DNA of 64,000 bases, from positions 100,894-164,893 of the forward strand of contig JBAZMP010000003.1 of NCBI GenBank assembly GCA_041649715.1, written 5' to 3'. Made by a program: the position numbers and the translations under genes. The notes below the pieces were generated by a model. It was not told the DNA's origin, searched no databases, and saw only the letters and a list, made by a program, of their open reading frames with translations. The DNA comes from Patescibacteria group bacterium. Its GTDB lineage: Bacteria; Patescibacteriota; Patescibacteriia; JAXHNJ01. Shown piece after piece: positions 1-64,000 of the stretch. How positions within the stretch are numbered: position 1 is the first letter of the stretch; each line of letters begins with the position of its first letter.

Positions 1-1197
1 ATCGCCACACTGAGCTAACTGGCAACTGTTCAAACATGAATCATTATTAGAAGAATTGGCATCGTCACAGGCTTCACTGGTTTGTTGGATTCCATCGCCG
101 CATGATTCTATCAAGCAGGTGGCTGAACAGCCATCGTTATCAGCAATGTTGCCATCATCACAGGCTTCACTAGTTTGCTTGATACCATCGCCGCATGATT
201 CTATCAAGCAGGTAGCTGAACAACCATCGTTATTATCCAAGTTACCGTCGTCACATTGTTCACCTGTTTCACTTACATTATTTCCACATACCGGCAGAAG
301 AGTGTTTGTAAACGTACACTTGACTGTTTCCCCCGCCGCAACGCGGTACGTTACAGTCCGGCTTGAGATGTCGCCGGTACTATCCGAGTCGTCGCACGTA
401 ATATCGGTCAGCTCCCAACCAGCCAGTGCGTCTTCCCAAGTTGTATGGGTTCCAGGAGTGACGTATCGAGAAACAGTCGAGCGCGGGCTGATGTTACCGG
501 CAATAATCCCGTGGAAGGTAAACTGGGTTGTCTCTGTTGCGGGGTCGACCAATTTAACCAATTGGACTCTTCCTTCTTGGGTACAAGTGCTGCTGCATCC
601 ATCAAAATTAGTTAAATTTCCATCATCACATTGCTCACTGGTTTGTTGGATTCCATCGCCGCAGACTGGCGGAACAATTATATTTTCTGGCCAGCAAACT
701 GACGTTGCTAACTCATCTTGACCAGCATTATTTACGTGAACCAACAGAGCACATATGGTATGACTTCCTGGTGTTAAATTAAAAGTAACTTCTGTTTGTC
801 CGCTAGCTGGCCAGGGTCCACCCGTACCCCTATCCCCGCTTACAACAGGATCTGTATAATCGCTGTTACAAGCCGCGGGGTTAACGGCAGGATCAAGAGA
901 TATAGGCGTACCATTATCTGTCACTCGGACCCGGTAATGAAAACCGCTACCTGGAACAAAACATTGATTGCCTTGAGGCGCCCAACTCCCCCAAACTTTA
1001 TAGGTATTACCGGTTGTATTAGTAATACCATCAATTGTTATTGAATCTGCCACATCTGCCGTGGTACTTTTTGGCACAAAAAATACCCCGATCATGGAGG
1101 TATAAAAGATGATTGAGAGCATGCTCATGATGTTTATGGACTTATAGACTCTGTGCCATAAAACACGGCTCTTTCTCTTCATTCTTAATTTTGTCAT
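1..1197 (-). CDS. Secreted protein with Myxococcus-type cysteine-rich repeats (CGDG..CDDGN..DGCS..C units, TIGR02232-like), C-terminally truncated at the window edge
   Basis: Minus-strand translation from ATG at 1197 reads MTKLRMKRKSRVLWHRV..MLSIIFYTSMIGVFFVPKS (hydrophobic signal/anchor). At least four tandem ~35-aa units of the form CGDGI(Q/K)QTSE(Q/A)CDDGN..DGCS(S/A)TC follow. The ORF runs off position 1. The +strand ORF 56-721 is its mirror image. Confidence 0.6.
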   Translation of the reverse strand, partial: MTKLRMKRKSRVLWHRVYKSINIMSMLSIIFYTSMIGVFFVPKSTTADVADSITIDGITNTTGNTYKVWGSWAPQGNQCFVPGSGFHYRVRVTDNGTPISLDPAVNPAACNSDYTDPVVSGDRGTGGPWPASGQTEVTFNLTPGSHTICALLVHVNNAGQDELATSVCWPENIIVPPVCGDGIQQTSEQCDDGNLTNFDGCSSTCTQEGRVQLVKLVDPATETTQFTFHGIIAGNISPRSTVSRYVTPGTHTTWEDALAGWELTDITCDDSDSTGDISSRTVTYRVAAGETVKCTFTNTLLPVCGNNVSETGEQCDDGNLDNNDGCSATCLIESCGDGIKQTSEACDDGNIADNDGCSATCLIESCGDGIQQTSEACDDANSSNNDSCLNSCQLAQCGD

Positions 1198-1362
1198 AGT
1201 TTTTGCCCTAATATTAGATAATTTTATTAATATATAAACTGACTTATTTAAGCTTAGGCAAATTTGGCTAAGATGTCAAATAAATAAACCGCCCCTTTAC
1301 TTAACGCCAAAAGGCGGAATCTGTCAAGACTCTTTGCGCACAGCCAGAGTAAATTCCAATTA

Positions 1363-1500
1363 TCAAATCCCAAATCACAAATAAATCCCAATGTCTAAAT
1401 CCAAAATCCGAAAACGGTTTGGAACATTAGAATTTGGTGCTTTGAATTTGTTTGGGATTTGATGCTTATGATTTAGGATTTCAAACGAAAAACCGTCGCT
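1363..1500. repeat. Imperfect long palindrome of AAATCC/CAAATCACAAAT-type units; member of a dispersed repeat (second copy at 39607-39730)
   Basis: Left arm 'caaatcccaaatcacaaataaatcccaatgtctaaatccaaaatccgaaaacgg' is largely complementary to right arm 'ggatttgatgcttatgatttaggatttcaaacg'. It shares the 13-mer 'ccaaatcacaaat' with the 39.6 kb locus. Confidence 0.45.
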
Positions 1501-1517
1501 CAAACCATCAATCAGAA

Positions 1518-2150
1518 TTAATTCTCAACCATCTGCCCCACAACTACCATCCTCTTGCTCGTCGTTCCCGGCGGCCAGCAGGTCACCAGAGTAATCATCC
1601 CTTCGCCCTTATCAACCTTTACGATGGCTGTTTCATCCGCCGAAACGGTCCTTGGGCTTTCTGTCACTCGATAATTAATCCGTTCTTCATTGTTATTTAA
1701 TAACACTATTTCATCCCCTATTTTCAGCTCATCCAACCTTACCCAGACCAGGGCGTATTTCGCGGTCGGATGGAGAGAAGAGCTGTGGCCGAAAAATACG
1801 AGATTTTGTTTTTTTAAATCCGCGATGCCGTTCGGATACTGGACAATGCCGGAATCAAGCTGACTTTCCACCCAGTCGTTTTTGCTGCCCGCCAAATCAG
1901 CCGGGGCCAGGATAATCTCGGCGTCGGTGCCTATCGCGGGAATAAGAATCTTTTTCAAGCCGGCCGGGGAAATTTTATCTTCAACCACCGTGTTAGCATT
2001 CGGTAATTCAACCGTTTGGATCGTGGCAAAATAGCGGCCGTGAACAATCGGCCAGCCGAAAATAATAATCAGGCCCAAACAGACAAAACCAATGATTAAT
2101 ATTATTTTGGGGGCGAAAGACGGTTTACTTTTATTGTTAGCGGTAACCAT
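1518..2150 (-). CDS. Sortase family transpeptidase
   Basis: N-terminal membrane anchor, then the catalytic TLxTC motif region (..GEGMITLVTCWPPG..). Typical sortase length. Confidence 0.75.
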   Translation of the reverse strand: MVTANNKSKPSFAPKIILIIGFVCLGLIIIFGWPIVHGRYFATIQTVELPNANTVVEDKISPAGLKKILIPAIGTDAEIILAPADLAGSKNDWVESQLDSGIVQYPNGIADLKKQNLVFFGHSSSLHPTAKYALVWVRLDELKIGDEIVLLNNNEERINYRVTESPRTVSADETAIVKVDKGEGMITLVTCWPPGTTSKRMVVVGQMVEN

Positions 2151-2411
2151 TTATTTAAAAGATATGATTTGTAAGCCAAATTTTTCTATCTCTTCCCTGG
2201 GCCAAAATTTTACCTCTTTAGTCTTTAAGACGTAAGTCACCTTTTTCTCCAGGGTCCGGCCGGTGTATTCTTTTGTCTTCGGATCCCATTCGCGCAAGAA
2301 CAGAATATCACCCGGCTGGCAGGAAAAATCCGCCAGCCTTAATTCAAAAGACTTATCTCCTTCTAATATCTTCCGGAAAAATTCCGGCCACACTTTTTTT
2401 TCGATATTCAT
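2151..2411 (-). CDS. Small ASCH/PUA-like (DUF3850-like) protein
   Basis: 86-aa ORF abutting the sortase start. The family call is by recollection of DUF3850-type small proteins only. Confidence 0.4.
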   Translation of the reverse strand: MNIEKKVWPEFFRKILEGDKSFELRLADFSCQPGDILFLREWDPKTKEYTGRTLEKKVTYVLKTKEVKFWPREEIEKFGLQIISFK

Positions 2412-2427
2412 TCTATTAATGTTAATA

Positions 2428-2877
2428 TTAAAAATCTTCCTCGGATATCACCTTAATGCCGTTTCTTTTCAATAAGGCAGCGGTGACTCCGTCTCCTTTT
2501 ATTTTATGTCCGGAAAAAGTCCCGTCGTAAGTCAGGCCGCAGCCGCAGGAAGGGCTGCCCTGTTTTAAAATAGCCTCTCTAGCCCCCAACAACTTAGACA
2601 ACTTCAAAACTTCTTTGGCCCCAGCGATAAAATATTTGGTCACGTTTTTTCCGCTAAATTCTTTAACTTCCGCTCTTCCCTTTAAAACATCATCGCCCTC
2701 GCCTTTGATGATCTCGGCGTTTGGCCGAGGCGTGCTTTGACCGCCCAATTGCTCGGGGCAAACCGGCACTAATCTAACTTTTTTTGCTAAATCTAACACT
2801 TTCCGATTCGGTTTGCACTTCCCGTCATACCGGCAATTCAAACCGAGCAAACAGGCGCTGCAAAGAATTTTTTTCAT
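2428..2877 (-). CDS. DUF523 family protein (TudS-like [4Fe-4S] thiouracil desulfidase family)
   Basis: Begins MKKILCSACLLGLNCRYDGK..VCPEQLGG.. and has SPSCGCG. This is the conserved Cys/RYDG pattern of DUF523. Confidence 0.7.
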   Translation of the reverse strand: MKKILCSACLLGLNCRYDGKCKPNRKVLDLAKKVRLVPVCPEQLGGQSTPRPNAEIIKGEGDDVLKGRAEVKEFSGKNVTKYFIAGAKEVLKLSKLLGAREAILKQGSPSCGCGLTYDGTFSGHKIKGDGVTAALLKRNGIKVISEEDF

Positions 2878-2907
2878 AGGTATATTATATGTCTATTACT
2901 TATTGGC

Positions 2908-2936
2908 CGCCAATTGCCCGCAGGCGGCCTTGATAT
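2908..2936 (-). repeat. 29-bp duplicate of the rlmN 3' end (encodes ..IKAACGQLAANK*), direct repeat of 3620-3648
   Basis: 'cgccaattgcccgcaggcggccttgatat' occurs identically at 2908-2936 and 3620-3648. The second copy is the genuine C-terminus of rlmN (..KAACGQLATKDKL). Confidence 0.8.
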
Positions 2937-3076
2937 TGAGGCCTTTTATATTAGCAATATCCTCTTCTCTGATTTTGAATATATAAATAACCCGAGCGCT
3001 AACGCGAGTCATATTATCTAATAATTTATTTTTCAATTTTTTCTTTCAAAACTCGCTTAGATTTAATCTAACATCA

Positions 3077-3568
3077 TTATTCCAGAACTAATCGGCATTC
3101 CTTTTCCACGCATTTTGACACGACTCCCTTGCGGCAAGGAATAGGCTGTCTCGCCTCAAACTCGCTATCACTTTCACCCTGCAACGGTAACATTCCGCCA
3201 TCCATGCAAACACGCATACTGGATCTGACCCTGACATTCCAGCGGGCTAAATATTTTTTGTTAATAGACACATCATCATAGCATTCGATGCAATCATCGG
3301 TATCTACTTTGAGGCAATCGGCATCAGACTCACAGGCAAAATAATCAACAGACGAGCAACCCTCCCAATCTATCGGCCCGCCGTTATACATGGCTACGGC
3401 AGAAACTTCAGTTAAACATAATGGGTTGGCAATCTTGTTTTTTTCGGCTAGGTCATTTTTTAACCGGCTGTTTTCGTTAAATAAAACAATCGTAGAAATT
3501 AACAGCAAAATCTCGGCGATGATTATACCCGAAATTAGTATTCTATAAAATATTTTATTAAGATCCAT
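3077..3568 (-). CDS. Hypothetical membrane-anchored cysteine-rich protein (lies between the two rlmN-end repeats)
   Basis: 163-aa ORF with an N-terminal TM helix (ILISGIIIAEILLLISTIVLF) and a C-terminal domain with about 12 cysteines. The surrounding segment is AT-rich. Confidence 0.5.
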   Translation of the reverse strand: MDLNKIFYRILISGIIIAEILLLISTIVLFNENSRLKNDLAEKNKIANPLCLTEVSAVAMYNGGPIDWEGCSSVDYFACESDADCLKVDTDDCIECYDDVSINKKYLARWNVRVRSSMRVCMDGGMLPLQGESDSEFEARQPIPCRKGVVSKCVEKECRLVLE

Positions 3569-3601
3569 ATGTTTATTATATTAACATTATTTTGCCGAAA
3601 A

Positions 3602-4603
3602 TCATAATTTATCTTTCGTCGCCAATTGCCCGCAGGCGGCCTTGATATCGCGGCCGAAACGGAAGCGTTCGGTGACCGCCACGCCGGCCTTCAATAATAT
3701 TTCCTTGAAATTTTTCACCACCGGAATGGAAGAGGAAATAAAATTACCGGTCGGATTGTAATTGATCAAATTCAGGAAATAAAGCGGCCTTTTTAACAGC
3801 CCGGCCAGCTGCCTGGCCTCCTCCTCCGAATCATTGACGTCTTTGATCATCAGATATTCAAACATCACCCGCCGGTTGGTTTTTTTTATATATTCGTCAA
3901 CCGCGGACAAAACTTTTGCCAGGGGATATTTTTTATTGATGGGCATGATCTTGCTTCTTAACTCGTCATTCGGCGCATGCAGGGAAATCGCCAGATTCAC
4001 CTGCCGTTTTTCGGAGGCAAGCTTTTCTATCCCTTCGGTGATCCCGGCCGTGGAAATAGAAATATGCCTGGCTCCCAGATTAAAGCCGTCTTTATCATTC
4101 AATAATCTTATGGCGGCCATAACATTTTCATAATTTAAAAACGGCTCGCCCATACCCATAAATACAATATTAGTCACTTTTTCTTTTTTTGATTTTAGCC
4201 GTCTGGCAAAAAATAAGACCTGTTCCAGTATCTCGCTGACCGTTAAATTCCTTACCAAACCCATTTTTCCGGTGGCGCAAAAGGAGCAATCCAGGGGGCA
4301 GCCGACCTGGCAGGAAACGCAAACCGTCCGTCTGTCATCTTTGTGTTTCATTAACACGGTTTCAATTCTTTGGCCGTCAGAAAGGCAAAGCAAGGCCTTC
4401 TCGGTCCGGGCATCGACGGAGGCAAGAACTTCAGCATTAATTTCCAGCGGACAGGCTGTTTTTAACTTTTCCCTCAAAGCCAAAGGCAGACTGGACACTT
4501 TCGACCAATCTTGCGCCAAATCCCCTAAAACCGCCGACCAGGCCTGTTTCAGGCGGAATTTCGGCTCCGCGCCCAATGATTCTTCTAAGTTATCTAGATT
4601 CAT
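3602..4603 (-). CDS. rlmN: 23S rRNA (adenine2503-C2)-methyltransferase RlmN (radical SAM)
   Basis: Radical-SAM CxxxCxxC motif (CPLDCSFCATG). RlmN/Cfr-type overall arrangement. Confidence 0.85.
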   Translation of the reverse strand: MNLDNLEESLGAEPKFRLKQAWSAVLGDLAQDWSKVSSLPLALREKLKTACPLEINAEVLASVDARTEKALLCLSDGQRIETVLMKHKDDRRTVCVSCQVGCPLDCSFCATGKMGLVRNLTVSEILEQVLFFARRLKSKKEKVTNIVFMGMGEPFLNYENVMAAIRLLNDKDGFNLGARHISISTAGITEGIEKLASEKRQVNLAISLHAPNDELRSKIMPINKKYPLAKVLSAVDEYIKKTNRRVMFEYLMIKDVNDSEEEARQLAGLLKRPLYFLNLINYNPTGNFISSSIPVVKNFKEILLKAGVAVTERFRFGRDIKAACGQLATKDKL

Positions 4604-4673
4604 AATATGTTATTGATTATACAACAAAATTTCCGATCGATAAACGCGAAAATTTTAAGGATAAAAAATGATA

Positions 4674-4701
4674 TTGACATATTCAGCCAATATATTAGCA
4701 T
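4674..4701 (+). promoter_or_regulatory. Candidate sigma-70 promoter (TTGACA-16-TAGCAT) for 4726..5439
   Basis: 'ttgaca' at 4674-4679 and 'tagcat' at 4696-4701, with a 16-nt spacer. Confidence 0.35.
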
Positions 4702-4725
4702 TTAAATGTCATTAACGAAAAAAAT

Positions 4726-5439
4726 ATGGCCAGAGAACAAGGCTTATCTCATAACCCGGAAGAGGAAAAAATACTCTCGCTCCTCGCGGAGAAGAAAAAT
4801 TTAGACAATCGCGAAATCAGCAATCTCGCTTTTCAGGAAATCGTTCTGTCCAAATTAACCGGTCAATTCGGCCAGGAAATGCTGAAGGCCGGCATAAAAC
4901 CGGAATGTGTCGAACAAATCACGGTGAATATATTAGCGATTCAAGACAAAAAAATCGTCAGCCAGATGCTGGCGCTACCCGCTAAAATGCGCGAAAGTCG
5001 GTTTGTTACTTACGCCCAGAGCGGCAAAAGCGCCCAAGAGATCCTAAAGGATATGACGATCCTGATCGAACAGACTACAAACGCTTTGGGTGGCGCACCG
5101 GTACTTGGTTTTCACACCAGCCGGACAAAAATATCGCCGCATGAACGATACAATCCCGCGACAAGCACTAACGAAAGACTCTGGGTAGTTAGCGGGACGG
5201 AACATACCGATTACGCGGAAACTCCCCAGGCTTATGCCGCCCGGGACTATGAGCATCTCTATCGCAAAAAGGGAGATCCCGCCTACATTTACTTGGTCAG
5301 AGATAACGAAAAAAACGAAATTGACCCGACCACTGGCTGGTCGAGGGCTTCAAGCTTTGATGTAATCGCGGAGTTGAAAACGGCCGAAGTCGACCAGGAG
5401 ATAGAAAATATCGTTAGTCGCTTAAGAACCGTTGCCTAA
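4726..5439 (+). CDS. Hypothetical protein
   Basis: 237-aa ORF with a promoter-like element upstream. No recognisable motifs. Confidence 0.5.
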   Translation: MAREQGLSHNPEEEKILSLLAEKKNLDNREISNLAFQEIVLSKLTGQFGQEMLKAGIKPECVEQITVNILAIQDKKIVSQMLALPAKMRESRFVTYAQSGKSAQEILKDMTILIEQTTNALGGAPVLGFHTSRTKISPHERYNPATSTNERLWVVSGTEHTDYAETPQAYAARDYEHLYRKKGDPAYIYLVRDNEKNEIDPTTGWSRASSFDVIAELKTAEVDQEIENIVSRLRTVA

Positions 5440-5447
5440 AATAAAAA

Positions 5448-5483
5448 GGCATTAGCGACCCCCAAAGGAGAAAAGCTAATGCC
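5448..5483. terminator. Hairpin between convergent genes (9-bp stem ggcattagc/gctaatgcc)
   Basis: Inverted repeat 5448-5456 / 5475-5483 between the 3' ends of 4726..5439 (+) and 5476..5787 (-). There is no strong U-run. Confidence 0.35.
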
Positions 5484-5787
5484 TGTTCAACGTGCTGACG
5501 ATCATACTAGAGATGAGGGTGAAGAAGCCTTCGTCGGTTCCGTAACGGTTCCAGATCTCGTCAATCATATTCTCTAGCCCAGACCCATGGCCAAAGAGAT
5601 CTTTTATTGTCTTTTCTACGCCTTGAGTGTTCCCCTTTCCGATCTGAGTTCTTACATGCCACATCAACACTTGTAAAAGCAGGATCTCATTTACGTCAGG
5701 TGGCGGCCTCTTCGTTTCCGGATGATAATCATCTAGGGTCCACCCGGCTAAAAATTCAGCAAGACGGTGAATGCGGCTGACATTCAA
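5476..5787 (-). CDS. Hypothetical protein
   Basis: 103-aa ORF. No recognisable motifs. Confidence 0.4.
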   Translation of the reverse strand: MNVSRIHRLAEFLAGWTLDDYHPETKRPPPDVNEILLLQVLMWHVRTQIGKGNTQGVEKTIKDLFGHGSGLENMIDEIWNRYGTDEGFFTLISSMIVSTLNRH

Positions 5788-5938
5788 TGAACATCACCTC
5801 CCTTAAAGAAACAGTAAAAAAACTACACTATCTTTCTACTCAAGCAAGTGTGTAACTTATCACACATTGCACTTTTTGTCAAGTAGAAACAAAAAAGCCC
5901 TTATTTTGGAAAAGGACTTTTTTGCATTATTTTCGCTT

Positions 5939-8890
5939 TTATAATATATTGATCACCCGTAGCTGCGGCCCGCCGTAACTTTCCGGCATAACCACCAGCT
6001 CGTCCTGGCCGTCTTCATCCACATCCTGGCCGTAGATGCTTAAATATCCCTGAACCGCCGGCGGAAAAGACCGGACAATACCGGCCCTGATCCCTTGCCG
6101 CGTGAAAATCCTGATTTCATTAGACATGCCTGTTCCCGGCGAGAATAAGATTTCATCGTCTCCGTCGCCGTCCACATCCCCGCCCGCCACCGTGCCGCCG
6201 ATATTATAACTCAAGTCCAGGGCAAAGAAACCCGGCGACAAACGACGGCCTTTGCCGGTGAAAACCTGGATATGGGCCTTGCCGACGTGCGGCACCGTCA
6301 GGATTTCCTTGACGCCATCGGGTTCGATATCAGCCAGTCCCAGTTCAATGCCGCCCCTAAAGCCCCGGCCATAAGCCATGAAATTTCCTATTAATTGCCC
6401 TCCCGCGTTGTGAACAGTCACGTGGGGTCCGCCGCCTGTCAGGGCTGCCACCGCGATCTCCGCCACTCCGTCGCCCGTCATGTCGCCGCAGGCCAGACTG
6501 ACGCCGCCCCGGAAACGACCGTCCAAGGCGAAGAACTGGCCCGTCACCTGGCCGCCGGAATTAAAGATCCGGATATGGGGCGGGCTTCCCTTGCCCGGAG
6601 CCGTCACGATCTCGCTTTTCCCGTCGCTGTTCAGATCGCAAACGGCCACCTTGACGCCGGTCCGGACATTATCGGCGTAAGCGTAAAATTCATTAAGAAT
6701 ACTGCCGTTAAGATCGAATATTCGGACCAAGGGCGGATAGTTGCTGCCGGAGCCGACCACAATTTCTTGGTCACCGTCACCGTTTACCTCCCCGGCGCTG
6801 GTTGAAAAACCGCTGCGCCAGTTCTGGTCAAAGGCAAAAAACTGGTGTTCCGCCTTATTTACCACCAGATTGGATAGGGTCGGCACCTGTCCGCTCAGAT
6901 TTATCAGCCGCAACAGATCGTTCTTAAAATCGGCGACTAGTAATTTATCGTTCAAAAAAGCCATGCCTTTCGGCGCGTGCCATTCGCTTACCTCGCCGGA
7001 ACCGTCACGCTTGCCCCGGAAGCCCGAGCCGGAAACCAAAGAAGTCTCCTGCCGGCTCAAATCCAGTTTCCTCACTCTTAAGCTGCCGGCTTCGGAGATA
7101 TACAGGTTGTTGTCCGGGCCAAGCTCTATGTATTCAGGAATAGCTAAGACCGCGGTCGCAAAACTTCCCTCGCGATAACCCAGCTGGCCGGTTCCGACCA
7201 ATGTCGTCACCCGATTATCAGCCAGGTTGATCGCTCTTACGGCATTATTACCCTTATCCACCACGTAAAGGTTTTTTTCATCGGCTGAAAGGGTCAAGGT
7301 ATAAGGGCCATTAAAACTGGCGGCCGCCCCCACCCCGTTTACAAAACCCTTGCTCCCCGAACCGGCGATCAGCGAAGTCTGGCCGGTGGCGATTTTTATT
7401 TTTCTGATCCGCTGGTTATTGCTGTCCGCGATAAAAAGCGTGTCGCCGTTTTTATTGATAGCGATGCCAGTCGGCCGGTTAAAATAGGCGCAAGCTGAAG
7501 CCCCCCAGTCATATTCATCCGGGCAGGGCCCCCCTTCCTGATAGCCGTTGTCCAAATTTACGTCAATATTGCCGGTGTCCGGATTTATTAAATTAATGAC
7601 ACCCGCCCCGGTCAGATAATGCGTGGTCCCGGTGGCGATATCGACCGAGCGGATTCTTTGGCTGTTCCGGTCCGCGACATAAAGCTTGGTTCCTTTCGGA
7701 TTGATCGCCATGGAAACGACATCGGAAAAACGCGCGTCCGTGCCCGTCCCTTCCTTATAATTATCCATTAAAAAGCCCGCGACCACCCTGACCTCCTGGT
7801 TCAAAAGGTTGTACTCGGCGATCTTATTGCCCTGGGCATAAGCGATATAAATCTTGGTGCCGTCCGGAGAAGTAACCAGCTCCTGGGGCCGGCCTAAAAG
7901 GGACAAAGAGGGCACGCCCGTTTCATCACCGTAGCGATGCCGGCCGGCGATCTTCTGCAAATCTTGCCCGCTCAGATCTGTCGTCTGGATACTTGAACCG
8001 CCGCTCTGAAGCATCAGAATCCGGACGCGGCCCGCCCAAGTTCCGATCAGCATGTCTGACGATTGGTTTAATAATTCTGTTTCCACTCTTCGTATCAACA
8101 TTGATTTACTGCCGCTCCTCGGATTGATCCGCCAGATCTCGTTGTACATGCCGGACGGTCCGGCCGTCACGTATAGATAATTTTTATAATAAAAAACCGC
8201 TCTTGGCTCGGTAAAACCGGAAGCCAGGGTAGTTTTCGCCTTGGTCGTTACGTTAATGGACAAGATTTTGCCGCTTGAGTTTTCTGCCACATAAAGCAAA
8301 CCATTATGATAAGAGATCTTCAAGGGACCGTTCAGGTCAGCCGCCAATACCTCGGGAATGCCGCCGTAGATACTGGTTTTAACGACCCGGTTGTTGCCGG
8401 TATCCGAAATATACAAATAATTCCCGGAAACAATAATCGCATCCGGCCGGCTGATACCCGGCACATATAAACTGACCACAATATCATTCCTTATCCGCCG
8501 TATCAGGCTGGAGCCGGTATCGGCGATATAATAATTCCCATGGCCATCATAGGTTATCCCTTCGGGTTCGCTGAAAGTCGCCTCTAACCTCGTCGTGTCA
8601 AAGTTGCCGTACTCACCGCCTCCGGCGTAAGTAGAAATAATACCATTTTTGTCTATTTTTCTGATGACATTATTGGCCGTGTCGGCAATATAAAGTTCGT
8701 TATTCGGGCCGAAAGTAAAACCCTTGGGCATATCCAAATAAGCCTCATTTGCCTGCCCGCCGTCGCCTGTGTACATTTTACCGAAATATAGGCTGGTCGG
8801 CCCTGTCGCCGCTTGGGCCCCTTCCGCCTGTACGGCAAAAAAACCCATACTGATGACAATAAAGGCGACAAAACATAATAATTTTTTCAT
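5939..8890 (-). CDS. Large secreted NHL-repeat / FG-GAP(VCBS)-repeat protein
   Basis: Signal peptide MKKLLCFVAFIVISMGFFAVQA. Many NHL-like units (YIADTANNVIRKI, YISDTGNNRVVK, YVADRNSQRIRSV, FIADSNNQRIRKI, YVVDKGNNAVRAI). FG-GAP-like DxDGDG units toward the C-terminus (DVDGDGDDEILF, DLNSDGKSEIV). The start is set at the internal Met preceding the signal peptide. The gene is visibly G+C-rich. Confidence 0.7.
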   Translation of the reverse strand: MKKLLCFVAFIVISMGFFAVQAEGAQAATGPTSLYFGKMYTGDGGQANEAYLDMPKGFTFGPNNELYIADTANNVIRKIDKNGIISTYAGGGEYGNFDTTRLEATFSEPEGITYDGHGNYYIADTGSSLIRRIRNDIVVSLYVPGISRPDAIIVSGNYLYISDTGNNRVVKTSIYGGIPEVLAADLNGPLKISYHNGLLYVAENSSGKILSINVTTKAKTTLASGFTEPRAVFYYKNYLYVTAGPSGMYNEIWRINPRSGSKSMLIRRVETELLNQSSDMLIGTWAGRVRILMLQSGGSSIQTTDLSGQDLQKIAGRHRYGDETGVPSLSLLGRPQELVTSPDGTKIYIAYAQGNKIAEYNLLNQEVRVVAGFLMDNYKEGTGTDARFSDVVSMAINPKGTKLYVADRNSQRIRSVDIATGTTHYLTGAGVINLINPDTGNIDVNLDNGYQEGGPCPDEYDWGASACAYFNRPTGIAINKNGDTLFIADSNNQRIRKIKIATGQTSLIAGSGSKGFVNGVGAAASFNGPYTLTLSADEKNLYVVDKGNNAVRAINLADNRVTTLVGTGQLGYREGSFATAVLAIPEYIELGPDNNLYISEAGSLRVRKLDLSRQETSLVSGSGFRGKRDGSGEVSEWHAPKGMAFLNDKLLVADFKNDLLRLINLSGQVPTLSNLVVNKAEHQFFAFDQNWRSGFSTSAGEVNGDGDQEIVVGSGSNYPPLVRIFDLNGSILNEFYAYADNVRTGVKVAVCDLNSDGKSEIVTAPGKGSPPHIRIFNSGGQVTGQFFALDGRFRGGVSLACGDMTGDGVAEIAVAALTGGGPHVTVHNAGGQLIGNFMAYGRGFRGGIELGLADIEPDGVKEILTVPHVGKAHIQVFTGKGRRLSPGFFALDLSYNIGGTVAGGDVDGDGDDEILFSPGTGMSNEIRIFTRQGIRAGIVRSFPPAVQGYLSIYGQDVDEDGQDELVVMPESYGGPQLRVINIL

Positions 8891-9012
8891 GTTTTTATAT
8901 TTATTAATAAGACCCTGTGATATTATTTTAGCACAAATGACACTTATAATCAAGAAAGCTGCGCTTTCTAGATCTGCTTTTTTAAAAAACGGATTTTTGT
9001 TAGAATAAAATC

Positions 9013-11043
9013 ATGTCTTTTATCGCTATGCTGATAACGAGAGTAAAAACGGAGCGGTGGGCGGTTATTGCCGTCTTTCTGGCGCCTTTTATTATCTTCT
9101 CGCAAAAAATTTTCCGGAACATCCCCCTTTCCTACGGGGATTACTTAAGCCAGTACTATATCTGGCAGTCGTATCTCGTCAATGCCCTCAAATCTTTCCG
9201 CCTCCCTCTCTGGAACCCGCATGTTTTTTCCGGCACCCCGTTTTTGGCCAACCCGCAGGCCGCCGCCTTCTACCCTTTAAACTGGCTGAAGATCCCCTTT
9301 GCCAGCGGCGGATTCCTGCCTTTTTACGTTTTTCAAACTTTTACGGTCATGGAGATCAGCTTGGGGGCGATCTTTTTTTATCTGCTGGTGAAATATTATA
9401 CCAAAAAAATTGCCCCCGCTTTTTTTTCCGCCCTAGTTTATTGTCTTTCCCCCGTCATCCTTGTTTTTTTCCTAGATTGGGTGACCATCCTTTCCGTCAT
9501 CACCTGGTGGCCTCTGACGATTTTGTGGACGGAAAAATTTTTCGAAAATTATAAACGCCGTTATTTAATCTATTTGATATTCACCCTTTCTCTTGCCTGG
9601 CTGGGCTGCCATCCCGGTCAATTCTTCCTCAGTTTTGCCGGCTTAATAATTTTCTGGTTCATTAAAAGTGTGAAGAAAAGAAATTTGCCTGTCTTGGCCT
9701 GGCTGATCGTCATCTCATTCTTTACCCTTGCTTTGGTGGCCATCCAGATAATCCCGGCCTTCGAATTCATGCTCCGCGCTTCCCGCGCTGAAATGATATA
9801 CGCCATCGCCCCCTCCACCCCCTTCACTTTAAGCAACTTGGCCGGATTTTTCACCCCGGAAAGTTATTCCCATCTTCCTACCGCTGTCGGGATCATCGCG
9901 ATGTTTTTTGTTGTCCTATCCTTTTTTGGCGCCAAAAAAAATAAATATATAAAGACGTGGATACTCTTTTTGCTGATCAGCCTACTTCTATATGCTTTCT
10001 GCGCCGTTTTCGGCCTGCGGCTGACGAACAGTCCCGTCTTATATAACCTCATCCGTTACACGGAAAGAATGCTTTATTATCCTGTTTTTTCTCTGGCGTT
10101 GCTGGCCGGTTTCGGCCTGCCGATATTCTTTGACCTCGTTATCAACAATCGCCGAAAAATACTCATTATTTTTATTTTCTTTTCACTGGCCGCCCTAACA
10201 TTTATTTCTTTGGGCGCTTCGGTAAAATCCCTGTATATAAGCCTGACAGCGCTTGTCCTTCTTGCTTTTTTGATGTTTATTTTTTCCCGACACGAAAAAT
10301 GGCAAAGGATTATCGCCGGCCTCATCATCCTTGTAAATTTAGCCTTCACAGGTTATTTTTACGCGGAAATAATCAATCCGAAAAAACAGCAGAATATCCA
10401 AGACTATCTGACTGCCCACCGTCTCGCCCCGGCCGAGCCCGATCCCATTCCAAAAAACAAATTTTTTAAAAACTCAGCCATGATATATGGCAGGTATGCG
10501 ACCGAGGGCTGGGATTCACTTATCCTTTCCAGTTATGAAAAAGTAAGCGCCAGCCAAAATATTAAAAACCTTCCCCGTTTCTGGCTGGTAAGCGAGGTAA
10601 AAAAACAGCCGACGCAAGAGGCGGCGGCAAAAATATTGAACGAGGAAATAATCGACCTAAAAACCTACGGTTTGGTCACCGGGGAATTTGCTTGGGAGAA
10701 CAAAAAAGCCGCGACGGGGAATAAAATTGATATTATCGCGGAAAAACCGGAAAAAATTGAACTGGCCGTCTCGTCAAACCAACCGAGCATTTTAGTCGTC
10801 AAAGACAGCGATTATCCCGGCTGGCAAGCCAGCCTCGACGGACAAACGGTAAAAATCGAGCGGATAAACGTCTATATGCGGGCAATAAAAATGCCGGCGG
10901 GAAACCACAAAATAACCATGAAATACCAGCCCGTAAGTTTAAGAATCGGCGCCGCCGTCAGCCTTATCACCATTTTACTGCTGATCGGCTATCTTATCTT
11001 TCTTTCCAAACCAAAAAACTTGACACAAAAAAAATTCCCTTAG
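9013..11043 (+). CDS. YfhO-family polytopic membrane protein (putative glycosyltransferase)
   Basis: More than 10 predicted TM helices. The C-terminal extracytoplasmic tail (..DSDYPGWQASLDGQTVKIERINVYMRAIKMPAGNHKITMKYQP) is typical of YfhO-like proteins. Confidence 0.6.
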   Translation: MSFIAMLITRVKTERWAVIAVFLAPFIIFSQKIFRNIPLSYGDYLSQYYIWQSYLVNALKSFRLPLWNPHVFSGTPFLANPQAAAFYPLNWLKIPFASGGFLPFYVFQTFTVMEISLGAIFFYLLVKYYTKKIAPAFFSALVYCLSPVILVFFLDWVTILSVITWWPLTILWTEKFFENYKRRYLIYLIFTLSLAWLGCHPGQFFLSFAGLIIFWFIKSVKKRNLPVLAWLIVISFFTLALVAIQIIPAFEFMLRASRAEMIYAIAPSTPFTLSNLAGFFTPESYSHLPTAVGIIAMFFVVLSFFGAKKNKYIKTWILFLLISLLLYAFCAVFGLRLTNSPVLYNLIRYTERMLYYPVFSLALLAGFGLPIFFDLVINNRRKILIIFIFFSLAALTFISLGASVKSLYISLTALVLLAFLMFIFSRHEKWQRIIAGLIILVNLAFTGYFYAEIINPKKQQNIQDYLTAHRLAPAEPDPIPKNKFFKNSAMIYGRYATEGWDSLILSSYEKVSASQNIKNLPRFWLVSEVKKQPTQEAAAKILNEEIIDLKTYGLVTGEFAWENKKAATGNKIDIIAEKPEKIELAVSSNQPSILVVKDSDYPGWQASLDGQTVKIERINVYMRAIKMPAGNHKITMKYQPVSLRIGAAVSLITILLLIGYLIFLSKPKNLTQKKFP

Positions 11044-11100
11044 ATAAAAAGAACTTCCTAAAGGATATTTTCGGCCCAAAGGCATGCTCTAATAATAAAA

Positions 11101-12366
11101 TTAACGGCGGCGGAAATTTCTGTTCCGACCGCGAAAGGACCGGCTGGTTTGATATTGCCTTCCGGTTCGAATTATTTTGGCTCCGCCGCCTATAATCCGG
11201 CGCGGCGGCAAAACCGGCAAAGCGGTAACCGGAATTGTTTTCTTGATAAGCTTTTCAATATACTTAACCGTTCTTAGCTCTTCCCGGCCGACAAAAGAAA
11301 CGGCCCGGCCCGCCCGGCCGGCGCGAGCCGTGCGGCCGATCCGGTGCACGTAATCATCCGGATTATCCGGCAAATCATAGTTGAGGACGATGGAAATATT
11401 GTCCACGTGGATGCCGCGGGCGGCGATATCGGTCGCCACCAGCACGCGGTATTTGCCGGTCTTGAATCCCGCCATCGCGGCTTGTCTTTGAGTCAAAGAC
11501 CGGTTCGAATGAATTTCCGTCGCCGAATGCCCCATCTCCCTGACTTGCGCGGCGATCTTTTTGGCGCCGTGTTTGGTGCGTGAAAAAACCAGGAACGTAC
11601 CGGCATTGTCAGACAATAATTTTTCTAGGAGCTGGACCCGCGCATCCTTGGCCACGATAAATATTTCTTGTTCCACTTCGGCAACGGTCGTGCCGGACGG
11701 CGCCACTTCAATGCGCCAGGGCATTTTCATAAAGCGTGCCGCCATCGCTGAAACCTCCTTAGGCATCGTCGCCGAAAACATCAGCGTCTGGCGATCCTTA
11801 GGGGCGAAGTTTAAAATCTGTCTGATCTGCGGCATAAAACCGATATCGAGCATCCTGTCCGCTTCGTCTATGACTATTATTTTTACTTTTTCCAGAGTGA
11901 GATTTCTTTTTTGCAGATGATCAATTAAGCGCCCCGGGGTAGACACAATGACGTGTGGCTGGCGGCGTAACGCCTGAATCTGCAGATTAGCTGAAGCGCC
12001 GCCGATCAGTACGACGGTGCGCAGACCGAATTTATGCCCGATCTTGTGAAAAACCTCATCCACCTGCAAAGCCAATTCGCGGGTCGGCAGTAAAATCAAT
12101 CCCTGGCCCTTATGCCGACCGAGTATTTGAATCATCGGCACGCCATAAGCGAGTGTTTTGCCCGTGCCGGTCTGGGCGATCCCCACGATATCCCTGCCTT
12201 CTAGCGCGGCCGGGATGCATTGATGCTGAATAGGCGTGGGCAAAGTGAAACGCAGATGCTTTAAAACCTCAAGCAAAGCCGGAGCAATGCCCAGGTCATT
12301 GAAGCTGGAGGGAATTTTATTCGTTTGTGTCATAAAAAAGGGTGACCCGATTTTCCATTGGGTCAT
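11101..12366 (-). CDS. DEAD-box ATP-dependent RNA helicase
   Basis: Motifs AQTGTGKTLAY (I), PTRELA, DEAD (II), SAT (III) and HRIGRTARAGRAG (VI). Start uncertain: the ORF-track start at 12411 is a TTG, so ATG at 12366 or 12333 is more likely. Confidence 0.85.
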   Translation of the reverse strand: MTQWKIGSPFFMTQTNKIPSSFNDLGIAPALLEVLKHLRFTLPTPIQHQCIPAALEGRDIVGIAQTGTGKTLAYGVPMIQILGRHKGQGLILLPTRELALQVDEVFHKIGHKFGLRTVVLIGGASANLQIQALRRQPHVIVSTPGRLIDHLQKRNLTLEKVKIIVIDEADRMLDIGFMPQIRQILNFAPKDRQTLMFSATMPKEVSAMAARFMKMPWRIEVAPSGTTVAEVEQEIFIVAKDARVQLLEKLLSDNAGTFLVFSRTKHGAKKIAAQVREMGHSATEIHSNRSLTQRQAAMAGFKTGKYRVLVATDIAARGIHVDNISIVLNYDLPDNPDDYVHRIGRTARAGRAGRAVSFVGREELRTVKYIEKLIKKTIPVTALPVLPPRRIIGGGAKIIRTGRQYQTSRSFRGRNRNFRRR

Positions 12367-12520
12367 CCTGACACAAAAGATTCGAGTCGTTGGCCGCCTA
12401 AATACGACCAAAATTTATTAATACATTATGTATAACAAAAAAAACCACTTATGTCAAAAAGAGGGAATTAAAATCACCTGACAACAAGTGCTGCCTGGAC
12501 GTGGCACCGGTAAATTGTTT

Positions 12521-12928
12521 CTAAGCGGTTGGTGACGGCTTACTGATGTCTTTCTTCTTTACGCCGACAAGCATCGAACCGACCGCCTGAGCGATAAATA
12601 ACAGATAGGCAACCCAGCTGGCCAGAAAGATGCCCTGCGTGCCGTTCACTAAGAGCATCACCACCATGAACACGGTCGTCATGCCTGACCATAACAGACC
12701 GGCGATAACCGCTTGTTTCCGGCTAACCGGTTTAAGCCACCGACCAAAGGCATAGGAAATAATAATCAAGAAACCGACGACGATGGCCATGCCCAAGGGA
12801 GGCGGGGCGGTCATTTCGGCCCCCTCTTTAACCCCGTAGATAAGAGAAATAATAAAGATGGCGATCATCAATAAGAACCATTGCAATAGGCCGAAGGCAA
12901 AAATTTTAATGATAAATATTTTGTTCAT
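12521..12928 (-). CDS. Hypothetical small membrane protein
   Basis: 135 aa with about 4 TM helices. Confidence 0.45.
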   Translation of the reverse strand: MNKIFIIKIFAFGLLQWFLLMIAIFIISLIYGVKEGAEMTAPPPLGMAIVVGFLIIISYAFGRWLKPVSRKQAVIAGLLWSGMTTVFMVVMLLVNGTQGIFLASWVAYLLFIAQAVGSMLVGVKKKDISKPSPTA

Positions 12929-12974
12929 ATATAAAGGATAGTTTTTGCTCAGGTGGCGTTGCCAACGTTTTAGT

Positions 12975-13049
12975 TGGCAGGGGCGCCTGGATTCGAACCA
13001 GGAATAATGCTTTTGGAGAGCATTGTGATAGCCATTTCACTACACCCCC
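12975..13049 (-). tRNA. tRNA-Trp (anticodon CCA), CCA encoded
   Basis: Minus-strand cloverleaf GGGGGTGTAGTG..ATGCT-CTCCAAA-AGCAT..GGTTCGAATCC..CGCCCCTGCCA. Anticodon loop CUCCAAA. Confidence 0.8.
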
Positions 13050-13354
13050 AGATAATAGATACGGATTATTTCAATTCCTTATGCCCCGTATGCTTACGGC
13101 ACCATCGGCAGTGTTTTTTTAGCTGCAGTTTTTCTTTAACGGTCTTTTTGTTCCTTTTGGAATAATAATTGACGTGTTTGCACACCGTGCATTGGAGTTT
13201 GACGAGATTGTCCTGGGACATGAATTTAAGTTGATTTAAGTTGATTAGTTTATTGAGTTAATTAAGATCATTTTTGACTTGATAAATAGTTGAAATATTT
13301 ATTTAAGCCGACTAGTAATCCTTCATATTCTCGGTCAATTTCTGCAAACGCCTT

Positions 13355-13427
13355 AGCCCACGGTCAGATTCGAACTGACGACCTACTGTTTACAAAACAG
13401 TTGCTCTACCAGCTGAGCTACGTGGGC
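13355..13427 (-). tRNA. tRNA-Thr (anticodon UGU), no encoded CCA
   Basis: GCCCACGTAGCTCAGCTGGTAGAGCAACTGTTTTGTAAACAGTAGGTCGTCAGTTCGAATCTGACCGTGGGCT. Anticodon loop UUUGUAA. Confidence 0.8.
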
Positions 13428-13536
13428 TCGGGCTAAGGCGGGCGGGTCTACCAACTGTCACCCAGAGGGTGATCCGCCTCTGGCGGAAGCTACGTCGGCC
13501 TGTCAGATTTAAGAAAAACGTAATATCCATCCCCAG

Positions 13537-13623
13537 TGGTGGGCAGGGTAGGATTCGAACCTACGAAGCCCGGAGGGCAGCAGATTTACAGTCTGCCCCA
13601 TTTGACCACTTTGGTACCTGCCC
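13537..13623 (-). tRNA. tRNA-Tyr (anticodon GUA), class II long variable arm, CCA encoded
   Basis: GGGCAGG..GCAGA-CTGTAAA-TCTGC-TGCCCTCCGGGC..GTAGGTTCGAATCCTAC-CCTGCCCACCA. Confidence 0.8.
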
Positions 13624-13668
13624 ACCACTGGGGACGAAAAATATTTATTAATTAAACAACATTGGATT

Positions 13669-13697
13669 CGCCGTGTACCAGTAAACGGTACACGGCG
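13669..13697. other. Perfect 11-bp/7-nt-loop hairpin (cgccgtgtacc-agtaaac-ggtacacggcg) between tRNA-Tyr and its partial copy
   Basis: Perfect palindrome with no adjacent U-run. A processing or stability element rather than a canonical terminator. Confidence 0.4.
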
Positions 13698-13722
13698 ACG
13701 TGATCCCTCCAGTGGTTCACGT

Positions 13723-13795
13723 CGAACCTACGAAGCCCGGAGGGCAGCAGATTTACAGTCTGCCCCATTTGACCACTTTGGTACCTGCCCACTAT
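13723..13795 (-). pseudogene. Partial duplicate of tRNA-Tyr (5' end through variable arm; T-arm and 3' acceptor strand replaced)
   Basis: 13723-13791 is identical to 13555-13623 of the intact tRNA-Tyr. The downstream part ('gtgatccctccagtggttcacgt') cannot form a T-arm or acceptor stem. Confidence 0.65.
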
Positions 13796-13889
13796 TGTTT
13801 TCAATAATTGTTTTTAAGTAACTTTTTGAATGCCTTCCCGCCTTTATTAGAATATATACATTATACATTACACATAATACATAATTGAT

Positions 13890-14170
13890 ACAGATTTATG
13901 CCGCCTTTGTCGGCACCCCGGCCGCGGGCGGTGGCAGTCTGTCCATTTACCTGTCCGCCTCGGTTGGAACCGCGGAGCCTGCCCCGAGCTAAGTCAAGGG
14001 GGTACCTGCCCCTAGATTGTCAAAAAGGATGAAGCCCAAAAGCGGATTTGTTACCCTACGGGTGATCTCCCGAAGGGAGATACCGATGATCCTTCGTTTA
14101 CCCTCAGGACAAGCTCTACTCCTTACCCCTCCTTCGCCTACGGCTTCGGAGGGCAGACATGTAGTTGTAA
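13890..14170 (-). other. G+C-rich unassigned, probably structured RNA-like element inside the tRNA cluster
   Basis: About 280 bp of locally high G+C with many short helices (gatctcccgaagggagatc, cggcttcgg, cctgccccgag/cctgcccctag) between two minus-strand tRNAs and co-oriented with them. No convincing ORF. RNase P RNA, tmRNA and SRP RNA signatures are not recognisable by eye. Confidence 0.3.
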
Positions 14171-14183
14171 TTTGTCTGCGGCC

Positions 14184-14259
14184 TGGAGCCGATGGTCGGA
14201 TTTGAACCGACGACCTACTCCTTACCATGGAGTTGCTCTACCAACTGAGCTACATCGGC
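14184..14259 (-). tRNA. tRNA-Thr (anticodon GGU), CCA encoded
   Basis: GCCGATGTAGCTCAGTTGGTAGAGCAACTCCATGGTAAGGAGTAGGTCGTCGGTTCAAATCCGACCATCGGCTCCA. Anticodon loop AUGGUAA. Confidence 0.8.
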
Positions 14260-14290
14260 ATCCCCAGGCCGCAGACAAATTTAAATTTAT

Positions 14291-15181
14291 TTACAAAGAA
14301 TCTATCTGTTTTTTTATTTCCTCGAGTTTTTTGTTCTCCGGATTGACGGCCTGCAATCGGTCAAAGGTCCTGATCGCCAAACCCTTATTTTTCATCTCCA
14401 GACAAACCTGGAGAAGATTATGCAAAATCTTGGGATTTTTAGGTTCTAGTTTTAAAGCCTCTTGGCAGCAGTGTAAAGCCTTGTCTGTCTGACCTAAAGC
14501 CTGATAAACACGGGCTAAATCCAGGTAGTAGGAGGGTTTTTTGTTATTATAAGTGATAGAAGCTAAAAGTTCTTCTTCCGCTTCTTTCAGGTTTCCCAGC
14601 GAAGAAGCGACCAGTCCAAGACCGGAAAGGGCCTGATCATCGGACGCGTTCAATTTAATAAGGAATCGGAATATCTCTTTAGCATGCTCGAAATCCTTCA
14701 TTTCGAGGTAGAGATCGCCCAAATAATGATAGGCGTCTAAATTTTTCGCGTCAAGGCTTAAGACCTCAACACATTTGCCTTCCGCTTCCTTAAAAAGTTC
14801 CCGGTCCTTCAAGGCTCCTGCTTCGCTTAAAAGACTGGAAATTTTCCGCTCTTGTTCGCTTTTTTCTTCCAGGGTGGTCGGGGTTTTGCTTCGGCGCTGA
14901 TATCTTTTTTCCAGTTCGATGATATTCTGGCGCCAATTCCGGGCCTGGTTTTCCAATTTTTTATACACAGGACGGCTATACTTGCTGACTTTTTGAAAAA
15001 GGTTCGAGGCTTTCCTTTTTAGTTTTTGTTCGATCAATTGTTCTTTGACCTGATTCTCCTTTTCTTGGGGCACTTTTTTGATGTCAATGACGCTTAAAAC
15101 GGGAAATTTTCTGATAATAATAATGATGATAACGCTTATAGCGATTAGACCGATGAGGCCGGTGATAATATCTATCAGCAT
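14291..15181 (-). CDS. TPR-repeat protein with N-terminal membrane anchor
   Basis: N-terminal TM helix, then several 34-aa TPR-like units (AYHYLGDLYLEMKDFEHAKEIF.., YYLDLARVYQALGQTDKALHCCQEAL). Confidence 0.55.
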   Translation of the reverse strand: MLIDIITGLIGLIAISVIIIIIIRKFPVLSVIDIKKVPQEKENQVKEQLIEQKLKRKASNLFQKVSKYSRPVYKKLENQARNWRQNIIELEKRYQRRSKTPTTLEEKSEQERKISSLLSEAGALKDRELFKEAEGKCVEVLSLDAKNLDAYHYLGDLYLEMKDFEHAKEIFRFLIKLNASDDQALSGLGLVASSLGNLKEAEEELLASITYNNKKPSYYLDLARVYQALGQTDKALHCCQEALKLEPKNPKILHNLLQVCLEMKNKGLAIRTFDRLQAVNPENKKLEEIKKQIDSL

Positions 15182-15190
15182 ATTAAAATA

Positions 15191-15970
15191 TTATTTTTTT
15201 TCCAATGATATTTCCGTTTCGTTTCCGTCTTCAAATCGGACCCGGTAAGATTCCTTGACGATATTCCAGGCCACCACTTTGCCTCTGCCCTTTTTGGTCT
15301 TAACCAGGCTTTCCATAGGCGGAAACTTCGCCTTTAATTCTTTATAATAAGCCTCCTCAAAGGAAAGACAGCACAAAAGCCGGCCACAGGCCCCCGATAA
15401 TCTCTCGCTGCCCCGATGAGCCACTTGCTGGTCGCGCGCGAGATCTGTAGTGACATTCCCCAGCTTTTTCATGAACTTAATGCAGCAAAGTTCGCGGCCG
15501 CAGGCCCCGAACCCGCCTTCGCGCCGGGCCTCGTCGCGCATGCCGATTTGCTGCAGCCTTATGGATTTTTGAAAATGCCGCGTCAGATCTTTGACCAAAT
15601 CCCTGAAATCCACCCGGCCGTCGGCGACGAAAGCAAAGGTCAGCCGGCCGCCGTCAAAAGAGAAATGGGTATCAATCAGTTTCATGGGCAAATTCTGCTT
15701 TTTTATCATATCGCGGCAGTAGCTTTCCGCCTCAATCTTTTTCCGGGAAAATTCCTGGGCTTGCCGGCATTCCTCCTCACTGGCCTGACGGATAATTTTC
15801 TCCGCGGTTTGGCCGGTCCCCTCATTACTTTCAAAAAAACCGGTAACCTGACCAAGCTCCTGGCCGTTTTCGATCTTCACTAAAACCCGCTCGCCGACGG
15901 CCAGCTCGAATTCGGGATAGCTTACCGTGTTTTCCGCCCAAGGATAAATTTTCAAGCGTACAAAACGCAT
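15191..15970 (-). CDS. PSP1 C-terminal domain protein (RicT/YaaT-like)
   Basis: Conserved paired GACGRELCC / GACGRLLCC motifs characteristic of PSP1/YaaT. Confidence 0.7.
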   Translation of the reverse strand: MRFVRLKIYPWAENTVSYPEFELAVGERVLVKIENGQELGQVTGFFESNEGTGQTAEKIIRQASEEECRQAQEFSRKKIEAESYCRDMIKKQNLPMKLIDTHFSFDGGRLTFAFVADGRVDFRDLVKDLTRHFQKSIRLQQIGMRDEARREGGFGACGRELCCIKFMKKLGNVTTDLARDQQVAHRGSERLSGACGRLLCCLSFEEAYYKELKAKFPPMESLVKTKKGRGKVVAWNIVKESYRVRFEDGNETEISLEKK

Positions 15971-15982
15971 AGATTGAGAATG

Positions 15983-16573
15983 TTAATCGAGACTTAAGCG
16001 GACGAAACGCCTTATTTTTATATTTTCGCCTAAAATTGCGATTTTCTCTTTTATCAAGGCATCTATCGTCTTTTTATCATCCTTGATAAATGGCTGTTTC
16101 AAAAGGCAGACTTCCTCGTAGAATTTATTTATTTTGCCCGCCATGATTTTCTCTCGGATCTTTTCCGGCTTTCCCTCCGCTTTTAACTGCTCTCTCATGA
16201 TTTCTTTCTCTTTTTCCAGGATTTCCGGCGGCACCTCTGATGGCTCAAGGTAAGTGGGTGAAAACGCCACCACTTGCATGGCGATATCTTTGGCTAAATT
16301 TTTGAATTCCTCGTTGCGGGCGACAAAATCAGTTTCGCAGGCGATCGCCACCAAGGCGGCCACCCTGTTGTTCGTATGCATGTAGGAGACGACAAGACCC
16401 TGATGAGTTTGCCGGGCTTGTTTCTTTTGGACGATCTTTTCTCCCTTTTTCCTTAAAAAATCAACCGCCCGGTTCATATCGCCGCCGCTTTTTTCCAGGG
16501 CCTCTTTTATATCAATCACGCCGGCGCCCGTCTTTTCCCTTAATTCTTTGACTATATCCGTGTTTATTTTCAT
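15983..16573 (-). CDS. tsf: Translation elongation factor Ts
   Basis: N-terminal UBA-like ..LREKTGAGVIDIKEALEKSGGDMNRAVDFLRKKG... Lies downstream of rpsB as in the canonical rpsB-tsf pair. Confidence 0.9.
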   Translation of the reverse strand: MKINTDIVKELREKTGAGVIDIKEALEKSGGDMNRAVDFLRKKGEKIVQKKQARQTHQGLVVSYMHTNNRVAALVAIACETDFVARNEEFKNLAKDIAMQVVAFSPTYLEPSEVPPEILEKEKEIMREQLKAEGKPEKIREKIMAGKINKFYEEVCLLKQPFIKDDKKTIDALIKEKIAILGENIKIRRFVRLSLD

Positions 16574-16596
16574 ATGATCGCAATTTTATTGTTTAA

Positions 16597-17319
16597 TTAT
16601 TTTTCTTCCTTTGGCTTGTCCGCGGTTTCTTCTTTTTTGTCTTCCTCTTTTAAGGCCAGGGCTTCGGCAATCGTCCGCGTGATCAGTTCAATGGATTTTG
16701 TCGCATCGTCATTGGCCGGAATAACGTAGTCAATGCCTTCAGGATCGCCGTTGACATCCACCAGCGCGATTATGGGGATCTTCTTTTTCTTCGCCTCGCG
16801 GATCGCTGTCTTCTCAACAATGACATCAACCACGTAGAGGGCGTCGGGCACCCGGGTCAAATTTTCAATCCCGCCGATATTCTTTTCCATCTTTTCTATA
16901 TCTTCCAAAATTTTCATTCTTTCTTTTTTCTTGTATTTTTCCAGCTCACCGCTCGCCGCCTCGGCCTTGAGCTTTTTAAACCGGTTGATCATCTTCAGGA
17001 TGACGGAAAAATTCGTGAAGATGCCGCCGATCCACCGCTGGGAAATATAAGGCATTTTTGTCTTTTCGGCGTATTTTTTAATGATGTCGCGGGCCTGATT
17101 TTTGGTCCCGACAAAAAGAATCAGCCCTTTTTGCTCGGCGATTTTCTGGACGAAAGCGGCCGCTTTTTCCAGCCCCTCCTTGGTTTTTACCAGATTAATG
17201 ATCGAGATGCCGTTTCGCGAAGAAAATACAAAAGGCTTCATTTTAGGATAAAGCCGACCGACTTTATGGCCAAAATGAGCCCCGGATTTTAGCATCTCAT
17301 CTAAAGAGATTTCTTTCAT
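16597..17319 (-). CDS. rpsB: 30S ribosomal protein S2
   Basis: MKEISLDEMLKSGAHFGHKVGRLYPKMKPFVF.. and overall S2 pattern. Has a C-terminal acidic/lysine-rich tail. Confidence 0.9.
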   Translation of the reverse strand: MKEISLDEMLKSGAHFGHKVGRLYPKMKPFVFSSRNGISIINLVKTKEGLEKAAAFVQKIAEQKGLILFVGTKNQARDIIKKYAEKTKMPYISQRWIGGIFTNFSVILKMINRFKKLKAEAASGELEKYKKKERMKILEDIEKMEKNIGGIENLTRVPDALYVVDVIVEKTAIREAKKKKIPIIALVDVNGDPEGIDYVIPANDDATKSIELITRTIAEALALKEEDKKEETADKPKEEK

Positions 17320-17494
17320 ATTTTTTCTCCTTTTACTCCTCTATTCCGGCGGATTTTTGCTTTTTAGGGCTTTATTTTTCCATAAAAGCCAGGAGGCAAA
17401 AGCAGGCCAGAATATGTGTGATTTAATGTTATTAAACGCTTGTGTTTAATATTCTAACAAAAATCCCGTTCTTTGACAAGGAGCGGGACAAAAC

Positions 17495-17523
17495 TTGCCA
17501 AAAAGCCGGCCTTTTGCTAATAT
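17495..17523 (+). promoter_or_regulatory. Candidate promoter TTGCCA-17-TGcTAATAT immediately upstream of rpmE (would give a leaderless or near-leaderless mRNA)
   Basis: 'ttgcca' at 17495-17500 and extended -10 'tgctaatat' ending at 17523. The rpmE ATG is at 17531. Confidence 0.3.
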
Positions 17524-17530
17524 AAACCAT

Positions 17531-17785
17531 ATGAAAAAAGATGTTCATCCAACCTATTATCCGGAGGCTAAGGTAATTTGCGCCTGCGGCCATACTTTTA
17601 AGACCGGCTCGACCCAAAAGGAGATCCGGACGGAAATTTGCTCCACCTGTCATCCTTTCTACACCGGCAAACAAAAAATAATGGACACCGCCGGCCGAGT
17701 GGACCGCTTTAAGAAAATCTTGGAAAAAAAGACGGTTAAGGCCAAAACAACCGCCAAGAAAAAGGGCAAAAGGGGCAAAAAATAA
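17531..17785 (+). CDS. rpmE: 50S ribosomal protein L31
   Basis: [42 protein letters not shown] matches the L31 zinc ribbon. Start moved to the canonical MKKD. Confidence 0.9.
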
Positions 17786-17833
17786 CCCCCTCCGCGCCTC
17801 CCCCTTTTTTATATAGGGGAATTTTTTTAACCC

Positions 17834-18904
17834 ATGGAAGAAAAAATAAAGCAAATTGAAAAAAGGCACGATGAGCTTGAACGCCAGCTTCAAGATTCAA
17901 ACCTGATCGCTGATCAGAATAATCTTAAAAAAATATCCCGGGAATACAACGATCTGGGAGAAGTTTTGGATAAATACAAGAATTTGCAAGAAGTAAACCA
18001 ATCCTTGGCCGAAACAAAAAATTCCCTCCGTGAGGAAACAGACCAGGAGCTTTTAAATCTGGCCTCGGAAGAACTGCAAAACCTGGAGAAAAAAAAAGTA
18101 GATCTGGAAAAAGAGATCAAGGAGATCATTGAACCCCAGAATCCCTTGGACAAAAAAGACACTCTCATTGAGATCCGGGCCGGCACCGGCGGCGACGAAG
18201 CCGCTCTTTTTGCCGCTGATCTTTTCCGGATGTATCACCGCTTCGCCGAGAAAAAGGGCTGGCAGACCAACCTGATAAACGCCAGCCACACCGGCATCGG
18301 CGGCCTCAAGGAAGCGATTTTTGAGGTGAAAGGCCGGCAGGTCTATTCCCAGTTAAAATTTGAGAGCGGCGTCCACCGAGTCCAGCGGGTGCCGAAAACG
18401 GAAAAATCAGGCCGCATCCACACCTCAGCCGCCACCGTCGCCATAATGCCGGTGGCGGAAGAAGTTGATATTGAATTAAAACCGGAAGATCTAAAGATCG
18501 AGACCTCCACCTCGCGCGGCCACGGCGGACAATCGGTCAATACGACCTATTCCGCTATCCGCCTCACCCATCTGCCGACCGGCCTGATCGTTTCCTGCCA
18601 GGATGAACGCAGCCAGCAGCAGAACCGAATCAAAGCCCTGCAAGTGTTGCGTTCCCGCCTACTCGCGGCCGCCGAAGAAAAACGCCAGAAAGAAGAATCC
18701 CAAAAAAGAAAATCCCAAATCGGCACCGGCGACCGATCGGAAAAAATCCGGACCTACAATTTCTCCCAGAACCGCGTCACCGACCACCGGATCAACAAAA
18801 GCTGGCACAATCTGACGGAAATTCTGGACGGCGATCTTGATGAAATAATCAACTCATTAAAAACTGCCGATGAAACTCCAAGGCCTTCTCCACCAAGCCG
18901 TTAA
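17834..18904 (+). CDS. prfA: Peptide chain release factor 1
   Basis: GGQ motif (RGHGGQSVNTT) and an RF1-type PxT tripeptide (RVPKTE). Confidence 0.9.
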   Translation: MEEKIKQIEKRHDELERQLQDSNLIADQNNLKKISREYNDLGEVLDKYKNLQEVNQSLAETKNSLREETDQELLNLASEELQNLEKKKVDLEKEIKEIIEPQNPLDKKDTLIEIRAGTGGDEAALFAADLFRMYHRFAEKKGWQTNLINASHTGIGGLKEAIFEVKGRQVYSQLKFESGVHRVQRVPKTEKSGRIHTSAATVAIMPVAEEVDIELKPEDLKIETSTSRGHGGQSVNTTYSAIRLTHLPTGLIVSCQDERSQQQNRIKALQVLRSRLLAAAEEKRQKEESQKRKSQIGTGDRSEKIRTYNFSQNRVTDHRINKSWHNLTEILDGDLDEIINSLKTADETPRPSPPSR

Positions 18905-19703
18905 AAAATTAAAAGGCAACAAAATCTCTTCCGCTGACCTTTCCGCGGAAATTTTATTATCGCATATCTTAAAAAAACCGCGCTCCTATCTATATATCTG
19001 GCCGGATAAAACTATAACCAAGAGACAAGAAACAAGATACAAACATATGATTCAACAACGCTTGAAAAACGAGCCGGTCGCTTATTTAATCAATAACAAG
19101 GAATTTTACGGCCTAAATTTTTACGTGGACAAAAACGTCTTGATTCCCCGGCCGGAAACGGAAGTGCTGGTCGATGAAATATTCAAACATATCCGAATCG
19201 CGAATCACGAATCCCGAATCACAATCTGCGACATCGGAACGGGATCAGGCTGTATTGCCATCACGTTAAAAAAATACTTGCCCAAAGCAAAAGTCTACGC
19301 TTCAGATATTTCCAAAAAGGCTTTAGCGGTGGCCAAGAAAAATGCGAGAAAACTTAAAGTAAAAATATTAAATAAGCAAGGCGACCTCCTTAAACCTTTA
19401 AAAAAGATAAAAATTAACATAATCGCCGCCAATCTCCCCTATCTTACCCCTCGCCAAATGAAAGAAGAGTCTATCCAAGCCGAGCCAAAACTGGCCCTTT
19501 CAGGCGGGAAGGATGGCTTAGACTTATATAAAGAATTGCTGAACCAAGTTAAAGAGTATGCGCAAAAACCGCTGATTTTCCTAGAAATTGACCCAAGGCA
19601 GGCGATGAAAATAAGAAGATTAATCAAGAAAAAATTACCCCAGGCAGTGATTGAAATAAAGAAAGATTTATCAGGCAGGAATAGAATAGCAATTATTAGG
19701 TAA
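18870..19703 (+). CDS. prmC: Release factor glutamine N5-methyltransferase (HemK/PrmC)
   Basis: NLPY motif (IAANLPYL), SAM-binding DIGTGSGCIA. Overlaps the prfA 3' end, as is common. Confidence 0.85.
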   Translation: MKLQGLLHQAVKKLKGNKISSADLSAEILLSHILKKPRSYLYIWPDKTITKRQETRYKHMIQQRLKNEPVAYLINNKEFYGLNFYVDKNVLIPRPETEVLVDEIFKHIRIANHESRITICDIGTGSGCIAITLKKYLPKAKVYASDISKKALAVAKKNARKLKVKILNKQGDLLKPLKKIKINIIAANLPYLTPRQMKEESIQAEPKLALSGGKDGLDLYKELLNQVKEYAQKPLIFLEIDPRQAMKIRRLIKKKLPQAVIEIKKDLSGRNRIAIIR

Positions 19704-19835
19704 AATTTCGCAAAAAAGAGAGGTTTGATACACAATTCAAGCCCCTTTTTAATAACTACAAAAATTAATAGTTTTATATCTAATTTTTATCAATTATTTC
19801 GAGTGAGGTTATCGCGGCCCAAAAACACTTCTGTC

Positions 19836-19864
19836 TTGACAAATTCCCAAATATGTGCTAGCAT
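19836..19864 (+). promoter_or_regulatory. Strong sigma-70-like promoter TTGACA-17-TGcTAGCAT at the upstream edge of the GC-rich island
   Basis: 'cttgacaaat' then a 17-nt spacer ending in 'tgc', then 'tagcat'. Nearly the same architecture recurs at 25522-25550. Confidence 0.5.
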
Positions 19865-20011
19865 GGGGAGTTAAAATCAAAAATAAAACCTTTTCATTTT
19901 CAACCCCCAAATACGAAAAGGAGTGTAAATTTGGGGAAAAAGTCGTGTTGTTTGACAACCGAATACACTGTTTATCTTATCCCGACACCTCAAGAAAGGA
20001 GTAGGGAGAAT

Positions 20012-20302
20012 GTGAAGACGAAAACACGGGATGCGCCGATCAAAGTCCGGGTCGGGGCCGTGGAACAAAAGGGCGAGCACGGGGTGCCGTTCCTGGTTAC
20101 CTGGCCAACGAGCCCGACTTTGAAAGATTTAGGCAGTATCACGATCGAGCAGACAGCCGAGACCCTGCTAGGTGAACCCCCCTGTACGGGTGGCGAATAC
20201 CTAGTGGCTTTTGGTGTCTACCAGAAGGAAAAGGGTTGGCGTGCTCAAAAAGCCCGCCGATTCCGTCCGGATGATTTCAGAAATCCTGACATCATCCAGT
20301 AA
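20012..20302 (+). CDS. Hypothetical small protein (first gene of GC-rich island)
   Basis: GTG start preceded by 'aaggag' about 10 nt upstream. About 96 aa (VKTKTRDAPIKVRVGAVEQKGEHGVPFLVTW..). G+C-rich. Confidence 0.45.
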   Translation: MKTKTRDAPIKVRVGAVEQKGEHGVPFLVTWPTSPTLKDLGSITIEQTAETLLGEPPCTGGEYLVAFGVYQKEKGWRAQKARRFRPDDFRNPDIIQ

Positions 20303-20356
20303 AAGCATCGAGCATGTAGAACATGAGCATGTAGCACTCAGAAAGGATCGGCTACA

Positions 20357-21067
20357 ATGGCCAAGAAATCAATAAGGGGTTTGTTTGTCAAGACTGACGG
20401 ACAAGCTCCCAGACCCGGGTCCCCTTCCGGAAGTGCTTGGGCTCCGCCGGCTGGAACAGGTTTTGTCCCCGGCTCAGCTCCCAAGTCATATCTGGATACC
20501 GGCCCCCGGCGCGGTCAATCAAGCGGGAACGCGACCGCGGTAACTTCTACCGCCGTCGACACGCAGTTTACGGCCGAGATCGAGGAACAGCTCCGGACCG
20601 TGCCGACTCCCAAGGGTTTCGACATGTTCCTGGGCGCCCTCGAAAACTTGACCCAGTTCATCCCCGACGAAGGAAACCGCTTCAAGGCGGCGATGGTAAC
20701 GGCGGCCGCCAGCGGGCTGACGCCGGCACAAATCGTCGAGGCCCTGGAAGCGCAGCTGGCAGCCCTGGAAAAAATCCTGGCGACCTTCCAGAGCGATCTG
20801 GAAACGGAAGCCAACGAGTCGATCGCCGAACGCGAGTCGCAGCTAAAAACGCTGGCGACCCAGATCGGCGACCTCCAGCGGCAGCTGGCCGACATACAGA
20901 GAGAAATGCAGAAACTCTCTGACGATCAGAGAAGACTACAGGATGAAAACGCCCAGGTCGAGCAGCGTAAAAGCTTGGTAACCAACCGTTACTCAAGCGC
21001 GCACGCGGCCAAACTGGGCAAAACCCAAGAGCTGCTTTCAAAGGTACAGCGGTACCTCGGGCAGTAG
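20357..21067 (+). CDS. Hypothetical protein: Pro/Gly/Ser-rich disordered N-terminus plus helical/coiled-coil C-terminal half
   Basis: 236 aa. RBS 'aggatcgg' upstream. The C-terminal half has heptad-like text (LEAQLAALEKILATFQSDLE..LQRQLADIQREMQKLSDDQRRLQDENAQVEQ). Confidence 0.55.
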   Translation: MAKKSIRGLFVKTDGQAPRPGSPSGSAWAPPAGTGFVPGSAPKSYLDTGPRRGQSSGNATAVTSTAVDTQFTAEIEEQLRTVPTPKGFDMFLGALENLTQFIPDEGNRFKAAMVTAAASGLTPAQIVEALEAQLAALEKILATFQSDLETEANESIAERESQLKTLATQIGDLQRQLADIQREMQKLSDDQRRLQDENAQVEQRKSLVTNRYSSAHAAKLGKTQELLSKVQRYLGQ

Positions 21068-21081
21068 GAAAGAGGAACGAA

Positions 21082-22185
21082 ATGGTAGAGACACCCTCTT
21101 TGCCGCAGCTCAAGGGCTTCGGCAATGACATGCTTTCAAGCAAGGAGAAGACAATCGGAGCGATTGTCACTATCCTGCTGATTGGCGCCGCGCTGCTCGG
21201 GCTTAATGCCCTTCTTCCCGGCATCAATCATTTTCTCTCGGGTCTGCTGGCCGCGGTCGGCAAGCTCGTGATGCTTGCCATCTCCCTGGCCGGCCTAGCC
21301 TTGTTCCTGGCCGTCGCCATGAACAAGCGGACCCACACGCTTCTCAAGCTGGGGTTCTACTGGCTGGCGCGCAAGACCACGATGGCCTTCGTCAGGTACG
21401 GCCCGACCACCATCATTGAGATCTACAACGATCACCTGACCGCAAAAGCTCAGAAGTTCGGCGAGAAAAAGATGGTCGTGGATTCCAAGCGGGAGGTCGT
21501 GGCGCGCACCATTGAAGAGAACCAGGCTTCGATCAACGAGAGCCAGGCGAACGCCAAAACTCTCAAATCCCGGCACTTCGACGACAAACAGAGAAGGTGG
21601 GATTCGATCGAACACAAGAATCTCTTCATGGAGTACAGCTCGAACATCAGCTTCCGCGAGGCCTCCAACGTGAATCTGCGCAAGCAGCTTATCAGGCTGG
21701 AATACTATCTCCAGATCCTGGAGAAGTTCCAGCAGGCGTTCAATCACCGCCGTAACGTGATCAAGAACTTCTGCAAGATCCTAAACACGGAGTACGAAGC
21801 CATGAAGGCGGCCGCGGAGGGAACTCACGAACTCTCGGCGCTCTTCGGCACCGACGACCTAAAGCAGGTCTTCGACATGACCATCGACTTCATGAGAGAG
21901 CGGATCGCTTTCTTCACGAGCGAGGTCGACACCTTTATGAGCGAGAACCTGCCGGTCGTCACCGAGCTCGACCTGCAGAACGAAGTGGCGGAAGACCAGC
22001 TTCTCGCCAGACTGACGGACATGGACAAGAAAGCCGATCACCTGATCGACCAGGCCGCCCAAGATGAGGTGGCCCTGACCGATATCCGGGGATTGGCAAC
22101 GTTGGTCAAGTCCAACCAGGCAACCGCGGCCACCCAAACGACGCCCTCTTCAACAAGAAGGCATCGCTACCTGGGCGGAAACTAA
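21082..22185 (+). CDS. Hypothetical membrane protein (2-3 N-terminal TM helices, long cytoplasmic helical domain)
   Basis: 367 aa. TM segments IGAIVTILLIGAALLGL / LSGLLAAVGKLVMLAISLAGLALFLAV. The remainder is predicted helical. Starts 15 bp after the previous stop, so it is probably co-transcribed. Confidence 0.55.
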   Translation: MVETPSLPQLKGFGNDMLSSKEKTIGAIVTILLIGAALLGLNALLPGINHFLSGLLAAVGKLVMLAISLAGLALFLAVAMNKRTHTLLKLGFYWLARKTTMAFVRYGPTTIIEIYNDHLTAKAQKFGEKKMVVDSKREVVARTIEENQASINESQANAKTLKSRHFDDKQRRWDSIEHKNLFMEYSSNISFREASNVNLRKQLIRLEYYLQILEKFQQAFNHRRNVIKNFCKILNTEYEAMKAAAEGTHELSALFGTDDLKQVFDMTIDFMRERIAFFTSEVDTFMSENLPVVTELDLQNEVAEDQLLARLTDMDKKADHLIDQAAQDEVALTDIRGLATLVKSNQATAATQTTPSSTRRHRYLGGN

Positions 22186-22238
22186 TAAGTCTCTCATTTT
22201 CCCAATTCTCAACCAGAAAAGTCAGTAAAGGAGTAGTC

Positions 22239-23717
22239 ATGAAAAACCTTACTCTTCTCTCGAAGGTCCTGATCGGAGTCGTGATCCTCGCAATCGTCGG
22301 TTCCCTCCTGTGGTTCAGCGGCATCCTCAACAAGGAGCGGCCGCTGCGGGTCAGCGTGGTCACCTGGGGTGGCTATGCCGGGGGACAGCTTTGGAACGAA
22401 GGTTTCAAAGCCAGCGAGGAAAGCCGCTTCCTTAAGGAATACGGCGTTCCCGTCGAGTTCGTCCTGAACGATGATATCGAAAGCAGCTTGAAGGCTTGGG
22501 AAGCCGGCGAAGTTGACGCTCACTGGTGGACCGCCGACGTATTTTCGACGGTCGCTGATGAGCTAGCCGCTTACAATCCCAAGGTCTTCATGCAGGCTGA
22601 CTGGTCCAGAGGCGGCGACGCCATCGTGGTCGTTCGCGGCATCAATTCCGTGAACGATCTGCGAGGCCGGAAAATCGCCGTCGCTTTCAAGACCCCCAGT
22701 CACAGCTTTCTGCTTTGGGCCCTTGAATCCGCGGGCATGACCCCGAACGACGTCCAGATCGTGGAAGTCGCTTCCGCCATCGACGCGGCGGCGGCATTCA
22801 AAGCTGGACAAGTCGATGCGGCTGTTGTTTGGGCACCGGATGATCAAGGCTGTGTCGATGCGGTACCCGGCTCAACAATCTTGGCCAACACCAAGGATGC
22901 CAAGTACATCATCAGCGACGTCTTCTTCGCGAAAGAAGAAGTCCTCGTCGCCCGCCATGACGATTTTGTTTCCCTGGCGGAAGGCTGGCTCAAAGGCAGC
23001 GCGTTGATCAACACCGATCCGACGGCCAAGAACAGAGCGGCTGAAATCCTCTCAACTGGATTGAGCGTATCGGTAGATTACGCTCTCGGAGCCATCAACA
23101 ATGTTCGCCTCACCACTCTGGGAGACAACATCAACTTCTTCAACATCAATGGCAACTACCAGGGCGTCAAGGGCGAAGACATTTATACCAAGACGGGAAG
23201 AATGTACCAAAAGTACGGCATCATCAAGGGAAGCTTTCCGGATTGGCGCTCTGTCGTCGATCTTTCAATCGTGAAGGAAGTCATCGAAAGAGGCAAGCTG
23301 ACGGGCAATATGAACGCGGCTGAAGCGGCCACGACCTTCGAGCGGCCGACCGAAAAGATGGCCTCCGCCCCGGCCATGGCGACCAAACGCGTGACGATCA
23401 ACTTCGCCACCAACGTTTACGCCTTGGACGAAAACGCCATGCGCATCCTTGACCTGCAAGCGGCTGACGCTCTGCGGTTCATGGGCGGCGTACGCGTCCG
23501 TATCACTGGCAACACCGATAATGTCGGCGATTACCAGATGAACATGAACCTGTCCCAGAAGCGGGCCGAAGCGGTCGCCGATTACCTGGCGAGAACCTAC
23601 AAGTTCGACCGCAACCGGTTCGTCATCGTGGGCAAGGGTCCGGACAATCCGGTCGCCTCAAATGAGACGCCGGACGGCCGGGCAAAGAACCGTCGCACGG
23701 ATATCGAACTCTTCTAG
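22239..23717 (+). CDS. Membrane-anchored NMT1/SsuA-type ABC substrate-binding protein fused to a C-terminal OmpA-like domain
   Basis: N-terminal anchor (LLSKVLIGVVILAIVGSLLWF). Central domain resembles nitrate/sulfonate/taurine-type binding proteins. The C-terminus carries an OmpA-C-like segment (NTDNVGDYQMNMNLSQKRAEAVADYL..GKGPDNPVASNETPDGRAKNRRTDIELF). Confidence 0.6.
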   Translation: MKNLTLLSKVLIGVVILAIVGSLLWFSGILNKERPLRVSVVTWGGYAGGQLWNEGFKASEESRFLKEYGVPVEFVLNDDIESSLKAWEAGEVDAHWWTADVFSTVADELAAYNPKVFMQADWSRGGDAIVVVRGINSVNDLRGRKIAVAFKTPSHSFLLWALESAGMTPNDVQIVEVASAIDAAAAFKAGQVDAAVVWAPDDQGCVDAVPGSTILANTKDAKYIISDVFFAKEEVLVARHDDFVSLAEGWLKGSALINTDPTAKNRAAEILSTGLSVSVDYALGAINNVRLTTLGDNINFFNINGNYQGVKGEDIYTKTGRMYQKYGIIKGSFPDWRSVVDLSIVKEVIERGKLTGNMNAAEAATTFERPTEKMASAPAMATKRVTINFATNVYALDENAMRILDLQAADALRFMGGVRVRITGNTDNVGDYQMNMNLSQKRAEAVADYLARTYKFDRNRFVIVGKGPDNPVASNETPDGRAKNRRTDIELF

Positions 23718-23814
23718 GGCCACGGCCTGAAAGATAGTTTGGTATCATACCGCCAAAGGGGCGGGAGTCAACTGATTCCCGCCCCTCTCATCAACCTCCT
23801 GGGAAGGAGAACGA

Positions 23815-24612
23815 ATGCATAACAATGGAGACCTGTTTTGCCTCCGAGGCAAACTGCCGCCGAAAACTCGAATGGTAATCGAGCTCGCCGGCCTGGTCAT
23901 CATTCTCCTTGTCTGGTGGGCGGTCGTCGCGACTGGTCTGGTCAAGCCGAAAATGCTGCCTTCACCGATTTCCGTCGTTACCTGCTTCGGTGAACTGGTG
24001 AAGCAAAATCACTTGGTCGGAAACCTGCTCTTCTCGTTGATGCTCAACATCCTGGGGTATATTGAGGCCATCCTGATCGCTGTACCGCTTGGTTTTCTGA
24101 TCGGCCTCCAGCCTATCCCGCGAGCCCTGAGTGAAAGATACATCACCGCCGGACGGTTCCTGCCGCTTTCGGCCGTGGTCGGTCTGTTCATTATGTGGTT
24201 CGGGATGTACACCAACATGAAAGTGCAGTTTCTGAGCTTAGGCATCGTTGTCTATCTCCTGCCGATGGTCATCCAGAGAGTCGACGAGGTCGATCAGATC
24301 TATTTCGACACCGTCAAGACTCTGGGCGCCAGCAAATGGCAGGCCGTGACGAGCGTTTTTATCCCGGGTGCGCTCTCCAAGATCTCTGACGACATCCGGG
24401 TCATCGTCGCCATAAGTTGGACCTATATCATCATCGCTGAGGTGGTGAACAGGACCCAAGGCGGCATCGGAGCGCTGTGTTACGGCGTCAGTCGCGCTAG
24501 CCGTCCGGACAAAGTATTCGCCATTTTGGCTATAATCATCCTGATCGGGATCGTCCAGGACAAATTCTTTCTTTTCCTGGACAAGAAACTCCTCAAGCAC
24601 AAGTACGTCTGA
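23815..24612 (+). CDS. ABC transporter permease (NitT/TauT family, SsuC/TauC-like)
   Basis: Six TM helices. Region resembling the EAA loop (..LGASKWQAVTSVFIPGALSKISDDIRV..). RBS 'ggaaggag' upstream. Confidence 0.7.
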   Translation: MHNNGDLFCLRGKLPPKTRMVIELAGLVIILLVWWAVVATGLVKPKMLPSPISVVTCFGELVKQNHLVGNLLFSLMLNILGYIEAILIAVPLGFLIGLQPIPRALSERYITAGRFLPLSAVVGLFIMWFGMYTNMKVQFLSLGIVVYLLPMVIQRVDEVDQIYFDTVKTLGASKWQAVTSVFIPGALSKISDDIRVIVAISWTYIIIAEVVNRTQGGIGALCYGVSRASRPDKVFAILAIIILIGIVQDKFFLFLDKKLLKHKYV

Positions 24613-24630
24613 ACAAAGGAGGTTTGAAAG

Positions 24631-25446
24631 ATGCCGACGCTACTCCCAGTCGTCTTCGAAAATACAAACCTCCCGGACGTCATCGAGCTGCGCAACATTT
24701 GCCAGACGTACGACGGAGGAAAGGCTTGGGTCTTACAGTATGTCAACCTCCTGATCGAGGACATCCCCGACCAGGGACAGTTCGTGGTCATACTCGGACC
24801 CTCAGGCTGCGGCAAATCAACGCTTCTGAAATATATTGCCGGCCTGCAAAAACCGACCAGTGGGGAAGTGCTGATCAGCGGAAAGGTCCGTACCGATGAC
24901 GTCGTCGTCGGCATGGTCTTCCAGCAGTACTCCTCCCTGCCCTGGTTCACGGTACTTGAGAACGTCATGCTGGGGCTAAGGTTTCAGAACGTGCCGGAGA
25001 AGGAAGCCCGGGAAAAAGCGATGCAAATGCTCGAAGTCGTCGGACTGGCCTGCGAGGCGAACAAATTCGCCAAAAGCACCCAGCTTTCCGGCGGCCAGAT
25101 GCAGCGCGTCGCCATCGCCCGCAGCTTGATCTCCAACCCCGGCATTATCCTGATGGACGAGCCGTTCGGCGCCCTGGACATCAACACCAGGCACCAGATG
25201 CAGCTCCTCCTCTGCGATATCTGGGAAAAGCTGCAGTCAACCATCATCTTCGTCACCCATGATATCAACGAAGCCGTGTTCCTGGCTGACGATATCTATG
25301 TGATGACGAAGAACCCCGGTTACATCTGCAAGCACTGGATAATTGACCTGCCCAAGCATCGTGACCGGTCAACCAAGCGTGACCCGCGGTTCATCGAACT
25401 CGCCAACGAGATCGATGATTACATGCAGAACTTACGCATCAAATAG
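24631..25446 (+). CDS. ABC transporter ATP-binding protein (NitT/TauT family)
   Basis: Walker A GPSGCGKST, signature LSGGQMQRVAIARSL, Walker B ILMDEPFGALD, H-loop VTHD. Confidence 0.85.
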   Translation: MPTLLPVVFENTNLPDVIELRNICQTYDGGKAWVLQYVNLLIEDIPDQGQFVVILGPSGCGKSTLLKYIAGLQKPTSGEVLISGKVRTDDVVVGMVFQQYSSLPWFTVLENVMLGLRFQNVPEKEAREKAMQMLEVVGLACEANKFAKSTQLSGGQMQRVAIARSLISNPGIILMDEPFGALDINTRHQMQLLLCDIWEKLQSTIIFVTHDINEAVFLADDIYVMTKNPGYICKHWIIDLPKHRDRSTKRDPRFIELANEIDDYMQNLRIK

Positions 25447-25468
25447 CTCATTTTTCATTCGCACATAA

Positions 25469-25500
25469 GGCTGACCCCTCAAAAGGTCAGCCTTTTTCTT
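25469..25500 (+). terminator. Rho-independent terminator after the ABC ATPase gene
   Basis: Stem ggctgacc/ggtcagcc followed by 'tttttctttt'. Confidence 0.6.
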
Positions 25501-25521
25501 TTGCCCAAATTCCTAAAATCC

Positions 25522-25550
25522 TTGACAAATAAATAATTTCGTGCTAATAT
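25522..25550 (+). promoter_or_regulatory. Strong sigma-70-like promoter TTGACA-17-TGcTAATAT for the AAA+ ATPase gene
   Basis: 'cttgacaaat'..'gtgctaatatg'. Same architecture as 19836-19864 and 33648-33676. Confidence 0.5.
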
Positions 25551-25623
25551 GTTGGGTTAATTTGCACCTTGTAATTTTGATATTTTTCACAGAGGCATTG
25601 AAAAAAAGAAAGGCAGGCACAGA

Positions 25624-27480
25624 GTGAAAGATGGTATAAAAAAGCAGCCGTTATCGCACGGAGAAGACGATTTTGAAAGCAGCGGTATTCCCGGTCTCGA
25701 CGACGCGGTCAAATCACTGGATAACATTCCCAAAATCCTGGGCCGCAGACGAGAAATGACGCGGAAAACGGAAGGTCATCTTCGCAAAGAAATGGCCGAA
25801 ACCGGCGAAACAGAGGAAAATCCTCTTCAGCCGGCCCTGGTTCGCGCCATGATCACCGCGGGCAAGCTCGCCCGTCATCTCGAGTCACAGCGGGAAAAAC
25901 CCGGCTATTACGGCGTGGTTTTTTCCCGACTGGCAGCAATGACCGATCCGGAAAAGTTCGATTACGGCAAGATTCAGCCGGGCACCAAGGTCAAAATCCT
26001 CACCAACGAAAACCAGCCGGAATTAATGGGGCAAGTGGGCTACACAGCCAACGAACCCGATTCGGACGGTCTTGTCATGGTGCTTTTCGATGAAGGCGAA
26101 TTCGGCCATTTCCTGGCTGTGCCGCCGGACGAAAAGCAACCGAGGGAGATCGAAATTGTCCCCGGCCAAGACCGAGTCATCGTCCTTTTCGAAGGACGCT
26201 TCATCGAGCTGGCTTCTCCGGAAGGAATGACCCTTTCCAGCGGCCAGGTGGTCAAGCTGGATCTGAAAACCAACCAGATCCTGGATATCGTCAGCCTAGA
26301 ACTGCCGGGCGAGATCGCCACGGTAAAATGTATCTTGGGCGGCCGCGTCCAAATCGACTTCCACGGTACCGATAAAATCGTGGCGGCCGGCGACCTGACC
26401 AAGACCTTAGAGCCCGGCAATCAGGTGATCTTAGACTCAACCAACCAGCTGATCACTGGCAACCTCGGCGACATGGATGTTTCCTACCGCTACAACCGCC
26501 CGCCGGCCATCACCTGGGATGATATCGGCGGACAGACCGCAGCCAAAGCCATACTCCAAGAGATGATTGAGGCGCGCTTCGATCATCCGGCCGCTTTTGA
26601 AAGGTTTCACAAGAAACCCCCCAAGGGCCTGCTTCTGCTCGGCCCCACCGGCTGCGGCAAGACGATGTTGGCCGAAGCCATGGCCTATTCGCTTTCGAAG
26701 CGCTTCGGTGAAACCGCCATGCGTTCCGGCTTTTTCCTGGTCAAGGGACCGGAGATTCTGCGCTCGCTCGTCGGCGAACAGGAAGCTATCATGCGCCACA
26801 TCTTCGTCCTGGCAGACAAGCACTTCGCCAAATTCGGCTTCCCCGCCATCATCTTCATCGATGAATGCGAAGGCATCTTGAAAAAGCGGGGCACGGGCAC
26901 CAGCGGCGACTACTTCGAAACGCTGGTGCAAACCTTCTTGGCCCTGATGAACGACACCAAGGCCATCGTCGTACTGGCGACAAATAGGCCGGATATGCTC
27001 GACCCGGCGGTGGTCCGCCACAAGCGCATCGACCGCAAGATTCCGGTTCGTCGTCCGGATCGGCCGGCCTCCGAGGAAATCTTCAGAATCTATCTGAAAG
27101 ATCTCCCTCTCTCCGAGGGCTTGACCGGCGAGACACTGGCCAAACTGGTGACAACCGAGCTTTTCTCGGACTGCTACGGCATGTACAAACTCATTGTCCA
27201 GACCGAAAACGGAACAGAAGAGAAAATCTTTGGCCTAGCGCAGGTCATCAACGGCGCCATGATCGCCGGGATAGTAGATGAGGCCACCTCGGCCGCCGTC
27301 AACCGGCAGATCAAAGACGGTAAGGAAACCAGTCTGACCGCAGATGACCTAAAAGAAGCCCTGAGCAGAGTCTATCAGGGCGAACTCCTGACCGATCACA
27401 CCGAAGACCAGAAAGAATTCGGGGAAAACCTGACCGGCAAGGTCCTGGAAGCCCACAAGCTCTTTGTGGGCCGCAAATAG
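25624..27480 (+). CDS. ARC/Mpa-family (proteasome-associated-ATPase-like) AAA+ unfoldase; no C-terminal GQYL-type proteasome-docking tail
   Basis: Predicted GTG start. N-terminal short helix, then a beta-rich inter-domain region, then an AAA module: ITWDDIGG, Walker A LLLGPTGCGKT, Walker B IIFIDECEG. ARC/Mpa-like stretches (FFLVKGPEILRSLVGEQE.., KKRGTGTSGDYFETLVQTFL, ATNRPDMLDPAVVRHKRIDRKIPVRRPD) are matched against the ARC/Mpa family from memory. The protein ends ..LFVGRK. Confidence 0.75.
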   Translation: MKDGIKKQPLSHGEDDFESSGIPGLDDAVKSLDNIPKILGRRREMTRKTEGHLRKEMAETGETEENPLQPALVRAMITAGKLARHLESQREKPGYYGVVFSRLAAMTDPEKFDYGKIQPGTKVKILTNENQPELMGQVGYTANEPDSDGLVMVLFDEGEFGHFLAVPPDEKQPREIEIVPGQDRVIVLFEGRFIELASPEGMTLSSGQVVKLDLKTNQILDIVSLELPGEIATVKCILGGRVQIDFHGTDKIVAAGDLTKTLEPGNQVILDSTNQLITGNLGDMDVSYRYNRPPAITWDDIGGQTAAKAILQEMIEARFDHPAAFERFHKKPPKGLLLLGPTGCGKTMLAEAMAYSLSKRFGETAMRSGFFLVKGPEILRSLVGEQEAIMRHIFVLADKHFAKFGFPAIIFIDECEGILKKRGTGTSGDYFETLVQTFLALMNDTKAIVVLATNRPDMLDPAVVRHKRIDRKIPVRRPDRPASEEIFRIYLKDLPLSEGLTGETLAKLVTTELFSDCYGMYKLIVQTENGTEEKIFGLAQVINGAMIAGIVDEATSAAVNRQIKDGKETSLTADDLKEALSRVYQGELLTDHTEDQKEFGENLTGKVLEAHKLFVGRK

Positions 27481-27503
27481 CCTTTGAACCTTATAACAAC
27501 ATT

Positions 27504-27537
27504 ACACTCCGGGAGAAATCTCGGAGTGTTTTTTTAT
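27504..27537 (+). terminator. Rho-independent terminator after the AAA+ ATPase gene (downstream boundary of the GC-rich island)
   Basis: acactccg-(10 nt)-cggagtgt followed by 'ttttttt'. Confidence 0.6.
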
Positions 27538-27550
27538 ATTGCAATATTTT

Positions 27551-28249
27551 TTAATATGTTGGCGCTATGGGTAAAACATAGTCATCTTCATGTATCAGAT
27601 GCATGTTTTCAGTAATATAGGAATAATCAGAATCTTCATATTTTACATCAATTAAAAATCGACATAAATAATATCCAAATAAAACCTCGTCATTGCCCAT
27701 TGACTCGCAGTTGGCAATCTTAACTCCTTTTCTATCGTAATAATTAATACCGCCATCAAGGCAACCGATATAGGGAAACATACTAAATGGAGCATCGCAT
27801 ATTTCCGCATATATCCGGCCGTATCTTTTAGTATTCCAGGAAACGATTGGCCAATTGTCATAGTGCTCTCTATTAATGATGTTATTAATAACTGTCATAT
27901 CTACCCTGTCATTTTCGGGATTCTTTAAGGGTTTTTGGGTGAAAAGAAAAGGCGTGCCATATAATATTAAAATCGAAATAATTATAAGTATAAGGGCTGA
28001 TAAAACATTCTTTCTATTAATTAGTGAGATAAGACAGGCAAAAATATATAATGCGATTGCATAGATGCTATAAAATAAAAATAATATGTCAACGGTAATG
28101 CTAGATTCAAGATATTGAAATAGCGAAACGTATATATTTACCTCAAAAAAATCAAAAAAGAATAAATACTCAATAACGGTGACAACGATTAATCCCAAAA
28201 GGATTAATATCTTCTTTTTGGTCGGTTTTAAGTGTTTTAAAAATCGCAT
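27551..28249 (-). CDS. Hypothetical membrane protein in a very AT-rich segment
   Basis: 232 aa. Three N-terminal TM helices and a Cys-containing extracytoplasmic domain. The segment is noticeably more A+T-rich than its neighbours. Confidence 0.45.
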   Translation of the reverse strand: MRFLKHLKPTKKKILILLGLIVVTVIEYLFFFDFFEVNIYVSLFQYLESSITVDILFLFYSIYAIALYIFACLISLINRKNVLSALILIIISILILYGTPFLFTQKPLKNPENDRVDMTVINNIINREHYDNWPIVSWNTKRYGRIYAEICDAPFSMFPYIGCLDGGINYYDRKGVKIANCESMGNDEVLFGYYLCRFLIDVKYEDSDYSYITENMHLIHEDDYVLPIAPTY

Positions 28250-28268
28250 ATTTTTTGTTATTTAAATT

Positions 28269-29399
28269 CTACCACTCCCATTCGCGTCCTTCCGGTATGA
28301 CCTCAACCCAGGTCTGACCGCGGTTGAACTCTATTTCCTGTCCGCTAGAATCATAAAAAATAGTGCGGTCGGTCCGCTCCGGTTTTTTCCAGGTGCCTTC
28401 GACCGCAAGGCCATCCCGCAAGACAAAAGCCTTACCCTCACCATGAGTACTTAAACCAAGCCTGCCCTTTTCGCCCAGATACTCCTCCGGCGGGACAATT
28501 TGAACGATAATATTCTTAGCCTTCAATTCCTGCTTATTATTGGCATCCACTTGCACTTGATCCGCGTTATATCTTAAATATAAATTTTCCTCTTTGATGT
28601 ATTTCCACTCCACTTCGTAGGTATAAGAGGAAAATTTAACTTTATAAAACTTTTGGTCTTCGCCCCTATCAGCCAGAACCGCATCGTCTTTAAAAAGCCA
28701 CATCCTCGTGGTTGATTGCTTTTCTAAAAGTCCCTTGTCGCGCAAGGCATAAACGAGCTTCTCCCCGGAAGTGAAAAGATTGTGCGGGGCAAAGAGGGTG
28801 TGGTCCCGCCAAAAATAGACCGCGTCCCTGGATAGGGCATTTAAATCATTGGTGTCATAATCGCGGATATTGCCTAAGGCGGCCGGCGAACCGCCGGCGT
28901 GAGCGTACAAAGCGGCGTATTCATAAGCCCAGTCCAAATAATAGGGGCGGGCCGATCTTACCGGACCAATAACGGGGGCGGTTGAACCGCCGGTAAATAA
29001 AACCAGGAAACGAGTCGCGCCGCCTTCCGCTAAAGTTTCGTAAATAATCGATGCCTGGCTAAGGCCGGCTTGCGGCCGCACGGACAGCAGATTCTCAATC
29101 ATCACTCCGACCGGCCATAGATTGGCGGCCGCCGCGTCCTTTACTTTCTGGCCGTCAAACCGACGGTAATATTCCTCCGGCTTAAGGACAACAGTCATCG
29201 GAGGGGTATCGTTTTTAACCTTGTCATGCGCCAAAACCGGCAAGATATCGAAACCATTTAAAAATATTGAAAGGCTGAAGAACACCCCGGCAAAAACAAA
29301 CAAACCGACCACTATGAAAAGACGAGCCTTCAAATCAAAAAGAGGGCTGACTTTTTTCTTTGTTAAAATCTTATTGTTCTTTTTGTTTTTGTTTTTCAT
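28269..29399 (-). CDS. DUF3048 domain protein (YerB-like), membrane-anchored
   Basis: N-terminal TM, then ..ENLLSVRPQAGLSQASIIYETLAEGGATRFLVLF.. typical of DUF3048. Paralogous to the next gene. Confidence 0.65.
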   Translation of the reverse strand: MKNKNKKNNKILTKKKVSPLFDLKARLFIVVGLFVFAGVFFSLSIFLNGFDILPVLAHDKVKNDTPPMTVVLKPEEYYRRFDGQKVKDAAAANLWPVGVMIENLLSVRPQAGLSQASIIYETLAEGGATRFLVLFTGGSTAPVIGPVRSARPYYLDWAYEYAALYAHAGGSPAALGNIRDYDTNDLNALSRDAVYFWRDHTLFAPHNLFTSGEKLVYALRDKGLLEKQSTTRMWLFKDDAVLADRGEDQKFYKVKFSSYTYEVEWKYIKEENLYLRYNADQVQVDANNKQELKAKNIIVQIVPPEEYLGEKGRLGLSTHGEGKAFVLRDGLAVEGTWKKPERTDRTIFYDSSGQEIEFNRGQTWVEVIPEGREWEW

Positions 29400-29416
29400 T
29401 TTTTTGTAACGTGAAA

Positions 29417-30499
29417 CTAGTTATAAGTAACGGTCCGGTCATCCGGCACCACTTGAATCCAAGTCTGTCCCGCGTTGAATTCTATCTCTTTGCCCGTCTC
29501 GTCGTAGAACAGGGTCCTTTGGTTCCGACCTTCCTTTTTCCAGGTGGCGGCTGTCGCCTTCCCGTCCTGAAAAATGACCGCCTGCCCTTCGCCGATCGTT
29601 ACCATAGAAAGCCGGCCTTCCTCGATGACCGAGGTCTTGACATACTGAACCACGACATTTTTGGCGGCCATCTGTTCGTTTTTTTGATTGACGAACGGCT
29701 CGCCGCCCTGCGCCCTCAAATAGACGTTTTTCTCCCGGTCATATGTATATTCCACCTTATAGGAGAAACTGGAATAATCGATAGCGATGTTCCTTTGTTC
29801 GGTCGGCCGACTGCCCAGGGCCGCCTCTTCCTTAAATTGGTAGCCCTCATAGTTACCTTCCGCGGGCGCTTTTTTATCCCGTAGAGCAAAGATCAAAAGA
29901 TCGCTGGAAGTGAAAACATTGTGGGGCGCCGCAATTTTTTTGTCTCGCCAGAAATAACGGCTGTCATAGAACTGGTCTAGATTAAACACGTCGTAAGTTG
30001 AAATCAAAGACATAGCCAGGGGGCTGCCGCCGACATGACCATAAAGAGCGTTATATTCCTTCACCCAGTCTAAAAAGTACGGCCGGGCCGAGCGGACGGG
30101 ACCGATTTTGGCTATCGATGAAGTTAAATTATAAACGGCCATAAAACGGGTAATCCCCCCTTCGGCTAAAGCCTCGTAGACCAGATTCGCGTTCTCCAAA
30201 CCCGCTTGGGGCCTGACCGTCACCAAATTTTCAATCATTACGGCCACGGGGTATAATTGGCGGTTTTCCCTCACATCATAAACTCCGTCAATCACCCGCC
30301 TGACCTGGTCTTCTTTATTGTTGACAATTGAGCCGTTAGAATTGTCTTTTCCCTGGCGGCCGAAAATAAAATACCCGAGCAGACTGACGGCTACGAGCAA
30401 AGCACCGGTAATACTAATAAGCAGCCATTTCTTGCTTTTTTTGACCGTCGCCAGATATTTTTCTTTTTCTCCTTCAATTTTTATCTTTGTCTCACCCAT
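29417..30499 (-). CDS. DUF3048 domain protein (paralogue), membrane-anchored
   Basis: ..ENLVTVRPQAGLENANLVYEALAEGGITRFMAVY... Start set at MGETKIK. The K/R-rich upstream extension in the ORF track is the rplY 3' end read in another frame. Confidence 0.6.
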   Translation of the reverse strand: MGETKIKIEGEKEKYLATVKKSKKWLLISITGALLVAVSLLGYFIFGRQGKDNSNGSIVNNKEDQVRRVIDGVYDVRENRQLYPVAVMIENLVTVRPQAGLENANLVYEALAEGGITRFMAVYNLTSSIAKIGPVRSARPYFLDWVKEYNALYGHVGGSPLAMSLISTYDVFNLDQFYDSRYFWRDKKIAAPHNVFTSSDLLIFALRDKKAPAEGNYEGYQFKEEAALGSRPTEQRNIAIDYSSFSYKVEYTYDREKNVYLRAQGGEPFVNQKNEQMAAKNVVVQYVKTSVIEEGRLSMVTIGEGQAVIFQDGKATAATWKKEGRNQRTLFYDETGKEIEFNAGQTWIQVVPDDRTVTYN

Positions 30500-31199
30500 T
30501 TTTTTCTTCCTTAGTTTTTGGCGCCGCCGGCTCATTCTTTTTTTCCTCGCCTTCTTCCTCTTCCTTCTTCTCTTTTTCGACCTTCTCCACTTCTTCAACT
30601 TTTTCTTCCGGTTTTTCCTCCAGGGCTTTTAATTCTTCTTCGCTTCTGGGTGGTATGACTTTGGCCACCGCTTCCCCGCTCTGGTCCAAAACTTCGATAT
30701 TGGCCGGGATTTTTAAATCGCGGACGTAGATAATATCTTCAAAAGTCTTAAGACGGCTCAAATCCACTTCTATCTCATGAACCAGGTCGGCCGGCAAACA
30801 AGTGATCTTAAGACGGTCTAAACTTTTGACCAAAACGCCGGACAAACCCTTAACGGCTGGCGATTCGCCGACAAAATTCAAAGCGACTTCCGTGGTAATC
30901 TTTTCGGTCATTTTTACCTGGTGAAAATCCGCATGTATCATCTGGTCACTCTTGGAGTCAAATTGGATCGCCTGGATCAGCACCTTTATCGGCTTTTTTT
31001 CGGCGATAATCAGATCTACTAGGCTTGATTCTCCGGCTTTGGCAAAAACTTTTTTTAGATCAAAATAGTTGACGGCTAAAGAAAGCGGCTTAGTATCATG
31101 GCCGTAAACCACGGCCGGCACCATATTTTCTTTTCGCAATTTATTATTTTGTTTGCCCTTTGCTTCGCGGATTTTCGCTTTTAGCGTTATAGTTTCCAT
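30492..31199 (-). CDS. rplY: 50S ribosomal protein L25 (general stress protein Ctc form, acidic/lysine-rich C-terminal tail)
   Basis: METITLKAKIREAKGKQNNKLRKENMVPAVVYGH.. matches the L25/Ctc N-domain. Low-complexity EK-rich tail. Confidence 0.8.
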   Translation of the reverse strand: METITLKAKIREAKGKQNNKLRKENMVPAVVYGHDTKPLSLAVNYFDLKKVFAKAGESSLVDLIIAEKKPIKVLIQAIQFDSKSDQMIHADFHQVKMTEKITTEVALNFVGESPAVKGLSGVLVKSLDRLKITCLPADLVHEIEVDLSRLKTFEDIIYVRDLKIPANIEVLDQSGEAVAKVIPPRSEEELKALEEKPEEKVEEVEKVEKEKKEEEEGEEKKNEPAAPKTKEEKNG

Positions 31200-31205
31200 A
31201 ATCTA

Positions 31206-31568
31206 TTAACAATTTGATAATAATAGTCCGTCAGATTTTAAATAATAATGAAGATCGATTATTTCGTTTATTTGCACGGGGGTTAAACCTTGAAATTTTT
31301 TTACTTCATCGGACTTAAGGTCGGTGACCAGGCCCCGCGAACTGACCGTTGACAAATCGGTCGTCACCAGGGCTAAAACTTGGACTCCGCAGGTCTGGCA
31401 TTCCAAATGAAATAAGTGAGCTGAGCCGGTTTCTTCAATAATCCGCATAAAGAGAGGATTATACGGCGACTGACACGCCGGGCATTGCTGCAGATTCTTA
31501 ATATTATGCTTCAGAAAATGAGAATTTTGACCATGACTCATAAAAAAAGATATGTCTCTTTTTATCAT
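31206..31568 (-). CDS. Hypothetical protein with putative zinc-ribbon (CPAC..CQTC)
   Basis: 120-aa ORF with paired CxxC motifs. Confidence 0.4.
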   Translation of the reverse strand: MIKRDISFFMSHGQNSHFLKHNIKNLQQCPACQSPYNPLFMRIIEETGSAHLFHLECQTCGVQVLALVTTDLSTVSSRGLVTDLKSDEVKKFQGLTPVQINEIIDLHYYLKSDGLLLSNC

Positions 31569-31627
31569 TATATCTTAAGGTATCTATATTATAACACAAA
31601 TAAATAATTTATTCAAGAAAGAACCCG

Positions 31628-32731
31628 CTATATTTTTTGCCGGGCGATTACGCTTTGGGCCAATCCGAGCATTAAAAGCGAACTGATTAGAGAACTACCG
31701 CCATAGCTGACCAAGGGAAGTGGGATGCCCGTCACCGGCAATATTCCCAAATTCATGGCGATATTTATGAACATTTGGCCGAAAAGGGAAAGGATAACGC
31801 CACAGAGAAGAAAAAGCGCGAAATTGCTGCTGGCTAGGCGCAAAGCCCGGAAAAGACGGAGAAAAACGAAAAAATACAAAACCAAAAGGAGGAAGGAACC
31901 GACAAATCCTAATTCTTCGGCTATCACCGCAAAGATAAAATCTTTTTCCGCCACGGGCAAAAAGTTCAATTGACTCTGGGTGCCTAAGCCCAATCCCCGG
32001 CCGAAAACTCCGCCCGAACCGACGGCAATAATGGACTGCAAGGGATTATAACCGCTGCCCAAAGGGTCACGGTTAGGATTGATAAAATTGAGAATCCTGT
32101 CTTTTTGATAATCCTGCAATATAAATAACCAGCTGCCCACCGCCACGATGATGAGTAAAATGATCAACAGAAGAATATGCCAGCGGCGTGTTTTATTAAT
32201 GAGCAAAAAACCCAGCCAGATAAACAGCACGATAATCAAAGAACCAAAATCGGGCTGTAAAAGGACTAAAACCAAATAAGGAATCACGATAAGAGAACTG
32301 ATGAAAATTTGTTTTAACCGATAGATTTCGGCCTGATGGTCCGAAAAGTACTTGCTTAAAAAAATGATCAAAGTAATCTTCGCGACCTCCACCGGCTGAA
32401 AAGTCTGGCCAAAAAAAGTAAACCAGGCGGTTGAACCCCTGATCGGCTGACTGAAGATAAGGACCAATAGAAGCAAAGCGCCGCCGAACAGATAAAAAAT
32501 AAAGCTGTAAGCGCCAAAAAAACGGTAATCAATGATGATCATCCCAAAAAATAAAATGAGCCCGACGCCAAAAAAAATCGCCTGGCGGGTGAAGTTGTTT
32601 ATTTGAAGATTGTCTTTACTGATGTTTAAGGTATAGATCGCCGCCAACCCGAAAAAAACCAACAGCAAGACGCCAGATAAAAGCAGCCAATCGATTTTTT
32701 TTATGGTGACTAAGTAATTTCTAGTCTGCAT
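31628..32731 (-). CDS. SEDS-family cell-cycle protein (FtsW/RodA)
   Basis: Ten TM helices. The C-terminal region (..GVTGIPLPLVSYGGSSLISSLLMLGL) is typical of FtsW/RodA/SpoVE. Confidence 0.8.
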   Translation of the reverse strand: MQTRNYLVTIKKIDWLLLSGVLLLVFFGLAAIYTLNISKDNLQINNFTRQAIFFGVGLILFFGMIIIDYRFFGAYSFIFYLFGGALLLLVLIFSQPIRGSTAWFTFFGQTFQPVEVAKITLIIFLSKYFSDHQAEIYRLKQIFISSLIVIPYLVLVLLQPDFGSLIIVLFIWLGFLLINKTRRWHILLLIILLIIVAVGSWLFILQDYQKDRILNFINPNRDPLGSGYNPLQSIIAVGSGGVFGRGLGLGTQSQLNFLPVAEKDFIFAVIAEELGFVGSFLLLVLYFFVFLRLFRALRLASSNFALFLLCGVILSLFGQMFINIAMNLGILPVTGIPLPLVSYGGSSLISSLLMLGLAQSVIARQKI

Positions 32732-32733
32732 TT

Positions 32734-33588
32734 TTATAAAGACATAAAATTACCGGTCTCAAAAAGATTGGCTTCCGGCCGGATAACAAGACTGGCGCTT
32801 AAGGGGATATTTTTTTGCCAGGAAGCGGAAACTTCTTTGGTTTCCAAGGATTTAAATTGTCTTAATATATACTTGCTCGCAGCCAAAGGAATCCCGTTAA
32901 CTTCCACCACGATCGGCACCTCCACTGTCCAAAAATCGTAAAATGAATCGTTAATTACCTTCGCTTCCGCGGTCGCCGATGCTTGCCCGCCTGTCACTTG
33001 GCTCAAACTTATCTTGGCCTCTTGGACGCTAAATTGCACATCGTTAAAAAGGGTGATGTCACTTACTTTTTGCCAGGCCGTCCGAGCCACCTTAAATTCC
33101 ACGGCTTTCGGTTCAGTGTTCGCCTGGTAAAGTTGATTAAGGAGGATAAAATACTTCTCTTGGCCCGGCAGAATAAATCCGGTGCTAGAAACCGTTTCCT
33201 GGCCATCGATCAAAAAGGTATAGTCCAGGGTTCTCATTCCCCACTTCGCGTTTGGATTCTTTATTTTGGCCACCAAATCATAATGATTAGAGCCAGTGGG
33301 CAAGGCCTTGGTCAGCGAAACCTCAAGATCCTTAGGTTTATTTTGGGTCAAAAAGACGGGATTGATAAATTCCCGGCTCATTTGGCTAACCATCTGATTT
33401 TCGCGGGGAGAGGCCAGGGCAAAAACGATAAAACTAAACGCGATATATATTATCATGATCAAATCAAGGCTGAGCATTACGATCACCCACCATTTTTTGA
33501 AAAAATATTTATGCCCGACGAGCCAAGCCGCGATTTTTAAGTATAAATCGTTCAAATTGTAATTGGTATCGGCCATTTTTTTACTCAT
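32734..33588 (-). CDS. Hypothetical membrane-anchored protein
   Basis: 284 aa. One or two N-terminal TM helices and an extracytoplasmic beta-rich domain. Overlaps the upstream gene by a few bp, suggesting an operon. Confidence 0.45.
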   Translation of the reverse strand: MSKKMADTNYNLNDLYLKIAAWLVGHKYFFKKWWVIVMLSLDLIMIIYIAFSFIVFALASPRENQMVSQMSREFINPVFLTQNKPKDLEVSLTKALPTGSNHYDLVAKIKNPNAKWGMRTLDYTFLIDGQETVSSTGFILPGQEKYFILLNQLYQANTEPKAVEFKVARTAWQKVSDITLFNDVQFSVQEAKISLSQVTGGQASATAEAKVINDSFYDFWTVEVPIVVEVNGIPLAASKYILRQFKSLETKEVSASWQKNIPLSASLVIRPEANLFETGNFMSL

Positions 33589-33647
33589 TAATACCGTCTT
33601 ATTTTATCATAAAGAGTCATATATTTCAAGGTCAGCCGACTCACCCA

Positions 33648-33676
33648 TTGACAAAAACCTAATCTTATGCTAATAT
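33648..33676 (+). promoter_or_regulatory. Sigma-70-like promoter TTGACA-17-TGcTAATAT
   Basis: 'attgacaaaaacctaatcttatgctaatatgg'. Confidence 0.5.
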
Positions 33677-33682
33677 GGTTAG

Positions 33683-33850
33683 TTCTTTAAAATACTGGTT
33701 TTCAAAATTGCCATAGCCAAAAGTGACCGAAGGTCATCCTGAGAGAGACGAAGGAGCCTATCTCGGTTTTTTCTGGCTATGGCTACAGATAGATGGGTAG
33801 TCCTCTAGCAAACTCACTTCGGCACATGTGCCGAAAAAGGGAGGGAAGAC
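33683..33850 (+). promoter_or_regulatory. Long structured 5' leader (candidate cis-regulatory RNA) upstream of 33851..34420
   Basis: 9-bp outer stem gccatagcc/ggctatggc encloses an inner stem ctgagaga/tatctcgg whose loop exposes ACGAAGGAGCC. Then a perfect 18-nt palindrome ttcggcacatgtgccgaa directly before the RBS. Confidence 0.35.
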
Positions 33851-34420
33851 ATGTCTTCTTTCTCCGAAGGGCAAACTCATCAGTTGATGGATGCCCTAGA
33901 AGGAGCCGACTATACCTCGGCTCATATTACAAAGCTTGGCCAGTACAAAGACCTGCGGGGTATTCGTGATGTCTTGGAAGGAAAAGCTGAAATTGTATAC
34001 TTTCAACATCCAATCATCAACTGTGATGCTCAACCCCGCACTCACAGTAGTTGGAAGATGAGAATTGAGAAGCACCTCAAGGGCGGACAGCTCCGCTGGG
34101 ACTCCAACAAGGTGGAACTCTGGTTCTGCGACGAGCAGAAAAACGGCTCCATCTGGGGTGATCAGCTTCGCAAGAAGCTCAAAGGACAGCCCGTCCTCAA
34201 CGCCTGTGTTCTGGAATACTTGCTGAATAATCCCAGGCTCATTCCCGAGAGCTGGAAGGGCAAGCAAGTTTTCTTCTGGGGCACTATCTATCGCTATGCA
34301 GAAACCGACCAATTACAGGTTCGTTACCTCTGCTGGCGAGACGGCAAGTGGTCCTGGAACTTCTACTGGCTCGGCCACAGTTTCGACGGCAGCTGCCCCG
34401 CGGCTCTCGCCTGCAAGTAG
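33851..34420 (+). CDS. Hypothetical Trp-rich protein (G+C-rich gene)
   Basis: 189 aa with a good RBS (aagggaggg). No recognisable family. Confidence 0.5.
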   Translation: MSSFSEGQTHQLMDALEGADYTSAHITKLGQYKDLRGIRDVLEGKAEIVYFQHPIINCDAQPRTHSSWKMRIEKHLKGGQLRWDSNKVELWFCDEQKNGSIWGDQLRKKLKGQPVLNACVLEYLLNNPRLIPESWKGKQVFFWGTIYRYAETDQLQVRYLCWRDGKWSWNFYWLGHSFDGSCPAALACK

Positions 34421-34550
34421 TCAATCCTTTAGATTCGTTTTCGTGACCCGCATCGGTTTATCTGGTGTGGGTCTTTTTTATTTAGTGCTTTCCTGCCAGA
34501 AAAAATCGTGCTATAATGAGAGTGTTCTAAATCACTAATTATAAAAAAAT

Positions 34551-34856
34551 ATGTTTTCTACCTCAAAAGACGTCTTACTCTGGGTCTTAAGCGTTTGCCT
34601 CGCTTTCTTCACCTTTTTCTTGTGCTGGGCTCTTTATCTCATGATCAAGATGTTACGAGAAGGCAATAAAGCCATGGAAATGATCAAGGAAAAAATTGAG
34701 GCCTTCAGCGACCTGATGCTCACGATTAAAGAAAAAATCGTCAACTCCGCCACCTCATTGAATACGATGGCTTCCGCGGTCAGCAAAGTAATTGAATTTT
34801 TCAAGGAAAGAAAAGACAAGAAAAAGAAAAAGAAATCCGACGAGGACGATTTTTAA
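34551..34856 (+). CDS. Small membrane-anchored hypothetical protein with lysine-rich tail
   Basis: 101 aa. N-terminal TM, then a helical region, then a KKKKKK tail. Confidence 0.4.
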   Translation: MFSTSKDVLLWVLSVCLAFFTFFLCWALYLMIKMLREGNKAMEMIKEKIEAFSDLMLTIKEKIVNSATSLNTMASAVSKVIEFFKERKDKKKKKKSDEDDF

Positions 34857-34943
34857 ACCAAGAACTCCGCAAAGACACCCTTAGCCAAAAGGGGTCTTTT
34901 TTGTTATAATATACTAACTTAATTAACCGACCAAAAACCTTTT

Positions 34944-37900
34944 ATGGATTTCGTCCATCTCCATGTCCACTCCCACTATTCCCTGCTTGACGGTCTGCCG
35001 AAAATAGACGAGTTGGTGGCCAAGGCTAAAGAATACCAGATGAAAGCCGTCGCCCTGACTGACCATGGCGTTATGTATGGCACGATTGAGTTCTACCAAA
35101 AAGCTAAAGCCGCCGGCCTTAAGCCCATCATCGGCGTAGAAGCCTACATCGCCCCTCACGGCCACACCGAAAAAAGGCCGAAAATCGATGAACGGCCTTT
35201 TCACATCGTTCTCCTGGCCAAAAACAAGACCGGTTACCAGAATCTTATAAAACTGACCAGCCTCGCCCACCTTGAGGGTTTTTATTATAAACCGCGGGTT
35301 GATCTTGAATTACTGAAAAAATACAGCGAAGGCTTGATCGCCCTCACCGCTTGCCTCCAGGGTGAGATTCCCCGCCTTATTCTCAGTAAAAATGAAGAGG
35401 GCCTTTTAGCCGCCCTGAAAAGATACCAGGATATTTTCGGCCCGGATAATTTTTATTTGGAGCTGCAGTCGCATCCGCATATCGAACATCAAGAAGAAGT
35501 AAATCAGAAAATAATAGAATTATCAAAAAAATTAAATATTCCGCTGGTCGCCACCTGTGATACCCACTATCTGAACTCGGAAGACGCGGAAGCCCAGGAT
35601 ATTCTTTTATGCATTCAGATGAAGAAAAAATTGGAGGATAAAGACAGGATGAGCTATATCGGCGAGGATTTTTCTCTGCGCTCCCCAGAAAGAATGGCCA
35701 GGGATTTTAAAAACGTGCCGGAAGCCCTGGAAAACACGGGCAAAATCGCGGAAAAATGCAATCTTGAGATCGAACTGGGCAAGATCCTTCTCCCCCACTT
35801 TGAAGTGCCGAACGGCCAATCACCGGACGCCTATCTCGTCGCCTTATGCCAGAAAGGATTATCGGAAAAATTCGGGTCCAAGACCGACAATCTGATCAGG
35901 GAACGGCTAAAATACGAGCTGGAGGTGATAAAAAAAACCGGTTTTTCCCCCTACTTTTTGATCGTCCATGATTTTGTGAACTGGGCGAAAAACAACGAAA
36001 TTGTGGTCGGGCCCGGCCGCGGCTCGGCGGCAGGCTCACTGGTCTCCTATCTTCTGAATATCACCAACATCGACCCCCTTAAATACGACCTTCTTTTTGA
36101 AAGATTTTTGAATCCTGAAAGAATTTCTCTGCCGGATATCGATATGGATTTTGCCGATACCCGGCGCGACGAAGTAATCCGCTACGTCGAAGATAAATAC
36201 GGCAAAGACCACGTTTCCCAAATAATCACTTTCGGCACCATGGCGGCCCGGGCGGCCGTCCGAGACACCGGCCGGGTTTTGGGTCTCGCCTACTCATACT
36301 GCGACCAAGTCGCTAAGCTGATCCCGATGAATTTGAACTTAGACAAAGCCATCGCAACCATACCAGAGCTAAAAGAAATCTACGAAAACGATCCCGAGGG
36401 CAAAAAGCTCCTGGAGGCCGCCAAAAAGCTTGAAGGCGTCGCCCGCCACTCTTCCACCCATGCCTGCGGCGTCCTCATCACCCGCGAGCCCCTAACCCAA
36501 TATGTTCCCATCCAGTACGCCTCCCAGGATGATCAAATCATCATCAGCCAATATTCGCTCCATCCGATTGAAGACCTGGGTCTGCTCAAAATGGATTTCT
36601 TGGGCCTTAAGAACCTGACCATCATTGAAACCGCCCTGAAGATCATTGAAAAAACTTCTCACCAGAAGATTGCCATAGACAAAATCCCGTTAGACGACGA
36701 AAGAGCCTTTAAGATTTTGCAGGAAGGCAAAACGACCGGCGTCTTCCAGCTAGAAAGCACCGGCATGAAAAGATACCTGCGCCAGCTTAAACCGACTGAA
36801 CTGGAAGATATTATCGCGATGGTCGCTTTATATCGTCCCGGGCCGATGGAATGGATACCGAACTACATCGCCGGCAAACACAAAAAACGGCAGGTCGAAT
36901 ATCTCCACCCCCTGCTTAAACCAATCCTGGAAAAAACCTACGGCGTCGCCATTTACCAGGAACAAGTCATGCAAATCGCCCGCGACCTGGCCGGTTTTAC
37001 TTTGGGCGAAGCCGATGTTCTAAGGAAAGCGGTCGGCAAGAAAATCCGAAAATTACTGAATGAGCAAAAGGACAAGTTCATCCAGGGCTGTATTAAAAAT
37101 AAAATCCCGAAGGAAGCCGCCGAAAAGGTTTTTAACTTCATTGAACCCTTTGCCGGCTACGGCTTCAACCGGGCTCATGCCGCCTGTTATGCCATGATCG
37201 CTTATGAGACCGCCTATCTTAAAGCAAATTTTCCCCAGGCTTTCATGGCCGCCTTGCTTACCTCGGACCTGAACGACATCGACCGGATCGCCATTGAAGT
37301 GGAGGAATGCAAACTTTTGAACCTAGAGGTTCTGCCGCCGGACATCAACGAAAGTTTTTCCACTTTTTCCGTCACCTTGGACCCGGTAACCCAGAAAGTG
37401 ACCAACCGCCTCCGTTTCGGCCTGCCCGCCATTAAAAATGTCGGAGCCAATCTTGTCGAAGAAATTATCCGGGAAAGAAAAGCTAACGGTCCATACGTAA
37501 ATCTTGAAGATTTTCTCACGCGGGTAAAAACCAAGGATCTGAACAAAAAATCCCTGGAAAGTTTGATAAAATCAGGGGCCCTGGACCGCTTCGGGGAAAG
37601 GAACCAGATGCTTCTAAACATAGAAACTCTCTTAAAATTGGCCAAGGGAGCGGAAAAAGAAGCGGACCAGCGACAAAGCAATCTTTTCGGCCGGCTGCCC
37701 GTCGAAAACAAGCCCAGGCTCAAACTGACACCCGAGGAAAAAACCCCTAAAAAATTGAGGCTTTCCTGGGAAAAAGAACTTTTGGGCCTGTATATTTCCG
37801 AACACCCCTTAAAAGAATATCAGGAAGATCTGAAAAACATCGTCACTCCCATCCGAGAACTCGGCGACTCTTTCAACCGCCGGACAAACGTAAAAATCGG

Positions 37901-38414
37901 CGGGATTATCACCACCCTGCAGCGGGTCATTACCCGGACCAATGAACCCATGCTTTTTGTCCGCCTGGAAGACACAGGCGCCGCCATCGAAGTCCTGGTC
38001 TTTCCCAAGATCCTTAAGGAAAATCCGACCGTCTGGCAGGAAGATAAAATAATCATCGTCGAGGGAAAATTAAGCGACAAAGACGGTATCATCAAAATGC
38101 TATGTAACAAAGCGGTTGAATTTGATAAGGGAAAAATCGAGGAAATAAAAAAACAGTTGACCGATGAAAATTACAGCCGCAAAAAATCCGCTTACATCAA
38201 TATCTCGTACTCCAATTTCAAGAAACATATACTGGACCGGCTAAAAGTCGCGGTTCTCGCGCATCCGGGCGACCATAAAGTTTTCCTGGTCATAGAAAAG
38301 AAAATCGGCGACAAGCTGCAAACAGTTGCCACACCGCATATGATGGACTATAATCAAGATATAGCCAAAAAGATTGAACTTATATTGGGCCCCAATAATT
38401 TAAAGATTTTATAA
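34944..38414 (+). CDS. dnaE: DNA polymerase III alpha subunit
   Basis: N-terminal PHP domain (FVHLHVHSHYSLLDG), polymerase core (..GPGRGSAAGSLVSYLL..DIDMDF..) and a C-terminal OB fold. 1156 aa. Confidence 0.9.
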   Translation: MDFVHLHVHSHYSLLDGLPKIDELVAKAKEYQMKAVALTDHGVMYGTIEFYQKAKAAGLKPIIGVEAYIAPHGHTEKRPKIDERPFHIVLLAKNKTGYQNLIKLTSLAHLEGFYYKPRVDLELLKKYSEGLIALTACLQGEIPRLILSKNEEGLLAALKRYQDIFGPDNFYLELQSHPHIEHQEEVNQKIIELSKKLNIPLVATCDTHYLNSEDAEAQDILLCIQMKKKLEDKDRMSYIGEDFSLRSPERMARDFKNVPEALENTGKIAEKCNLEIELGKILLPHFEVPNGQSPDAYLVALCQKGLSEKFGSKTDNLIRERLKYELEVIKKTGFSPYFLIVHDFVNWAKNNEIVVGPGRGSAAGSLVSYLLNITNIDPLKYDLLFERFLNPERISLPDIDMDFADTRRDEVIRYVEDKYGKDHVSQIITFGTMAARAAVRDTGRVLGLAYSYCDQVAKLIPMNLNLDKAIATIPELKEIYENDPEGKKLLEAAKKLEGVARHSSTHACGVLITREPLTQYVPIQYASQDDQIIISQYSLHPIEDLGLLKMDFLGLKNLTIIETALKIIEKTSHQKIAIDKIPLDDERAFKILQEGKTTGVFQLESTGMKRYLRQLKPTELEDIIAMVALYRPGPMEWIPNYIAGKHKKRQVEYLHPLLKPILEKTYGVAIYQEQVMQIARDLAGFTLGEADVLRKAVGKKIRKLLNEQKDKFIQGCIKNKIPKEAAEKVFNFIEPFAGYGFNRAHAACYAMIAYETAYLKANFPQAFMAALLTSDLNDIDRIAIEVEECKLLNLEVLPPDINESFSTFSVTLDPVTQKVTNRLRFGLPAIKNVGANLVEEIIRERKANGPYVNLEDFLTRVKTKDLNKKSLESLIKSGALDRFGERNQMLLNIETLLKLAKGAEKEADQRQSNLFGRLPVENKPRLKLTPEEKTPKKLRLSWEKELLGLYISEHPLKEYQEDLKNIVTPIRELGDSFNRRTNVKIGGIITTLQRVITRTNEPMLFVRLEDTGAAIEVLVFPKILKENPTVWQEDKIIIVEGKLSDKDGIIKMLCNKAVEFDKGKIEEIKKQLTDENYSRKKSAYINISYSNFKKHILDRLKVAVLAHPGDHKVFLVIEKKIGDKLQTVATPHMMDYNQDIAKKIELILGPNNLKIL

Positions 38415-38416
38415 AA

Positions 38417-39571
38417 ATGCCGGCCAAAAAACCGAAGTTAAAAAGCAGCCAAAAATACAAAAGCTTCATCATTGTCTTTGTCGGCTTCACCGGCCTGCTT
38501 TTTCTTTTCGTCGTTTATTATTCTTTTTCCAAAACCGTGATTCTTGTCAGTCCCAAGCAAAAAACCGTGGAAACGACCGTAAATCTCGCCATCAAAGAAA
38601 ACCTAACGGCGGAAGATGAGAAAGACGACCTAACCTTACAAGGCTTAATTTTGACCAAGGAAGCCAGCGGCCAAAAAACGGTAACATTATCGGCGAGCGA
38701 GGAAGTGCCAGCCAAAGCCACCGGAACAGTGACTATGTATAATAACTGGTCGCAACCCCAACCCTTGGCCGCGACCACCCGCCTGCTTTCCGCCTCGGGT
38801 GCCCTTTTCCGCACGGAGACAATGGTGACCGTACCGGCTAAAGGCTCGGTGGAAGTGAATGTCATGGCCGATCAAGAAGGGGCGACCGGCAATATCGGAC
38901 CAGAAAAATTTTCCGTTCCCGGCCTTTCCAAACAGATGCAAGGACTGGTTTATGGCGAAAACAAGGCAGCCATAACCGGAGGACTGCGGAACGCCAGTGT
39001 CGTGACGGCGGAAAACGTTCTATCCGCTCAAAATGATCTAGTGGCCGAATTAAAGACCCAGGCCCTGGAAGACCTAAAAACCACGGTTAAAAATACCGAC
39101 GAAGCTTTCACTTTAGACCAAGACAGCGTGACTTACGAAACCGAGAGTAAAACCGTCACGCCAGACATCGGCCAGGAAACCGATCAATTCGCCCTTGATT
39201 TAAAGATTAAATTGATCGGGATTGCTTTTTCCACGGCCGAAGTAAACGACATAGCTTTGGAAAAATTAAACCAGGAACTTACTTTGGATCAAAAAATCAC
39301 GAATGAAAGCTTTGAGATTTCTTATACGGTGGAAGGTTTTGACTTAATCGATAAAACAGCTTCTCTAAAAGTCAACGCCTCGGGCTCGGGGCAAATAAAA
39401 TTATCAAGCGCCATTTTTAACCGCGACAACTTGGTCAACAAGGACCGCCAGCAGATCACCGCCTACTTCAGTGAGTTCGATACCATTGAAAACGTGGAGG
39501 TCAAGTTCTCCCCTTTCTGGGTTTTTAAAGCGCCGGCCCTAAAAGACCATATTGAGATAAAATTTAAATAA
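38417..39571 (+). CDS. Hypothetical membrane-anchored protein
   Basis: 384 aa, N-terminal TM. Its start is 2 bp after the dnaE stop, so it is probably co-transcribed. Confidence 0.45.
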   Translation: MPAKKPKLKSSQKYKSFIIVFVGFTGLLFLFVVYYSFSKTVILVSPKQKTVETTVNLAIKENLTAEDEKDDLTLQGLILTKEASGQKTVTLSASEEVPAKATGTVTMYNNWSQPQPLAATTRLLSASGALFRTETMVTVPAKGSVEVNVMADQEGATGNIGPEKFSVPGLSKQMQGLVYGENKAAITGGLRNASVVTAENVLSAQNDLVAELKTQALEDLKTTVKNTDEAFTLDQDSVTYETESKTVTPDIGQETDQFALDLKIKLIGIAFSTAEVNDIALEKLNQELTLDQKITNESFEISYTVEGFDLIDKTASLKVNASGSGQIKLSSAIFNRDNLVNKDRQQITAYFSEFDTIENVEVKFSPFWVFKAPALKDHIEIKFK

Positions 39572-39606
39572 CATTTTTTTACATTCCAACAATATAAATA
39601 TATTGA

Positions 39607-39730
39607 GGGTTTTTTAAATTCCAAATCACAAATTCCAAGCTCCAAATAAGCTCCAATTTTCCAAATTCTAAGGCCCAAAACCCTTTTTTCGTATTGGTTA
39701 TTAGGTCATTATAATTTGGGGCTTATTTGG
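39607..39730. repeat. Second copy of the CCAAATCACAAAT-type imperfect palindromic repeat
   Basis: 'ttccaaatcacaaattccaagctccaaataagctccaatt..' with complementary arm 'aatttggggcttatttggaattt'. Shares a 13-mer with 1363-1500. Confidence 0.45.
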
Positions 39731-39834
39731 AATTTAACGCTTGGTTATCGGTAATTTAATATCCTCAACAAATAAAAAAATATATAATGCCAAAACTTGA
39801 CGACAAACACTAAAAAAGATATGCTAATAGTTGC

Positions 39835-40000
39835 CTTGAAGCGATTGGAATGGCTACCAACCATCCGCTCCACAAGAGCCGATAATACGCTAAGCTGAAA
39901 GGTAAATCAAATAACAAGTGGGCTAAGGTTTTGTCTAAACCGGCCAATCTGGGTGGAACCGCCCAAAGAGGGTCCCAAAGAAAATTGCTTTGGGATTTTT
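39835..40000 (+). promoter_or_regulatory. T-box riboswitch leader of thrS
   Basis: T-box sequence 'aatctgggtggaaccgcc' at 39945-39965. Terminator hairpin 'cccaaagaaaattgctttggg' plus 'attttt' at 39974-40000 overlaps the antiterminator. Upstream stem I region contains AGAGC/GCTGAAAGG elements. Confidence 0.7.
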
Positions 40001-40022
40001 AAATAATTAACAACAAAAACAT

Positions 40023-41762
40023 ATGGAAAAGAATTTAGACACTATTCGCCATTCTGTCAGCCACGTGGCGGCGGCCGCGGTCAAACAGCTTTTTCCCGGC
40101 GTTAAATTTGCCATTGGGCCGACCATTGGTGAAGGCTTTTATTACGATTTTGATTTGCCGCGGGCGTTGACCCCGGCGGATCTGCCGAAGATTGAAAAAA
40201 GGATGGCGGAACTGATCAAGCAGAATCTGCCTTTTGAACGTTATGAAGTTCCCTTTCAAAAAGCCGTGGAAATGGCCAGTGAACAGCCTTACAAGCGCGA
40301 GCTCATCAATGAACTTAAAAGTAAGAATGAGACGATCTCTTTCTACAAAGTGGATGGTTTTGTTGACCTCTGCCGAGGCCCGCATATTGCCAATACAAAA
40401 GAAATCAATCCCAAGGCTTTTAAATTAATCAAGATTGCCGGCGCTTACTGGCGGGGTAATGAAAAAAATAAGATGCTGCAGAGGATCTACGGCACCGCTT
40501 TTCTGACCGAAAATGAGCTGAAAAAATATTTGGAGCAAAAAGAGGAAGCGGAAAAAAGAGACCATCGAAAACTCGGCTACGATCTTGAACTGTTTACGTT
40601 TTCTGATTTAATTGGAAAAGGACTGCCACTTTATACCCCCCGCGGGTCCTTGCTGAGACGAATGCTTAACGATTATGTGGAAGAAATCCAGACCGCACAA
40701 AACTATGAACAAGTTTGGACGCCGCAGATCGCGAAAGCGAAATTATTTAAAATTTCCGGCCATTATGATAAATACCGTGAAGGGATGTTCCGGGTCATTT
40801 CCAATTACAGTGACGAAGAATTCTACCTGAAGCCGATGAACTGTCCGCAACATACCCAAATTTATAACAGCCGGCCGCGCAGTTACAAAGATTTGCCGTT
40901 GCGCTACACTGACTTCGCCATGCTCTACCGGGACGAAAAACCCGGCGAATTGAGCGGCCTGGCCCGGGTCCGTTCCTTTTCACAGGATGACTGCCACATT
41001 TTTTGCCGGGAAGACCAGGTTGATAAGGAAATCGACACCATGCTGGCCATGATCAAAAAAATAATGAAAACCTTTAACCTAAAATACCGGTACCGGCTCT
41101 CTACGAGAGACCTTAAAAACACCAAACAATACCTGGGCGACCCGAAAATCTGGGATAAAGCGGAAAAGTGGGCGGTAAAAATTATGCAGCGCAACAAAAT
41201 TGACTATTTTGACGCCCCCGGTGAAGCGGCTTTTTACGCGCCGAAAATGGATTTAATGGCGACCGATGCCCTGGGCCGCGAATGGCAACTTTCCACCATT
41301 CAGATCGATTACGTCATGCCGGAGCGATTTGGCTTGGAATATACGGATGAAAAAGGCCAAAAAAAACGACCGGTAATGCTCCACCGCGCAATCATCGGTT
41401 CCCCTGAAAGATTTCTTATGGTTCTTATTGAACAATACGCCGGCGCTTTCCCGGTTTGGCTGGCCCCAATCCAAGTCCAGATCATTCCGGTCGGCTCCAA
41501 GCACGTCAAATTTTCCGAAAAACTCGGCCAACAATTCCGTAAAGAAAATTTAAGAGTCGAGGTTGACGACGTGAATGAAACCGTGGGCTATAAGATCAGA
41601 AAAGCGGAAAAAATGCGGGTCCCCTATATGCTCGTCATCGGCGACAAAGAAATGAAAGCCAAGTCTTTGGCCATCCGCGACCGCGGAAAAAAGGCCGTCA
41701 GAAAAGTGGCTTTGAAGAAATTCATTGCGGAAGTAAAAAAGAAAATCGAAGATAAAAAATAA
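40023..41762 (+). CDS. thrS: Threonine--tRNA ligase (short form lacking N-terminal TGS domains)
   Basis: Class II aaRS motifs, a ThrRS zinc-site region (..NCPQHTQIY..) and a C-terminal anticodon-binding domain. 579 aa. Confidence 0.85.
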   Translation: MEKNLDTIRHSVSHVAAAAVKQLFPGVKFAIGPTIGEGFYYDFDLPRALTPADLPKIEKRMAELIKQNLPFERYEVPFQKAVEMASEQPYKRELINELKSKNETISFYKVDGFVDLCRGPHIANTKEINPKAFKLIKIAGAYWRGNEKNKMLQRIYGTAFLTENELKKYLEQKEEAEKRDHRKLGYDLELFTFSDLIGKGLPLYTPRGSLLRRMLNDYVEEIQTAQNYEQVWTPQIAKAKLFKISGHYDKYREGMFRVISNYSDEEFYLKPMNCPQHTQIYNSRPRSYKDLPLRYTDFAMLYRDEKPGELSGLARVRSFSQDDCHIFCREDQVDKEIDTMLAMIKKIMKTFNLKYRYRLSTRDLKNTKQYLGDPKIWDKAEKWAVKIMQRNKIDYFDAPGEAAFYAPKMDLMATDALGREWQLSTIQIDYVMPERFGLEYTDEKGQKKRPVMLHRAIIGSPERFLMVLIEQYAGAFPVWLAPIQVQIIPVGSKHVKFSEKLGQQFRKENLRVEVDDVNETVGYKIRKAEKMRVPYMLVIGDKEMKAKSLAIRDRGKKAVRKVALKKFIAEVKKKIEDKK

Positions 41763-41782
41763 TAATTATTTCAAGATAAAAA

Positions 41783-41810
41783 TAAGAGGGTGATATTCCA
41801 CCCTCTTTTG
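41783..41810. terminator. Hairpin terminator between thrS and the convergent small membrane gene
   Basis: aagagggtg-(6 nt)-caccctctt followed by 'ttggcaattttt'. Confidence 0.55.
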
Positions 41811-41817
41811 GCAATTT

Positions 41818-42072
41818 TTAAGCTTTTTCGCCGCTCATGAAATCTTCTTGTGATTTTTTCACCGAAAGCCGATAACCGAAATATATCAGGGCAATGCCGC
41901 CGACGATAAACCAAGTCGGCTCACAAGTTAGCCAGAATTTAAGCCCGGCCTGCCAGAAACCGACCAAAGGATTGACTCCCATCATCTGGAGACCAAAACC
42001 GAAAAAAAGCAAAATGATCAAGCCGAAAAGAAAAAGGACCATACCCAGAAACATCAAAATGCCGCCAAGCAC
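41818..42072 (-). CDS. Small hypothetical membrane protein
   Basis: 84 aa, 2-3 TM helices. Confidence 0.4.
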   Translation of the reverse strand: MLGGILMFLGMVLFLFGLIILLFFGFGLQMMGVNPLVGFWQAGLKFWLTCEPTWFIVGGIALIYFGYRLSVKKSQEDFMSGEKA

Positions 42073-42139
42073 CGCTTACCTCCTTTTCTAAAAGACAACT
42101 TGGTTGTTTAGTTTAAATCTTAAAAAATAAAATGTCAAT

Positions 42140-42664
42140 CTAGAAATCCATTATCAGTCGCCAGATGATTAATCCGGCTAAAAGGAATCCGCTGATAATG
42201 TATTCCGCCGAAGTATTGGTCGGAATCCAGCCTTTAAATTTAAGCCTTTTGGTAATCGGGGAAAAAGGATATTTGGTAAACCGCATGATGCTATCCATCA
42301 AAAAATGGATGAATAAGAATAAAACCGGAATGTAATTGCGAATAAGGATAGATAAAATCAAAATAAGAATAATCCCCATTGGTTCCTGGATCCAGGAGCG
42401 CGGTTCGGTTATTTCCGAACGTTTTTTATTGAAACGGTCCAAAAATAAAATCCACTTGTGCGGCAAAAATTTCCCGAGTAATTGACGCCGTTTGTTTCTT
42501 CGGATACTCGCCTTAACATCTTCCCAGAAATATCTAAATTGCGTGAAAATATGGTCGATATCAATGCCCCAGCCGAAAAGATGGGCCAACAAATAATTTG
42601 TCCCGCTTAAGTTCAGGGCCCTGGCCAGTATTTCTGAGGCGACAATATGACTGGGTATTAACAT
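42140..42664 (-). CDS. Hypothetical membrane protein (possibly membrane-bound metal-dependent hydrolase-like)
   Basis: 174 aa, His-rich N-terminal part and several hydrophobic segments. The family call is weak. Confidence 0.35.
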   Translation of the reverse strand: MLIPSHIVASEILARALNLSGTNYLLAHLFGWGIDIDHIFTQFRYFWEDVKASIRRNKRRQLLGKFLPHKWILFLDRFNKKRSEITEPRSWIQEPMGIILILILSILIRNYIPVLFLFIHFLMDSIMRFTKYPFSPITKRLKFKGWIPTNTSAEYIISGFLLAGLIIWRLIMDF

Positions 42665-42721
42665 ATAGGGCTATATTAGCAAATTGACGGAAAAGCCGCA
42701 AACCGCTAGAATTTCTACTAT

Positions 42722-44008
42722 ATGAAATATTTTTTCTATATCCTGGGCTGCCAGATGAACTATGCCGACGCCGAAAGAGTAGCCGCGGTGCTAGACAAGC
42801 TTGGTTATAAAAAAGGCGCTTTTGAAAAAGAAGCGGATTTGATCGTGGTGGTCGCCTGTTCGGTTCGCCAGTCGGCGGTCAACAGAATATATGGCAAAAT
42901 TGAACAGTGGCAAAAAATCAAGAACAAACGGAAACTGATCACGATTCTCACCGGCTGCGTCCTGCCTGGTGACCAGAAAAAAATGGAGCCTTATTTTGAC
43001 ATAATCTTCAATATCAAAGACTTGAACAAGCTGCCCCTTATGCTTAAATCCCCCCTTAAAAACCAAAGTCTTTGTCTAACTCCCTCCGAATACCTTTGCC
43101 TCTCGCCAAAATATTCCTCCGCCTACACCGCTTATGTCCCGATCATGACCGGCTGCGACAATTTTTGTTCCTATTGCGTCGTTCCCTATTTGCGCGGCCG
43201 GGAATATTCCCGGCCCCAACAAGAAATTGTCGCGGAAGTAAAAAAGTTAGTGAAAAAAGGCTACAAAGAAATTGTCCTGCTCGGCCAAAACGTAGACTCC
43301 TACGGCCATAAAAAAGGCAAAGTTTATGCCGATAATAAACCATTCATTAAACTACTAAGGGCGATTGACGTCCTTCCGGGCCATTTCTGGCTGCGTTTTA
43401 TCTCCAACCACCCCAAAGACATGACCGAGGATTTGATCAAAATAATCCCCAAATTAAAAAAAGTTAACCCTTATATCCACCTGCCCCTGCAGGCCGGAGA
43501 CAACCAAATATTAAAAAAGATGAACCGACCTTATACCGCTAGCCAGTACTTAAAGATAGTCAGCCTGATCAGAAAGAATATTCCCGGTGTGGCTTTGACC
43601 ACTGATATTATTGCCGGTTTTCCGGGCGAAACAAATGAGCAATTCCAGAACACTTTAAAATTAGCCAAACAGGCTAAATTTGACATGGCCTATCTGGCCC
43701 AATATTCTCCCCGGCCAAACACCGCGGCTTATAAATTGAAAGATGACGTGTCAAAAGAAGAAAAAAGAAAACGGGAATTTGCCTTGAACGAAGTGATTAA
43801 AAAAACCGCCCTTTTTAATAACAAAAAACTAGTTAACAGTATTCAGGAAATTTTAGTGGACAGACAAAAGGGAAACTTTTATTACGGCCGTACTAAAACC
43901 TACAAGGTGGTTAAGCTTGAATCCGCCAAAAATCTTATCGGCCAATTCATAAAAGTGAAAATCACAAAAGCTGAATCCTGGAAACTTATTGGCGAATTAA
44001 TAAAATAA
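42722..44008 (+). CDS. miaB: Radical-SAM methylthiotransferase (MiaB/RimO family; probably tRNA-i6A37 methylthiotransferase)
   Basis: N-terminal MTTase domain (..ILGCQMNYADAE..), radical SAM CDNFCSYCVVP, C-terminal TRAM domain. Confidence 0.75.
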   Translation: MKYFFYILGCQMNYADAERVAAVLDKLGYKKGAFEKEADLIVVVACSVRQSAVNRIYGKIEQWQKIKNKRKLITILTGCVLPGDQKKMEPYFDIIFNIKDLNKLPLMLKSPLKNQSLCLTPSEYLCLSPKYSSAYTAYVPIMTGCDNFCSYCVVPYLRGREYSRPQQEIVAEVKKLVKKGYKEIVLLGQNVDSYGHKKGKVYADNKPFIKLLRAIDVLPGHFWLRFISNHPKDMTEDLIKIIPKLKKVNPYIHLPLQAGDNQILKKMNRPYTASQYLKIVSLIRKNIPGVALTTDIIAGFPGETNEQFQNTLKLAKQAKFDMAYLAQYSPRPNTAAYKLKDDVSKEEKRKREFALNEVIKKTALFNNKKLVNSIQEILVDRQKGNFYYGRTKTYKVVKLESAKNLIGQFIKVKITKAESWKLIGELIK

Positions 44009-44037
44009 AGCCCGCTTGTCTTTAAGACTTACGAGCT

Positions 44038-44667
44038 TTAAGAATGATGATTTGAATTGTGGTGGTTCACCGCGTGCCGGAACCACCCAAAGAGCACATA
44101 GACCAGTGACCCGCCGATGAAGATCGCGACTAAGTGCCAGAGAACGATCTTATGCACGAAAGGGATAGTCTCGCCAAAGTGGTACATGACGATCGTTTCA
44201 AACAAGAGCTTGAGCTCGGCCACCGCGATGATCACGTAGATACCGTATTTTAACCGGCCGATCCGGGCCGCCAGGATGGCGCCGACTTTAAACGTCGGAA
44301 TAGGGACTATGGTCGCCATCGCCAGGCCGGCGTAACCCAGGGCGTCAATCGTCTTCAGAATCAGTTTGATTATTTTCCGCCGAAACCTCTTTTCCTTTTC
44401 CTCCGAATCCTGGCGGAAATGAAGATAGCTTTGCACCATCTTTCTCTGGTACAGCCAGGTAATCATTTTCTGGGGAAAATGAATCCGCTTGACGAGCACC
44501 CGCCAGCCGAAAACATAGTAAATAAGCAAGGTCATCGGAATCTCACTTGCCGACAAAATGAAGAAAGTCCAGAACAAAGGAAAGCCCCGGTTGTAAAAGT
44601 GGACTAAAGCCGCTTCATCTTGAAAAATAATCAGGCTTACAAGTCCGATTATTTCCCACATCTTCAC
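44038..44667 (-). CDS. Hypothetical polytopic membrane protein
   Basis: 209 aa, 5-6 TM helices. Confidence 0.45.
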   Translation of the reverse strand: MKMWEIIGLVSLIIFQDEAALVHFYNRGFPLFWTFFILSASEIPMTLLIYYVFGWRVLVKRIHFPQKMITWLYQRKMVQSYLHFRQDSEEKEKRFRRKIIKLILKTIDALGYAGLAMATIVPIPTFKVGAILAARIGRLKYGIYVIIAVAELKLLFETIVMYHFGETIPFVHKIVLWHLVAIFIGGSLVYVLFGWFRHAVNHHNSNHHS

Positions 44668-44713
44668 CTCCTTTAAAAGAACATTTTTAATACCTTATCA
44701 TAAAAAATCATAC

Positions 44714-45598
44714 ATGTCAAGGGTAAAACAAAAGCTAATCATCGTTATGGGCCCCACCGCTTCCGGTAAATCAAGCCTGGGCATTGATTTGGCGAAAAAA
44801 TATAACGGCATAATAATTTCCGCCGATTCAAGGCAAGTTTACAAGGGCATGGATCTGGGCACGGCCAAAGTGACCTCCCGCGAAATGAAGGGAATCCCCC
44901 ATTTCCTGCTTGATGTCATTTCACCCAGACAGCAATACAACGTGGTTCAGTTCCGAAAAGAAGCGCTGAAAGTGATTAAAAAATACCAGACTAAAAAGAA
45001 TATTTTTGTCGTTGGCGGCTCGCCTTTTTATATAGAGAGCTTGATCAACCCGCGCGACACTTTTGATATCCCGCCGGATTTTAAGTGGCGGAAAAAACTG
45101 GCTAAATTATCAGCAAATCAGTTATTTAGCCGGCTAAAAAAACTTAATCCCCAAAAAGCCGAGGAGGTTGATAAAAACAATCCCCGCCGGCTGATCCGGG
45201 CCATCGAAATAGCCAAAGCCAAACCTTCCAAAAACAAGGCGGAAAAAATTGATTTTGAAGTCTTGAAAATCGGTCTTTCTTTGCCCCGCCAGAAACTCTA
45301 TGAAAAAATCGATAAAAGAGTTGATTTGAGATTCAAAAAAGGAATGATTGATGAGGTTAAGAAATTAAAAAAATTCGGCCTCACCTGGAAACGCCTGGAA
45401 GCCTTTGGTCTGGAATACCGTTATATCGCCAGATACTTAAAAGGAGTGCTACCGAAAGAAGAAATGATCCAGCAGCTTAAATATGCCATTCATGACTTCA
45501 CCCGCCGCCAGCTGACTTGGTTTAGAAAAGACAAAGCTATTCACTGGATAAAGAATAAGAAACAGGCGGAAAAATTAATTAATATTTTCCTAAAATAA
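44714..45598 (+). CDS. miaA: tRNA dimethylallyltransferase
   Basis: P-loop GPTASGKS, ..SADSRQVYKGMDLGTAK.. and overall MiaA pattern. Confidence 0.85.
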   Translation: MSRVKQKLIIVMGPTASGKSSLGIDLAKKYNGIIISADSRQVYKGMDLGTAKVTSREMKGIPHFLLDVISPRQQYNVVQFRKEALKVIKKYQTKKNIFVVGGSPFYIESLINPRDTFDIPPDFKWRKKLAKLSANQLFSRLKKLNPQKAEEVDKNNPRRLIRAIEIAKAKPSKNKAEKIDFEVLKIGLSLPRQKLYEKIDKRVDLRFKKGMIDEVKKLKKFGLTWKRLEAFGLEYRYIARYLKGVLPKEEMIQQLKYAIHDFTRRQLTWFRKDKAIHWIKNKKQAEKLINIFLK

Positions 45599-45603
45599 AA
45601 AGA

Positions 45604-45627
45604 GGGCGGACCCCAATGGATCCGCCC
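45604..45627. terminator. Bidirectional hairpin terminator between miaA (+) and the transcarbamylase-like gene (-)
   Basis: gggcgga-(10 nt)-tccgccc. Confidence 0.5.
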
Positions 45628-45650
45628 TTGCTGATAAAAGTACAAAAACG

Positions 45651-46670
45651 CTATTCGAGCAGGCCCGGCACGAGACAAAGCTTGAGCGCGACCTTTCTTG
45701 TTTCAAGACCAGAGATGATGGCCGCCTCATTCGCGACAATCTTGCCGCCTGTTTGGACGAACCGGCCGTTAACTTCCTTAATAGAATCGTTAGCGTCGAT
45801 GATGGCATCCGGCAACTCGACATCCGTATTGGGCAACGGATGGGTCAACACTCCTTTCAGGGCGTCCAGCGCTTTTTGGGTCACGTGGAACGGCCGGTAC
45901 ATCTCTGCCACCCTCTCAGAGGAAAGTTTTTCCTCATCAAGGTTAGTCTGCGGCCGGATGGCGTAAACGCCGTTGTGTTCGCTGAATACCTCATCCAGGC
46001 TGGGCATTGTCCTGTCAGTGAGCTCCCGGAATTTGACCCCTTTCTCCCGCATGTGCTCGCGAATGCCGACTGGAATCGGCCGGCTTTCCGGCGAAAGAAA
46101 CGTGATCTCGACGTCGTCAAACATGCACAACTCGTAGGCCAATGAATGAGCGGCTCGGCTATTTTGCAAATCGCCGAAGATAAGGAACTTTTTGCCGTCC
46201 AGCGTCCCGAGCTTCTTCCGGAATATGTGGCCGTCAATAAAGGCCTGGGTCGGATGCTGGAGATTGCCTGCCCCGCCGTTAACCGTCGGCTTACCGATTC
46301 TTTCTTTTACCCTGTAGACCCAATCCTTGGGAAAACGCAGGACGAAAAGATCCAACCGGCCGTAACCCGAAATGATGCCCATGGTTGCGGTGTAGGACTC
46401 GCCTTTCGCCACTGACGAGGTGACGGCGAAACTGTTGTCGTAAAAAACCTTGGCCCCTAGCGAATCGGCGGCGAAAATGAATGACCAATAGGTGCGGGTC
46501 GACTCCTGGGCGAAGAAGATACCGATACGTTTCCCTTCCAAGGGGTTCGTATCGATCCGATCGGGATGATCCGACATATCCCAGATCAGCTCCAAATGTT
46601 TCCGATCAAACTGCTGCATCTCGATGATATGCGGCCAATCCCGCCATTTGCCGACTTTCTGTCCGTTCAT
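45651..46670 (-). CDS. Aspartate/ornithine carbamoyltransferase-family protein, divergent (STRTY in place of STRTR); orphan, G+C-rich
   Basis: Carbamoyl-phosphate-binding region FFAQESTRTYWSF, HPTQ motif (NLQHPTQAFIDG) and HPLP motif (LTHPLPNTD) resembling ATCase. No other pyrimidine or arginine biosynthesis genes are nearby. Confidence 0.6.
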   Translation of the reverse strand: MNGQKVGKWRDWPHIIEMQQFDRKHLELIWDMSDHPDRIDTNPLEGKRIGIFFAQESTRTYWSFIFAADSLGAKVFYDNSFAVTSSVAKGESYTATMGIISGYGRLDLFVLRFPKDWVYRVKERIGKPTVNGGAGNLQHPTQAFIDGHIFRKKLGTLDGKKFLIFGDLQNSRAAHSLAYELCMFDDVEITFLSPESRPIPVGIREHMREKGVKFRELTDRTMPSLDEVFSEHNGVYAIRPQTNLDEEKLSSERVAEMYRPFHVTQKALDALKGVLTHPLPNTDVELPDAIIDANDSIKEVNGRFVQTGGKIVANEAAIISGLETRKVALKLCLVPGLLE

Positions 46671-46884
46671 CTCACACGCTCCTTTCTTTCTGGAAAACGC
46701 CCGTTTATTACTTCTTTTGACAAAGATCTATTTAAAAAAAATCGCCCCGGGGGTGATCAATACCTTCGAAAAAAGGGGCATAAGCCCCCAACAAAATTAA
46801 TTTAGTTTTCTTTATGTATTTCATTCTGAAAGTTAGACTACACCCGCTAAATTCATCTGTCAAGCAAACAGTTATCCACAAGTA

Positions 46885-48378
46885 TTATTTAAGCTTATGT
46901 AAGAGCATTTCACTGGCTACCTTATGATCGGCCTGGCCGCCGGTTTTTTTCATCACCTGGCCAAGTAAGAACTTAAAAGTCGCTTCCTTGCCGCCTTTAT
47001 ACTCCTTAACCGGACCGGGATTTTCTTTGATGACCTCCTTTATCACCTCTGCTAGTTTTTTTTCATCGCCCATCATTCCCCACCCCTTTTCTTCCATGAT
47101 ATTTGAAGGGTCTCCGCCGGTTTCAAACATAACTTTTAGAACCTCCTGGCCGACCAAATTATTGATCTTCTTCTGCCAGATAAGCTTGATAAATTCGGCG
47201 AAATTTTCCGGGGTGATCCTTAAATCTCTGATTTTGGTCTTGCTTTCGTTTGATAAACTCAACAAGCGATTGATCAGCCAATTGGCGATCAACCGGGAAA
47301 ATTCTTTTTTGTTCTGCTCATAAGTGTAAAGTCCCTGATCGGTTTTTGACTCCGCTTCCAGCCATTTTTTCAGCTCCGAGGTCACCCCTTCCGTATAATC
47401 CGCCAGGTTCAAATCACCGATCAAAACTTGAGAGTCTTTTTCTTCAAAACCATATTCCTCTTTGAACCTGCCCCTTTTGGCGGCCGGCAATTCCGGTATT
47501 TTTCTTTTCAATCCCGCCAGATTCGCTTGATCGAAATGAAGCGGCGGCAGATCCGGTTCGGGAAAATATCGGTAATCATGGACCCCTTCCTTGACCCTAA
47601 GTTCTACGGTCACTTGTTTTTTTTCATCCCAACCCCGGGTAGAAGACTCCGTCGGCGGTTTTTTTTGGTCCCAAAGCTCCGTTTGCCGTTCAATTTCATA
47701 CGCCAACCCTTTTTCCACCGATTTAAAGGAATTTAAGTTCTTGATTTCTGTTTTGGGGTATAATTTATCGTCGCCTTCAAAACGCAAGGAAATATTGGCG
47801 TCGCAGCGCAGATGGCCCTTTTCCATGTCGGCCTCGGAAATGCCTAAATAGCGCATAATCAGCCTCAAATCCTGTAAAAAAATCTTGGCTTCTTCGGGCG
47901 TCCGCAAATCCGGCTCAGTAACAATCTCCATCAGGGGCGTGCCGGCCCGGTTAAAATCAATAAAGGTTTTGTCTTTGGCGTGGATCAGTTTACCGGTATC
48001 CTCTTCCAAATGCAGATCCTTGATCCTCACCCTTCTTTTTGTCTCGCCGGCATCTATTTCAAAACGGCCGTTCCGGCCGATAGGCTCGGAATATTGCGAT
48101 ATCTGGTAACCCTTGGGCAAATCGGGATAAAAATAACTTTTACGGTCGAAATGAGTGGTCAGGCCGACTTCGCAATTCAAAGCCATGGCCGCCATCACGG
48201 AAAAATCCACCGCTTTCTGATTGGCCACCGGCAGAGTGCCGGGCTGGCCGGTGCAGACCGGACAAATAGTGGTATTGGCCGGTTTGTCCTCGCCGGTATT
48301 ATCACAAGAACAGAACATCTTTGATTTTGTTTTTAGCTGGACATGGATTTCCAAACCGATGATGGCTTCGTATTTCAT
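46885..48378 (-). CDS. gatB: Aspartyl/glutamyl-tRNA(Asn/Gln) amidotransferase subunit B
   Basis: MKYEAIIGLEIHVQLKTKSKMFCSC.. and a C-terminal GatB/YqeY domain. Confidence 0.9.
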   Translation of the reverse strand: MKYEAIIGLEIHVQLKTKSKMFCSCDNTGEDKPANTTICPVCTGQPGTLPVANQKAVDFSVMAAMALNCEVGLTTHFDRKSYFYPDLPKGYQISQYSEPIGRNGRFEIDAGETKRRVRIKDLHLEEDTGKLIHAKDKTFIDFNRAGTPLMEIVTEPDLRTPEEAKIFLQDLRLIMRYLGISEADMEKGHLRCDANISLRFEGDDKLYPKTEIKNLNSFKSVEKGLAYEIERQTELWDQKKPPTESSTRGWDEKKQVTVELRVKEGVHDYRYFPEPDLPPLHFDQANLAGLKRKIPELPAAKRGRFKEEYGFEEKDSQVLIGDLNLADYTEGVTSELKKWLEAESKTDQGLYTYEQNKKEFSRLIANWLINRLLSLSNESKTKIRDLRITPENFAEFIKLIWQKKINNLVGQEVLKVMFETGGDPSNIMEEKGWGMMGDEKKLAEVIKEVIKENPGPVKEYKGGKEATFKFLLGQVMKKTGGQADHKVASEMLLHKLK

Positions 48379-48390
48379 AATTGTCCAAAT

Positions 48391-49047
48391 TTATAATAAT
48401 TTTTTTATGGCCTGCCAGACTTTTTGGTGGATAATCTGCGGGGCAAGAAATTTTCCTTTTTCCAGGCAGGGAATCATTTGCCAATTTTTATATTTCTTAA
48501 CTAAAACCTGGCATTGTTTATAGGCGAGTTTTTGGTGATTAAAATCAACTTCATGTATATCGCGCTTGCCCCTCGCTATCATCAACTTTCTGGTTACGTT
48601 TGGCGGAACATCAAGAAATAAAGTTAGGTCTGGCCTAGGTATACCCAACACCCTAAATTCTAGCTCATCCAGCCAGGCATAAAATTTTTCCTTTTTAACC
48701 TTACCCTTAATTTTTATGGCCTGATGGATTTTATTGGCGGGAGAATAACGATCAGAAACAATAATCTTACCTTCTTTGAGTGCTCGCCACATTTTTTCTT
48801 TGGCTTCAAACCGATCTAGGGCATAAAGCAGTGAAATCAGATGGGGATCAGTTTGCTTGGTTTGACCGAAATCCCCTTTTAAATAACGCCTGACCATCCG
48901 GCCGAAAAATGATTTTTCATATTGAGGAAAATCAGTCAGATAGGTCTTCCGGCCGGCCCTTCTTAAATGAGATAATAATAATTTTATTTGGGTGGATTTA
49001 CCCGAACCATCAATGCCATCGATAACTATTAATTTCCCTTTTTTCAT
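48391..49047 (-). CDS. tmk: Thymidylate kinase
   Basis: P-loop IVIDGIDGSGKSTQ and a DRY-like motif (VSDRYSPANKIHQAI). Confidence 0.8.
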   Translation of the reverse strand: MKKGKLIVIDGIDGSGKSTQIKLLLSHLRRAGRKTYLTDFPQYEKSFFGRMVRRYLKGDFGQTKQTDPHLISLLYALDRFEAKEKMWRALKEGKIIVSDRYSPANKIHQAIKIKGKVKKEKFYAWLDELEFRVLGIPRPDLTLFLDVPPNVTRKLMIARGKRDIHEVDFNHQKLAYKQCQVLVKKYKNWQMIPCLEKGKFLAPQIIHQKVWQAIKKLL

Positions 49048-49129
49048 AGCCTTATTTTACCACACATTATGGTAAGAAAAAAGCCCGTGCTTTTACCACG
49101 ATAAGCCACGGGCTATCCTTCATATTTAA

Positions 49130-49576
49130 TCACTTCTTTTTCTTTTTTCCGCCCTCCTGGTCGGTTTTACCAATCCGACGCGAAACCTTGGCGCGTTCCA
49201 GGGGAAATCTGATCATCCGGGATCGCTTGGCTAAAGCCTGTAGCATCGCCTGCCGGATATACCAGACAGCATAGGAGATAAACTTGTAACCCCTGGTTTC
49301 GTCGAAGCGATGAGCGGCCTTAATGAGACCGACGTTCCCCTCATTGACCAGATCTGCCAAAGACAGTCCTTGATTGACATATTCCTTGGCCAAAGAAACC
49401 ACATAGCGCAGATTCGCCCGGACAAGCTGGTGCAGCGCTTTTTCGTCGCCTTTTCTGAACCTTTTCATCAGCTCTCTTTCCTGCTCCCGGGTCAGAAGAG
49501 GAATTTTATCGATTTCATCAAGATAACGATCAAGACTTACAGCCCCTTCTTCTTTGCCGTCATCATCAGAAAACAT
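49130..49576 (-). CDS. Truncated sigma-70 paralogue (regions 1.2-3.0 only; lacks region 4)
   Basis: Start set at [11 protein letters not shown] with RBS 'aaaggagtgg'. Contains ..[55 protein letters not shown].. and then ends in ..[13 protein letters not shown] with no helix-turn-helix for the -35 element. Confidence 0.55.
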
Positions 49577-49729
49577 AACCGCCACTCCTTTGCTAAAAGA
49601 TTCTATTATTTGAATAGTTAAAGAACTTCCTTCTAACTTAGGCTTAGTCCAAAAAGAGCAAAATGTCAAGAGATAGAAAAAAGCCCGTGGCGGTCAAAGA
49701 CCGACGGGCTTTTGTGAGTATCCCCTCCA

Positions 49730-50611
49730 TTAGCTCTCGACATGCCCCCTTAAATAGCGGGCGCGACTTTCATGACGAAGGCGCAATATGGCCTTCTCCT
49801 TGATTTGTCTGACCCGTTCGCGGGTCAACTTAAGCTCAGTGCCGATTTCCTCCAACGTGCAAGGCTTATCGTCTTCCAGACCGAAGTAACGAACAATAAT
49901 GAACCGTTCGCGCCGAGTCAGAGTATCAAGCGCCTTCTGCATGTCTTCGCTCAAAGCGGCCACATATACCTGTTCATCTGGCGGCTCCGCTTTGGGATCA
50001 GGGAGAGACTCGCCAAGAGTATCCTCGTTTTCGTAACCGATAGACGCATCAAGAGAAAGGTGACTGTTTGTTATCTGCATGGTGTCGCGGACTTCATCGG
50101 CCGGCAACTTCAGCTTTTTCGCAATTTCCTCCGCGCTAGGAGAACGCCCAAGCTCTTGATCGAGGTTTTGGGCTGCTTTGCCGATCCGATAGAGCGTACC
50201 CGCTCGATTCAAAGGCAGTCTGACGATACGTGATTGCTCGGCCAGCGCCTGGAGCATCGCTTGCCTTATCCACCAGACAGCATAGGAAATGAACTTGTAG
50301 CCGCGTTTCTCGTCGAAACGGTAAGCCGCCTTTATTATACCGAGGTTTCCCTCGTTAACAAGATCGGCCAACGGCAGACCCTGGTTGACGTACTGTTTCG
50401 CCACCAAGACGACGAATCGCAGATTGGCTTTCACTAAATCGTGAAGGGCCTCCTCATCTCCTTTCCGTATCCTTCGGGCTAAATCCTTCTCCTGCTCCCG
50501 CGTCAGGAGAGGAGTTTCGTTGATCTCTTTAAGATAGATGCTCAGGCTTTCTTCGGCCTGATGGCCAGGATTTACTTCCTGGTAATCTTCCCGGTCGTCT
50601 TCCGAGATCAT
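49730..50611 (-). CDS. RNA polymerase sigma-70 family factor (RpoD-like, regions 1.2-4)
   Basis: Start at MISEDDRED with RBS 'gggggagaaat'. Region 2 [34 protein letters not shown]. Region 4 ..LEEIGTELKLTRERVRQIKEKAILRLRH. Confidence 0.8.
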   Translation of the reverse strand: MISEDDREDYQEVNPGHQAEESLSIYLKEINETPLLTREQEKDLARRIRKGDEEALHDLVKANLRFVVLVAKQYVNQGLPLADLVNEGNLGIIKAAYRFDEKRGYKFISYAVWWIRQAMLQALAEQSRIVRLPLNRAGTLYRIGKAAQNLDQELGRSPSAEEIAKKLKLPADEVRDTMQITNSHLSLDASIGYENEDTLGESLPDPKAEPPDEQVYVAALSEDMQKALDTLTRRERFIIVRYFGLEDDKPCTLEEIGTELKLTRERVRQIKEKAILRLRHESRARYLRGHVES

Positions 50612-50750
50612 ATTTCTCCCCCCTTTCAACGGGGAAAAAGTGGGGTTTTTAAGGAATTCAAGGGACAAAGGTACCTTCTTTTATCAGCATAGCGCGAATA
50701 AAAAAGGTGTCAAATTGGTTATCGACCCAGGGCGTTATGTAAAATTTATA

Positions 50751-52130
50751 CTATTTCCTGAGCTTGATATATTTGACCAAAATGGGATGCTTCTCCCGAA
50801 CAAGCTGGTACATACGTTTAGCGATTTCACGGATGGAGAAATGGGCGGCTGGCGACGTTCTCAGCTTCACAAAATGATACAATTCACGCAAATTCAAGTT
50901 AATGAGGATACGCCGGCGGTAAGCGTTTAAGACCAGATACCTGGACTCTTCCGGAAATTTGGCCGCAATCTTTGGGTAGACTTCTTCTACTTTATTAGTC
51001 GAGGCTAAAAAAATCTGTTTTAATTCCGCGTTTTCCTCGATTACCGGAGGGGTCTGATAGCCGTTTTCTATGGTCAGATCCTGCACCGTCTGGGTGCACA
51101 TGCGGTGACGTTTAAACTCATAATACGCCCCCTCGTCCATGACGCAATCAAAAATATAATAGACGTGCTCCAATTCCTTCAAAGGTATGTCGTAATCACC
51201 ATACTTTTTTAAGGCTTCATCGATCACCTCTTCCTTTTCCTCCTTGGTCATATTTGAAACCCGGCTTCTCACCTCCACGAAAGACTGGTGGCAATAACGA
51301 TAAAGCAAAGCGCTGACGAGGATATCTTCGGCATTATCACGATATTCTACCAGCATGACGTTGGTCTGATCGTTGCTCTTGGTGGAAAAATACTTCTGGG
51401 CTAATTCAGCCAAACCCAAAGCCGTCTCTCTTAAATAAATATTGGGTTGAGCGTATTTTACCAAAGTCGGCAGATTCTTTTGGCTGACCTTTTTGATTTC
51501 CTGGCCCAAATCCTGCACTTCGGCCAAGGGGTGCGAAAGCATCTTGGTGATGGCATATTCAAGAACCCTCGCATTCATGGTCACTCCGATATTGGCCAGT
51601 GAAGCGACGGGTAAAATATAGCGAGCGGAATCCAGAGCCTGAGGTTTAAGTCTCGCCTCGTATTTGGCCGGCTCTTCGTCCATTTTTTTCGGTATCTTAT
51701 TTTTCAAATACTCTAGAATTTTCACGTAAAAATTCAAATAATTTTTCATCAGAAACTTCAGGGTTTCCAGATACAGCCCCTCAAATTCTGTTTTTTCCAT
51801 GTTGGGCGGAAAATAAAAATCATCTTCAGCAAAGACCTGATAACGGGAGGATTTCTCGGTATAGGAAGCGAGGCGGTTGCCCTCCAAGACTTCAGTGGCC
51901 AACCGAGAGATATTTTCCACCGCCAAATTAAGCACGGCGTGCTCGGCCACCGAGGAGTGCCCGTAACCGACGACCCATTTTTCATTGAACTCGGCCGATT
52001 TTTCTTCGGTCAGTTCGTCGGCAATCTCGGCAAAATTCTTGTCGGTGCGCGAACATTTGGCAAAAGTCACCGCTTTTACCTCCGGCGGCAGATCCTTAAG
52101 TAGATAGACCCTTCTTTTGTTCTCTGGCAT
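50751..52130 (-). CDS. thyX: Thy1/ThyX-family FAD-dependent thymidylate synthase, unusually long (459 aa)
   Basis: N-terminal ..HSSVAEHAVLNLAVENISRLATEVLEGNRLASYTEKSSRY.. (ThyX-like motif block with RHR replaced), an internal ..EFKRHRMCTQ.. and a C-terminal ..LNAYRRRILINLNLRELYHFVKLR..AHFSIREIA.. (NAR/AQ-EI-like block). ThyX motifs and the typical ThyX length of about 220-250 aa are recalled from the family. Confidence 0.55.
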   Translation of the reverse strand: MPENKRRVYLLKDLPPEVKAVTFAKCSRTDKNFAEIADELTEEKSAEFNEKWVVGYGHSSVAEHAVLNLAVENISRLATEVLEGNRLASYTEKSSRYQVFAEDDFYFPPNMEKTEFEGLYLETLKFLMKNYLNFYVKILEYLKNKIPKKMDEEPAKYEARLKPQALDSARYILPVASLANIGVTMNARVLEYAITKMLSHPLAEVQDLGQEIKKVSQKNLPTLVKYAQPNIYLRETALGLAELAQKYFSTKSNDQTNVMLVEYRDNAEDILVSALLYRYCHQSFVEVRSRVSNMTKEEKEEVIDEALKKYGDYDIPLKELEHVYYIFDCVMDEGAYYEFKRHRMCTQTVQDLTIENGYQTPPVIEENAELKQIFLASTNKVEEVYPKIAAKFPEESRYLVLNAYRRRILINLNLRELYHFVKLRTSPAAHFSIREIAKRMYQLVREKHPILVKYIKLRK

Positions 52131-52134
52131 ATTT

Positions 52135-52554
52135 TTACCTTCCCGTGCTCCCGTGCCGGCCGCAGCCTCTGCGGGTCGCAGAAATTTTACGCACTTCTTT
52201 TATTCTAGCAGAAAAGACCGGCTGGATTAAGACCTGGGCAATCCGGTCCCCTTTTTTAATAGAAAAACTGCCCTTTGATATATTCTGCAGAGTAACTGAA
52301 TATTCGCCGCGGTAGCCGGAATCGTAGACACCGCCCAATGATTTGATACCCTTTGCCCCCAGCCCCCCTCTGTCCCAGATCAAAGCAACCGTGCCTTTCG
52401 GAATTTCCATTTTAAAACCCAGATAAAAGATGTGACGCTCGCCGGGCTTTAAAACCTTATTCTCTCGAGAATACAGATCCAGGCCGGCGTCGCCGGGATG
52501 GGCATAAAAAGGCAATCTTACCTCTTTCTTTAATTTCTTTATTTTAAGCAGCAT
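52135..52554 (-). CDS. dut: dUTP diphosphatase
   Basis: ..AHPGDAGLDLYS..GRSGLG..GVYDSGYRGE.. matches trimeric dUTPase motifs. Confidence 0.75.
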   Translation of the reverse strand: MLLKIKKLKKEVRLPFYAHPGDAGLDLYSRENKVLKPGERHIFYLGFKMEIPKGTVALIWDRGGLGAKGIKSLGGVYDSGYRGEYSVTLQNISKGSFSIKKGDRIAQVLIQPVFSARIKEVRKISATRRGCGRHGSTGR

Positions 52555-53134
52555 TTATTTTCTTGTAAATTTTTTTGACCTCCTTTGATAATTCCCCCAG
52601 ACTGCCTTCGTTTATTATCGTGTAATCCGCCATCGCAATCGGCCCCCCTTTTTCCAAGTTTTCAATCTCCGCTTGGTCGCGCGACTCGGCCTCCACCCGG
52701 GGAAAGGAACGGTATTTCATTTTTTCGTCCTGGCCATGACGGCTCGCCCTCTCTTCCAGCCGGGCATAGCGGGTTTGAGGCGAGGCATATACCGCCACGA
52801 TCACCAAATCCTTACCGTACTTTTCCTTTAAGACCTTGTATTCTGACCAGCCATAGAGACCATCGCCAATGACATTACCCCTTATTAAGCCGGCATCGAA
52901 TTTTGCTAAGTTTAATATGGCAAAGGCCGCCATGCCGTATTTCTGCCGAAAAGCTTCCCGGATCGGCCGTTCGTTGGCTTCGGTCGGCGCCAGCCCCCTC
53001 CTTTTGACCTCGTCCAAGGTAATCTGACCGAAACGGATATACTGGTAACCCTGCTGCACAAAAAAATCCCCCACTTCGCTTTTGCCACTACCGGGCATGC
53101 CCACCAGACAGACCAGTTTATTGCCCATAAGCAA
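52544..53134 (-). CDS. P-loop nucleoside/nucleotide kinase (dNMP-kinase-like)
   Basis: Walker A VGMPGSGKSEVG. The context is a thymidylate-metabolism operon. Specificity unknown. Confidence 0.5.
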   Translation of the reverse strand: MLMGNKLVCLVGMPGSGKSEVGDFFVQQGYQYIRFGQITLDEVKRRGLAPTEANERPIREAFRQKYGMAAFAILNLAKFDAGLIRGNVIGDGLYGWSEYKVLKEKYGKDLVIVAVYASPQTRYARLEERASRHGQDEKMKYRSFPRVEAESRDQAEIENLEKGGPIAMADYTIINEGSLGELSKEVKKIYKKINAA

Positions 53135-53139
53135 AAAAA

Positions 53140-53673
53140 TTATTTTTCTTCCTTTATAACAACTTCGCCTTCGGAGGCTCTCATCTCTTCAATCTCACCC
53201 GCAAAAAGAGACTGAACGATCTTATTCCATTCCGGATTCTCTTGGTATATATCTACTTGGATGCCGGCCTCCCTTAAATATTTCACCGCTTTTTCGTTGC
53301 GGTAGACCTTGCCTACGACCACTCTTTTAATGCCGGCCGCGACGACGTATTTGGCGCAGTGAATACAAGGGCTATATTTCGTATACATGGTGGAACCTTC
53401 GGTGCTCGCCCCAGGGATAATTGCTACTTGCAGGATCACATTGTGTTCGCCGTGGATCGTCCTCACACAATGGCCTTCCTCCATCATATGCCCCCCATCG
53501 TTACAGTGGGGCAAGCCCGGCGGAGAACCATTATAGCCCGTGGATATTATCCGTTTGTTCAAAACAAGGACGGCGCCGGACTGCAAACGGTCGCAGGTCG
53601 AACGTGTGGAGATTATTTTTGCCACCGCCATAAAATAATCGTCCCAGGATGGGCGGAAATTTCTTTTTGGCAT
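53140..53673 (-). CDS. dCMP deaminase (ComEB-like zinc deaminase)
   Basis: Zinc-binding HGEHNVI ... PCIHCAKYV motifs (H(A/C)E / PCxxC). Confidence 0.75.
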   Translation of the reverse strand: MPKRNFRPSWDDYFMAVAKIISTRSTCDRLQSGAVLVLNKRIISTGYNGSPPGLPHCNDGGHMMEEGHCVRTIHGEHNVILQVAIIPGASTEGSTMYTKYSPCIHCAKYVVAAGIKRVVVGKVYRNEKAVKYLREAGIQVDIYQENPEWNKIVQSLFAGEIEEMRASEGEVVIKEEK

Positions 53674-53687
53674 AAGCTAAAAATCAA

Positions 53688-54371
53688 TTAAGATATCTTA
53701 ACCTTGATCCCCGGCCCCATCGTGGAAGCCAAAGTAAGGCTTTTTATCAAGACCGGCTTGCCCTCTTTGGGCAGAGATTTTTTCACCGCTTCCAAAAAAA
53801 CCTTTAGATTTTCTAAAAGCTTCTTTTCTTCAAAAGATACCTTGCCGATCATCTGGTGCAGGTTGCCCTGTTCATCGGACTTGAAAGCGATTTTTCCCTT
53901 TGATAGCTCGGCCACTATTTTGGCCGGGTTGGCGTTGATAGTTTCGTTCTTGGGATTGGGCATCAAACCTCTCTGGCCCAGGATTTTGGCGATTTGAGCC
54001 AGTGTCTTCATCATCTCCGGCGAAGCGACCGCTACGTCAAAATCCGTTTTTTGTGTTTGCTTGATTTCCTTGATCAGTTCCTCCCCGCCGACCAGATCCG
54101 CGCCCGCCGCCTTGGCCTCTTTTTGTTTTTCCGGCGAGGTAAAAACAGCAATCTTCATTTTTTTCCCGGTGCCGTGCGGCAGGACCACTGAACCGCGAAT
54201 GACCTGCTTCAATTTAGGGTCTAGGCTTAAGTTTATGTGTAACTCAAGACTCCCGTCAAACTTGGTTGTGGCGGTTTTTTTGGCGATCTTCAAACCTTCG
54301 TCCAAAGAGTAAACTTTCCCGTTTTCAACTAATTTTTTCGCCTCTAAATATTTTTTTCCTCTTTTTTTCAT
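53688..54371 (-). CDS. rplA: 50S ribosomal protein L1
   Basis: MKKRGKKYLEAKKLVENGKVYSLDEGLKIAKKTATTKFDGSLELHINL.. is the L1 signature. Confidence 0.9.
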   Translation of the reverse strand: MKKRGKKYLEAKKLVENGKVYSLDEGLKIAKKTATTKFDGSLELHINLSLDPKLKQVIRGSVVLPHGTGKKMKIAVFTSPEKQKEAKAAGADLVGGEELIKEIKQTQKTDFDVAVASPEMMKTLAQIAKILGQRGLMPNPKNETINANPAKIVAELSKGKIAFKSDEQGNLHQMIGKVSFEEKKLLENLKVFLEAVKKSLPKEGKPVLIKSLTLASTMGPGIKVKIS

Positions 54372-54499
54372 GGCTGATCCCTTTCGTGGTGCAAACGCCC
54401 GTTTTTACCGGGCTCCCACGTTAGTTTGTTATTTCGGGATTTAAGTTTTGTGACTCGTGATTCGGCCGAGTCCCGAATCCCGGATCTCGAATCTCTATA

Positions 54500-54922
54500 T
54501 TAGACTACTTCAATTCCCATGTTTCTGGCCGTGCCGGAAACAATCTTCATGGCGCCAGCGAGATCCTTGGCGTTCAAATCGGGCATTTTGATCTTGGCGA
54601 TTTCTTCAATCTGTTTTTTGGTCACCTTCCCCACTTTCTTCTTTAGCTGATCGCCCGACCCCTTTTCTATTCCCGCCGCTTTTAAAAGCAGGGCCGAGGC
54701 GGGCGGAGTTTTCAAAACAAAAGAAAAAGTCCGGTCCGCAAAAACCGTGATTTCGGCCGGGATAATATCGCCGCCCTTATCCTTGGTCTTATTGTTGAAT
54801 TGAGTGCAGAATTCCTGAATATTAAGACCGTGCTGACCCAGGGCCGGGCCAACGGGCGGAGCCGGTGTCGCTTTACCCGCCGGCAGTTGTAATTTAATAA
54901 TGGTTTTAATTTTTTTTGCCAT
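54500..54922 (-). CDS. rplK: 50S ribosomal protein L11
   Basis: [38 protein letters not shown]... Confidence 0.9.
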
Positions 54923-54940
54923 TCTTGTAATCTCCTTTTA

Positions 54941-55486
54941 CTAAATCTTCTTGACTTGCAAGAAGTCCAGCTCCACCGGCGTTTCGCGGCCGAACATGGA
55001 GACCAGCACCTTGATCTTGCCTCTCGCCTCGTCAATCTCCGACACCTTGCCCTCAAATTCTTTGAAAGGCCCGTCGGTGATCTTGACCGGCGTACCGACC
55101 GTGACGTCAATTTTGAATTTCGGCTCTTCCACGCCCATCCGGCGCTGCAGCTCTTTCACTTCCTGATCAGAAATAGGCGTCGGCGTGGTGCCGGAACCGA
55201 CAAAACCCGTAACATTGGGGGTGTTACGGACAACATACCAGGAATCATCCGTCACGATCATTTCCACTAGCACATAACCGGGAAATATCTTTTCCACCAC
55301 CGTCCGGCGCTTGCCGTTTTTTATCTTGATTTTTTTCTCCGTCGGTATCAAAACACTGAATATTTTGTCTTCCATATCCATGGATTCTATCCTTTGTTTC
55401 AAGTTACGTGAAACGTTTTCTTCATAGCCGGAGTAAGTATGCAGGACATACCATCTTTTACCCTGTTGTAAGGTTTGTTTGGGCAT
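54941..55486 (-). CDS. nusG: Transcription termination/antitermination factor NusG
   Basis: NGN domain (RWYVLHTYSGYEENV) and a C-terminal KOW (..GTPVKITDGPFKEFEGKVSEIDEARGKIKV..). Confidence 0.85.
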   Translation of the reverse strand: MPKQTLQQGKRWYVLHTYSGYEENVSRNLKQRIESMDMEDKIFSVLIPTEKKIKIKNGKRRTVVEKIFPGYVLVEMIVTDDSWYVVRNTPNVTGFVGSGTTPTPISDQEVKELQRRMGVEEPKFKIDVTVGTPVKITDGPFKEFEGKVSEIDEARGKIKVLVSMFGRETPVELDFLQVKKI

Positions 55487-55490
55487 ATTA

Positions 55491-55745
55491 TTAGGAAATA
55501 ATACGGGTTAAACCAAAACTTAATAAATAATCGACCAAACCCAAAAAAAGAGCCACGCCCACGCTTACGCCGATGACGATTAGGGTATTTTTGATCGTCT
55601 GCTTCCGCGTCGGCCAGTTGACCTTTTTTAACTCTTCTTTTGACTCTTTAAAGTAAGAAATGAGCCGATTGGCCATATTATTGCTGGTTCTTAAAACCCC
55701 GTCGCCGGGGTCTTTATCATCTGTGGATATTATAACAAACCCCAA
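55491..55745 (-). CDS. secE: Preprotein translocase subunit SecE
   Basis: ..ELKKVNWPTRKQTIKNTLIVIGVSVGVALFLGLVDYLL.. Single C-terminal TM helix. Sits upstream of nusG as in the canonical cluster. Confidence 0.8.
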   Translation of the reverse strand: MGFVIISTDDKDPGDGVLRTSNNMANRLISYFKESKEELKKVNWPTRKQTIKNTLIVIGVSVGVALFLGLVDYLLSFGLTRIIS

Positions 55746-55767
55746 AAATTAACGCAAGCGGTAAAAA

Positions 55768-56322
55768 TCACCAAGCTGTTTTCCTTATCCCAATGGCTTT
55801 AGCGGTTATATTGCTTGCGATATGAAGTAATGCGCCTAAAATGATGGAGAAAAGTAAGATAGCCAGTGGTGGGATATAAATAATGAAGCCAAAGATCATC
55901 CCTCCTAACGTGAAATCAATCTGGTCAAAGGGAAACCAGGACTTGCCAGGCGGCAGATTTCGCCTTCTCTTGAAAAAACTTTTGACCAGATCGCCGACCA
56001 TCGCGCCAAAACCCTCAAGCGCCCCTAACAAAAGCGGTGTTTCTTCATAATCGATCAGGGAAAGTGAACGGAAAAAATCCGAATTTATGTATGCGTATCT
56101 TTGGATGACAAAAATAAGCGTACCGCCCAACACGGCGACAACCAGACCCCTTAGGGTCTTATTCGGGCCAAAGATCGGCTGACCGGCCACAGTCCGCCCA
56201 CCGTCTATGGGGACGGCAAGCCACTTAAACCATCTTCTGAAAATGACCGGCAGCATATTGGCGATACCAATCGGCAGAAAATACCAAACGGTTCTTAAGA
56301 CAAAAATAATAATGGCCTCCAT
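55768..56322 (-). CDS. CDP-archaeol synthase-like (CarS/DUF46) CTP-transferase-family membrane protein
   Basis: 184 aa, 5 TM helices. Motif block GDLVKSFFKRRRNLPPGKSWFPFDQIDF resembles CarS rather than bacterial CdsA (no PGHGG..DR.D). Confidence 0.5.
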   Translation of the reverse strand: MEAIIIFVLRTVWYFLPIGIANMLPVIFRRWFKWLAVPIDGGRTVAGQPIFGPNKTLRGLVVAVLGGTLIFVIQRYAYINSDFFRSLSLIDYEETPLLLGALEGFGAMVGDLVKSFFKRRRNLPPGKSWFPFDQIDFTLGGMIFGFIIYIPPLAILLFSIILGALLHIASNITAKAIGIRKTAW

Positions 56323-56326
56323 GAAT

Positions 56327-56782
56327 TTAACGGGAAATAAAATAATAAAAAGAGTAGTAAGCGATCAGATAAAGGAACAACAAATGCCGCAAGGGCAAAA
56401 TAAAACTAAATTTTTTGAATTTGAAGCTGGCGGCCGTCAAAAAAAGATTAACCAGAAACAAATAGAACCAGGGGTGAAAAAAATGAATAAATATTACGCC
56501 TTCCGACAAGCGGTCGGTTGTCACATCGACGAGCCAGCCTTCCTCGCTGGCCGTCTGGTATTTTTTGGCTACCAAACCATCCATCCAGTCGAGGATCAAC
56601 ACAAAAACCAGAACAAAAAATGACAACAACTTGTATCTGTCCCATAAAAGAATGAAAATCAGACTGAAAGGGAGGGCCAGATACGAGATATAATTTGGAT
56701 TGACTTTGGGCCAAGGCAACCGCAAAAGCCAAAGATCAATCACGTCCCTGGCTTTTTGGATTATGCCAATTTTCGGCGGCAT
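56327..56782 (-). CDS. CDP-alcohol phosphatidyltransferase family protein
   Basis: D..DG..AR/K...G..D...D pattern (LDWMDGLVAKK..SEEGWLVDVTTDRLSE) and multiple TM helices. Confidence 0.65.
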   Translation of the reverse strand: MPPKIGIIQKARDVIDLWLLRLPWPKVNPNYISYLALPFSLIFILLWDRYKLLSFFVLVFVLILDWMDGLVAKKYQTASEEGWLVDVTTDRLSEGVIFIHFFHPWFYLFLVNLFLTAASFKFKKFSFILPLRHLLFLYLIAYYSFYYFISR

Positions 56783-56793
56783 GCATTTTGGGG

Positions 56794-58848
<2,055 letters not shown>

Positions 58849-58852
58849 TTAA

Positions 58853-61144
58853 TTATTTTCTTATTTTGATATTATATTTATCTCCCAAATTTTCGTATAT
58901 CCTATTCATCACTTCATCCACTTCCTCGGCTCTAAGAGTCCGGTCGGCTTGGAAGGTCAGGCGCAGCGCCAAAGAGATCTGGCCTTCTTTTTCAAACCGG
59001 TCAAAGACTTCTACTTCCGTAATTAAGTTCGTTAATCCCTTGATTTCGTTTTCAACCGCCTGATAAGAGACTTCCTTGGGTTTGAAAAAAGAGATGTCGC
59101 GGATCACAACCGGGTATTTTTTCGGCTTTATAAAATCTGACTTATCTTTAGCCTCCTTAATTAACTCATATAAATTTACTTCAAAATAAACTACGGGTTT
59201 ATTAAATTTGAAGTAAGCCATCAATTTCATCCCCAATTGTTGCGGAATCAATTTATAAAACACTTTGGAGGACAAATTAAGTTTTCTCCCTAATAGATTG
59301 ATGAGACCTTTTAATCTATAAAATGAGTCCGGGCCATATGCGACAATTGCCAGCTTAATTTGTTCTGCGGCGGTAAACGTATGCCCTATTTCAAACAAAC
59401 CGATATTATCGCTGATTTCTTTGTTAAATTCCAGATTTTTAATAAGTAAAGGAATTAACGATTGCCTCATCAATGCCTGGTCAGGATTGATGGGATTCGT
59501 GACTCGATAATGGTGATTTGGATCTAAATTGAACTGGCAAGCCAGGTTTTCACTATAAAAGGAGTAGTTATATACCTCGGAAAGACCGGCGGCCGCCAGG
59601 ATATCTTTTATCTTATTCTCCCAAACTAGCTCTTTTGGTAAATCCACTGGCTTTAATGTGCCCTTTAAATAAGTGGGTTTTAACTTATTGTAATCATAAA
59701 GCCGGCCGATTTCCTCAATTAAATCTTCCGGCAACCGCACGTCATCTCTCCAGCTCGGCACTTGGATTTTCAATACTTTTTCCTTAAAAGCAATAATTTC
59801 AAAGCCCAAACTCTTTAATATCAGCTTCACTTTGCTTTCGGCTAAATTGATATTCAAGTATTTCTTTATCAAAGATAAAGACAAATTAATAGTGGCCGGC
59901 TTTGCTTGAACCTTAGAAGTAACCGATAAGATTCCCGGCACCACCCTGCCATTGCCGAGTTTGGCTATTAAGGAAGCCGCCCGATCCGCCACCAGTTCTG
60001 ACATCTGATAATCCAATCCTTTTTCAAACCGCATTTCGCTTTCCGAGCGAAGATTCAATTTTTGGGCGGTCTTGCGGATATTACCCGGATTGAAAATCGC
60101 GGATTCCAAAATCACCGTCTTGGTTTTATCAGAAATTTCGGAATCCTTTCCGCCCATCACGCCGGCCACGGCCAAGGCTTTTTTGCCTTCGGTGATCAAA
60201 AGCATATTCGGATCTAATATTCTTTCCTTGCCATCGAGAGTCTCAATCTTTTCATTCTTATAAGCCGGTCTGACCACAATCTGCTTATCGGCCCCGCTTA
60301 ATTTTTCATAATCAAAGGCGTGCAGCGGCTGACCCATTTCCAGCATCACGTAATTGGTCACATCCACCACATTATTAATTGGCCTGACGCCCGAAGCTCT
60401 CAATCGAGATTTCATCCATTCCGGCGAATCTTTGATCTGCAGGTTTTCAATCACCCTGGCCGTGTATTTCGGACATAATTTGCTATCTGAAACTTTCACC
60501 GTAAGTTTCTTGCCGATCTCATTCGTCTTTTCCTTAATCCTAAACCGGTCAGGATTAAAATTTAATTTGCGCTTGGTGACAGCGGCCACTTCTCTGGCCA
60601 CTCCTAAAACCGAATAACAATCGGCCCGGTTGGGTGTTAAGGCCAGGTCCAAGACGGTGTCATTCAAGCCCAGCACCGCTTTGATGCTTTTGCCGATGGG
60701 CTCTTTTTTGTCCAAAAGATATATTCCGGCGTGATCCTTGCCCAGTCCCATTTCATCTTCAGCCAAGAGCATGCCTTCAGATTCTACACCGCGGATTTTG
60801 GTTTTTTCCAAAATTATTCCATTCGGCAATTTCGCTCCCACCAAAGCCGTCGGCACTTTCTGACCGACTTCGATGTTCGGCGCGCCGCAAACGATGTTCA
60901 AGACCACGCCCTTTTTCACCCTGACCTTGCAGACCCTTAATTTATCGGCGTTGGTGTGCTTCACAATTGTGATAATTTCCCCGACCACCACTTTATCCAA
61001 AGTATCTCCCGAGGCTTTTACTCCCTCTGCCTCGGTTCCTGACAACGTTAAAACTTCCGCTAGTTTTTCCGGCGTTTTATCGATTTTTACGAAATCTTTG
61101 AGCCAGTTGTATGATATTTTCATTTTGTTATTTACTACTGTCAC
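58853..61144 (-). CDS. pheT: Phenylalanine--tRNA ligase beta subunit
   Basis: N-terminal tRNA-binding domain (MKISYNWLKDFV), then B3/4, B5 and FDX-ACB-like domains. 763 aa. Downstream of pheS. Confidence 0.85.
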   Translation of the reverse strand: MTVVNNKMKISYNWLKDFVKIDKTPEKLAEVLTLSGTEAEGVKASGDTLDKVVVGEIITIVKHTNADKLRVCKVRVKKGVVLNIVCGAPNIEVGQKVPTALVGAKLPNGIILEKTKIRGVESEGMLLAEDEMGLGKDHAGIYLLDKKEPIGKSIKAVLGLNDTVLDLALTPNRADCYSVLGVAREVAAVTKRKLNFNPDRFRIKEKTNEIGKKLTVKVSDSKLCPKYTARVIENLQIKDSPEWMKSRLRASGVRPINNVVDVTNYVMLEMGQPLHAFDYEKLSGADKQIVVRPAYKNEKIETLDGKERILDPNMLLITEGKKALAVAGVMGGKDSEISDKTKTVILESAIFNPGNIRKTAQKLNLRSESEMRFEKGLDYQMSELVADRAASLIAKLGNGRVVPGILSVTSKVQAKPATINLSLSLIKKYLNINLAESKVKLILKSLGFEIIAFKEKVLKIQVPSWRDDVRLPEDLIEEIGRLYDYNKLKPTYLKGTLKPVDLPKELVWENKIKDILAAAGLSEVYNYSFYSENLACQFNLDPNHHYRVTNPINPDQALMRQSLIPLLIKNLEFNKEISDNIGLFEIGHTFTAAEQIKLAIVAYGPDSFYRLKGLINLLGRKLNLSSKVFYKLIPQQLGMKLMAYFKFNKPVVYFEVNLYELIKEAKDKSDFIKPKKYPVVIRDISFFKPKEVSYQAVENEIKGLTNLITEVEVFDRFEKEGQISLALRLTFQADRTLRAEEVDEVMNRIYENLGDKYNIKIRK

Positions 61145-61210
61145 CCTGAGGTGTCCTTCGGCGCGGCTCAGGGCTCAGCATGACAATGTGGACAAAGCCT
61201 GTTAACTCGT

Positions 61211-62245
61211 TTAAAATTGTTTTAAAAACCTTAAATCATTCTGATAAGATAACCGGATATCATCAATCCCGTAATAAAGCATCATAAAACGGTCAATGCC
61301 CATACCAAAAGCAAAGCCGGTAAATTTTTGCGGATCCACGCCCATGTTCTTCAATACTTTGGGATGGACCATGCCTGAGCCCATCATTTCCAGCCACCCG
61401 GAGCCGCCGCAGACGGAACAACCCTTTCCGCCGCATAATAAACAGCTCATATCAAAATCCATCGAGGGTTCGGTAAAGGCGTAAAAATGCGGCCTGACCC
61501 GGGTCTTAACGTTTTTTCCGAAAAGACTCTGCAGGAAAATTTTTATCGTTCCGATCAAATCAGTAATTTTAATATCCTTGTCGATAACCAGCCCTTCCAC
61601 CTGGTAAAAGGTGGTCTCATGACCGGCGTCCGTGGCTTCGTGACGGAACACCCGGCCGGGCACGATCAATCTGACCGGCGGTTTTCTTTTTTCCATGGCC
61701 CGGATCTGCATGGGCGAAGTGTGCGTGCGCAGCAATAAATCAGACGAAATATTCTTGCCCTGTTTCGGGGTTTCGATATAAAACGTGTCCCACACATCGC
61801 GCGAAGGATGATCCTTGGGAATATTCAGTAAGTCAAAATTATATTTCGCACTTTCCATCTCCGGGCCGGGCACGACTTCAAAACCCATCCGGACAAAAAT
61901 ATCGATGGTTTTTCTTAAAAACAAGGTCAAGGGATGTAAATTCCCCTGGGCTATCTTTTCTCCCGGCAAGGTCAAATCGATCTCTGGTTGTTTCCCGACC
62001 TGGCCGGACAATCTTAGGCGGGTTTCTTCCACCAGACTTTCAATCTCTTTTCGGATCTCATTGCCCAGTTTGCCGATCTTCGGCCTTTCCTCTTTGGATA
62101 GATCCTTGATGCCGCGTAAGATCTGCGATAACTGTTCCTTACGGCCTAAATATTTATTTTTTTTGAACTCTAAATCCGCCAGAGATTTTATGCTTGAAAT
62201 TTCGGCCTTGGCCTGATTTAATATATTTTTTAGCCTATCTTCCAT
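61211..62245 (-). CDS. pheS: Phenylalanine--tRNA ligase alpha subunit
   Basis: Class II motifs (..FRHEATDAGHETTFYQVEGLV.., ..GFAFGMGIDRFMML..). Confidence 0.9.
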   Translation of the reverse strand: MEDRLKNILNQAKAEISSIKSLADLEFKKNKYLGRKEQLSQILRGIKDLSKEERPKIGKLGNEIRKEIESLVEETRLRLSGQVGKQPEIDLTLPGEKIAQGNLHPLTLFLRKTIDIFVRMGFEVVPGPEMESAKYNFDLLNIPKDHPSRDVWDTFYIETPKQGKNISSDLLLRTHTSPMQIRAMEKRKPPVRLIVPGRVFRHEATDAGHETTFYQVEGLVIDKDIKITDLIGTIKIFLQSLFGKNVKTRVRPHFYAFTEPSMDFDMSCLLCGGKGCSVCGGSGWLEMMGSGMVHPKVLKNMGVDPQKFTGFAFGMGIDRFMMLYYGIDDIRLSYQNDLRFLKQF

Positions 62246-62618
62246 AATTTTTTTTCTTCAAGGAAAAGAAAAATTCCAAAATAACTAAGAACAGAAAAAA
62301 TAGAATAAGATTCCACCAGCGCAGATATTGCGCCGCCTGCAATACCAACGAACCGACCACCAGTATCGTAAAAAACAGGCCTTGCCGGAAAGAAATCCCC
62401 AAATGCCGGTAGAATGGCGTATTTCTTTGAAAAAGATATCTAAAGAGAAAACCCAGCAGAAAAAAGGTGCCCAGCAAGGAAAGAAAAAGCGTGAAGTAAA
62501 AAAGCAACAAGGCCAAAGACCCGCTTTCGGGGCTCATCGTAAAGATGACTGCCAGAAGCGACAACCAGGCGACAATCGTGCCAAAAAGCATTAATATTAG
62601 ATACTTTTTGAGAGACAT
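62235..62618 (-). CDS. Hypothetical small membrane protein
   Basis: 127 aa, 3-4 TM helices. Overlaps the pheS start by 11 bp. Confidence 0.4.
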   Translation of the reverse strand: MSLKKYLILMLFGTIVAWLSLLAVIFTMSPESGSLALLLFYFTLFLSLLGTFFLLGFLFRYLFQRNTPFYRHLGISFRQGLFFTILVVGSLVLQAAQYLRWWNLILFFLFLVILEFFFSLKKKNYGR

Positions 62619-62748
62619 TTTTCCTTGGCATTTACCAAAATAAAGGGTTAAAAACCTACCTCTATTTTAGCAAAAAAATGGCCGTTTGGCAAGAAAATGA
62701 CCTTTTTAATATTCGGCTTATTTGAGCCAAAAAATCTGCTCATTAAAC

Positions 62749-64000
62749 TTATTTTCTTTGCGCTCTAGTACGGTCAATCTCGGTTAAAAATTGTTTGCGC
62801 AGACGGACGTTTTTTGGCGTGATCTCCAGATATTCATCTTCGGCCATCACTTCCAATCCCCGCTCAAGCGTCAAAAGCATCGGGGGCGTAATCTGAATGG
62901 CGATATCAGAGCTTGAAGAACGCATATTGCTCATGTGCTTGCCTTTGGTCGGATTAACGGTCATCTGGTCGCCCTTGGCAGTGTTGCCGATCACCTGGCC
63001 CTGGTATACTTCTGTATTGGGCCCCACGTAAAGCACGCCGCGCACCTGGAGATTAGACAGGGCGTAAGCGAGGGTTTTCCCGGCCTGGCCGGAAATCATA
63101 GAACCGGTTTGCCGTTTTTCGATTTCCCCGGCGTGAGGTTTAAAACCGATAAACTGGCTGCAAAGGATCCCTTCGCCCCGGGTATCGACGATAAATTCGT
63201 TCTTATAGCCCAGCAATCCGCGAGTGGGTATTTCATAGACCAAGCGGGTATGCGCCTGCTCCGGCCGCATTTCTAAAAGTTTTCCTTTTCGCTTGGACAT
63301 TTTTTTTATCACCACGCCGCTGTATTTTTCCCTGATATCAATAGTCACCTCTTCAAAAGGTTCGCAGGTTTTTCCTTCAATTTCCTTGATGATGACGTGC
63401 GGCTGGGAAACCTGCAGCTCATAACCCTCGCGCCGCATATTTTCAAGCAAGATAGCGATGTGCAGTTCGCCCCGACCAAAAACCCTGTAATATTCACTGG
63501 AGGAAAAATCAATTTTCAAGCCGACATTAACCTCTAATTCCTTTTTCAATCGCTCACGAATCTGCCGGCTGGTGACAAACTTACCTTCATGGCCGGCAAA
63601 CGGTGAATTATTGACCAGGAAATTCAGGCCAATGGTCGGTTCGTCAACTTTGATCGCCGGCAGCAAAGCTTCGTCTTTATTCTGGCAAACAGTATCGCCG
63701 ATATAGATATCCGGCAGGCCAGCCAGCATGACAATATCGCCGGCTAAAACTTGCGGCACTTCTTTTCGGGTCAAGCCTTCAAAAGTAAAAAGCCTGGTAA
63801 TAGTTCCGGGTAAAATCTTACCATCATCTTTTTTCACGAAAACCTGGTCCCCTGTTTTGATTTTTCCCTGATAAACCCGGCCAACGCCCAAACGGCCCAA
63901 GTAATTATCATAAGCGAGATTAAAGGGCTGGAATAAAAAAGGCTTGGTTATTTCCCCGGCGGCCGGCTTAACCTGAGCCAAAATGGTTTCCAACAGTGGG
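62749..64000 (-). CDS. typA: Translational GTPase TypA/BipA (N-terminus beyond window end)
   Basis: ..VFGRGELHIAILLENMRREGYELQVSQPHVIIKE.. is TypA-like rather than LepA. The ORF continues past position 64000. Confidence 0.75.
   Translation of the reverse strand, partial: PLLETILAQVKPAAGEITKPFLFQPFNLAYDNYLGRLGVGRVYQGKIKTGDQVFVKKDDGKILPGTITRLFTFEGLTRKEVPQVLAGDIVMLAGLPDIYIGDTVCQNKDEALLPAIKVDEPTIGLNFLVNNSPFAGHEGKFVTSRQIRERLKKELEVNVGLKIDFSSSEYYRVFGRGELHIAILLENMRREGYELQVSQPHVIIKEIEGKTCEPFEEVTIDIREKYSGVVIKKMSKRKGKLLEMRPEQAHTRLVYEIPTRGLLGYKNEFIVDTRGEGILCSQFIGFKPHAGEIEKRQTGSMISGQAGKTLAYALSNLQVRGVLYVGPNTEVYQGQVIGNTAKGDQMTVNPTKGKHMSNMRSSSSDIAIQITPPMLLTLERGLEVMAEDEYLEITPKNVRLRKQFLTEIDRTRAQRK

Follow-up and report, generated by a model that had tools for sequence, protein, structure and literature searches.

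C-terminal displacement, together with the arrays of orphan modules that it leaves behind, has been described for Rhs, CdiA/CDI and T6SS effector-immunity loci (Kirchberger et al. 2017, PMC5361080, where Jackson et al. 2009 is cited for such arrays), and homology-anchored recombination has been proposed for it (PMC5361080). In these systems the conserved 5' body of a gene ends in a variable tail, each module that arrives supplies a replacement tail together with one or more downstream genes, the old tail with a conserved piece is left downstream, the arrays vary between close relatives, and no dedicated recombinase is known. As we read it, the locus described here shares these traits. Unlike those loci, it is anchored by a housekeeping RNA methyltransferase gene, rlmN, in a metagenome-assembled genome of a Patescibacteria group bacterium. 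The part that appears to be displaced consists of 3-10 functionless residues past the catalytic motif, the orphan stretch measures ~40 nt, and the cargo (genes for a Cys-rich membrane protein, NUDIX, DUF523 and HAD) is not of the toxin-immunity type.

Integrase-mediated integrative elements target and regenerate the 3' ends of genes, for example in the islands found at tRNA genes. As in such elements, direct repeats of the target gene end flank the insert studied here and the gene is intact; in contrast to these multi-kb elements, it measures 0.7 kb, has one cargo gene and lacks an integrase or excisionase. Integron cassettes are similar in that single-ORF units of ~0.7 kb stack at one site with the older ones farther from the anchor, but our locus has no IntI, attI or attC, its boundary is an rlmN coding motif, and its units bring their own -10 boxes. 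The Xer-dependent dif/pdif modules of Acinetobacter plasmids likewise consist of small cargo without a recombinase of its own, placed between short repeated sites. Dif-like sites are 28 bp long, two inverted arms of 11 bp each enclosing a 6-bp spacer, whereas the repeat reported here has no such 11-6-11 dyad and its copies are direct repeats of coding sequence. In bacteria with tiny genomes, like the one studied here, gene exchange is believed to proceed chiefly through uptake of DNA. One report describes rlmN itself as the target of an integrative element, an AICE inserted in Streptomyces rlmN (PMC9513070), and the direct repeats that it gives, at 11 nt, are shorter than ours.

The window, by which we mean the whole 64,000-nucleotide stretch that was analyzed, contains two copies of the rlmN 3' end, one within the working gene and one without a gene body. 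We read the orphan copy as a recombination scar left by displacement of the rlmN 3' end and hence of the protein's C-terminus, a reading that we hold with little better than even confidence. The features of the locus are as follows.

3602..4603, minus strand: rlmN, encoding a 333-aa radical-SAM 23S rRNA/tRNA A2503 methyltransferase (TIGR00048, PF04055)
3615..3655, minus strand: repeat copy within the 3' end of the working rlmN, exact part 3620-3648, encoding GRDIKAACGQLAT with the conserved C-terminal Cys motif
3569..3601, minus strand: leader of 33 nt from the rlmN stop to the Cys-rich start, with a perfect TATAAT at 3580-3575, 6 nt ahead of the ATG
3077..3568, minus strand: Cys-rich cargo gene, 163 aa, N-terminal membrane helix and 10-Cys domain, the only gene between the repeat copies
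2944..3076, no strand: non-coding spacer from the Cys-rich stop to the orphan tail, ~29% GC, with an imperfect inverted repeat (2999-3009 with 3051-3060)
2896..2943, minus strand: orphan, putatively displaced rlmN 3' end, of which 41 nt are homologous to rlmN (2903-2943, exact part 2908-2936), after which a separate tail, ..AANK, runs to a stop at 2896-2898
2884..2913, minus strand: promoter-like site for DUF523, consisting of TTGGCG, which lies in the orphan tail, and TATAAT 18 nt further on, followed after 6 nt by the ATG at 2877 (10/12 matches)
2428..2877, minus strand: DUF523 gene (2-thiouracil desulfurase family; PF04463, E 6e-43), the first gene past the orphan tail
2151..2411, minus strand: DUF3850/ASCH gene (PF12961)
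1518..2150, minus strand: sortase gene (PF04203)

The 29-bp sequence CGCCAATTGCCCGCAGGCGGCCTTGATAT is present at 2908-2936 and 3620-3648 as an exact direct repeat on the same strand, as the sequence-only reading of this DNA had reported. These are its only two copies in the 64-kb window, where no further copy with up to three mismatches was found, so that the repeat is not dispersed over unrelated loci there; 100 shuffles gave 0 matches, meaning that none is expected by chance. In register, the similarity of the two copies extends to 41 nt (2903-2943 against 3615-3655), of which 37 (90%) are identical. The central 29 nt match perfectly, each edge has two mismatches, and the flanks beyond are unrelated. 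Such an arrangement is the expected trace of a crossover between similar but non-identical parental sites. The rlmN-tail repeat is the sole repeat of its type within the window. The genome also holds other partial gene duplicates, namely a 5' part of tRNA-Tyr (13722-13797) and a truncated sigma-70 copy (49130..49669).

The working rlmN gene is intact. Its product scored 347.1 bits against TIGR00048 in the profile search (cut-off 290), matched PF04055 as well, and contains the radical-SAM motif CPLDCSFC (CX3CX2C) and the C-terminal AACGQL. It ends in ..GRDIKAACGQLATKDKL (also given as ..AACGQLATKDKL) before the stop, and the copy at 3620-3648 is thereby confirmed as the real rlmN C-terminus. 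Nearly all of the 120 RlmN homologues listed have AACGQL, a few having GACGQL or AGCGQL instead, and the residues past CGQL(A/V) are short and variable among them; homologues at 82% identity are present in related metagenome contigs. The copy at 2908-2936 had been called an orphan terminus, and its 41 nt of rlmN homology, continued by a tail and stop of its own, agree with that description. It sits in a 46-aa ORF (2896..3036, minus strand) that ends in ..GLNIKAACGQLAANK before the stop and found no family match in the profile search. The tail can form a 7-bp GC hairpin (GGCCGCC...GGCGGCC), and the DUF523 gene begins 18 nt downstream of it.

The protein encoded between the copies contains 10 Cys, not 12 as first counted, and eight of them are conserved within its family. 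The 10-Cys domain is probably extracytoplasmic. The family is very rare, with ~6 known members, and the protein has no Pfam match, no assignable fold and no toxin, immunity or defence match. The gene context of a more distant member (L173) shows no link to rlmN, and viral contigs contain neither a Cys-rich relative nor a copy of the rlmN tail pattern. The insert had been described as AT-rich, a description that needs correction. Its GC content (2937-3619) is 37%, compared with 47% in the whole window, and the low value stems largely from two non-coding parts at 29% and 18%; the ORF, at 41.5%, is close to the adjacent DUF3850 gene (40%). The spacer has no counterpart in any fetched locus. Its imperfect palindrome pairs CTAAGCGAGT with ACTCGCGTTAG (3051-3060 with 2999-3009), and the fold z-score of the region, -1.6, is not unusual; cgagcgctaacgcgag, previously named as an inverted repeat, is not one.

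On the RlmN tree, L083 is the sister of this locus (RlmN 82% identical). There, the order is TEN_NHL, rlmN, 130 bp, DUF523, HAD and sortase, and the Cys-rich gene is absent from the position that it occupies in the window. RlmN, TEN_NHL and sortase are 75-82% identical between the two loci, and DUF523, the gene following rlmN in L083, is 64% identical. The 130-bp stretch after rlmN holds a possible degenerate tail and a hairpin element, and an orphan tail, CGQLATKRN and stop, lies directly ahead of the sortase gene. With the gene absent in L083 and the repeat not dispersed in the window, neither comparison contradicts the insertion that had been proposed.

A further locus, L001, carries CTGCGGTCAGTTGTCGACCAAAGACTAA (CGQLSTKD and stop) followed by the conserved leader and the Cys-rich gene, and the tail there is an orphan. 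This places the edge of the module within the rlmN tail once more, in another, non-sister lineage. Alignment showed that leader and tail are conserved between the window and L001, the homologous DNA reaching from the stop codon of the Cys-rich gene up to the core of the tail. The Cys-rich gene of L001 directly adjoins the sortase gene, and no tail separates the two. The L001 contig begins in the 5' leader of a NUDIX gene, and NUDIX is convergent to rlmN in L084, L085 and L171. We infer that L085 and L001 come from the same genome, a joining based on their shared sample and matching NUDIX ends, and that a NUDIX module would lie between rlmN and the Cys-rich unit in the L001 lineage; a search for an exact overlap linking L085 to L001 found none, the gap amounting to ~290 bp of NUDIX. 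In L084, the working tail (..ATKT and stop) is followed by ~165 bp of GC hairpins and then by an orphan tail of the same kind as the working tail plus terminator of L085. The window lacks the GC hairpin element seen in these relatives, and an Rfam search of the hairpin-bearing loci gave sub-threshold chance matches only.

Common to all orphan tails is CTGCGGnCArTT, read on the rlmN strand. The 168 loci examined (1.22 Mb) contain 175 instances of it on the rlmN strand, compared with 6 on the opposite strand, and true extra copies are confined to this clade, which is represented by only ~10 short metagenome contigs. None of the ~155 more distant rlmN loci has an orphan tail. Searches of GTDB species representatives and JGI metagenomes with RlmN yielded only relatives of at most 67% identity, which served as a negative control for orphan tails and showed no conserved synteny. 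Within the clade, the modules found behind rlmN, each bounded by an old tail, are the Cys-rich gene, NUDIX with a small ORF, DUF523 with HAD, and a GC-rich double hairpin. Given this diversity, the rlmN-to-sortase stretch behaves as a small accretion array, whose conserved distal anchor is the sortase gene (window, L083, L001 and L086), and the similar leftovers in relatives make the rlmN end look like a repeatedly used landing site.

The C-terminal displacement that we favor would have started from an ancestor organized much like the sister genome, with rlmN ending in ..AACGQLAANK, 18 nt, and then DUF523, DUF3850 and sortase. The pre-insertion junction, or empty site, would have read ..GATATCAAGGCCGCCTGCGGGCAATTGGCGGCCAATAAGTAA, joined directly to rlmN. 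The incoming module of 712 bp would have consisted of an rlmN-like 3' fragment (..GLNIKAACGQLATKDKL and stop), a leader with its own -10 box, and the Cys-rich gene. A crossover inside the ~29-bp stretch identical between the two tails, in the codons of the invariant KAACGQLA, would have let rlmN retain its own 5' part and gain the tail of the module, and would have moved the old tail with its embedded promoter-like site 712 bp downstream, still joined to DUF523. Either a single, Campbell-type crossover of a circularized module or an equivalent one-ended event may have taken place, and the most likely agent is host general recombination on the short conserved patch, not a module-encoded recombinase. 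If this reading is true, a universally conserved and catalytically essential coding motif serves as a landing pad for small gene modules, C-terminal displacement, so far known from polymorphic toxin loci, extends to a housekeeping gene with ordinary cargo, and orphan CTGCGGnCArTTG tails offer a simple signature for recently acquired genes in these genomes.

The 712-bp unit contains the Cys-rich ORF alone, and no integrase, resolvase or transposase Pfam domain was detected in the 48 window ORFs tested (64 kb), in line with the earlier statement that no recombinase is present. The insert is flanked by direct repeats of the target end and the gene is regenerated, as in an integrative element, but a recombinase gene next to the att site was not found, nor do terminal inverted repeats pair the two ends of 2937-3619. 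Of the att-like insertion into the rlmN end first suggested, the orphan terminus and the absence of the gene in the sister locus thus hold up, while a recombinase-driven att cassette is not established (no recombinase, terminal inverted repeats or attC-like site). An integron cassette, which would call for IntI beside attI and Pc, was rejected, as no integrase domain was found and the neighbors are rlmN and two orphan ORFs; GTTRRRY cores were looked for by eye on the sequence, the heptamers flanking the palindrome do not fit the RYYYAAC...GTTRRRY cores of attC, and the unit ends within the rlmN tail instead of at a GTT. A transposon or MITE with target-site duplication was likewise rejected, because there are no terminal inverted repeats and the 29-41 bp repeat copies run into different tails. 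Inspection of the 29-bp core sequence revealed no dyad like those of dif or core sites, CAATTG being its only palindrome, and a Xer/dif module was dismissed for want of the 11-6-11 dyad. DGR template/variable repeats and CRISPR-like repeat duplication were rejected on anatomy. For C-terminal displacement, the conserved body, variable tail and downstream orphan fragments are all present (window, L083, L084 and L001, with the 120 homologues listed). A toxin tail with an immunity gene was not found, the tails having 3-10 residues and the cargo no toxin or immunity match.

The perfect centre of the repeat in the window, the sister locus without the gene, the orphan tails in L001, L084 and L083 with their shared motif, the lack of a recombinase among the ORFs tested, and the analogous process in Rhs, CDI and T6SS arrays are what we count in favor of displacement. 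Against it, L083 is not a clean empty site, since a 130-bp insert of its own occupies that position. Neither a donor nor a circular form nor a polymorphic allele was seen, and host recombination over 29 bp is inefficient. The low identity of DUF523 (64% against 75-82%) means that this gene could be a separate acquisition, and the Cys-rich gene abutting sortase in L001 also fits an ancestral Cys-rich gene. Both observations suit the opposite polarity, which we consider rather unlikely. In that case, rlmN (..ATKDKL and stop), Cys-rich gene and sortase would be the older order, and a block of orphan tail (..AANK and stop), DUF523 and DUF3850 would have come from a related donor with DUF523 after rlmN, by homology-facilitated illegitimate recombination anchored at the sortase side, the orphan tail being the ragged donor end. 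References in PMC5361080 document this mechanism in transformable bacteria. Potential donors are suggested by the rlmN-DUF523 and rlmN-DUF3850 adjacencies elsewhere, the latter in the Falkowbacteria locus L048, where a DUF3850 homologue (60% identical) directly follows rlmN. The ATKDKL tail of the window resembles the orphan STKD of L001 and ATKRN of L083, but 'ATK' tails are common among RlmN homologues generally. Opposite polarity further needs a 29/29 match between the tails of two genomes, although clade members differ at 3-5 of the 29 positions, and so requires a very close donor or later gene conversion. It is also less parsimonious, since the two sister loci, in the window and in L083, each show a tail and then DUF523.

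A further point against displacement by host recombination is that orphan tails are restricted to one clade (0 of the ~155 other loci), a hint that some factor particular to this clade, for instance a dedicated enzyme, is involved. This fits a site-specific cassette system, in which the stretch around CTGCGG would be the attachment site for a recombinase encoded elsewhere in the genome or for a helper element, and small circular modules with a matching site would insert beside rlmN, newest nearest the gene. The parallels would be integron arrays, islands that accrete in tandem at tRNA genes, and Xer-dependent dif modules. In four loci the same core borders several different modules, clear similarity begins at or just before CTGCGG in L001 and L084, the module order is consistent with insertion beside rlmN, and the integrase-bearing Streptomyces element offers a parallel (PMC9513070). 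We nevertheless judge such a system improbable. The unit and the tested ORFs hold no recombinase, the core has no dyad beyond CAATTG, no attC-like site exists, the module-side sequences upstream of the core have no clear common motif, and viral contigs contain copies of neither the site nor the Cys-rich gene. Moreover, rlmN similarity reaches 5' of CTGCGG in the window and possibly in L083, so the breakpoint is not strictly fixed. Still more doubtful is a specific form of this idea, in which the catalytic Cys-Gly codons of RlmN (CTGCGG and neighbors) would be the attachment site of a dedicated system without a cis-encoded integrase, and promoter-bearing modules with replacement tails would be captured by a trans-acting recombinase or an enzyme associated with the hairpin (REPIN-like) element and stacked by order of arrival into an integron-like array. 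Finally, it is very improbable that no foreign insertion took place and that the copies reflect an assembly artefact or a local event at the rlmN end, tandem duplication or slippage, after which they diverged. The partial duplicates of tRNA-Tyr and sigma-70 would suit such an origin, but the 680 bp between the copies duplicate nothing nearby and their gene has homologues in other genomes. A second record of similar length (235,657 against 235,383 bp) has the same rlmN protein and mostly the same neighboring genes, and 29 bp is far below the assembler k-mer of 141, both of which count against this reading.

The orphan tail may also supply the -35 element of a promoter for DUF523. The orphan tail ahead of sortase in L083 has a matching geometry, TTGGCG-17 nt-TATAAT. 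The idea that rlmN tails in general contain a -35 box serving the gene that follows found no support, as good -10 boxes spaced by 16-18 nt show no enrichment among the 153 rlmN loci compared; for this reason the promoter role is suggestive only, and an embedded -35 box limited to DUF523 in the window and sortase in L083 is plausible. The public gene call includes the orphan tail in a hypothetical protein of 38 aa, probably a spurious annotation artefact.

The 29-mer CGCCAATTGCCCGCAGGCGGCCTTGATAT occurs as two exact copies, at 2908-2936 and 3620-3648. A search of the whole 64-kb window with up to three mismatches allowed gave no third copy, and dinucleotide shuffles of the window contained 0 copies. 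Occurrence at many unrelated loci, which the sequence-only reading had named as speaking against its interpretation, was therefore not seen in the window. The in-register similarity of the copies spans 41 nt (2903-2943 versus 3615-3655, 37/41 identical), with a perfect 29-nt centre, two mismatches at each edge and unrelated flanks, and the window holds no second repeat of this type. The window comes from a Patescibacteria MAG, on a contig of 235 kb, and all genes in the repeat region lie on the minus strand.

Features of the repeat region, in gene direction
3602..4603, minus strand: rlmN, 333 aa, TIGR00048 347 bits (cut-off 290), ending ..GRDIKAACGQLATKDKL*; holds copy 3620-3648
3077..3568, minus strand: Cys-rich gene, the only ORF between the copies; 163 aa, N-terminal hydrophobic helix, 10 Cys
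2896..3036, minus strand: orphan-tail ORF, 46 aa, ending ..GLNIKAACGQLAANK*; holds copy 2908-2936
2428..2877, minus strand: DUF523 / 2-thiouracil desulfurase, first gene past the orphan tail, ATG 18 nt after the orphan stop codon
2151..2411, minus strand: DUF3850/ASCH, after DUF523
1518..2150, minus strand: sortase, after DUF3850/ASCH
After the sortase: large DUF4215/CLIPPER surface proteins

The curated equivalog model TIGR00048 identifies ORF 3602..4603 as RlmN, and copy 3620-3648 is its real C-terminus, as had been proposed. Copy 2908-2936 was rightly taken for an orphan terminus: it marks a module junction, and its 46-aa ORF had no match in a family search (in one public gene call the site carries a 38-aa product). 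Two modules meet at the orphan tail, which is the scar of their junction, one running from rlmN through its tail and a leader to the Cys-rich gene, the other made up of the orphan tail, DUF523 and DUF3850. In the 120 RlmN homologs listed, only a short, freely varying stretch follows CGQL(A/V), so a swap of the rlmN tail is expected to be neutral.

The interval between the copies had been called AT-rich, which holds for the interval as a whole (37% GC versus 47% for the window); its composition is not diagnostic, however, because the Cys-rich ORF (41.5%) is close to the adjoining DUF3850 gene (40%). The product has 10 Cys rather than the 12 first counted. The sequence reported as an inverted repeat does not form one; the interval does contain an imperfect inverted repeat that pairs 2999-3009 with 3051-3060, but the fold of the region is unremarkable (z-score -1.6). 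Relatives of the Cys-rich protein are scarce: a search of 5.8 billion clusters gave a single close homolog, and 1.84 billion representatives gave about five that are full-length. Common to the family are a membrane anchor and the pattern GEPIDWEGG..YFxC..D.DC....C.C...INKKY.ERW.VR...C...C...C...C, with eight invariant Cys; our best guess, by inference only, is an extracytoplasmic, disulfide- or metal-stabilised domain tethered to the membrane.

Among species representatives and JGI contigs, RlmN relatives reached at most 67% identity and had no synteny in common with the window. A large protein collection yielded relatives at 70-82%, whose contigs (L-numbers) were fetched. The comparison of rlmN-downstream regions suggested by the sequence-only reading revealed orphan tails in L083, L084 and L001. 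The RlmN tree places L083 as sister to the window, with L085/L170/L171 and L084 forming the neighbouring group. L083 shares 82% identity with the window in RlmN, 80% in TEN_NHL, 75% in the sortase and 64% in DUF523. Its order is TEN_NHL, rlmN, 130 bp, DUF523, HAD and sortase; the Cys-rich gene is absent, and GTCTGCGGCCAGTTGGCGACTAAGAGGAATTAA, an orphan tail reading CGQLATKRN*, stands directly ahead of the sortase. In L085, rlmN (..AIKNPA*) is followed by a terminator and a convergent NUDIX gene. In L084, the working tail (..ATKT*) is followed by ~165 bp of GC-rich hairpins, by CTGCGGGCAATTAGCAATAAAAAACCCCGCCTAAGCGAGG, which is an orphan copy of the L085 tail and terminator, and then by the NUDIX gene as in L085. 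L001, from a sample common with L085, starts in the NUDIX 5' leader. A 70-aa ORF and a hairpin remnant come next, ahead of CTGCGGTCAGTTGTCGACCAAAGACTAA (CGQLSTKD*), which is followed by a leader ~80% identical to window 3569-3601, a Cys-rich gene (product 51% identical) and, directly, the sortase. When working and orphan tails were aligned, CTGCGGnCAnTT was invariant across 6/6.

The GC-rich element of these relatives consists of two mutually inverted, REPIN-like hairpins, GGCGAGGC-TTCCAC-GCCTCGCC and GCCGAAGC-GTGGAA-GCTTCGGC, located downstream of rlmN:

GC-rich double hairpin
L083, 4505-4570
L084, 2565-2730
L171, 1255-1395
L001, 300-330 (remnant)

It often abuts an orphan tail and may be involved at the relatives' junctions; the window lacks it, and Rfam gave no match to it.

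Counts of the CGQL-coding motif across 168 loci (1.22 Mb) were 175 for the rlmN strand and 6 for the opposite strand, and the only true extra copies are the orphan tails of the window's clade. When every locus was scanned for similarity to its own tail, ~150 other loci gave nothing comparable. Based on this count and scan, the orphan tail is a recurrent but clade-specific phenomenon. Its moderate interest comes mainly from one junction recurring with different cargo in related genomes.

The arrangement probably arose by insertion of the Cys-rich module, with regeneration of rlmN. We favour this because the sister genome lacks the Cys-rich gene and has DUF523 after a tail, because an rlmN tail opens the Cys-rich unit in two lineages that are not sisters, because a perfect centre with diverged edges is the residue expected of a crossover between similar parental sites, and because the module order in 4/4 loci fits entry beside rlmN. 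Modules would insert next to rlmN and shift older tails distally. The KAACGQLA codons, as the last strongly conserved DNA patch before the variable region, would provide both homology for recombination and a constraint, with only inserts that restore the motif surviving. Of the earlier proposal of an att-like insertion duplicating or regenerating the gene end, the orphan terminus is real and the regeneration probable, while a mechanism by att site or cassette is unproven.

The polarity could also be the opposite, with the orphan tail-DUF523-DUF3850 block as the newcomer, introduced by homology-facilitated illegitimate recombination anchored in the sortase. This is possible because nothing separates the Cys-rich gene from the sortase in L001 and because the window and L083 copies of DUF523 are unusually far apart in sequence. 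However, the clade's tails differ from the window's at 3-5 of 29 positions, and for a match at 29/29 the donor would have to be very close or gene conversion would have to have followed. The confinement of orphan tails to one clade, together with homology that begins at a similar point near CTGCGG in both L001 and L084, leaves room for a trans-acting, site-specific recombination system at rlmN tails. Against it, the window encodes no recombinase, as noted earlier: among 48 Pfam-tested ORFs, most of at least 150 aa, there is no integrase, resolvase or transposase domain. Terminal inverted repeats are likewise missing from the Cys-rich unit, as are attC-like and dif-like sites, and upstream of the core no clear motif is common to the module-side sequences.

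Closest in anatomy are the Rhs, CDI and T6SS effector loci with their C-terminal displacement and orphan arrays, whose proposed mechanism is illegitimate recombination anchored by homology (PMC5361080); the rlmN locus differs from them in anchor gene, cargo and scale. It also resembles integrase-bearing elements that enter gene 3' ends, but without the defining recombinase. An AICE inserted in Streptomyces rlmN with 11-nt repeats is reported (PMC9513070). Integron, dif-module and MITE memberships failed on the features tested. A literature search, limited in reach, returned no account of such arrays at rlmN or in Patescibacteria.

Within the orphan tail, TTGGCG is followed after 18 nt by a perfect TATAAT and after another 6 nt by the DUF523 start codon, a promoter-like geometry matched by the L083 orphan tail before the sortase; rlmN tails show no general enrichment of it. 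The tail may have been retained as the upstream part (TTGGCG) of this site. The Cys-rich gene (3575-3580), DUF523 (2884-2889) and the L083 sortase (~5731-5736) each have a perfect TATAAT only 6 nt ahead of their ATG, with no intervening Shine-Dalgarno, which suggests leaderless or near-leaderless transcripts.

In L048 (5001-6294), from a Falkowbacteria genome whose RlmN is 55% identical, rlmN is directly followed by a DUF3850 gene with 60% identity to that of the window, which hints at an old rlmN-DUF3850/DUF523 linkage among modified-nucleoside handling genes. Contigs L169, L170, L174 and L085, all short anyway, end 40-210 bp past the rlmN stop codon, which would fit assembly breaks from strain-level variation at the junction. 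On its 5' side, rlmN is preceded first by two orphan ORFs and then by a TEN_NHL protein and YfhO. The two orphan ORFs (4726-5787; 237 aa on the plus and 103 aa on the minus strand, no family match) separate the TEN_NHL terminator hairpin from the rlmN -10 region, a distance of only ~65 bp in L083, so this side is also a variable spot.

Another partial gene duplicate in this genome is a 76-nt copy (13722-13797 versus 13555-13630, 97% identical) of the 5' three-quarters of tRNA-Tyr (13537-13623, minus strand), ~100 nt upstream of the real gene. Past GGTTCGA the copy gives way to a 52-nt insert that contains a hairpin; it has no 3' acceptor strand and was not called by ARAGORN. A truncated sigma-70 paralog (49130-49669, 179 aa, regions 1.2 and 2 only) directly follows the full-length sigma-70 (49730-50668, 312 aa), the pair sharing a 273-nt repeat at 70% identity (49191-49463 versus 50202-50474). 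Finally, the gene at the window start carries three copies of a 68-nt repeat (35-663, 78-79% identical), which encode the CGDG...C.D.N cysteine-rich repeats (DUF4215 type) of a large surface protein adjoining the sortase.

Follow-up and report, generated by a model that had tools for sequence, protein, structure and literature searches.

Leader-trailer stems of rRNA operons, formed around 16S and 23S, are cut by RNase III and are conserved with covariation across bacteria. In archaea, split and multi-intron tRNA genes (Nanoarchaeum, Thermoproteales) carry GC-rich complementary flanks and bulge-helix-bulge (BHB) motifs. Integrative elements that target tRNA genes carry a copy of the segment they displace, by which the target is restored, and leave a fragment behind; classical islands rely on a tyrosine integrase, and the segment they duplicate is the 3' one, present as a direct repeat. 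Homing-endonuclease genes in fungal mitochondrial atp6 and cox genes supply a second copy of the gene end that they displace. Nucleases are also found among tRNA genes, such as SegB with a size of about 220 aa.

SegB is a free-standing GIY-YIG homing endonuclease of the phage T4 tRNA gene cluster, where it cuts in the tRNA gene region, brings about its own inheritance, and promotes amplification of segments of that region (PMC2330249; PMC13096335). In bacterial pre-tRNAs, pairing between the leader and the 3'RCCA has been described by Zhu et al. (2022) as an extended acceptor stem and an RNase P anti-determinant, in a study that randomised leader positions -6 to -1 only and discusses N(-2)N(-1) pairing, i.e. 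few nucleotides (PMC9433436). At the DNA level, template switching has been documented to create and extend perfect stems (PMC8794818).

The window considered here, meaning the whole 64-kb stretch of DNA that was analysed, belongs to a Patescibacteria (CPR) bacterium. It contains a tRNA cluster in the order Thr-Tyr-Thr-Trp with all four genes on the minus strand (ARAGORN; Rfam 62–74 bits). Each forms a complete cloverleaf and scores above the 29-bit gathering threshold of RF00005 (74.2, 73.4, 62.3, and 61.9 bits). No further tRNAs of the same genome were found in the 10 kb added on either side of the window. An Rfam scan detected no RNase P RNA in the 64 kb, which has no bearing on the rest of the genome, and a promoter and terminator scan returned nothing exceeding shuffles. 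In the window the neighbours are a TPR protein and L33, and what is duplicated is either a 5' part or a nested copy, so an integrase-mediated island was discarded as an explanation. Elsewhere, L108 is a tRNA-gene example with an integrase. The features of the cluster are collected in the table.

Table. Intact tRNA genes, complementary arms, broken older copies and inserts of the cluster, in window coordinates.
Feature	Position	Strand	Details
5' arm (leader), Thr(GGU) cassette	14264..14281	-	AAUUUGUCUGCGGCCUGG; 18 nt, 19 pairs
Intact tRNA-Thr(GGU)	14184..14259	-	CCA encoded; ARAGORN, Rfam 73.4 bits
3' arm (trailer), Thr(GGU) cassette	14169..14186	-	Overlaps encoded CCA
Decayed older Thr(GGU) material	14030..14159	-	Repeat comparison and direct reading
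Within it: diverged second leader-arm copy and tRNA start	14159-14141	-	
Within it: GGTAAGGAGTAG	14127-14116	-	
Within it: T-loop insert and small hairpins			CTTGTCCTGAGGGTAAACGAAGG; same T-loop insert in L102
Within it: Thr(GGU) 3' end	14050-14030	-	CAAATCCGCTTTTGGGCTTCA
Older tRNA-Tyr 5' part	13935..14012	-	GGGGCAGGTACC ... AAATGGACAGACTG; ~52-nt insertion in D-loop; homologous to L007 and L117
Two-hairpin module	13899..13934	-	CCACCGCC..GGGGTGCCGACAAAGGCGGCA; in Tyr anticodon loop, ACTG/../TAAATCTG
GIY-YIG nuclease gene remnant (80-aa family)	13801..13882	-	Alignment to L117; keeps start ATGTATTATGTG.. and end ..KGGKAFKKLLKNNY with stop; ~165 nt lost internally
Truncated tRNA-Tyr copy	13722..13790	-	Positions 1-69, broken in T-loop; ~97% identical to intact gene; sub-threshold tRNA match, 22.2 bits
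Two hairpins after T-loop break	13664..13721	-	CGTGA..TCACG, holding a copy of the Tyr 3' end and trailer (ACCACTGGAGGGAT), then TCGCCGTGTACC..GGTACACGGCGA
5' arm (leader), tRNA-Tyr	13624..13638	-	..CGUCCCCAGUGGU
Intact tRNA-Tyr(GUA)	13537..13623	-	CCA encoded; ARAGORN, Rfam 62.3 bits
3' arm (trailer), tRNA-Tyr	13526..13540	-	ACCACUGGGGAUGG; begins at discriminator
5' piece of older Thr tRNA, different allele	13447..13499	-	GCCGACGTAGCT .. AGTTGGTAGA; 31-nt two-hairpin insertion (13487-13457); junction ..GGTAGA/arm also in L088 and L119
5' arm region, Thr(UGU) cassette	13428..13446	-	CCCGCC CGCCUUA GCCCGA; homologous arms in L088, L117, L119
Intact tRNA-Thr(UGU)	13355..13427	-	CCA not encoded; Rfam 74.2 bits
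3' arm, Thr(UGU)	13349..13355	-	UAAGGCG; begins at discriminator
tRNA-Trp	12975..13049	-	Without arms; internal negative case

The initial annotation held that in three of the four tRNAs the leader is the complement of the trailer, encoded CCA included. Leader-trailer pairs were counted with the cloverleaf enforced and significance was taken from 2000 leader shuffles. The sequence complementarity is present in all three, with a strong helix in Thr(GGU) and Tyr only, where stable pairing persists under the constrained tRNA body. For Thr(GGU) the leader and trailer are 100% complementary over 18 nt, CCA included, and the minimum free energy (MFE) structure is the cloverleaf plus 19 leader-trailer pairs beyond a 4x1 internal loop, with UGG paired with CCA past a small loop. 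This exceeds the 12 bp plus UGG:CCA proposed beforehand. The duplex has an energy of -36.2 kcal/mol, reached by 0/2000 leader shuffles, and the whole-sequence z is -9.0. In Tyr the CCCCAGUGGU/ACCACUGGGG pairing runs on from the acceptor stem uninterrupted, and folding extends the proposed 10 bp to 15 leader-trailer pairs (-27.6 kcal/mol; 0/2000 shuffles as low), or 22 bp of continuous helix together with the 7-bp acceptor stem. UGGU pairs with ACCA here, contiguous with the stem. Leader nucleotides are hence paired with N73 and CCA, the extended acceptor stem produced by leader-RCCA pairing, and with 19 and 15 bp the two duplexes enclose their RNA in about two helical turns. Both helices are confirmed as real and far above chance.

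The third case is weak. Thr(UGU) has an 11-nt complement, at the upper end of the 8–11 bp first proposed, yet 4 nt of it are the 3' acceptor strand, and the gene does not encode CCA. With the acceptor stem enforced, a 7-bp core (CGCCUUA/UAAGGCG) adjoining a 6-nt bulge is left, and 14 leader-trailer pairs in all when distal ones are counted. The duplex energy does not exceed chance, with 269/2000 shuffles reaching the same energy, and the pairing rivals the tRNA fold: the unconstrained MFE of -45.5 opens the acceptor stem, compared with -42.6 when constrained. For Trp a leader-trailer helix was not found, only a downstream hairpin.

The helices are unevenly distributed among relatives. Over about 56 cluster tRNAs of the clade the duplex energies are bimodal, with 17 at ≤ -20 kcal/mol. 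Orthologous tRNAs lack helices in L004 (Thr/Tyr/Thr), L091, L095, L101, L103, and L105, with L004 carrying one on Trp instead, and 0/11 control tRNAs have one, among them a His and two Arg tRNAs that L096 carries outside its cluster. Arm sequences are unlike between lineages and not homologous, and their lengths and offsets are too divergent for in-register alignment. Where related arms can be compared, those of L007 and L094 Thr(GGU) differ at three pairs, of which one is compensatory, one is a wobble change, and one is broken, while the window Tyr arms and those of the L007 outer Tyr show several differences that keep pairing. Such pair-preserving differences could reflect selection on RNA.

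These data bear on the suggestion in the initial annotation that the helices resemble processing substrates of RNase III or BHB type. In its fuller form the proposal is that they are selected precursor-processing stems, comparable to those around 16S and 23S rRNA, which RNase III or a BHB-type endonuclease would cut in a lineage with a reduced RNase P or RNase E repertoire. The stability of the stems (19 bp in Thr(GGU); 15 bp in Tyr, or 22 bp with its acceptor stem counted), the pairing of the encoded CCA by the leader, and the few pair-preserving differences among related arms would suit such a role. CPR RNase P RNAs are divergent, some without the CCA-binding UGG (PMC8172020), and E. coli RNase P is inhibited by leader-RCCA pairing (PMC9433436), so under this proposal another enzyme would be needed. 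However, the helices are missing from orthologues in many relatives and from the tRNAs examined outside the cluster, and conserved, covarying pairing at orthologous genes was not found, the arms being unrelated between lineages. The perfect Watson-Crick repeats are typical of recent DNA-level events. Nor does the geometry match a BHB, in which a 4-bp helix lies between two 3-nt bulges, one on each strand. The interruption is a 4x1 internal loop in Thr(GGU) and a one-sided 6-nt bulge in Thr(UGU), and Tyr is uninterrupted. A candidate BHB in the L096 and L088 arms, with a 4-bp CGCC/GGCG helix beside a 3-nt bulge, was rejected as just one bulge fits. The proposed processing mode thus did not hold up, given patchy helices in orthologues, none in the 11 controls, differing arms, and no BHB geometry.

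Predicted effects on the tRNA fold are divided. In 6/9 cassettes the predicted acceptor-stem probability rises to about 1 with the arms, which would favour processing stems, but in 3/9 they are predicted to destroy the acceptor stem (P(acceptor) 0.02–0.04), which would not. In Thr(UGU)-type cassettes the leader complement takes in acceptor nucleotides and an extra 6-mer, harmful to the fold. An exact leader complement, even where harmful for the fold, fits DNA-level templating over RNA-level design. The idea that the arms insulate the inner tRNA from misfolding with outer fragments was dropped, as they help in 6/9 and hurt in 3/9 cassettes and the outer context shows no uniform effect.

The helices are also associated with what surrounds them. 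Pieces of the same tRNA lie directly outside the arms in 12/17 helix-flanked tRNAs compared with 11/39 helix-less ones (odds ratio 6.1, p=0.007). Breaks in the outer copies fall in the D, anticodon or T loop, and as many as three layers occur. In L096 (5977-6209) a near-complete outer Thr(GGU) with three damaging substitutions is interrupted twice, by the arms with an intact tRNA in the D-loop and by a hairpin of 43 nt in the anticodon loop. In L088 (2207-2599) Thr(UGU) occurs in three layers, of which the innermost (GCCAACG, without CCA) is a different allele from the middle one, a structurally sound GCCGAGG..CCA. The window likewise combines alleles, as its Thr(UGU) is of the GCCCACG allele and the preceding 5' piece is GCCGACG-type, ending ..GGTAGA. 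Upstream of the intact Tyr stand two partial duplicates, the older 5' part and the truncated copy, while the window Thr(GGU) resembles a tandem arrangement more than a clean nest. No clear outer remnant accompanies 5/17 helix-flanked tRNAs (L117 Thr(GGU), L009 and L112 Thr(UGU), L004 and L102 Trp), the two Trp showing weak outer traces only. The nested arrangement was not found in literature searches.

Tandem arrangements raise the question of whether any mobile cassette is required. Frequent tandem duplication, unequal recombination, and decay could generate the fragments, with the arms as neutral template-switch palindromes at the acceptor-stem inverted repeat. Consistent with this, the window pseudo-Tyr and decayed Thr(GGU) unit stand in tandem with intact genes, L096 and L097 are set apart by a repeat-unit indel, and L003 shows a deletion through recombination between its two Thr genes. 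The leader is also exactly an inverted copy of the 3' end and trailer, and perfect stems are a known product of template switching (PMC8794818). Tandem duplication, however, does not explain how an intact tRNA came to lie within a D-loop or anticodon loop of a second copy, as in L096 and L088, and does not account for inner and outer alleles that differ in L088 and the window, for arm termini common to different cargo tRNAs and genomes, or for a two-hairpin module and GIY-YIG gene recurring at the same tRNA positions in several phyla. Duplication and decay without a cassette therefore appears unlikely, though it ranks above the other competing explanations treated here.

The shared termini are CCTGCCCGCC..GGCAGGCGGG and YCCCGCC..GGCGGGR+TRAA, which recur around different cargo tRNAs in different genomes (L088, L096, L007, L094, L102, L104). 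The window Thr(GGU) and Tyr helices, the two strongest, are without CCGCC-type termini. In L007 one hairpin is 'empty' and another 'filled', and the outer flanks of the two are identical. Such terminal inverted repeats, along with hairpins of similar ends that hold no cargo, invite comparison with a MITE-like transposon that has tRNA cargo and a transposase encoded elsewhere. This is very improbable, since every target is a cognate tRNA gene, a sign of a homology-dependent process, and target-site duplications are absent at the clean junctions of L096 and L088. There is no transposase gene nearby. The window arms are not dispersed, their six extra window matches (2–3 mismatches) being ordinary sequence without hairpins, and a role of the arms or CCGCC hairpins as genome-wide dispersed repeats was unsupported.

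Clusters with nested copies also carry 80-aa GIY-YIG genes, the two-hairpin module, and tRNA half-duplications, and the close tie of the helices to such elements and to nested fragments further weighs against a processing stem. Intact GIY-YIG ORFs (PF01541; Pfam E=1.4e-17) occur in L007, L096, L112, L094, L095, L102, and L117. The 80-aa protein corresponds to the catalytic domain alone and site-specific cleavage (homing) by it is putative. The window contains no intact PF01541 ORF, only the remnant, a deleted gene standing between the Tyr copies. In 4/7 lineages (L095, L096, the L117 region, L102) the gene lies 0–13 nt upstream of an intact Tyr or Trp; it overlaps the intact tRNA in L094 and is ~85 nt away in L007 and ~180 nt in L112. 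A tRNA 5' piece is found upstream of the gene in 4/6 cases examined, plus L117. It spans positions 1-35/36 at 100% identity in L007, L096, and L117 and positions 1-20 in L112, and is diverged in L095; L094 and L102 have no convincing 5' piece upstream. A 5' half 100% identical to the intact copy is present in L128 as well.

The two-hairpin module is located upstream of the GIY-YIG genes wherever the junction was read, and it occupies the same anticodon-loop junction in eight lineages. No match to the module was obtained in viral contigs. This architecture extends to Moranbacteria, Endomicrobiales, and Ignavibacteriaceae. The tRNAs directly after a GIY-YIG gene are usually armless, so the link between arms and nuclease is one of co-occurrence only. 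Regarding the inserts themselves, no Rfam intron or ribozyme match was detected in 12800-14400 at E≤1, so that a ribozyme or intron nature of the inserts was rejected, and a hammerhead-like appearance of CTGAGGGTAAACGAA was unsupported. Group I introns are known in Patescibacteria tRNA genes at 35/36 (PMC13011429), but such an intron was rejected here as 12800-14400 holds no ribozyme core and the inserts are just 31–52 nt.

Nested repeats in metagenomes can raise the suspicion of assembly artefacts at repeated tRNA sequence. The region is repeat-rich and L117 has an N run inside its Tyr repeats. Against this, the architecture recurs in independent ENA, JGI, NCBI, and Logan assemblies of different lineages, the repeats of ≤76 nt are below the final k-mer length that the contig name (k141) suggests, and the window sequence is reproduced in L001 and L002. 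An artefact is scarcely conceivable on these grounds.

Taken together, the arms are most likely not a conserved tRNA-processing signal. The preferred reading, given a probability of about 0.55, sees in the helices the inverted-repeat borders of tRNA cassettes that act as replacements and sit within, or next to, broken older copies of their gene. It is also supported by strains that differ in hairpin and repeat-unit indels while being 100% identical otherwise. A cassette would consist of a complete working tRNA gene between two complementary arms, with the older copy of that tRNA left in pieces. The cluster of this Patescibacteria lineage would have been colonised by small elements, each an 80-aa GIY-YIG gene with a conserved, GC-rich two-hairpin module, whose insertions fall in the D, anticodon or T loop of tRNA genes, a full or partial tRNA duplicate compensating for the damage. 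A resident gene would suffer a break or insertion, possibly driven by the nuclease, a replacement copy that is sometimes clearly another allele would be installed, and the old halves would decay. Template switching, a templated copying of the 3' end and trailer in inverted orientation, would then lengthen the stem round the new copy inward; the leader would be the exact complement of N73-CCA plus the trailer because the stem was extended in this manner. In the transcript the arms would have to pair, prolonging the acceptor stem by 15–19 bp, and release of the tRNA may involve a double-strand cut or unwinding that precedes RNase P and 3' trimming. RNA pairing of the arms would thus be a by-product of cassette origin.

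The initial annotation had also mentioned structured remnants of insertion events, a passing remark that comes close to the picture from the comparative data. It had further held that the processing reading fails if the complementarity is confined to these loci and comes from a local duplication. Judged by this, the processing reading fails, and processing stems are left as an improbable explanation, less so than a MITE-like transposon.

A more far-reaching interpretation, which is tentative, is that tRNA genes are invaded by a selfish element of a class not described before, which offsets the damage with a tRNA of its own. The autonomous form would comprise the 80-aa GIY-YIG gene, the two-hairpin module, and a half-tRNA duplicate, a combination found in Patescibacteria, Endomicrobiales, and Ignavibacteriaceae. 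The non-autonomous form would be a complete tRNA in the loop of the arm hairpin. Repeated invasion could build 'Russian-doll' tRNA genes, in which the arms, as the stem of the element itself, would be needed to free the inner tRNA from the composite transcript through a double-strand RNA cut.

If replacement cassettes are confirmed, single-copy essential tRNA genes of tiny CPR genomes would be repeatedly overwritten by small elements supplying replacements, offering a route to horizontal replacement of tRNA alleles. This would account for tRNA finders missing or mis-calling genes in such genomes, and the two-hairpin module, tRNA halves, and arms would serve as an annotation signature. It would also provide a natural case of a tRNA maturing from an acceptor helix extended by 15–19 bp, of the kind by which E. 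coli RNase P is known to be blocked, and a testable role for a GIY-YIG protein of 80 aa that is the catalytic domain only.

Among known systems, the pre-tRNAs of Zhu et al. share a leader that pairs with the discriminator and CCA, a longer acceptor stem, and the need for RNase P to unwind it (PMC9433436). The helix here differs in being 15–19 bp, perfect, continued into the trailer, patchy in orthologues, and tied to nested fragments. As in rRNA processing stems, a long duplex forms from both sides of a structured RNA; however, the window-type helices are lineage-specific, missing from most tRNAs, and known from sequence alone. Archaeal split tRNAs resemble the locus in having GC-rich complements that bracket tRNA parts and interruptions in the D, anticodon, and T loops, but here the host is bacterial, there is no BHB, the outer copies are pseudogenes with stem-breaking substitutions, and the inner tRNA is complete.

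The mobile systems show a similar mixture. SegB is likewise a GIY-YIG gene among tRNA genes, but is full-length with DNA-binding domains and lies between genes, whereas here a catalytic domain of 80 aa with putative activity lies inside a tRNA gene, accompanied by a two-hairpin module and a compensating tRNA duplicate. Integrative elements also target tRNA genes, keep function through tRNA sequence they bring, and leave a fragment; unlike islands, the cassettes supply a whole tRNA with inverted arms (about 100–130 nt in total) or a 5' half, and have no integrase. In organellar homing genes the invading nuclease gene compensates for disruption with a replacement copy of the displaced part, though their targets are protein-coding and without hairpin arms or nested complete genes. 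Template-switch mutations, finally, share one-step perfect complementarity and the extension of an existing inverted repeat, here an acceptor or hairpin stem (PMC8794818). Unlike those cases, no ancestral/derived pair was recovered here and template switching is what we infer from the exactness of the arms.

For three of the four window tRNAs, the initial annotation had described a leader that is the exact reverse complement of the trailer, and had likened these arms to precursor stems of RNase III or bulge-helix-bulge type. The description is borne out for tRNA-Thr(GGU), where an 18-nt perfect reverse complement takes in the encoded CCA and the minimum-energy fold has a normal cloverleaf, a 4x1 internal loop and then 19 leader-trailer pairs (z = -9.0). 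It also holds for tRNA-Tyr, in which CCCCAGUGGU and ACCACUGGGG are paired and the acceptor stem is extended without a break (15 leader-trailer pairs). The duplex energies, -36.2 kcal/mol for Thr(GGU) and -27.6 kcal/mol for Tyr, were each matched by 0 of 2000 leader shuffles, and both helices are unchanged when the acceptor stem is enforced in folding. For tRNA-Thr(UGU) an 11-nt complement does exist, but 4 nt of it are the 3' acceptor strand, the duplex energy does not exceed chance (269 of 2000 shuffles reach it), and when folded freely the molecule gives up the acceptor stem. Constraining the tRNA leaves a 7-bp core helix beside a 6-nt bulge, with 14 leader-trailer pairs including the distal ones. 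No leader-trailer helix was found for window tRNA-Trp; its 3' end GCCAAC (discriminator, CCA and two further nt) pairs with GTTGGC 6 nt downstream and the leader arm is absent, which makes this an inverted copy of the 3' end on the other side.

Coordinates of tRNA genes, arms, inserted elements and neighbouring features in the window and in retrieved loci (L-numbers)
Feature	Position	Strand
tRNA-Thr(GGU)	window 14259-14184	minus
Thr(GGU) arms	window 14281-14264, 14186-14169	
tRNA-Tyr	window 13623-13537	minus
tRNA-Thr(UGU)	window 13427-13355	minus
tRNA-Trp	window 13049-12975	minus
Trp 3'-end pairing	window 12950-12989	
GCCYGA 6-mer	window 13428-13433; L088 1613-1618, 2347-2352; L117 ~4921-4926 (CCCGA); L119 ~5874-5879	
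T-loop insert	window 14090-14112; L102 5110-5133	
Two-hairpin module	window 13934-13899	
GIY-YIG gene copy	window 13882-13801	
135-aa ORF	window 12521-12928	minus
ORF of equal length	L128 1571-1978	
G+C-rich stretch	window 20000-28000	
Nested Thr(GGU)	L096 5977-6209	
Nested Thr(UGU)	L088 2207-2599	
Palindromic hairpin after Tyr	L096 6857-6891	
Chimeric Thr	L003 13040-13195	
Run of N	L117 5441-5477	
Recombinase-like element	L108 2626-3349	
GIY-YIG with half-tRNA duplicate, other phyla (Tyr also in another Patescibacteria)	L124, L125-L127, L128, L130, whole loci	

In this locus, rpsB and tsf are followed by a PSP1-domain gene, a gene for a TPR protein, the tRNAs, rpmG, tRNA-Trp, a 135-aa ORF and a DEAD-box helicase gene. 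The source contig is metagenomic (235 kb), and the portion of the genome covered was 84 kb. Its S2 protein is annotated as Patescibacteria, and the nearest other S2 protein is only 67% identical. The 135-aa ORF, just after rpmG and tRNA-Trp, has no Pfam match; its counterpart in L128 lies in the matching position. Elsewhere in the window, one stretch has a G+C content of 51-57% versus ~45% in the rest.

Synteny from rpsB to the TPR gene is kept in relatives together with the tRNA cluster, and by this means ~25 distinct related clusters were gathered. Leader-trailer duplex energies are bimodal across the clade, with 17 of ~56 cluster tRNAs at or below -20 kcal/mol. Which tRNA bears a helix varies between genomes (L004 has a 17-bp helix on Trp and none on Thr, Tyr and Thr), and arm sequences are unrelated from lineage to lineage. 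Helices were not found on the cluster tRNAs of L091, L095, L101, L103 and L105, nor on any of 11 control tRNAs (eight from other phyla; His, Arg and Arg of L096, outside the cluster), and bulge-helix-bulge geometry was not found. A general RNase III or bulge-helix-bulge maturation mode would not be expected to show such patchiness and helix-free controls, and that interpretation is not upheld; the helices are no conserved feature of these tRNAs.

Nine cassettes (intact tRNA plus arms) were folded in native context by partition function, with divergent predicted effects. The arms lift acceptor-stem probability to ~1 in six, including window Thr(GGU) and Tyr, and drop it to 0.02-0.04 in three Thr(UGU) cassettes, the window's among them. 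The leader in these three contains a second copy of acceptor nucleotides together with an additional 6-mer (GCCYGA or GCTGCT). Folding of the nine cassettes was not consistently affected by outer fragments. A tRNA enclosed in a 15-19 bp helix would probably have to be freed by a duplex cut or by active unwinding, as leader-RCCA pairing inhibits E. coli RNase P (PMC9433436) and the RNase P RNAs of CPR are divergent (PMC8172020).

Pieces of the same tRNA lie immediately outside the arms. Such nesting accompanies 12 of 17 helix-flanked tRNAs versus 11 of 39 others (odds ratio 6.1, p=0.007). In L096, the D-loop of a near-complete outer Thr(GGU) with three substitutions harming stem or loop is occupied by arms and an intact Thr(GGU), and the anticodon loop of the outer gene by a 43-nt hairpin. 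L088 has Thr(UGU) genes three deep: the outermost is decayed, and its anticodon loop contains a structurally sound GCCGAGG..CCA allele, whose D-arm in turn houses the intact innermost copy (GCCAACG.., no CCA). Thr(GGU), Thr(UGU) and Tyr are all nested in L007, which also carries an "empty" Thr(GGU) hairpin copy with identical outer flanks. In the window, the 5' fragment that precedes Thr(UGU) comes from another Thr allele and ends ..GGTAGA, a junction common to L088 and L119; a decayed Thr(GGU) unit lies after Thr(GGU); and upstream of Tyr lies a ~97%-identical copy cut short in the T-loop, with the 5' part of an older Tyr beyond it.

Several further features were seen in these nests. The decayed outer Thr(GGU) of the window contains a T-loop insert, CTTGYCCTGAGKGTAAACGAAGG, that is conserved in L102 though the TPR proteins of the two genomes are only 38% identical, which is unexpected for junk; horizontal spread or a functional role may account for it. 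The 6-mer GCCYGA, between arm and tRNA 5' end, is common to Thr cassettes of different anticodons and genomes. L096 and L097, otherwise 100% identical, differ by two strain-level indels, a 35-nt AT-rich palindromic hairpin directly after the Tyr CCA and a 66-nt repeat unit within the Thr(UGU) nest. A chimeric Thr in L003 joins a UGU-type 5' acceptor strand (GCCCACC) to a GGU-type 3' strand (CATCGGC), which fits deletion via recombination between the two Thr genes; it goes uncalled by ARAGORN, and the cluster lacks Tyr. A run of N (scaffold gap or masking) within repeated Tyr/GIY-YIG units of L117 is a reminder that these repeats are hard to assemble.

Intact 80-aa GIY-YIG nuclease genes (Pfam E=1.4e-17) occur in clusters of seven lineages. 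The ORF lies upstream of an intact Tyr or Trp by 0-13 nt in L095 and L096 and ~21 nt in L102, overlaps the intact tRNA in L094, and is ~85 and ~180 nt distant in L007 and L112, respectively. A 5' piece of the adjoining tRNA precedes the ORF in most examined cases (positions 1-35/36 at 100% identity in L007, L096 and L117; positions 1-20 in L112; a diverged half in L095), with no convincing piece in L094 and L102. A conserved GC-rich two-hairpin module lies between ACTG and TAAA wherever the junction was read; in the window it accompanies a GIY-YIG copy with ~165 nt deleted. Anticodon-loop cassettes occupy exactly the module's site, and the termini that they share (CCTGCCCGCC..GGCAGGCGGG, then TAAA) are similar to its first hairpin. 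The same architecture, with an anticodon- or T-loop break, was found for Tyr (Moranbacteria), Ser(GGA) (Endomicrobiales) and Ser(GCU) (Ignavibacteriaceae). This GIY-YIG family (80-92 aa) also lies a few nt from a tRNA gene, with a half-tRNA duplicate on the far side, in other phyla, and one identical protein (P0137) occurs at two genomic places, L122 and L124. In L108, the Thr(GGU) anticodon loop is cut (..CCATGGTAA, then caaac) by an element encoding, by eye, a tyrosine-recombinase-like protein, which would represent insertion of the classical integrase type in the same cluster.

We propose that elements of the nuclease/hairpin family break tRNA genes and that a replacement copy, full or partial, is put in place. 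Template switching, a documented one-step route to perfect stems (PMC8794818), would then extend the hairpin stem inward around the full copy. Three observations could be accounted for in this way: the leader exactly complements N73-CCA plus trailer, the arms form perfect Watson-Crick repeats, and some arms harm the fold. Against this, the shared termini are absent from the window Thr(GGU) and Tyr arms, five helix-flanked tRNAs have no clear remnants around them, and arms are usually absent from tRNAs directly after the nuclease gene. A few differences between related arms keep the pairing intact, which would allow for selection on the RNA.

Neither complete tRNA genes nested in their own copies behind hairpin arms nor a small GIY-YIG plus two-hairpin element in bacterial tRNA genes is described in the literature searched, and a recent survey of Patescibacteria tRNA introns mentions neither. 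Precedents exist for every ingredient: pairing between leader and CCA, the processing stems of rRNA, islands that target tRNA genes and restore them, organellar nuclease genes carrying a duplicate of the gene end they displace, and archaeal split tRNAs. SegB in the T4 tRNA cluster is another (PMC2330249, PMC13096335).

Follow-up and report, generated by a model that had tools for sequence, protein, structure and literature searches.

A hairpin-split half-copy of tRNA-Tyr as the probable relic of a nuclease-driven cassette in a Patescibacteria tRNA cluster

In the tRNA cluster of a Patescibacteria contig, an intact tRNA-Tyr gene is accompanied by a partial copy of itself. What is this half-copy, and how was it formed? 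A sequence-only reading of the DNA had proposed the scar of a recombination or of mobile-element activity, possibly integrase-mediated, and had regarded its origin as obscure. The locus was analyzed within the window (the whole stretch of 64,000 nucleotides, 64 kb) and compared with loci and contigs of related genomes, which are designated here by L-numbers (L003, L005, L017 etc.). The cluster has the conserved order Thr-Tyr-Thr-rpmG-Trp; its tRNA genes lie on the minus strand, as do all the window features described below.

Anatomy of the tRNA-Tyr half-copy

The intact tRNA-Tyr(GTA) gene, with its CCA encoded, was located at positions 13537-13623 by ARAGORN and Rfam, and its leader CCCCAGTGGT (13633-13624) pairs with ACCACTGGGG (13540-13531). 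A repeat search revealed that the 69 nt from 13722 to 13790 are 100% identical to 13555-13623, which correspond to tRNA-Tyr positions 1-69 (blastn E 9e-33). The exact 5' repeat noticed from sequence alone is thus real, although its coordinates (13723-13791) were off by one base, and the duplication indeed affected the 5' and not the 3' portion of the tRNA. The half-copy, named PsiTyr-2, runs from the 5' acceptor strand through the D arm, the anticodon arm and the long variable arm into the T arm, of which it has the 5' stem strand and, in the loop, TTCGA. What is missing or unrecognisable is confined to the final ~20 nt of the tRNA, namely the T-stem 3' strand, the 3' acceptor strand and the CCA. 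When the 3' flank of PsiTyr-2 was compared with the tRNA 3' end, 15 of 22 positions matched or differed by a transition, against ~11 expected.

PsiTyr-2 was not called as a tRNA by ARAGORN, and the Rfam tRNA model gave it 22.2 bits, under the gathering score of 29. Over the whole window, Rfam at the gathering threshold returned tRNA matches only and no known sRNA. At E <= 10, the region 13200-14320 yielded tRNAs together with meaningless microRNA and lncRNA noise, and neither a group I or group II intron, nor a ribozyme, nor a known sRNA was matched. The half-copy does not have the properties of a functional tRNA gene, with or without an intron. It is a pseudogene, a dead partial duplicate of tRNA-Tyr; the earlier view of a non-functional copy was confirmed, and no tool called it as a complete tRNA.

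The break in the half-copy is occupied by two adjacent hairpins. Hairpin 1 (GACGTGA-ACCACTGGAGGGA-TCACGTC, 13697-13723) begins right after GGTTC and has a 7-bp stem (GACGTGA/TCACGTC) and a loop of 13 nt; its boundary is ambiguous by 2-3 nt, hence its overlap with PsiTyr-2. It is unique in the window, with 0 expected. Hairpin 2 (GCCGTGTACC-GTTTACT-GGTACACGGC, 13670-13696, 0 expected) extends to a palindrome at 13668-13698, whose arms (13668-13679 and 13687-13698) form a perfect 12-bp stem closed by a 7-nt loop; in shuffles of the window, 0 matches like it were expected. Direct reading of the sequence past the hairpin pair gives GAATCC (13664-13669). Because this T-loop sequence resumes straight past the hairpins, the T arm of the half-copy is split by an insert of 54 nt at TTC^GAATCC. 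The DNA folding of this insert reached z = -5.7 versus shuffles. In the sequence-only reading, a perfect palindrome at 13669-13697 separated the two genes. The palindrome does exist, but it measures 12 bp instead of 11, its neighbouring hairpin had been overlooked, and it is no separator but one half of a double-hairpin insert within the T loop of the dead copy. Similarly, the T arm had been described as replaced; its 3' end is missing or unrecognisable, whereas the T-stem 5' strand, TTCGA and GAATCC are present.

No further copy of either hairpin was found in the 64-kb window, even with up to 3 mismatches allowed. Since each hairpin is single-copy there, a MITE-like repeat is unsupported in this 64 kb. 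No terminator-like site was called at 13660-13730, where the hairpin is followed by GAATCCAATG and by no U tract, and the terminator and promoter scan gave nothing at the hairpins. In the viral contigs scanned, neither the T-loop hairpin of the window nor the conserved anticodon-loop double hairpin described below had a match.

The two 69-nt tRNA-Tyr repeats are separated by 98 nt and follow each other as a simple head-to-tail repeat with a unit of 167 nt. This geometry bears on the idea of an attL/attR-type scar, left by an integrase-mediated element that has since been deleted. Such scars also consist of a partial tRNA duplicate beside an intact gene, with a break in the anticodon or T loop, and the half-copy is broken in the T loop after TTC(GA), at a crossover position. 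Williams reportedly described the T loop in 2002 as one of the two classic sublocations of tyrosine-integrase crossover in tRNA genes. However, integrase scars duplicate the 3' part of the tRNA, lie kilobases apart and come with a recombinase, none of which applies here: the duplication concerns the 5' portion, just 98 nt separate the repeats, and the genes called within +/-10 kb include no integrase or other recombinase, in agreement with the sequence-only reading. The equivalent spacers of relatives contain no recombinase either, and hold GIY-YIG ORFs instead. The integrase scar is thus highly improbable and effectively refuted already, so that the integrase frame of the earlier reading did not fit, while its broader suggestion of a recombination or mobile-element scar was borne out.

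A repeat-induced mis-join in the metagenome contig was also considered. Assembly was indeed troubled at related repeats, with runs of N in L014 and contigs ending in repeats in L005 and L095. However, at 69 nt the repeat does not reach the k=141 that the contig name (k141_...) implies, its junctions consist of unique sequence, and many independent assemblies, finished genomes (CP003557) among them, show this architecture as well. The likelihood of an artefact is therefore negligible.

Older relics in the Thr-Tyr-Thr cluster

The half-copy does not stand alone. The cluster holds several broken tRNA copies interrupted by hairpins in the D, anticodon or T loop, and PsiTyr-2 is the youngest among at least four relics between its Thr, Tyr and Thr genes. 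An AT-rich spacer of 30 nt (13634-13663; compared with L005) separates the dead copy from the leader that precedes the intact tRNA-Tyr gene, and no ORF remains in it; relatives have a GIY-YIG ORF at that position.

Just upstream of the half-copy, a profile (HMM) of the relatives' ORFs pointed to a decayed GIY-YIG gene remnant at 13801-13868. Its N-terminal piece, MYNVYILIK (13868-13842), and its C-terminal piece, KGGKAFKKLLKNNY with the stop (13845-13801), are in different reading frames, and the ~60 codons of the middle are deleted. These pieces are the two best matches of the window to the profile; individually they are weak (E 0.17 and 0.23), and they are colinear, on the correct strand and 11 nt upstream of the half-copy. 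PsiTyr-2 itself is located where relatives have their intact tRNA-Tyr, straight after the ORF stop. No intact nuclease gene is present in the 64-kb window.

The remnant is preceded by a decayed double hairpin of the anticodon-loop type (CCACCGCC..GGCGGGG TGCCGCC..GGCGGCA, 13899-13934), inserted at ACTG^TAAATC, of which L013, L014, L017, L022, L027 and L078 have intact copies. Before it comes PsiTyr-1, an older degenerate tRNA-Tyr 5' half detected by repeat search at 13935-14011 and composed of GGGCAGGTACC, a 51-nt insert and TAAATGGACAGACTG; the same structure begins at the end of contig L095. The nuclease remnant belongs to this older anticodon-loop unit and not to the T-loop unit of the half-copy.

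Farther upstream, the repeat search identified PsiThr(GGT), a degenerate copy of tRNA-Thr(GGT) at 14030-14168. A hairpin is inserted into its anticodon loop at CATG^GTAAGG (14157-14127), another insert occupies 14115-14051, and orthologous structures occur in L005, L017 and L095. The stretch CTGCCCTCCG (14147-14156) had been considered as a fragment of the tRNA-Tyr variable arm, and was reassigned by the L005 alignment to the hairpin insert in the tRNA-Thr(GGT) anticodon loop. The intact tRNA-Thr(GGT) gene (14184-14259; ARAGORN, Rfam) has at its flanks the arms of an 18-bp inverted repeat, which is perfect (14264-14281 and 14169-14186).

On the other side of tRNA-Tyr, a PsiThr 5' fragment at 13447-13499 consists of GCCGACGTAGCT, a double hairpin (TCCGCCAGAGGCGGA TCACCCTCTGGGTGA, 13487-13458) and CAGTTGGTAGA. 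The insertion is in the D loop, and analogous D-loop double hairpins were observed in L003, L008, L013, L039 and L085. It is followed by the intact tRNA-Thr(TGT) gene (13354-13428; ARAGORN, Rfam), with an 11-bp inverted repeat on its flanks.

Hairpin-interrupted tRNA copies and GIY-YIG genes in relatives

The order TPR-Thr(GGT)-Tyr-Thr(TGT)-rpmG-Trp is conserved in ~80 Patescibacteria loci, whereas the spacers measure anything between 0 and ~3900 nt. At 29 of 95 loci the intact gene is accompanied by exact tRNA fragments (15 nt or more), and their placement followed a strict rule: 5' fragments were upstream (15/15) and 3' fragments downstream (20/20). Break points recurred in the T and D loops and, within the anticodon loop, at 35|36. 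Where the layout is intact, a truncated tRNA with a GC-rich double hairpin in its loop is followed by an ORF of ~80 aa encoding a GIY-YIG protein (UPF0213/SLX1-like) and then by the intact tRNA. These small genes, flanked by truncated and hairpin-interrupted tRNA copies in the same cluster, make the origin of the half-copy less obscure than the sequence-only reading had supposed.

In L013, L014, L017, L022 and L027, the unit comprises Tyr 1-35, the anticodon-loop double hairpin (CCACCGCC..GGCGGCA) inserted at TG^TAAA, the ORF and the intact tRNA-Tyr. The T-loop layout of the window, TTC^[double hairpin]^GAATCC, was recovered in L005, L012, L065, L068 and L097; it is followed by an ORF only in L005, as a [T-loop double hairpin][ORF][Tyr] unit, and by none in L012, L065, L068 and L097. 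Across genomes the hairpin stems are conserved and the loops variable, as established for the anticodon-loop type, the Melioribacter D-loop type and the T-loop type of L012, L065 and L097, all three with compensatory stem changes. The inserts are thus double hairpins in the full sense: two adjacent stable hairpins, GC-richer than their surroundings, with conserved stems and variable loops.

Furthermore, the units can be repeated in tandem. L028 contains two perfect repeats of 336 nt, repeats are also present in L014 and L048, and two Melioribacter species have two identical units and a decayed third. In L097, the ends of a different tRNA-Ser (GGAGAGG... and ...CCTCTCCGCCA) flank a block of hairpins, ORF and intact tRNA-Ser; such a split tRNA-Ser is as predicted by insertion into a resident tRNA gene. 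In L003, the cluster has collapsed to one chimeric tRNA-Thr. Among the closest relatives retrieved by protein lookup, L003 is without the region and the contigs of L004, L095 and L096 end before it; the exact T-loop copy, as an ancestral tandem, occurs in no available relative. A metagenome scan for close relatives with the neighbouring TPR protein gave nothing above 36% identity.

The relatives' GIY-YIG ORFs are 74-88 aa long and consist of the catalytic domain only, without a C-terminal DNA-binding module. They score 55-62 bits with Pfam PF01541 and their catalytic residues are intact, Y6, Y17, G19, R27, H31 and E63 being invariant. Their best PDB matches were UPF0213 (E 2e-19) and SLX1 (E 7e-8), that of I-TevI reaching only E 0.007. 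In a set of 969 kb, all 17 of 17 such ORFs lie at most 400 nt from a tRNA on the same strand, and most of them less than 40 nt away, while positions that close to a tRNA make up just 13.5% of the sequence. Hairpins precede each of the 17 within ~4-40 nt. Independently sampled homologues were directly upstream of a tRNA every time, of tRNA-Ser in Doudnabacteria and Melioribacter and of tRNA-Tyr in two further Patescibacteria. Doudnabacteria and cultured Melioribacter share the whole layout of truncated copy, hairpins, ORF and intact tRNA. Between genomes, GIY-YIG identity (45-67%) roughly tracks host divergence (TPR 29-56%). No excess similarity over the host TPR identity pointed to a recent horizontal transfer, and this pattern fits a long-resident gene with a possible host role.

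These data also bear on a plain tandem duplication of leader and tRNA-Tyr by slippage or unequal crossing-over, in which one copy would have been knocked out later by a double-hairpin element moving independently, and the GIY-YIG genes would be mere operon neighbours. The simple head-to-tail unit is what such an event would leave, and 2-6 bases of the leader may have been duplicated too. Hairpin pairs with no ORF are present in many tRNA fragments (L012, L065, L068 and the Thr(TGT) of L017), and the GC-rich double-hairpin elements of fungal mitochondria are thought to move by themselves and without target duplications (PMC10085805, PMC2800124). However, this scheme leaves unexplained the break points recurring at the same loop positions in different genomes and tRNAs, the 17/17 ORFs abutting a tRNA with hairpins ~4-40 nt before them, and the arrays in which ORF plus half-tRNA is the repeating unit; in addition, the hairpin sequences of the window are single-copy in 64 kb. 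We consider this scheme unlikely.

Could the half-copy and its hairpins be a maintained functional RNA or DNA element, with selection keeping the identity? It might then act in the processing of the operon transcript, as an insulating or stability signal, or as a tRNA-like decoy. The 69-nt identity is perfect although neither flank is recognisable, the 12-bp and 7-bp hairpin stems are perfect, and in the RNA fold (z = -3.0) an 8-bp pairing of leader and trailer (AAACAATA / TGTTGTTT) closes around the dead copy and mimics the leader-trailer stems of intact tRNAs. Older pseudo-tRNA modules have been conserved in both the window and L095 at 63% TPR identity, stems are kept across genomes while loops vary, and the hairpins, being always just upstream of the ORF start, could be 5'-UTR elements. 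Against such a role, there is no match to an Rfam family and no terminator-like U tract, the older hairpins of the window are visibly decaying along with the ORF, and many relatives whose clusters are compact (spacers of 0-35 nt) do not carry the element. A recent origin or gene conversion explains the 69-nt identity equally well. A maintained function thus appears very unlikely; as it stands in the window, the feature is a dead relic for which no present function is obvious.

A putative nuclease-driven cassette and its analogues

The reading that we favour, with somewhat better than even confidence, is that the half-copy is the ORF-less relic of a nuclease-driven cassette which interrupts a tRNA gene and makes it whole again from a piece of tRNA that it brings along. 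This is the most likely origin because the copy is a dead duplicate, because its T loop is split by hairpins and because the same layout in relatives keeps the nuclease gene. PsiTyr-2 would be what remains of a tRNA-Tyr gene broken in its T-loop DNA and functionally replaced by the intact copy 98 nt downstream.

The cassette would comprise a GC-rich double hairpin, a stand-alone GIY-YIG gene of ~80 aa (UPF0213/SLX1-like) and a copy, partial or complete, of the tRNA that is targeted. First, the nuclease would break the tRNA gene at a loop-coding position. Recombinational repair off a cassette-bearing copy would then paste in the double hairpin, the ORF and the replacement tRNA part. In this way, an intact tRNA would be regenerated downstream and the original 5' part stranded upstream as a hairpin-capped half-copy, in which the hairpin insert would also destroy the target sequence. 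Repeated rounds would produce tandem arrays, from which later deletions could remove the ORF. We infer the cutting of tRNA genes, the cut sites, the repair route and the order of events; the tandem arrays and the split resident tRNA are indirect support for a nuclease that may cleave the tRNA gene and trigger copying of the cassette. In the window, the T-loop cassette would have lost its ORF, and that of the older anticodon-loop cassette would be reduced to two short fragments. Since these fragments are all that is left, the half-copy is probably without activity today, its transcript likely being made as part of the tRNA operon and then discarded.

Two known systems come closest to the proposed cassette: SegB of phages and, in fungal mitochondria, the double-hairpin elements (DHEs). 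SegB is a free-standing GIY-YIG homing endonuclease in the tRNA cluster of phages T4/T6, which cuts inside tRNA genes; the complement of its cleavage motif RAWTSGAAC, GTTCSAWTY, is T-loop sequence, and the enzyme drives a recombination-dependent segmental tandem amplification of tRNA-Tyr (PMC13096335, PMC2330249). Like SegB, the intact ORFs of relatives are GIY-YIG genes among tRNA genes, the window having only the decayed remnant with its weak E values (0.17/0.23), and the SegB motif falls at the same T-loop place as the break in the window. However, SegB comes from phages, measures ~220 aa and has a DNA-binding region at its C-terminus, whereas the ORFs studied here are chromosomal, of ~80 aa and nearest to UPF0213/SLX1. 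SegB units amplify whole tRNAs, and neither hairpin-pair inserts nor hairpin-capped truncated tRNAs have been described for it. Because the ORFs have no DNA-binding domain and are nearest to UPF0213/SLX1, not to Seg or I-TevI, sequence-specific homing is unproven and perhaps unlikely; structure-specific cutting would be a guess.

The DHEs of Allomyces and Schizosaccharomyces mitochondria are short GC-rich inserts that form two adjacent hairpins, in genomes richer in AT. Their stems are conserved while their loops vary; they cause no target-site duplication, are tolerated only where function is unharmed, and are considered mobile (PMC10085805 and PMC2800124, citing Paquin et al. 2000). Their likeness to the inserts described here is one of architecture only, with no sequence similarity. 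DHEs are mitochondrial and lie in intergenic, intron and rRNA variable regions, while the present inserts are bacterial, at tRNA loop-coding positions and near a GIY-YIG ORF. Many dispersed copies, as expected of a repetitive element in its genome, were not found within the 64-kb window.

The carrying of a replacement gene part also has a mitochondrial parallel. The Allomyces atp6-ORF360 and the 'mORFs' of arbuscular mycorrhizal fungi are mobile endonuclease ORFs that carry a replacement gene end: they insert in a host gene and bring a part copy that keeps its function, and the displaced original part becomes a pseudogene fragment. Their targets are protein-coding and the carried part is the 3' end, whereas here the targets are tRNA genes and the part carried in the window is the 5' portion.

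In Patescibacteria, self-splicing group I introns interrupt functional genes for tRNA-Asn and tRNA-Asp, and annotation often misses them; the report describing them makes no mention of GIY-YIG, hairpins or partial copies (PMC13011429). They share with the present inserts the phylum and the insertion in tRNA genes (PMC13011429). They differ in that no intron was matched here, that one end is lacking in the interrupted copies, and that a gene both intact and free of interruption stands alongside. In the literature covered, to which subscription journals did not belong, we found no account of the present arrangement in bacteria.

More tentatively, and with confidence well short of even, the half-copy may be the footprint of a widespread, undescribed class of bacterial mobile elements. 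Such elements would join a minimal GIY-YIG nuclease of the SLX1/UPF0213 type to a GC-rich double hairpin and target loop-coding positions of tRNA genes, possibly via a hairpin or cruciform structure and not via sequence, the host being kept alive by the carried tRNA piece. They would correspond, in bacteria, to the double-hairpin elements and mobile endonuclease ORFs of fungal mitochondria, and would give the stand-alone SLX1-like nucleases of prokaryotes a function. If the cassette reading favoured above is right, a selfish nuclease cassette colonises the tRNA clusters of Patescibacteria and of at least some other bacteria, and the variable spacers (0 to ~3900 nt), the many tRNA fragments and the assembly breaks in these clusters would be explained. 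The large family of ~80-aa stand-alone GIY-YIG proteins (UPF0213/SLX1-like) would gain a biological role. Double-hairpin elements, known in fungal mitochondria, would be extended to bacteria and tied to a nuclease. Since the same architecture is present in the cultivable Melioribacter roseus, the mechanism is open to direct experimental test. For annotation, hairpin-interrupted or chimeric tRNA copies can be miscalled or missed, as illustrated by the chimeric tRNA-Thr of L003.

The half-copy and its T-loop insert

The window's four tRNA genes form a single cluster on the minus strand, bounded by a TPR-protein gene (14291-15181) and by rpmG/tRNA-Trp: tRNA-Thr(GGT) (14259-14184), tRNA-Tyr(GTA) (13623-13537) and tRNA-Thr(TGT) (13428-13354), each intact, and tRNA-Trp(CCA) (13049-12975). 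The sequence-only reading had noticed a half-copy of tRNA-Tyr beside the intact gene, and this was confirmed with small corrections: 13790-13722 (minus strand) repeats positions 1-69 of tRNA-Tyr letter by letter over 69 nt (repeat search; sequence comparison, E 9e-33) and extends over the T-stem 5' strand and TTCGA of the T loop. The half-copy was not called by ARAGORN and scored 22.2 bits with the Rfam tRNA model, for a threshold of 29.

The palindrome reported beside it is indeed perfect, with 12 pairs and a 7-nt loop where none was expected by chance, but it is not single, being the second of two neighbours. Hairpin 1, GACGTGA-13 nt-TCACGTC, occupies 13723-13697 and hairpin 2, GCCGTGTACC-7 nt-GGTACACGGC, 13696-13670, both on the minus strand. 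Together they form a 54-nt insert located precisely between TTC and GAATCC of the half-copy T loop. The tRNA sequence is lost past GAATCC (13669-13664), from which 30 AT-rich bases and a 10-nt leader lead to the intact tRNA-Tyr.

Other relics were present on the same strand. A degenerate Thr(GGT) copy (14168-14030) has its anticodon loop split at CATG^GTAAGG (the caret marks the insertion point) by a hairpin insert, with a second insert beyond. A degenerate older tRNA-Tyr 5' half (14011-13935) is followed by a decayed 36-nt double hairpin (13934-13899) at ACTG^TAAATC of its anticodon loop, and a tRNA-Thr 5' fragment (13499-13447) has its D loop split by another double hairpin. The minus-strand order is Thr(GGT), Thr(GGT) relic, old Tyr half, double hairpin, reading-frame fragments, half-copy, Tyr, Thr fragment and Thr(TGT). 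The half-copy is thus one layer in a pile of broken tRNA copies, all of them interrupted in a loop by hairpins.

The identity of the 69 nt and the perfect stems would also suit a maintained functional RNA, as would a predicted RNA fold in which an 8-bp complementarity (13793-13800 / 13651-13658; minus strand AAACAATA / TGTTGTTT) encloses the dead copy and its hairpins. This pairing, whose chance in AT-rich sequence is roughly estimated at 1-5%, resembles the leader-trailer stems of live tRNAs. However, neither a family match nor terminator features were found and the older units are visibly decaying, so that such a function is quite unlikely.

Leader-trailer inverted repeats flank three of the four intact tRNAs (14264-14281 / 14169-14186, 18 bp; 13624-13633 / 13531-13540, 10 bp; 13430-13440 / 13349-13359, 11 bp), and the tRNA-Tyr repeat prolongs the acceptor stem so as to take in the discriminator base and CCA. 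Among 224 tRNAs of related loci, 14 have 8 or more extra coaxial pairs, versus 0 in the offset control. These repeats suggest a double-strand-specific processing of the tRNA operon transcript.

Broken tRNAs and small GIY-YIG genes in relatives

The neighbouring proteins assign the window to a metagenome-assembled genome of the Patescibacteria (CPR). About 80 species-level genomes of the lineage keep the order TPR-Thr(GGT)-Tyr-Thr(TGT)-rpmG-Trp; the spacers measure 0-35 nt in some of them, the tRNAs almost abutting, and hundreds to about 3900 nt in others. The compact cluster is ancestral and the long spacers are additions.

When each tRNA was compared with its own locus and exact fragments of at least 15 nt were counted, fragments adjoining intact genes were found in 29 of 95 loci. 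Those beginning at tRNA position 1 lay upstream of the intact gene (15/15) and those extending to the tRNA 3' end lay downstream (20/20). The break points recurred in the anticodon loop (35|36, between tRNA positions 35 and 36), the T loop and the D loop. Past an insert of about 19-97 nt, made of one or typically two hairpins, the tRNA sequence resumed in 32 candidate cases from an automatic scan, a minority of which fold weakly and lie far from the cluster.

Inserts placed exactly at TTC^GAATCC were observed in the window and in the comparison loci L005, L012, L065 (three times), L068 and L097. A common design, G.C...G.C G.C...G.C with 8-bp stems and 4-nt loops, is seen in the T-loop pairs of L012, L065 and L097; where these differ, the changes are paired and the stems stay perfect. 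The window pair follows the same design with longer stems. As a separate observation, the cluster of L003 (6905-7050; GCA_043812155.1; TPR 65% identical) is shrunk to 188 nt, with a single tRNA-Thr(GGT)-like sequence that was not called by ARAGORN. Its 5' acceptor strand GCCCACC, of the Thr(TGT) type, is unpaired with the 3' strand CATCGGC, and this looks like a chimeric or broken gene; the GTAGCT-hairpin-CAGTTGG fragment upstream resembles window 13499-13447.

In L014, the stretch from a tRNA-Tyr 5' half to the intact tRNA-Tyr codes for a GIY-YIG protein. A profile search of 969 kb of related loci gave 17 GIY-YIG ORFs, all on the same strand as a tRNA and within 400 nt of it, most within 40 nt; 13.5% of the 969 kb lies that close to a tRNA. 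They score 55-62 bits against Pfam GIY-YIG. Among solved structures, they are closest to two UPF0213 proteins, BH0048 and EF2693, and next to SLX1, I-TevI being a marginal match. Their short length (74-88 aa), these relatives and the invariant catalytic Tyr, Tyr, Gly, Arg, His and Glu identify them as the minimal stand-alone form of the domain, which has been described for prokaryotic SLX1-like proteins (PMC1564403).

The recurrent unit consists of a tRNA 5' part, a double hairpin in a loop, a few further tRNA bases, the ORF and the intact tRNA. In tRNA-Tyr units (L013, L014, L017, L022, L027, L078), the insert CCACCGCC-nnn-GGCGGGG TGCCGCC-nnn-GGCGGCA at TG^TAAA of the anticodon loop has invariant stems and variable loops, and tRNA-Thr(TGT) copies bear the same element at TTTTG^TAAA. 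L005 is the closest relative with data; there, the ORF is preceded by a T-loop double hairpin, and the identical pair recurs in a downstream tRNA-Tyr 3' fragment. L028 (7701-8387) carries two perfect 336-nt tandem units of leader, tRNA-Trp 1-36, GC hairpin and GIY-YIG ORF directly before the intact tRNA-Trp, a duplication that implies either very recent amplification or continuing homogenisation. L048 contains three 111-nt tandem units, and L014 has repeats too. N-gaps also occur in L014, and the contigs of L005 and L095 terminate within these repeats.

A putative nuclease remnant and the probable origin of the half-copy

All six frames of the 64-kb window were searched with an HMM built from the relatives' ORFs. 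The best two matches, 13895-13731 (N-terminal motif) and 13860-13804 (C-terminal motif), are individually weak (E 0.17 and 0.23); they follow each other in colinear order on the strand of the tRNAs, in the interval from the decayed anticodon-loop double hairpin to the half-copy. Their joint position is the one predicted from the relatives' layout. The reading-frame fragments MYNVYILIK and KGGKAFKKLLKNNY* lie at 13868-13801 (minus strand), and the C-terminal piece GGKAFKKLLKN resembles the anticodon-loop-element subtype (GGEAFKKLIEN in L017). In relatives, the ORF stop directly precedes the intact tRNA-Tyr, a place filled in the window by the half-copy; thus, the half-copy would mark the place of the original gene, with today's intact gene one unit further downstream. 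Just upstream of MYNVYILIK, a second tiny N-terminal-like fragment, ATG TAT TAT GTG TAA (MYYV*; 13873-13884, minus strand), may indicate that the remnant includes two or more decayed GIY-YIG starts.

On balance, the half-copy is probably the relic of a nuclease-driven cassette (double hairpin, ORF and a piece or whole copy of the target tRNA), which is the best-supported explanation. A break at a loop-coding position of the tRNA gene would be repaired from a cassette-bearing copy, so that double hairpin, ORF and replacement tRNA part are pasted in; the intact gene would be regenerated and the original part left as a hairpin-capped fragment. Repeated rounds would give tandem arrays, and decay would lead to loss of the ORF. 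A plain tandem duplication, later hit by an independently mobile double-hairpin insert, is possible for this single site but leaves both the ORF-hairpin-tRNA unit and the recurrent break points unexplained, and we consider it unlikely. An integrase scar is very improbable, as the site lacks three of the four features that define one. An assembly artefact is scarcely credible, since the assembly k-mer exceeds the repeat in length and finished genomes show the layout too.

SegB, the GIY-YIG enzyme of the T4/T6 tRNA cluster, cuts within tRNA genes, with a preferred motif complementary to the T-loop sequence, and causes a tRNA-Tyr segment to be amplified in tandem in a recombination-dependent manner (PMC13096335; PMC2330249). 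This experimental work is the strongest outside support for the cassette model. GIY-YIG divergence parallels host divergence; this suggests long residence rather than a recent spread, and a host function is conceivable. Since the ORF proteins are SLX1-like (structure-specific) and lack a DNA-binding domain, it is an attractive idea that they might recognise hairpin or cruciform DNA of tRNA genes.

In the literature searched, no bacterial case was described in which minimal GIY-YIG cassettes lie in the chromosome together with hairpin-interrupted tRNA fragments. In T-even phages, GIY-YIG enzymes that act on tRNA clusters are known. In fungal mitochondria, mobile ORFs combine an endonuclease gene with a carried gene part, and the displaced fragment remains; the logic of nuclease gene, carried part and stranded fragment is alike. 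Fungal mitochondria also contain double-hairpin elements that are rich in GC, conserved in their stems and variable in their loops, and that show no duplication of the target (PMC10085805; PMC2800124). A paper on Patescibacteria tRNA introns makes no mention of such GIY-YIG/hairpin cassettes (PMC13011429).

Occurrence beyond the lineage

A database search with the L017 protein gave at least 295 cluster representatives, in many CPR classes and outside CPR. Many small GIY-YIG homologues lie on contigs of 500-900 nt, as assembly-breaking repeated cassettes would produce. In all sampled contexts, the ORF directly preceded a tRNA gene. This was tRNA-Ser(CGA) in a Doudnabacteria genome, tRNA-Ser(GCT) in Melioribacter roseus P3M-2 and Melioribacter sp. 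OK-6-Me, and tRNA-Tyr in two more Patescibacteria.

In the Doudnabacteria locus (L097, 1870-2400; GCA_001777705.1), hairpins, GIY-YIG ORF and intact tRNA-Ser(CGA) are flanked by the ends of another tRNA-Ser, GGAGAGG... upstream and ...CCTCTCCGCCA downstream, where it follows a T-loop double hairpin. It looks as if a cassette with its own tRNA had been inserted into a resident tRNA gene and had split it. Both Melioribacter, which are cultured, non-CPR bacteria, carry two identical tandem units and a decayed third (L101, 1370-2375, M. roseus P3M-2, CP003557; L107, 1930-2940, OK-6-Me). Each unit comprises tRNA-Ser 1-21, a D-loop double hairpin, Ser 22-35/40 and an 80-101-aa GIY-YIG ORF, and the array precedes the intact tRNA-Ser(GCT); the two species have identical hairpin stems and differ in the loops. 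The feature in the window is itself probably an inert relic, and its value lies in pointing to a widespread arrangement, testable in cultured Melioribacter.

Elsewhere in the window, positions 20000-26000 have a G+C content of 0.52-0.57, versus about 0.45 in the remainder, and code for an ABC transporter set (NMT1/phosphonate-binding-OmpA protein, permease and ATPase); this region may have been horizontally acquired.
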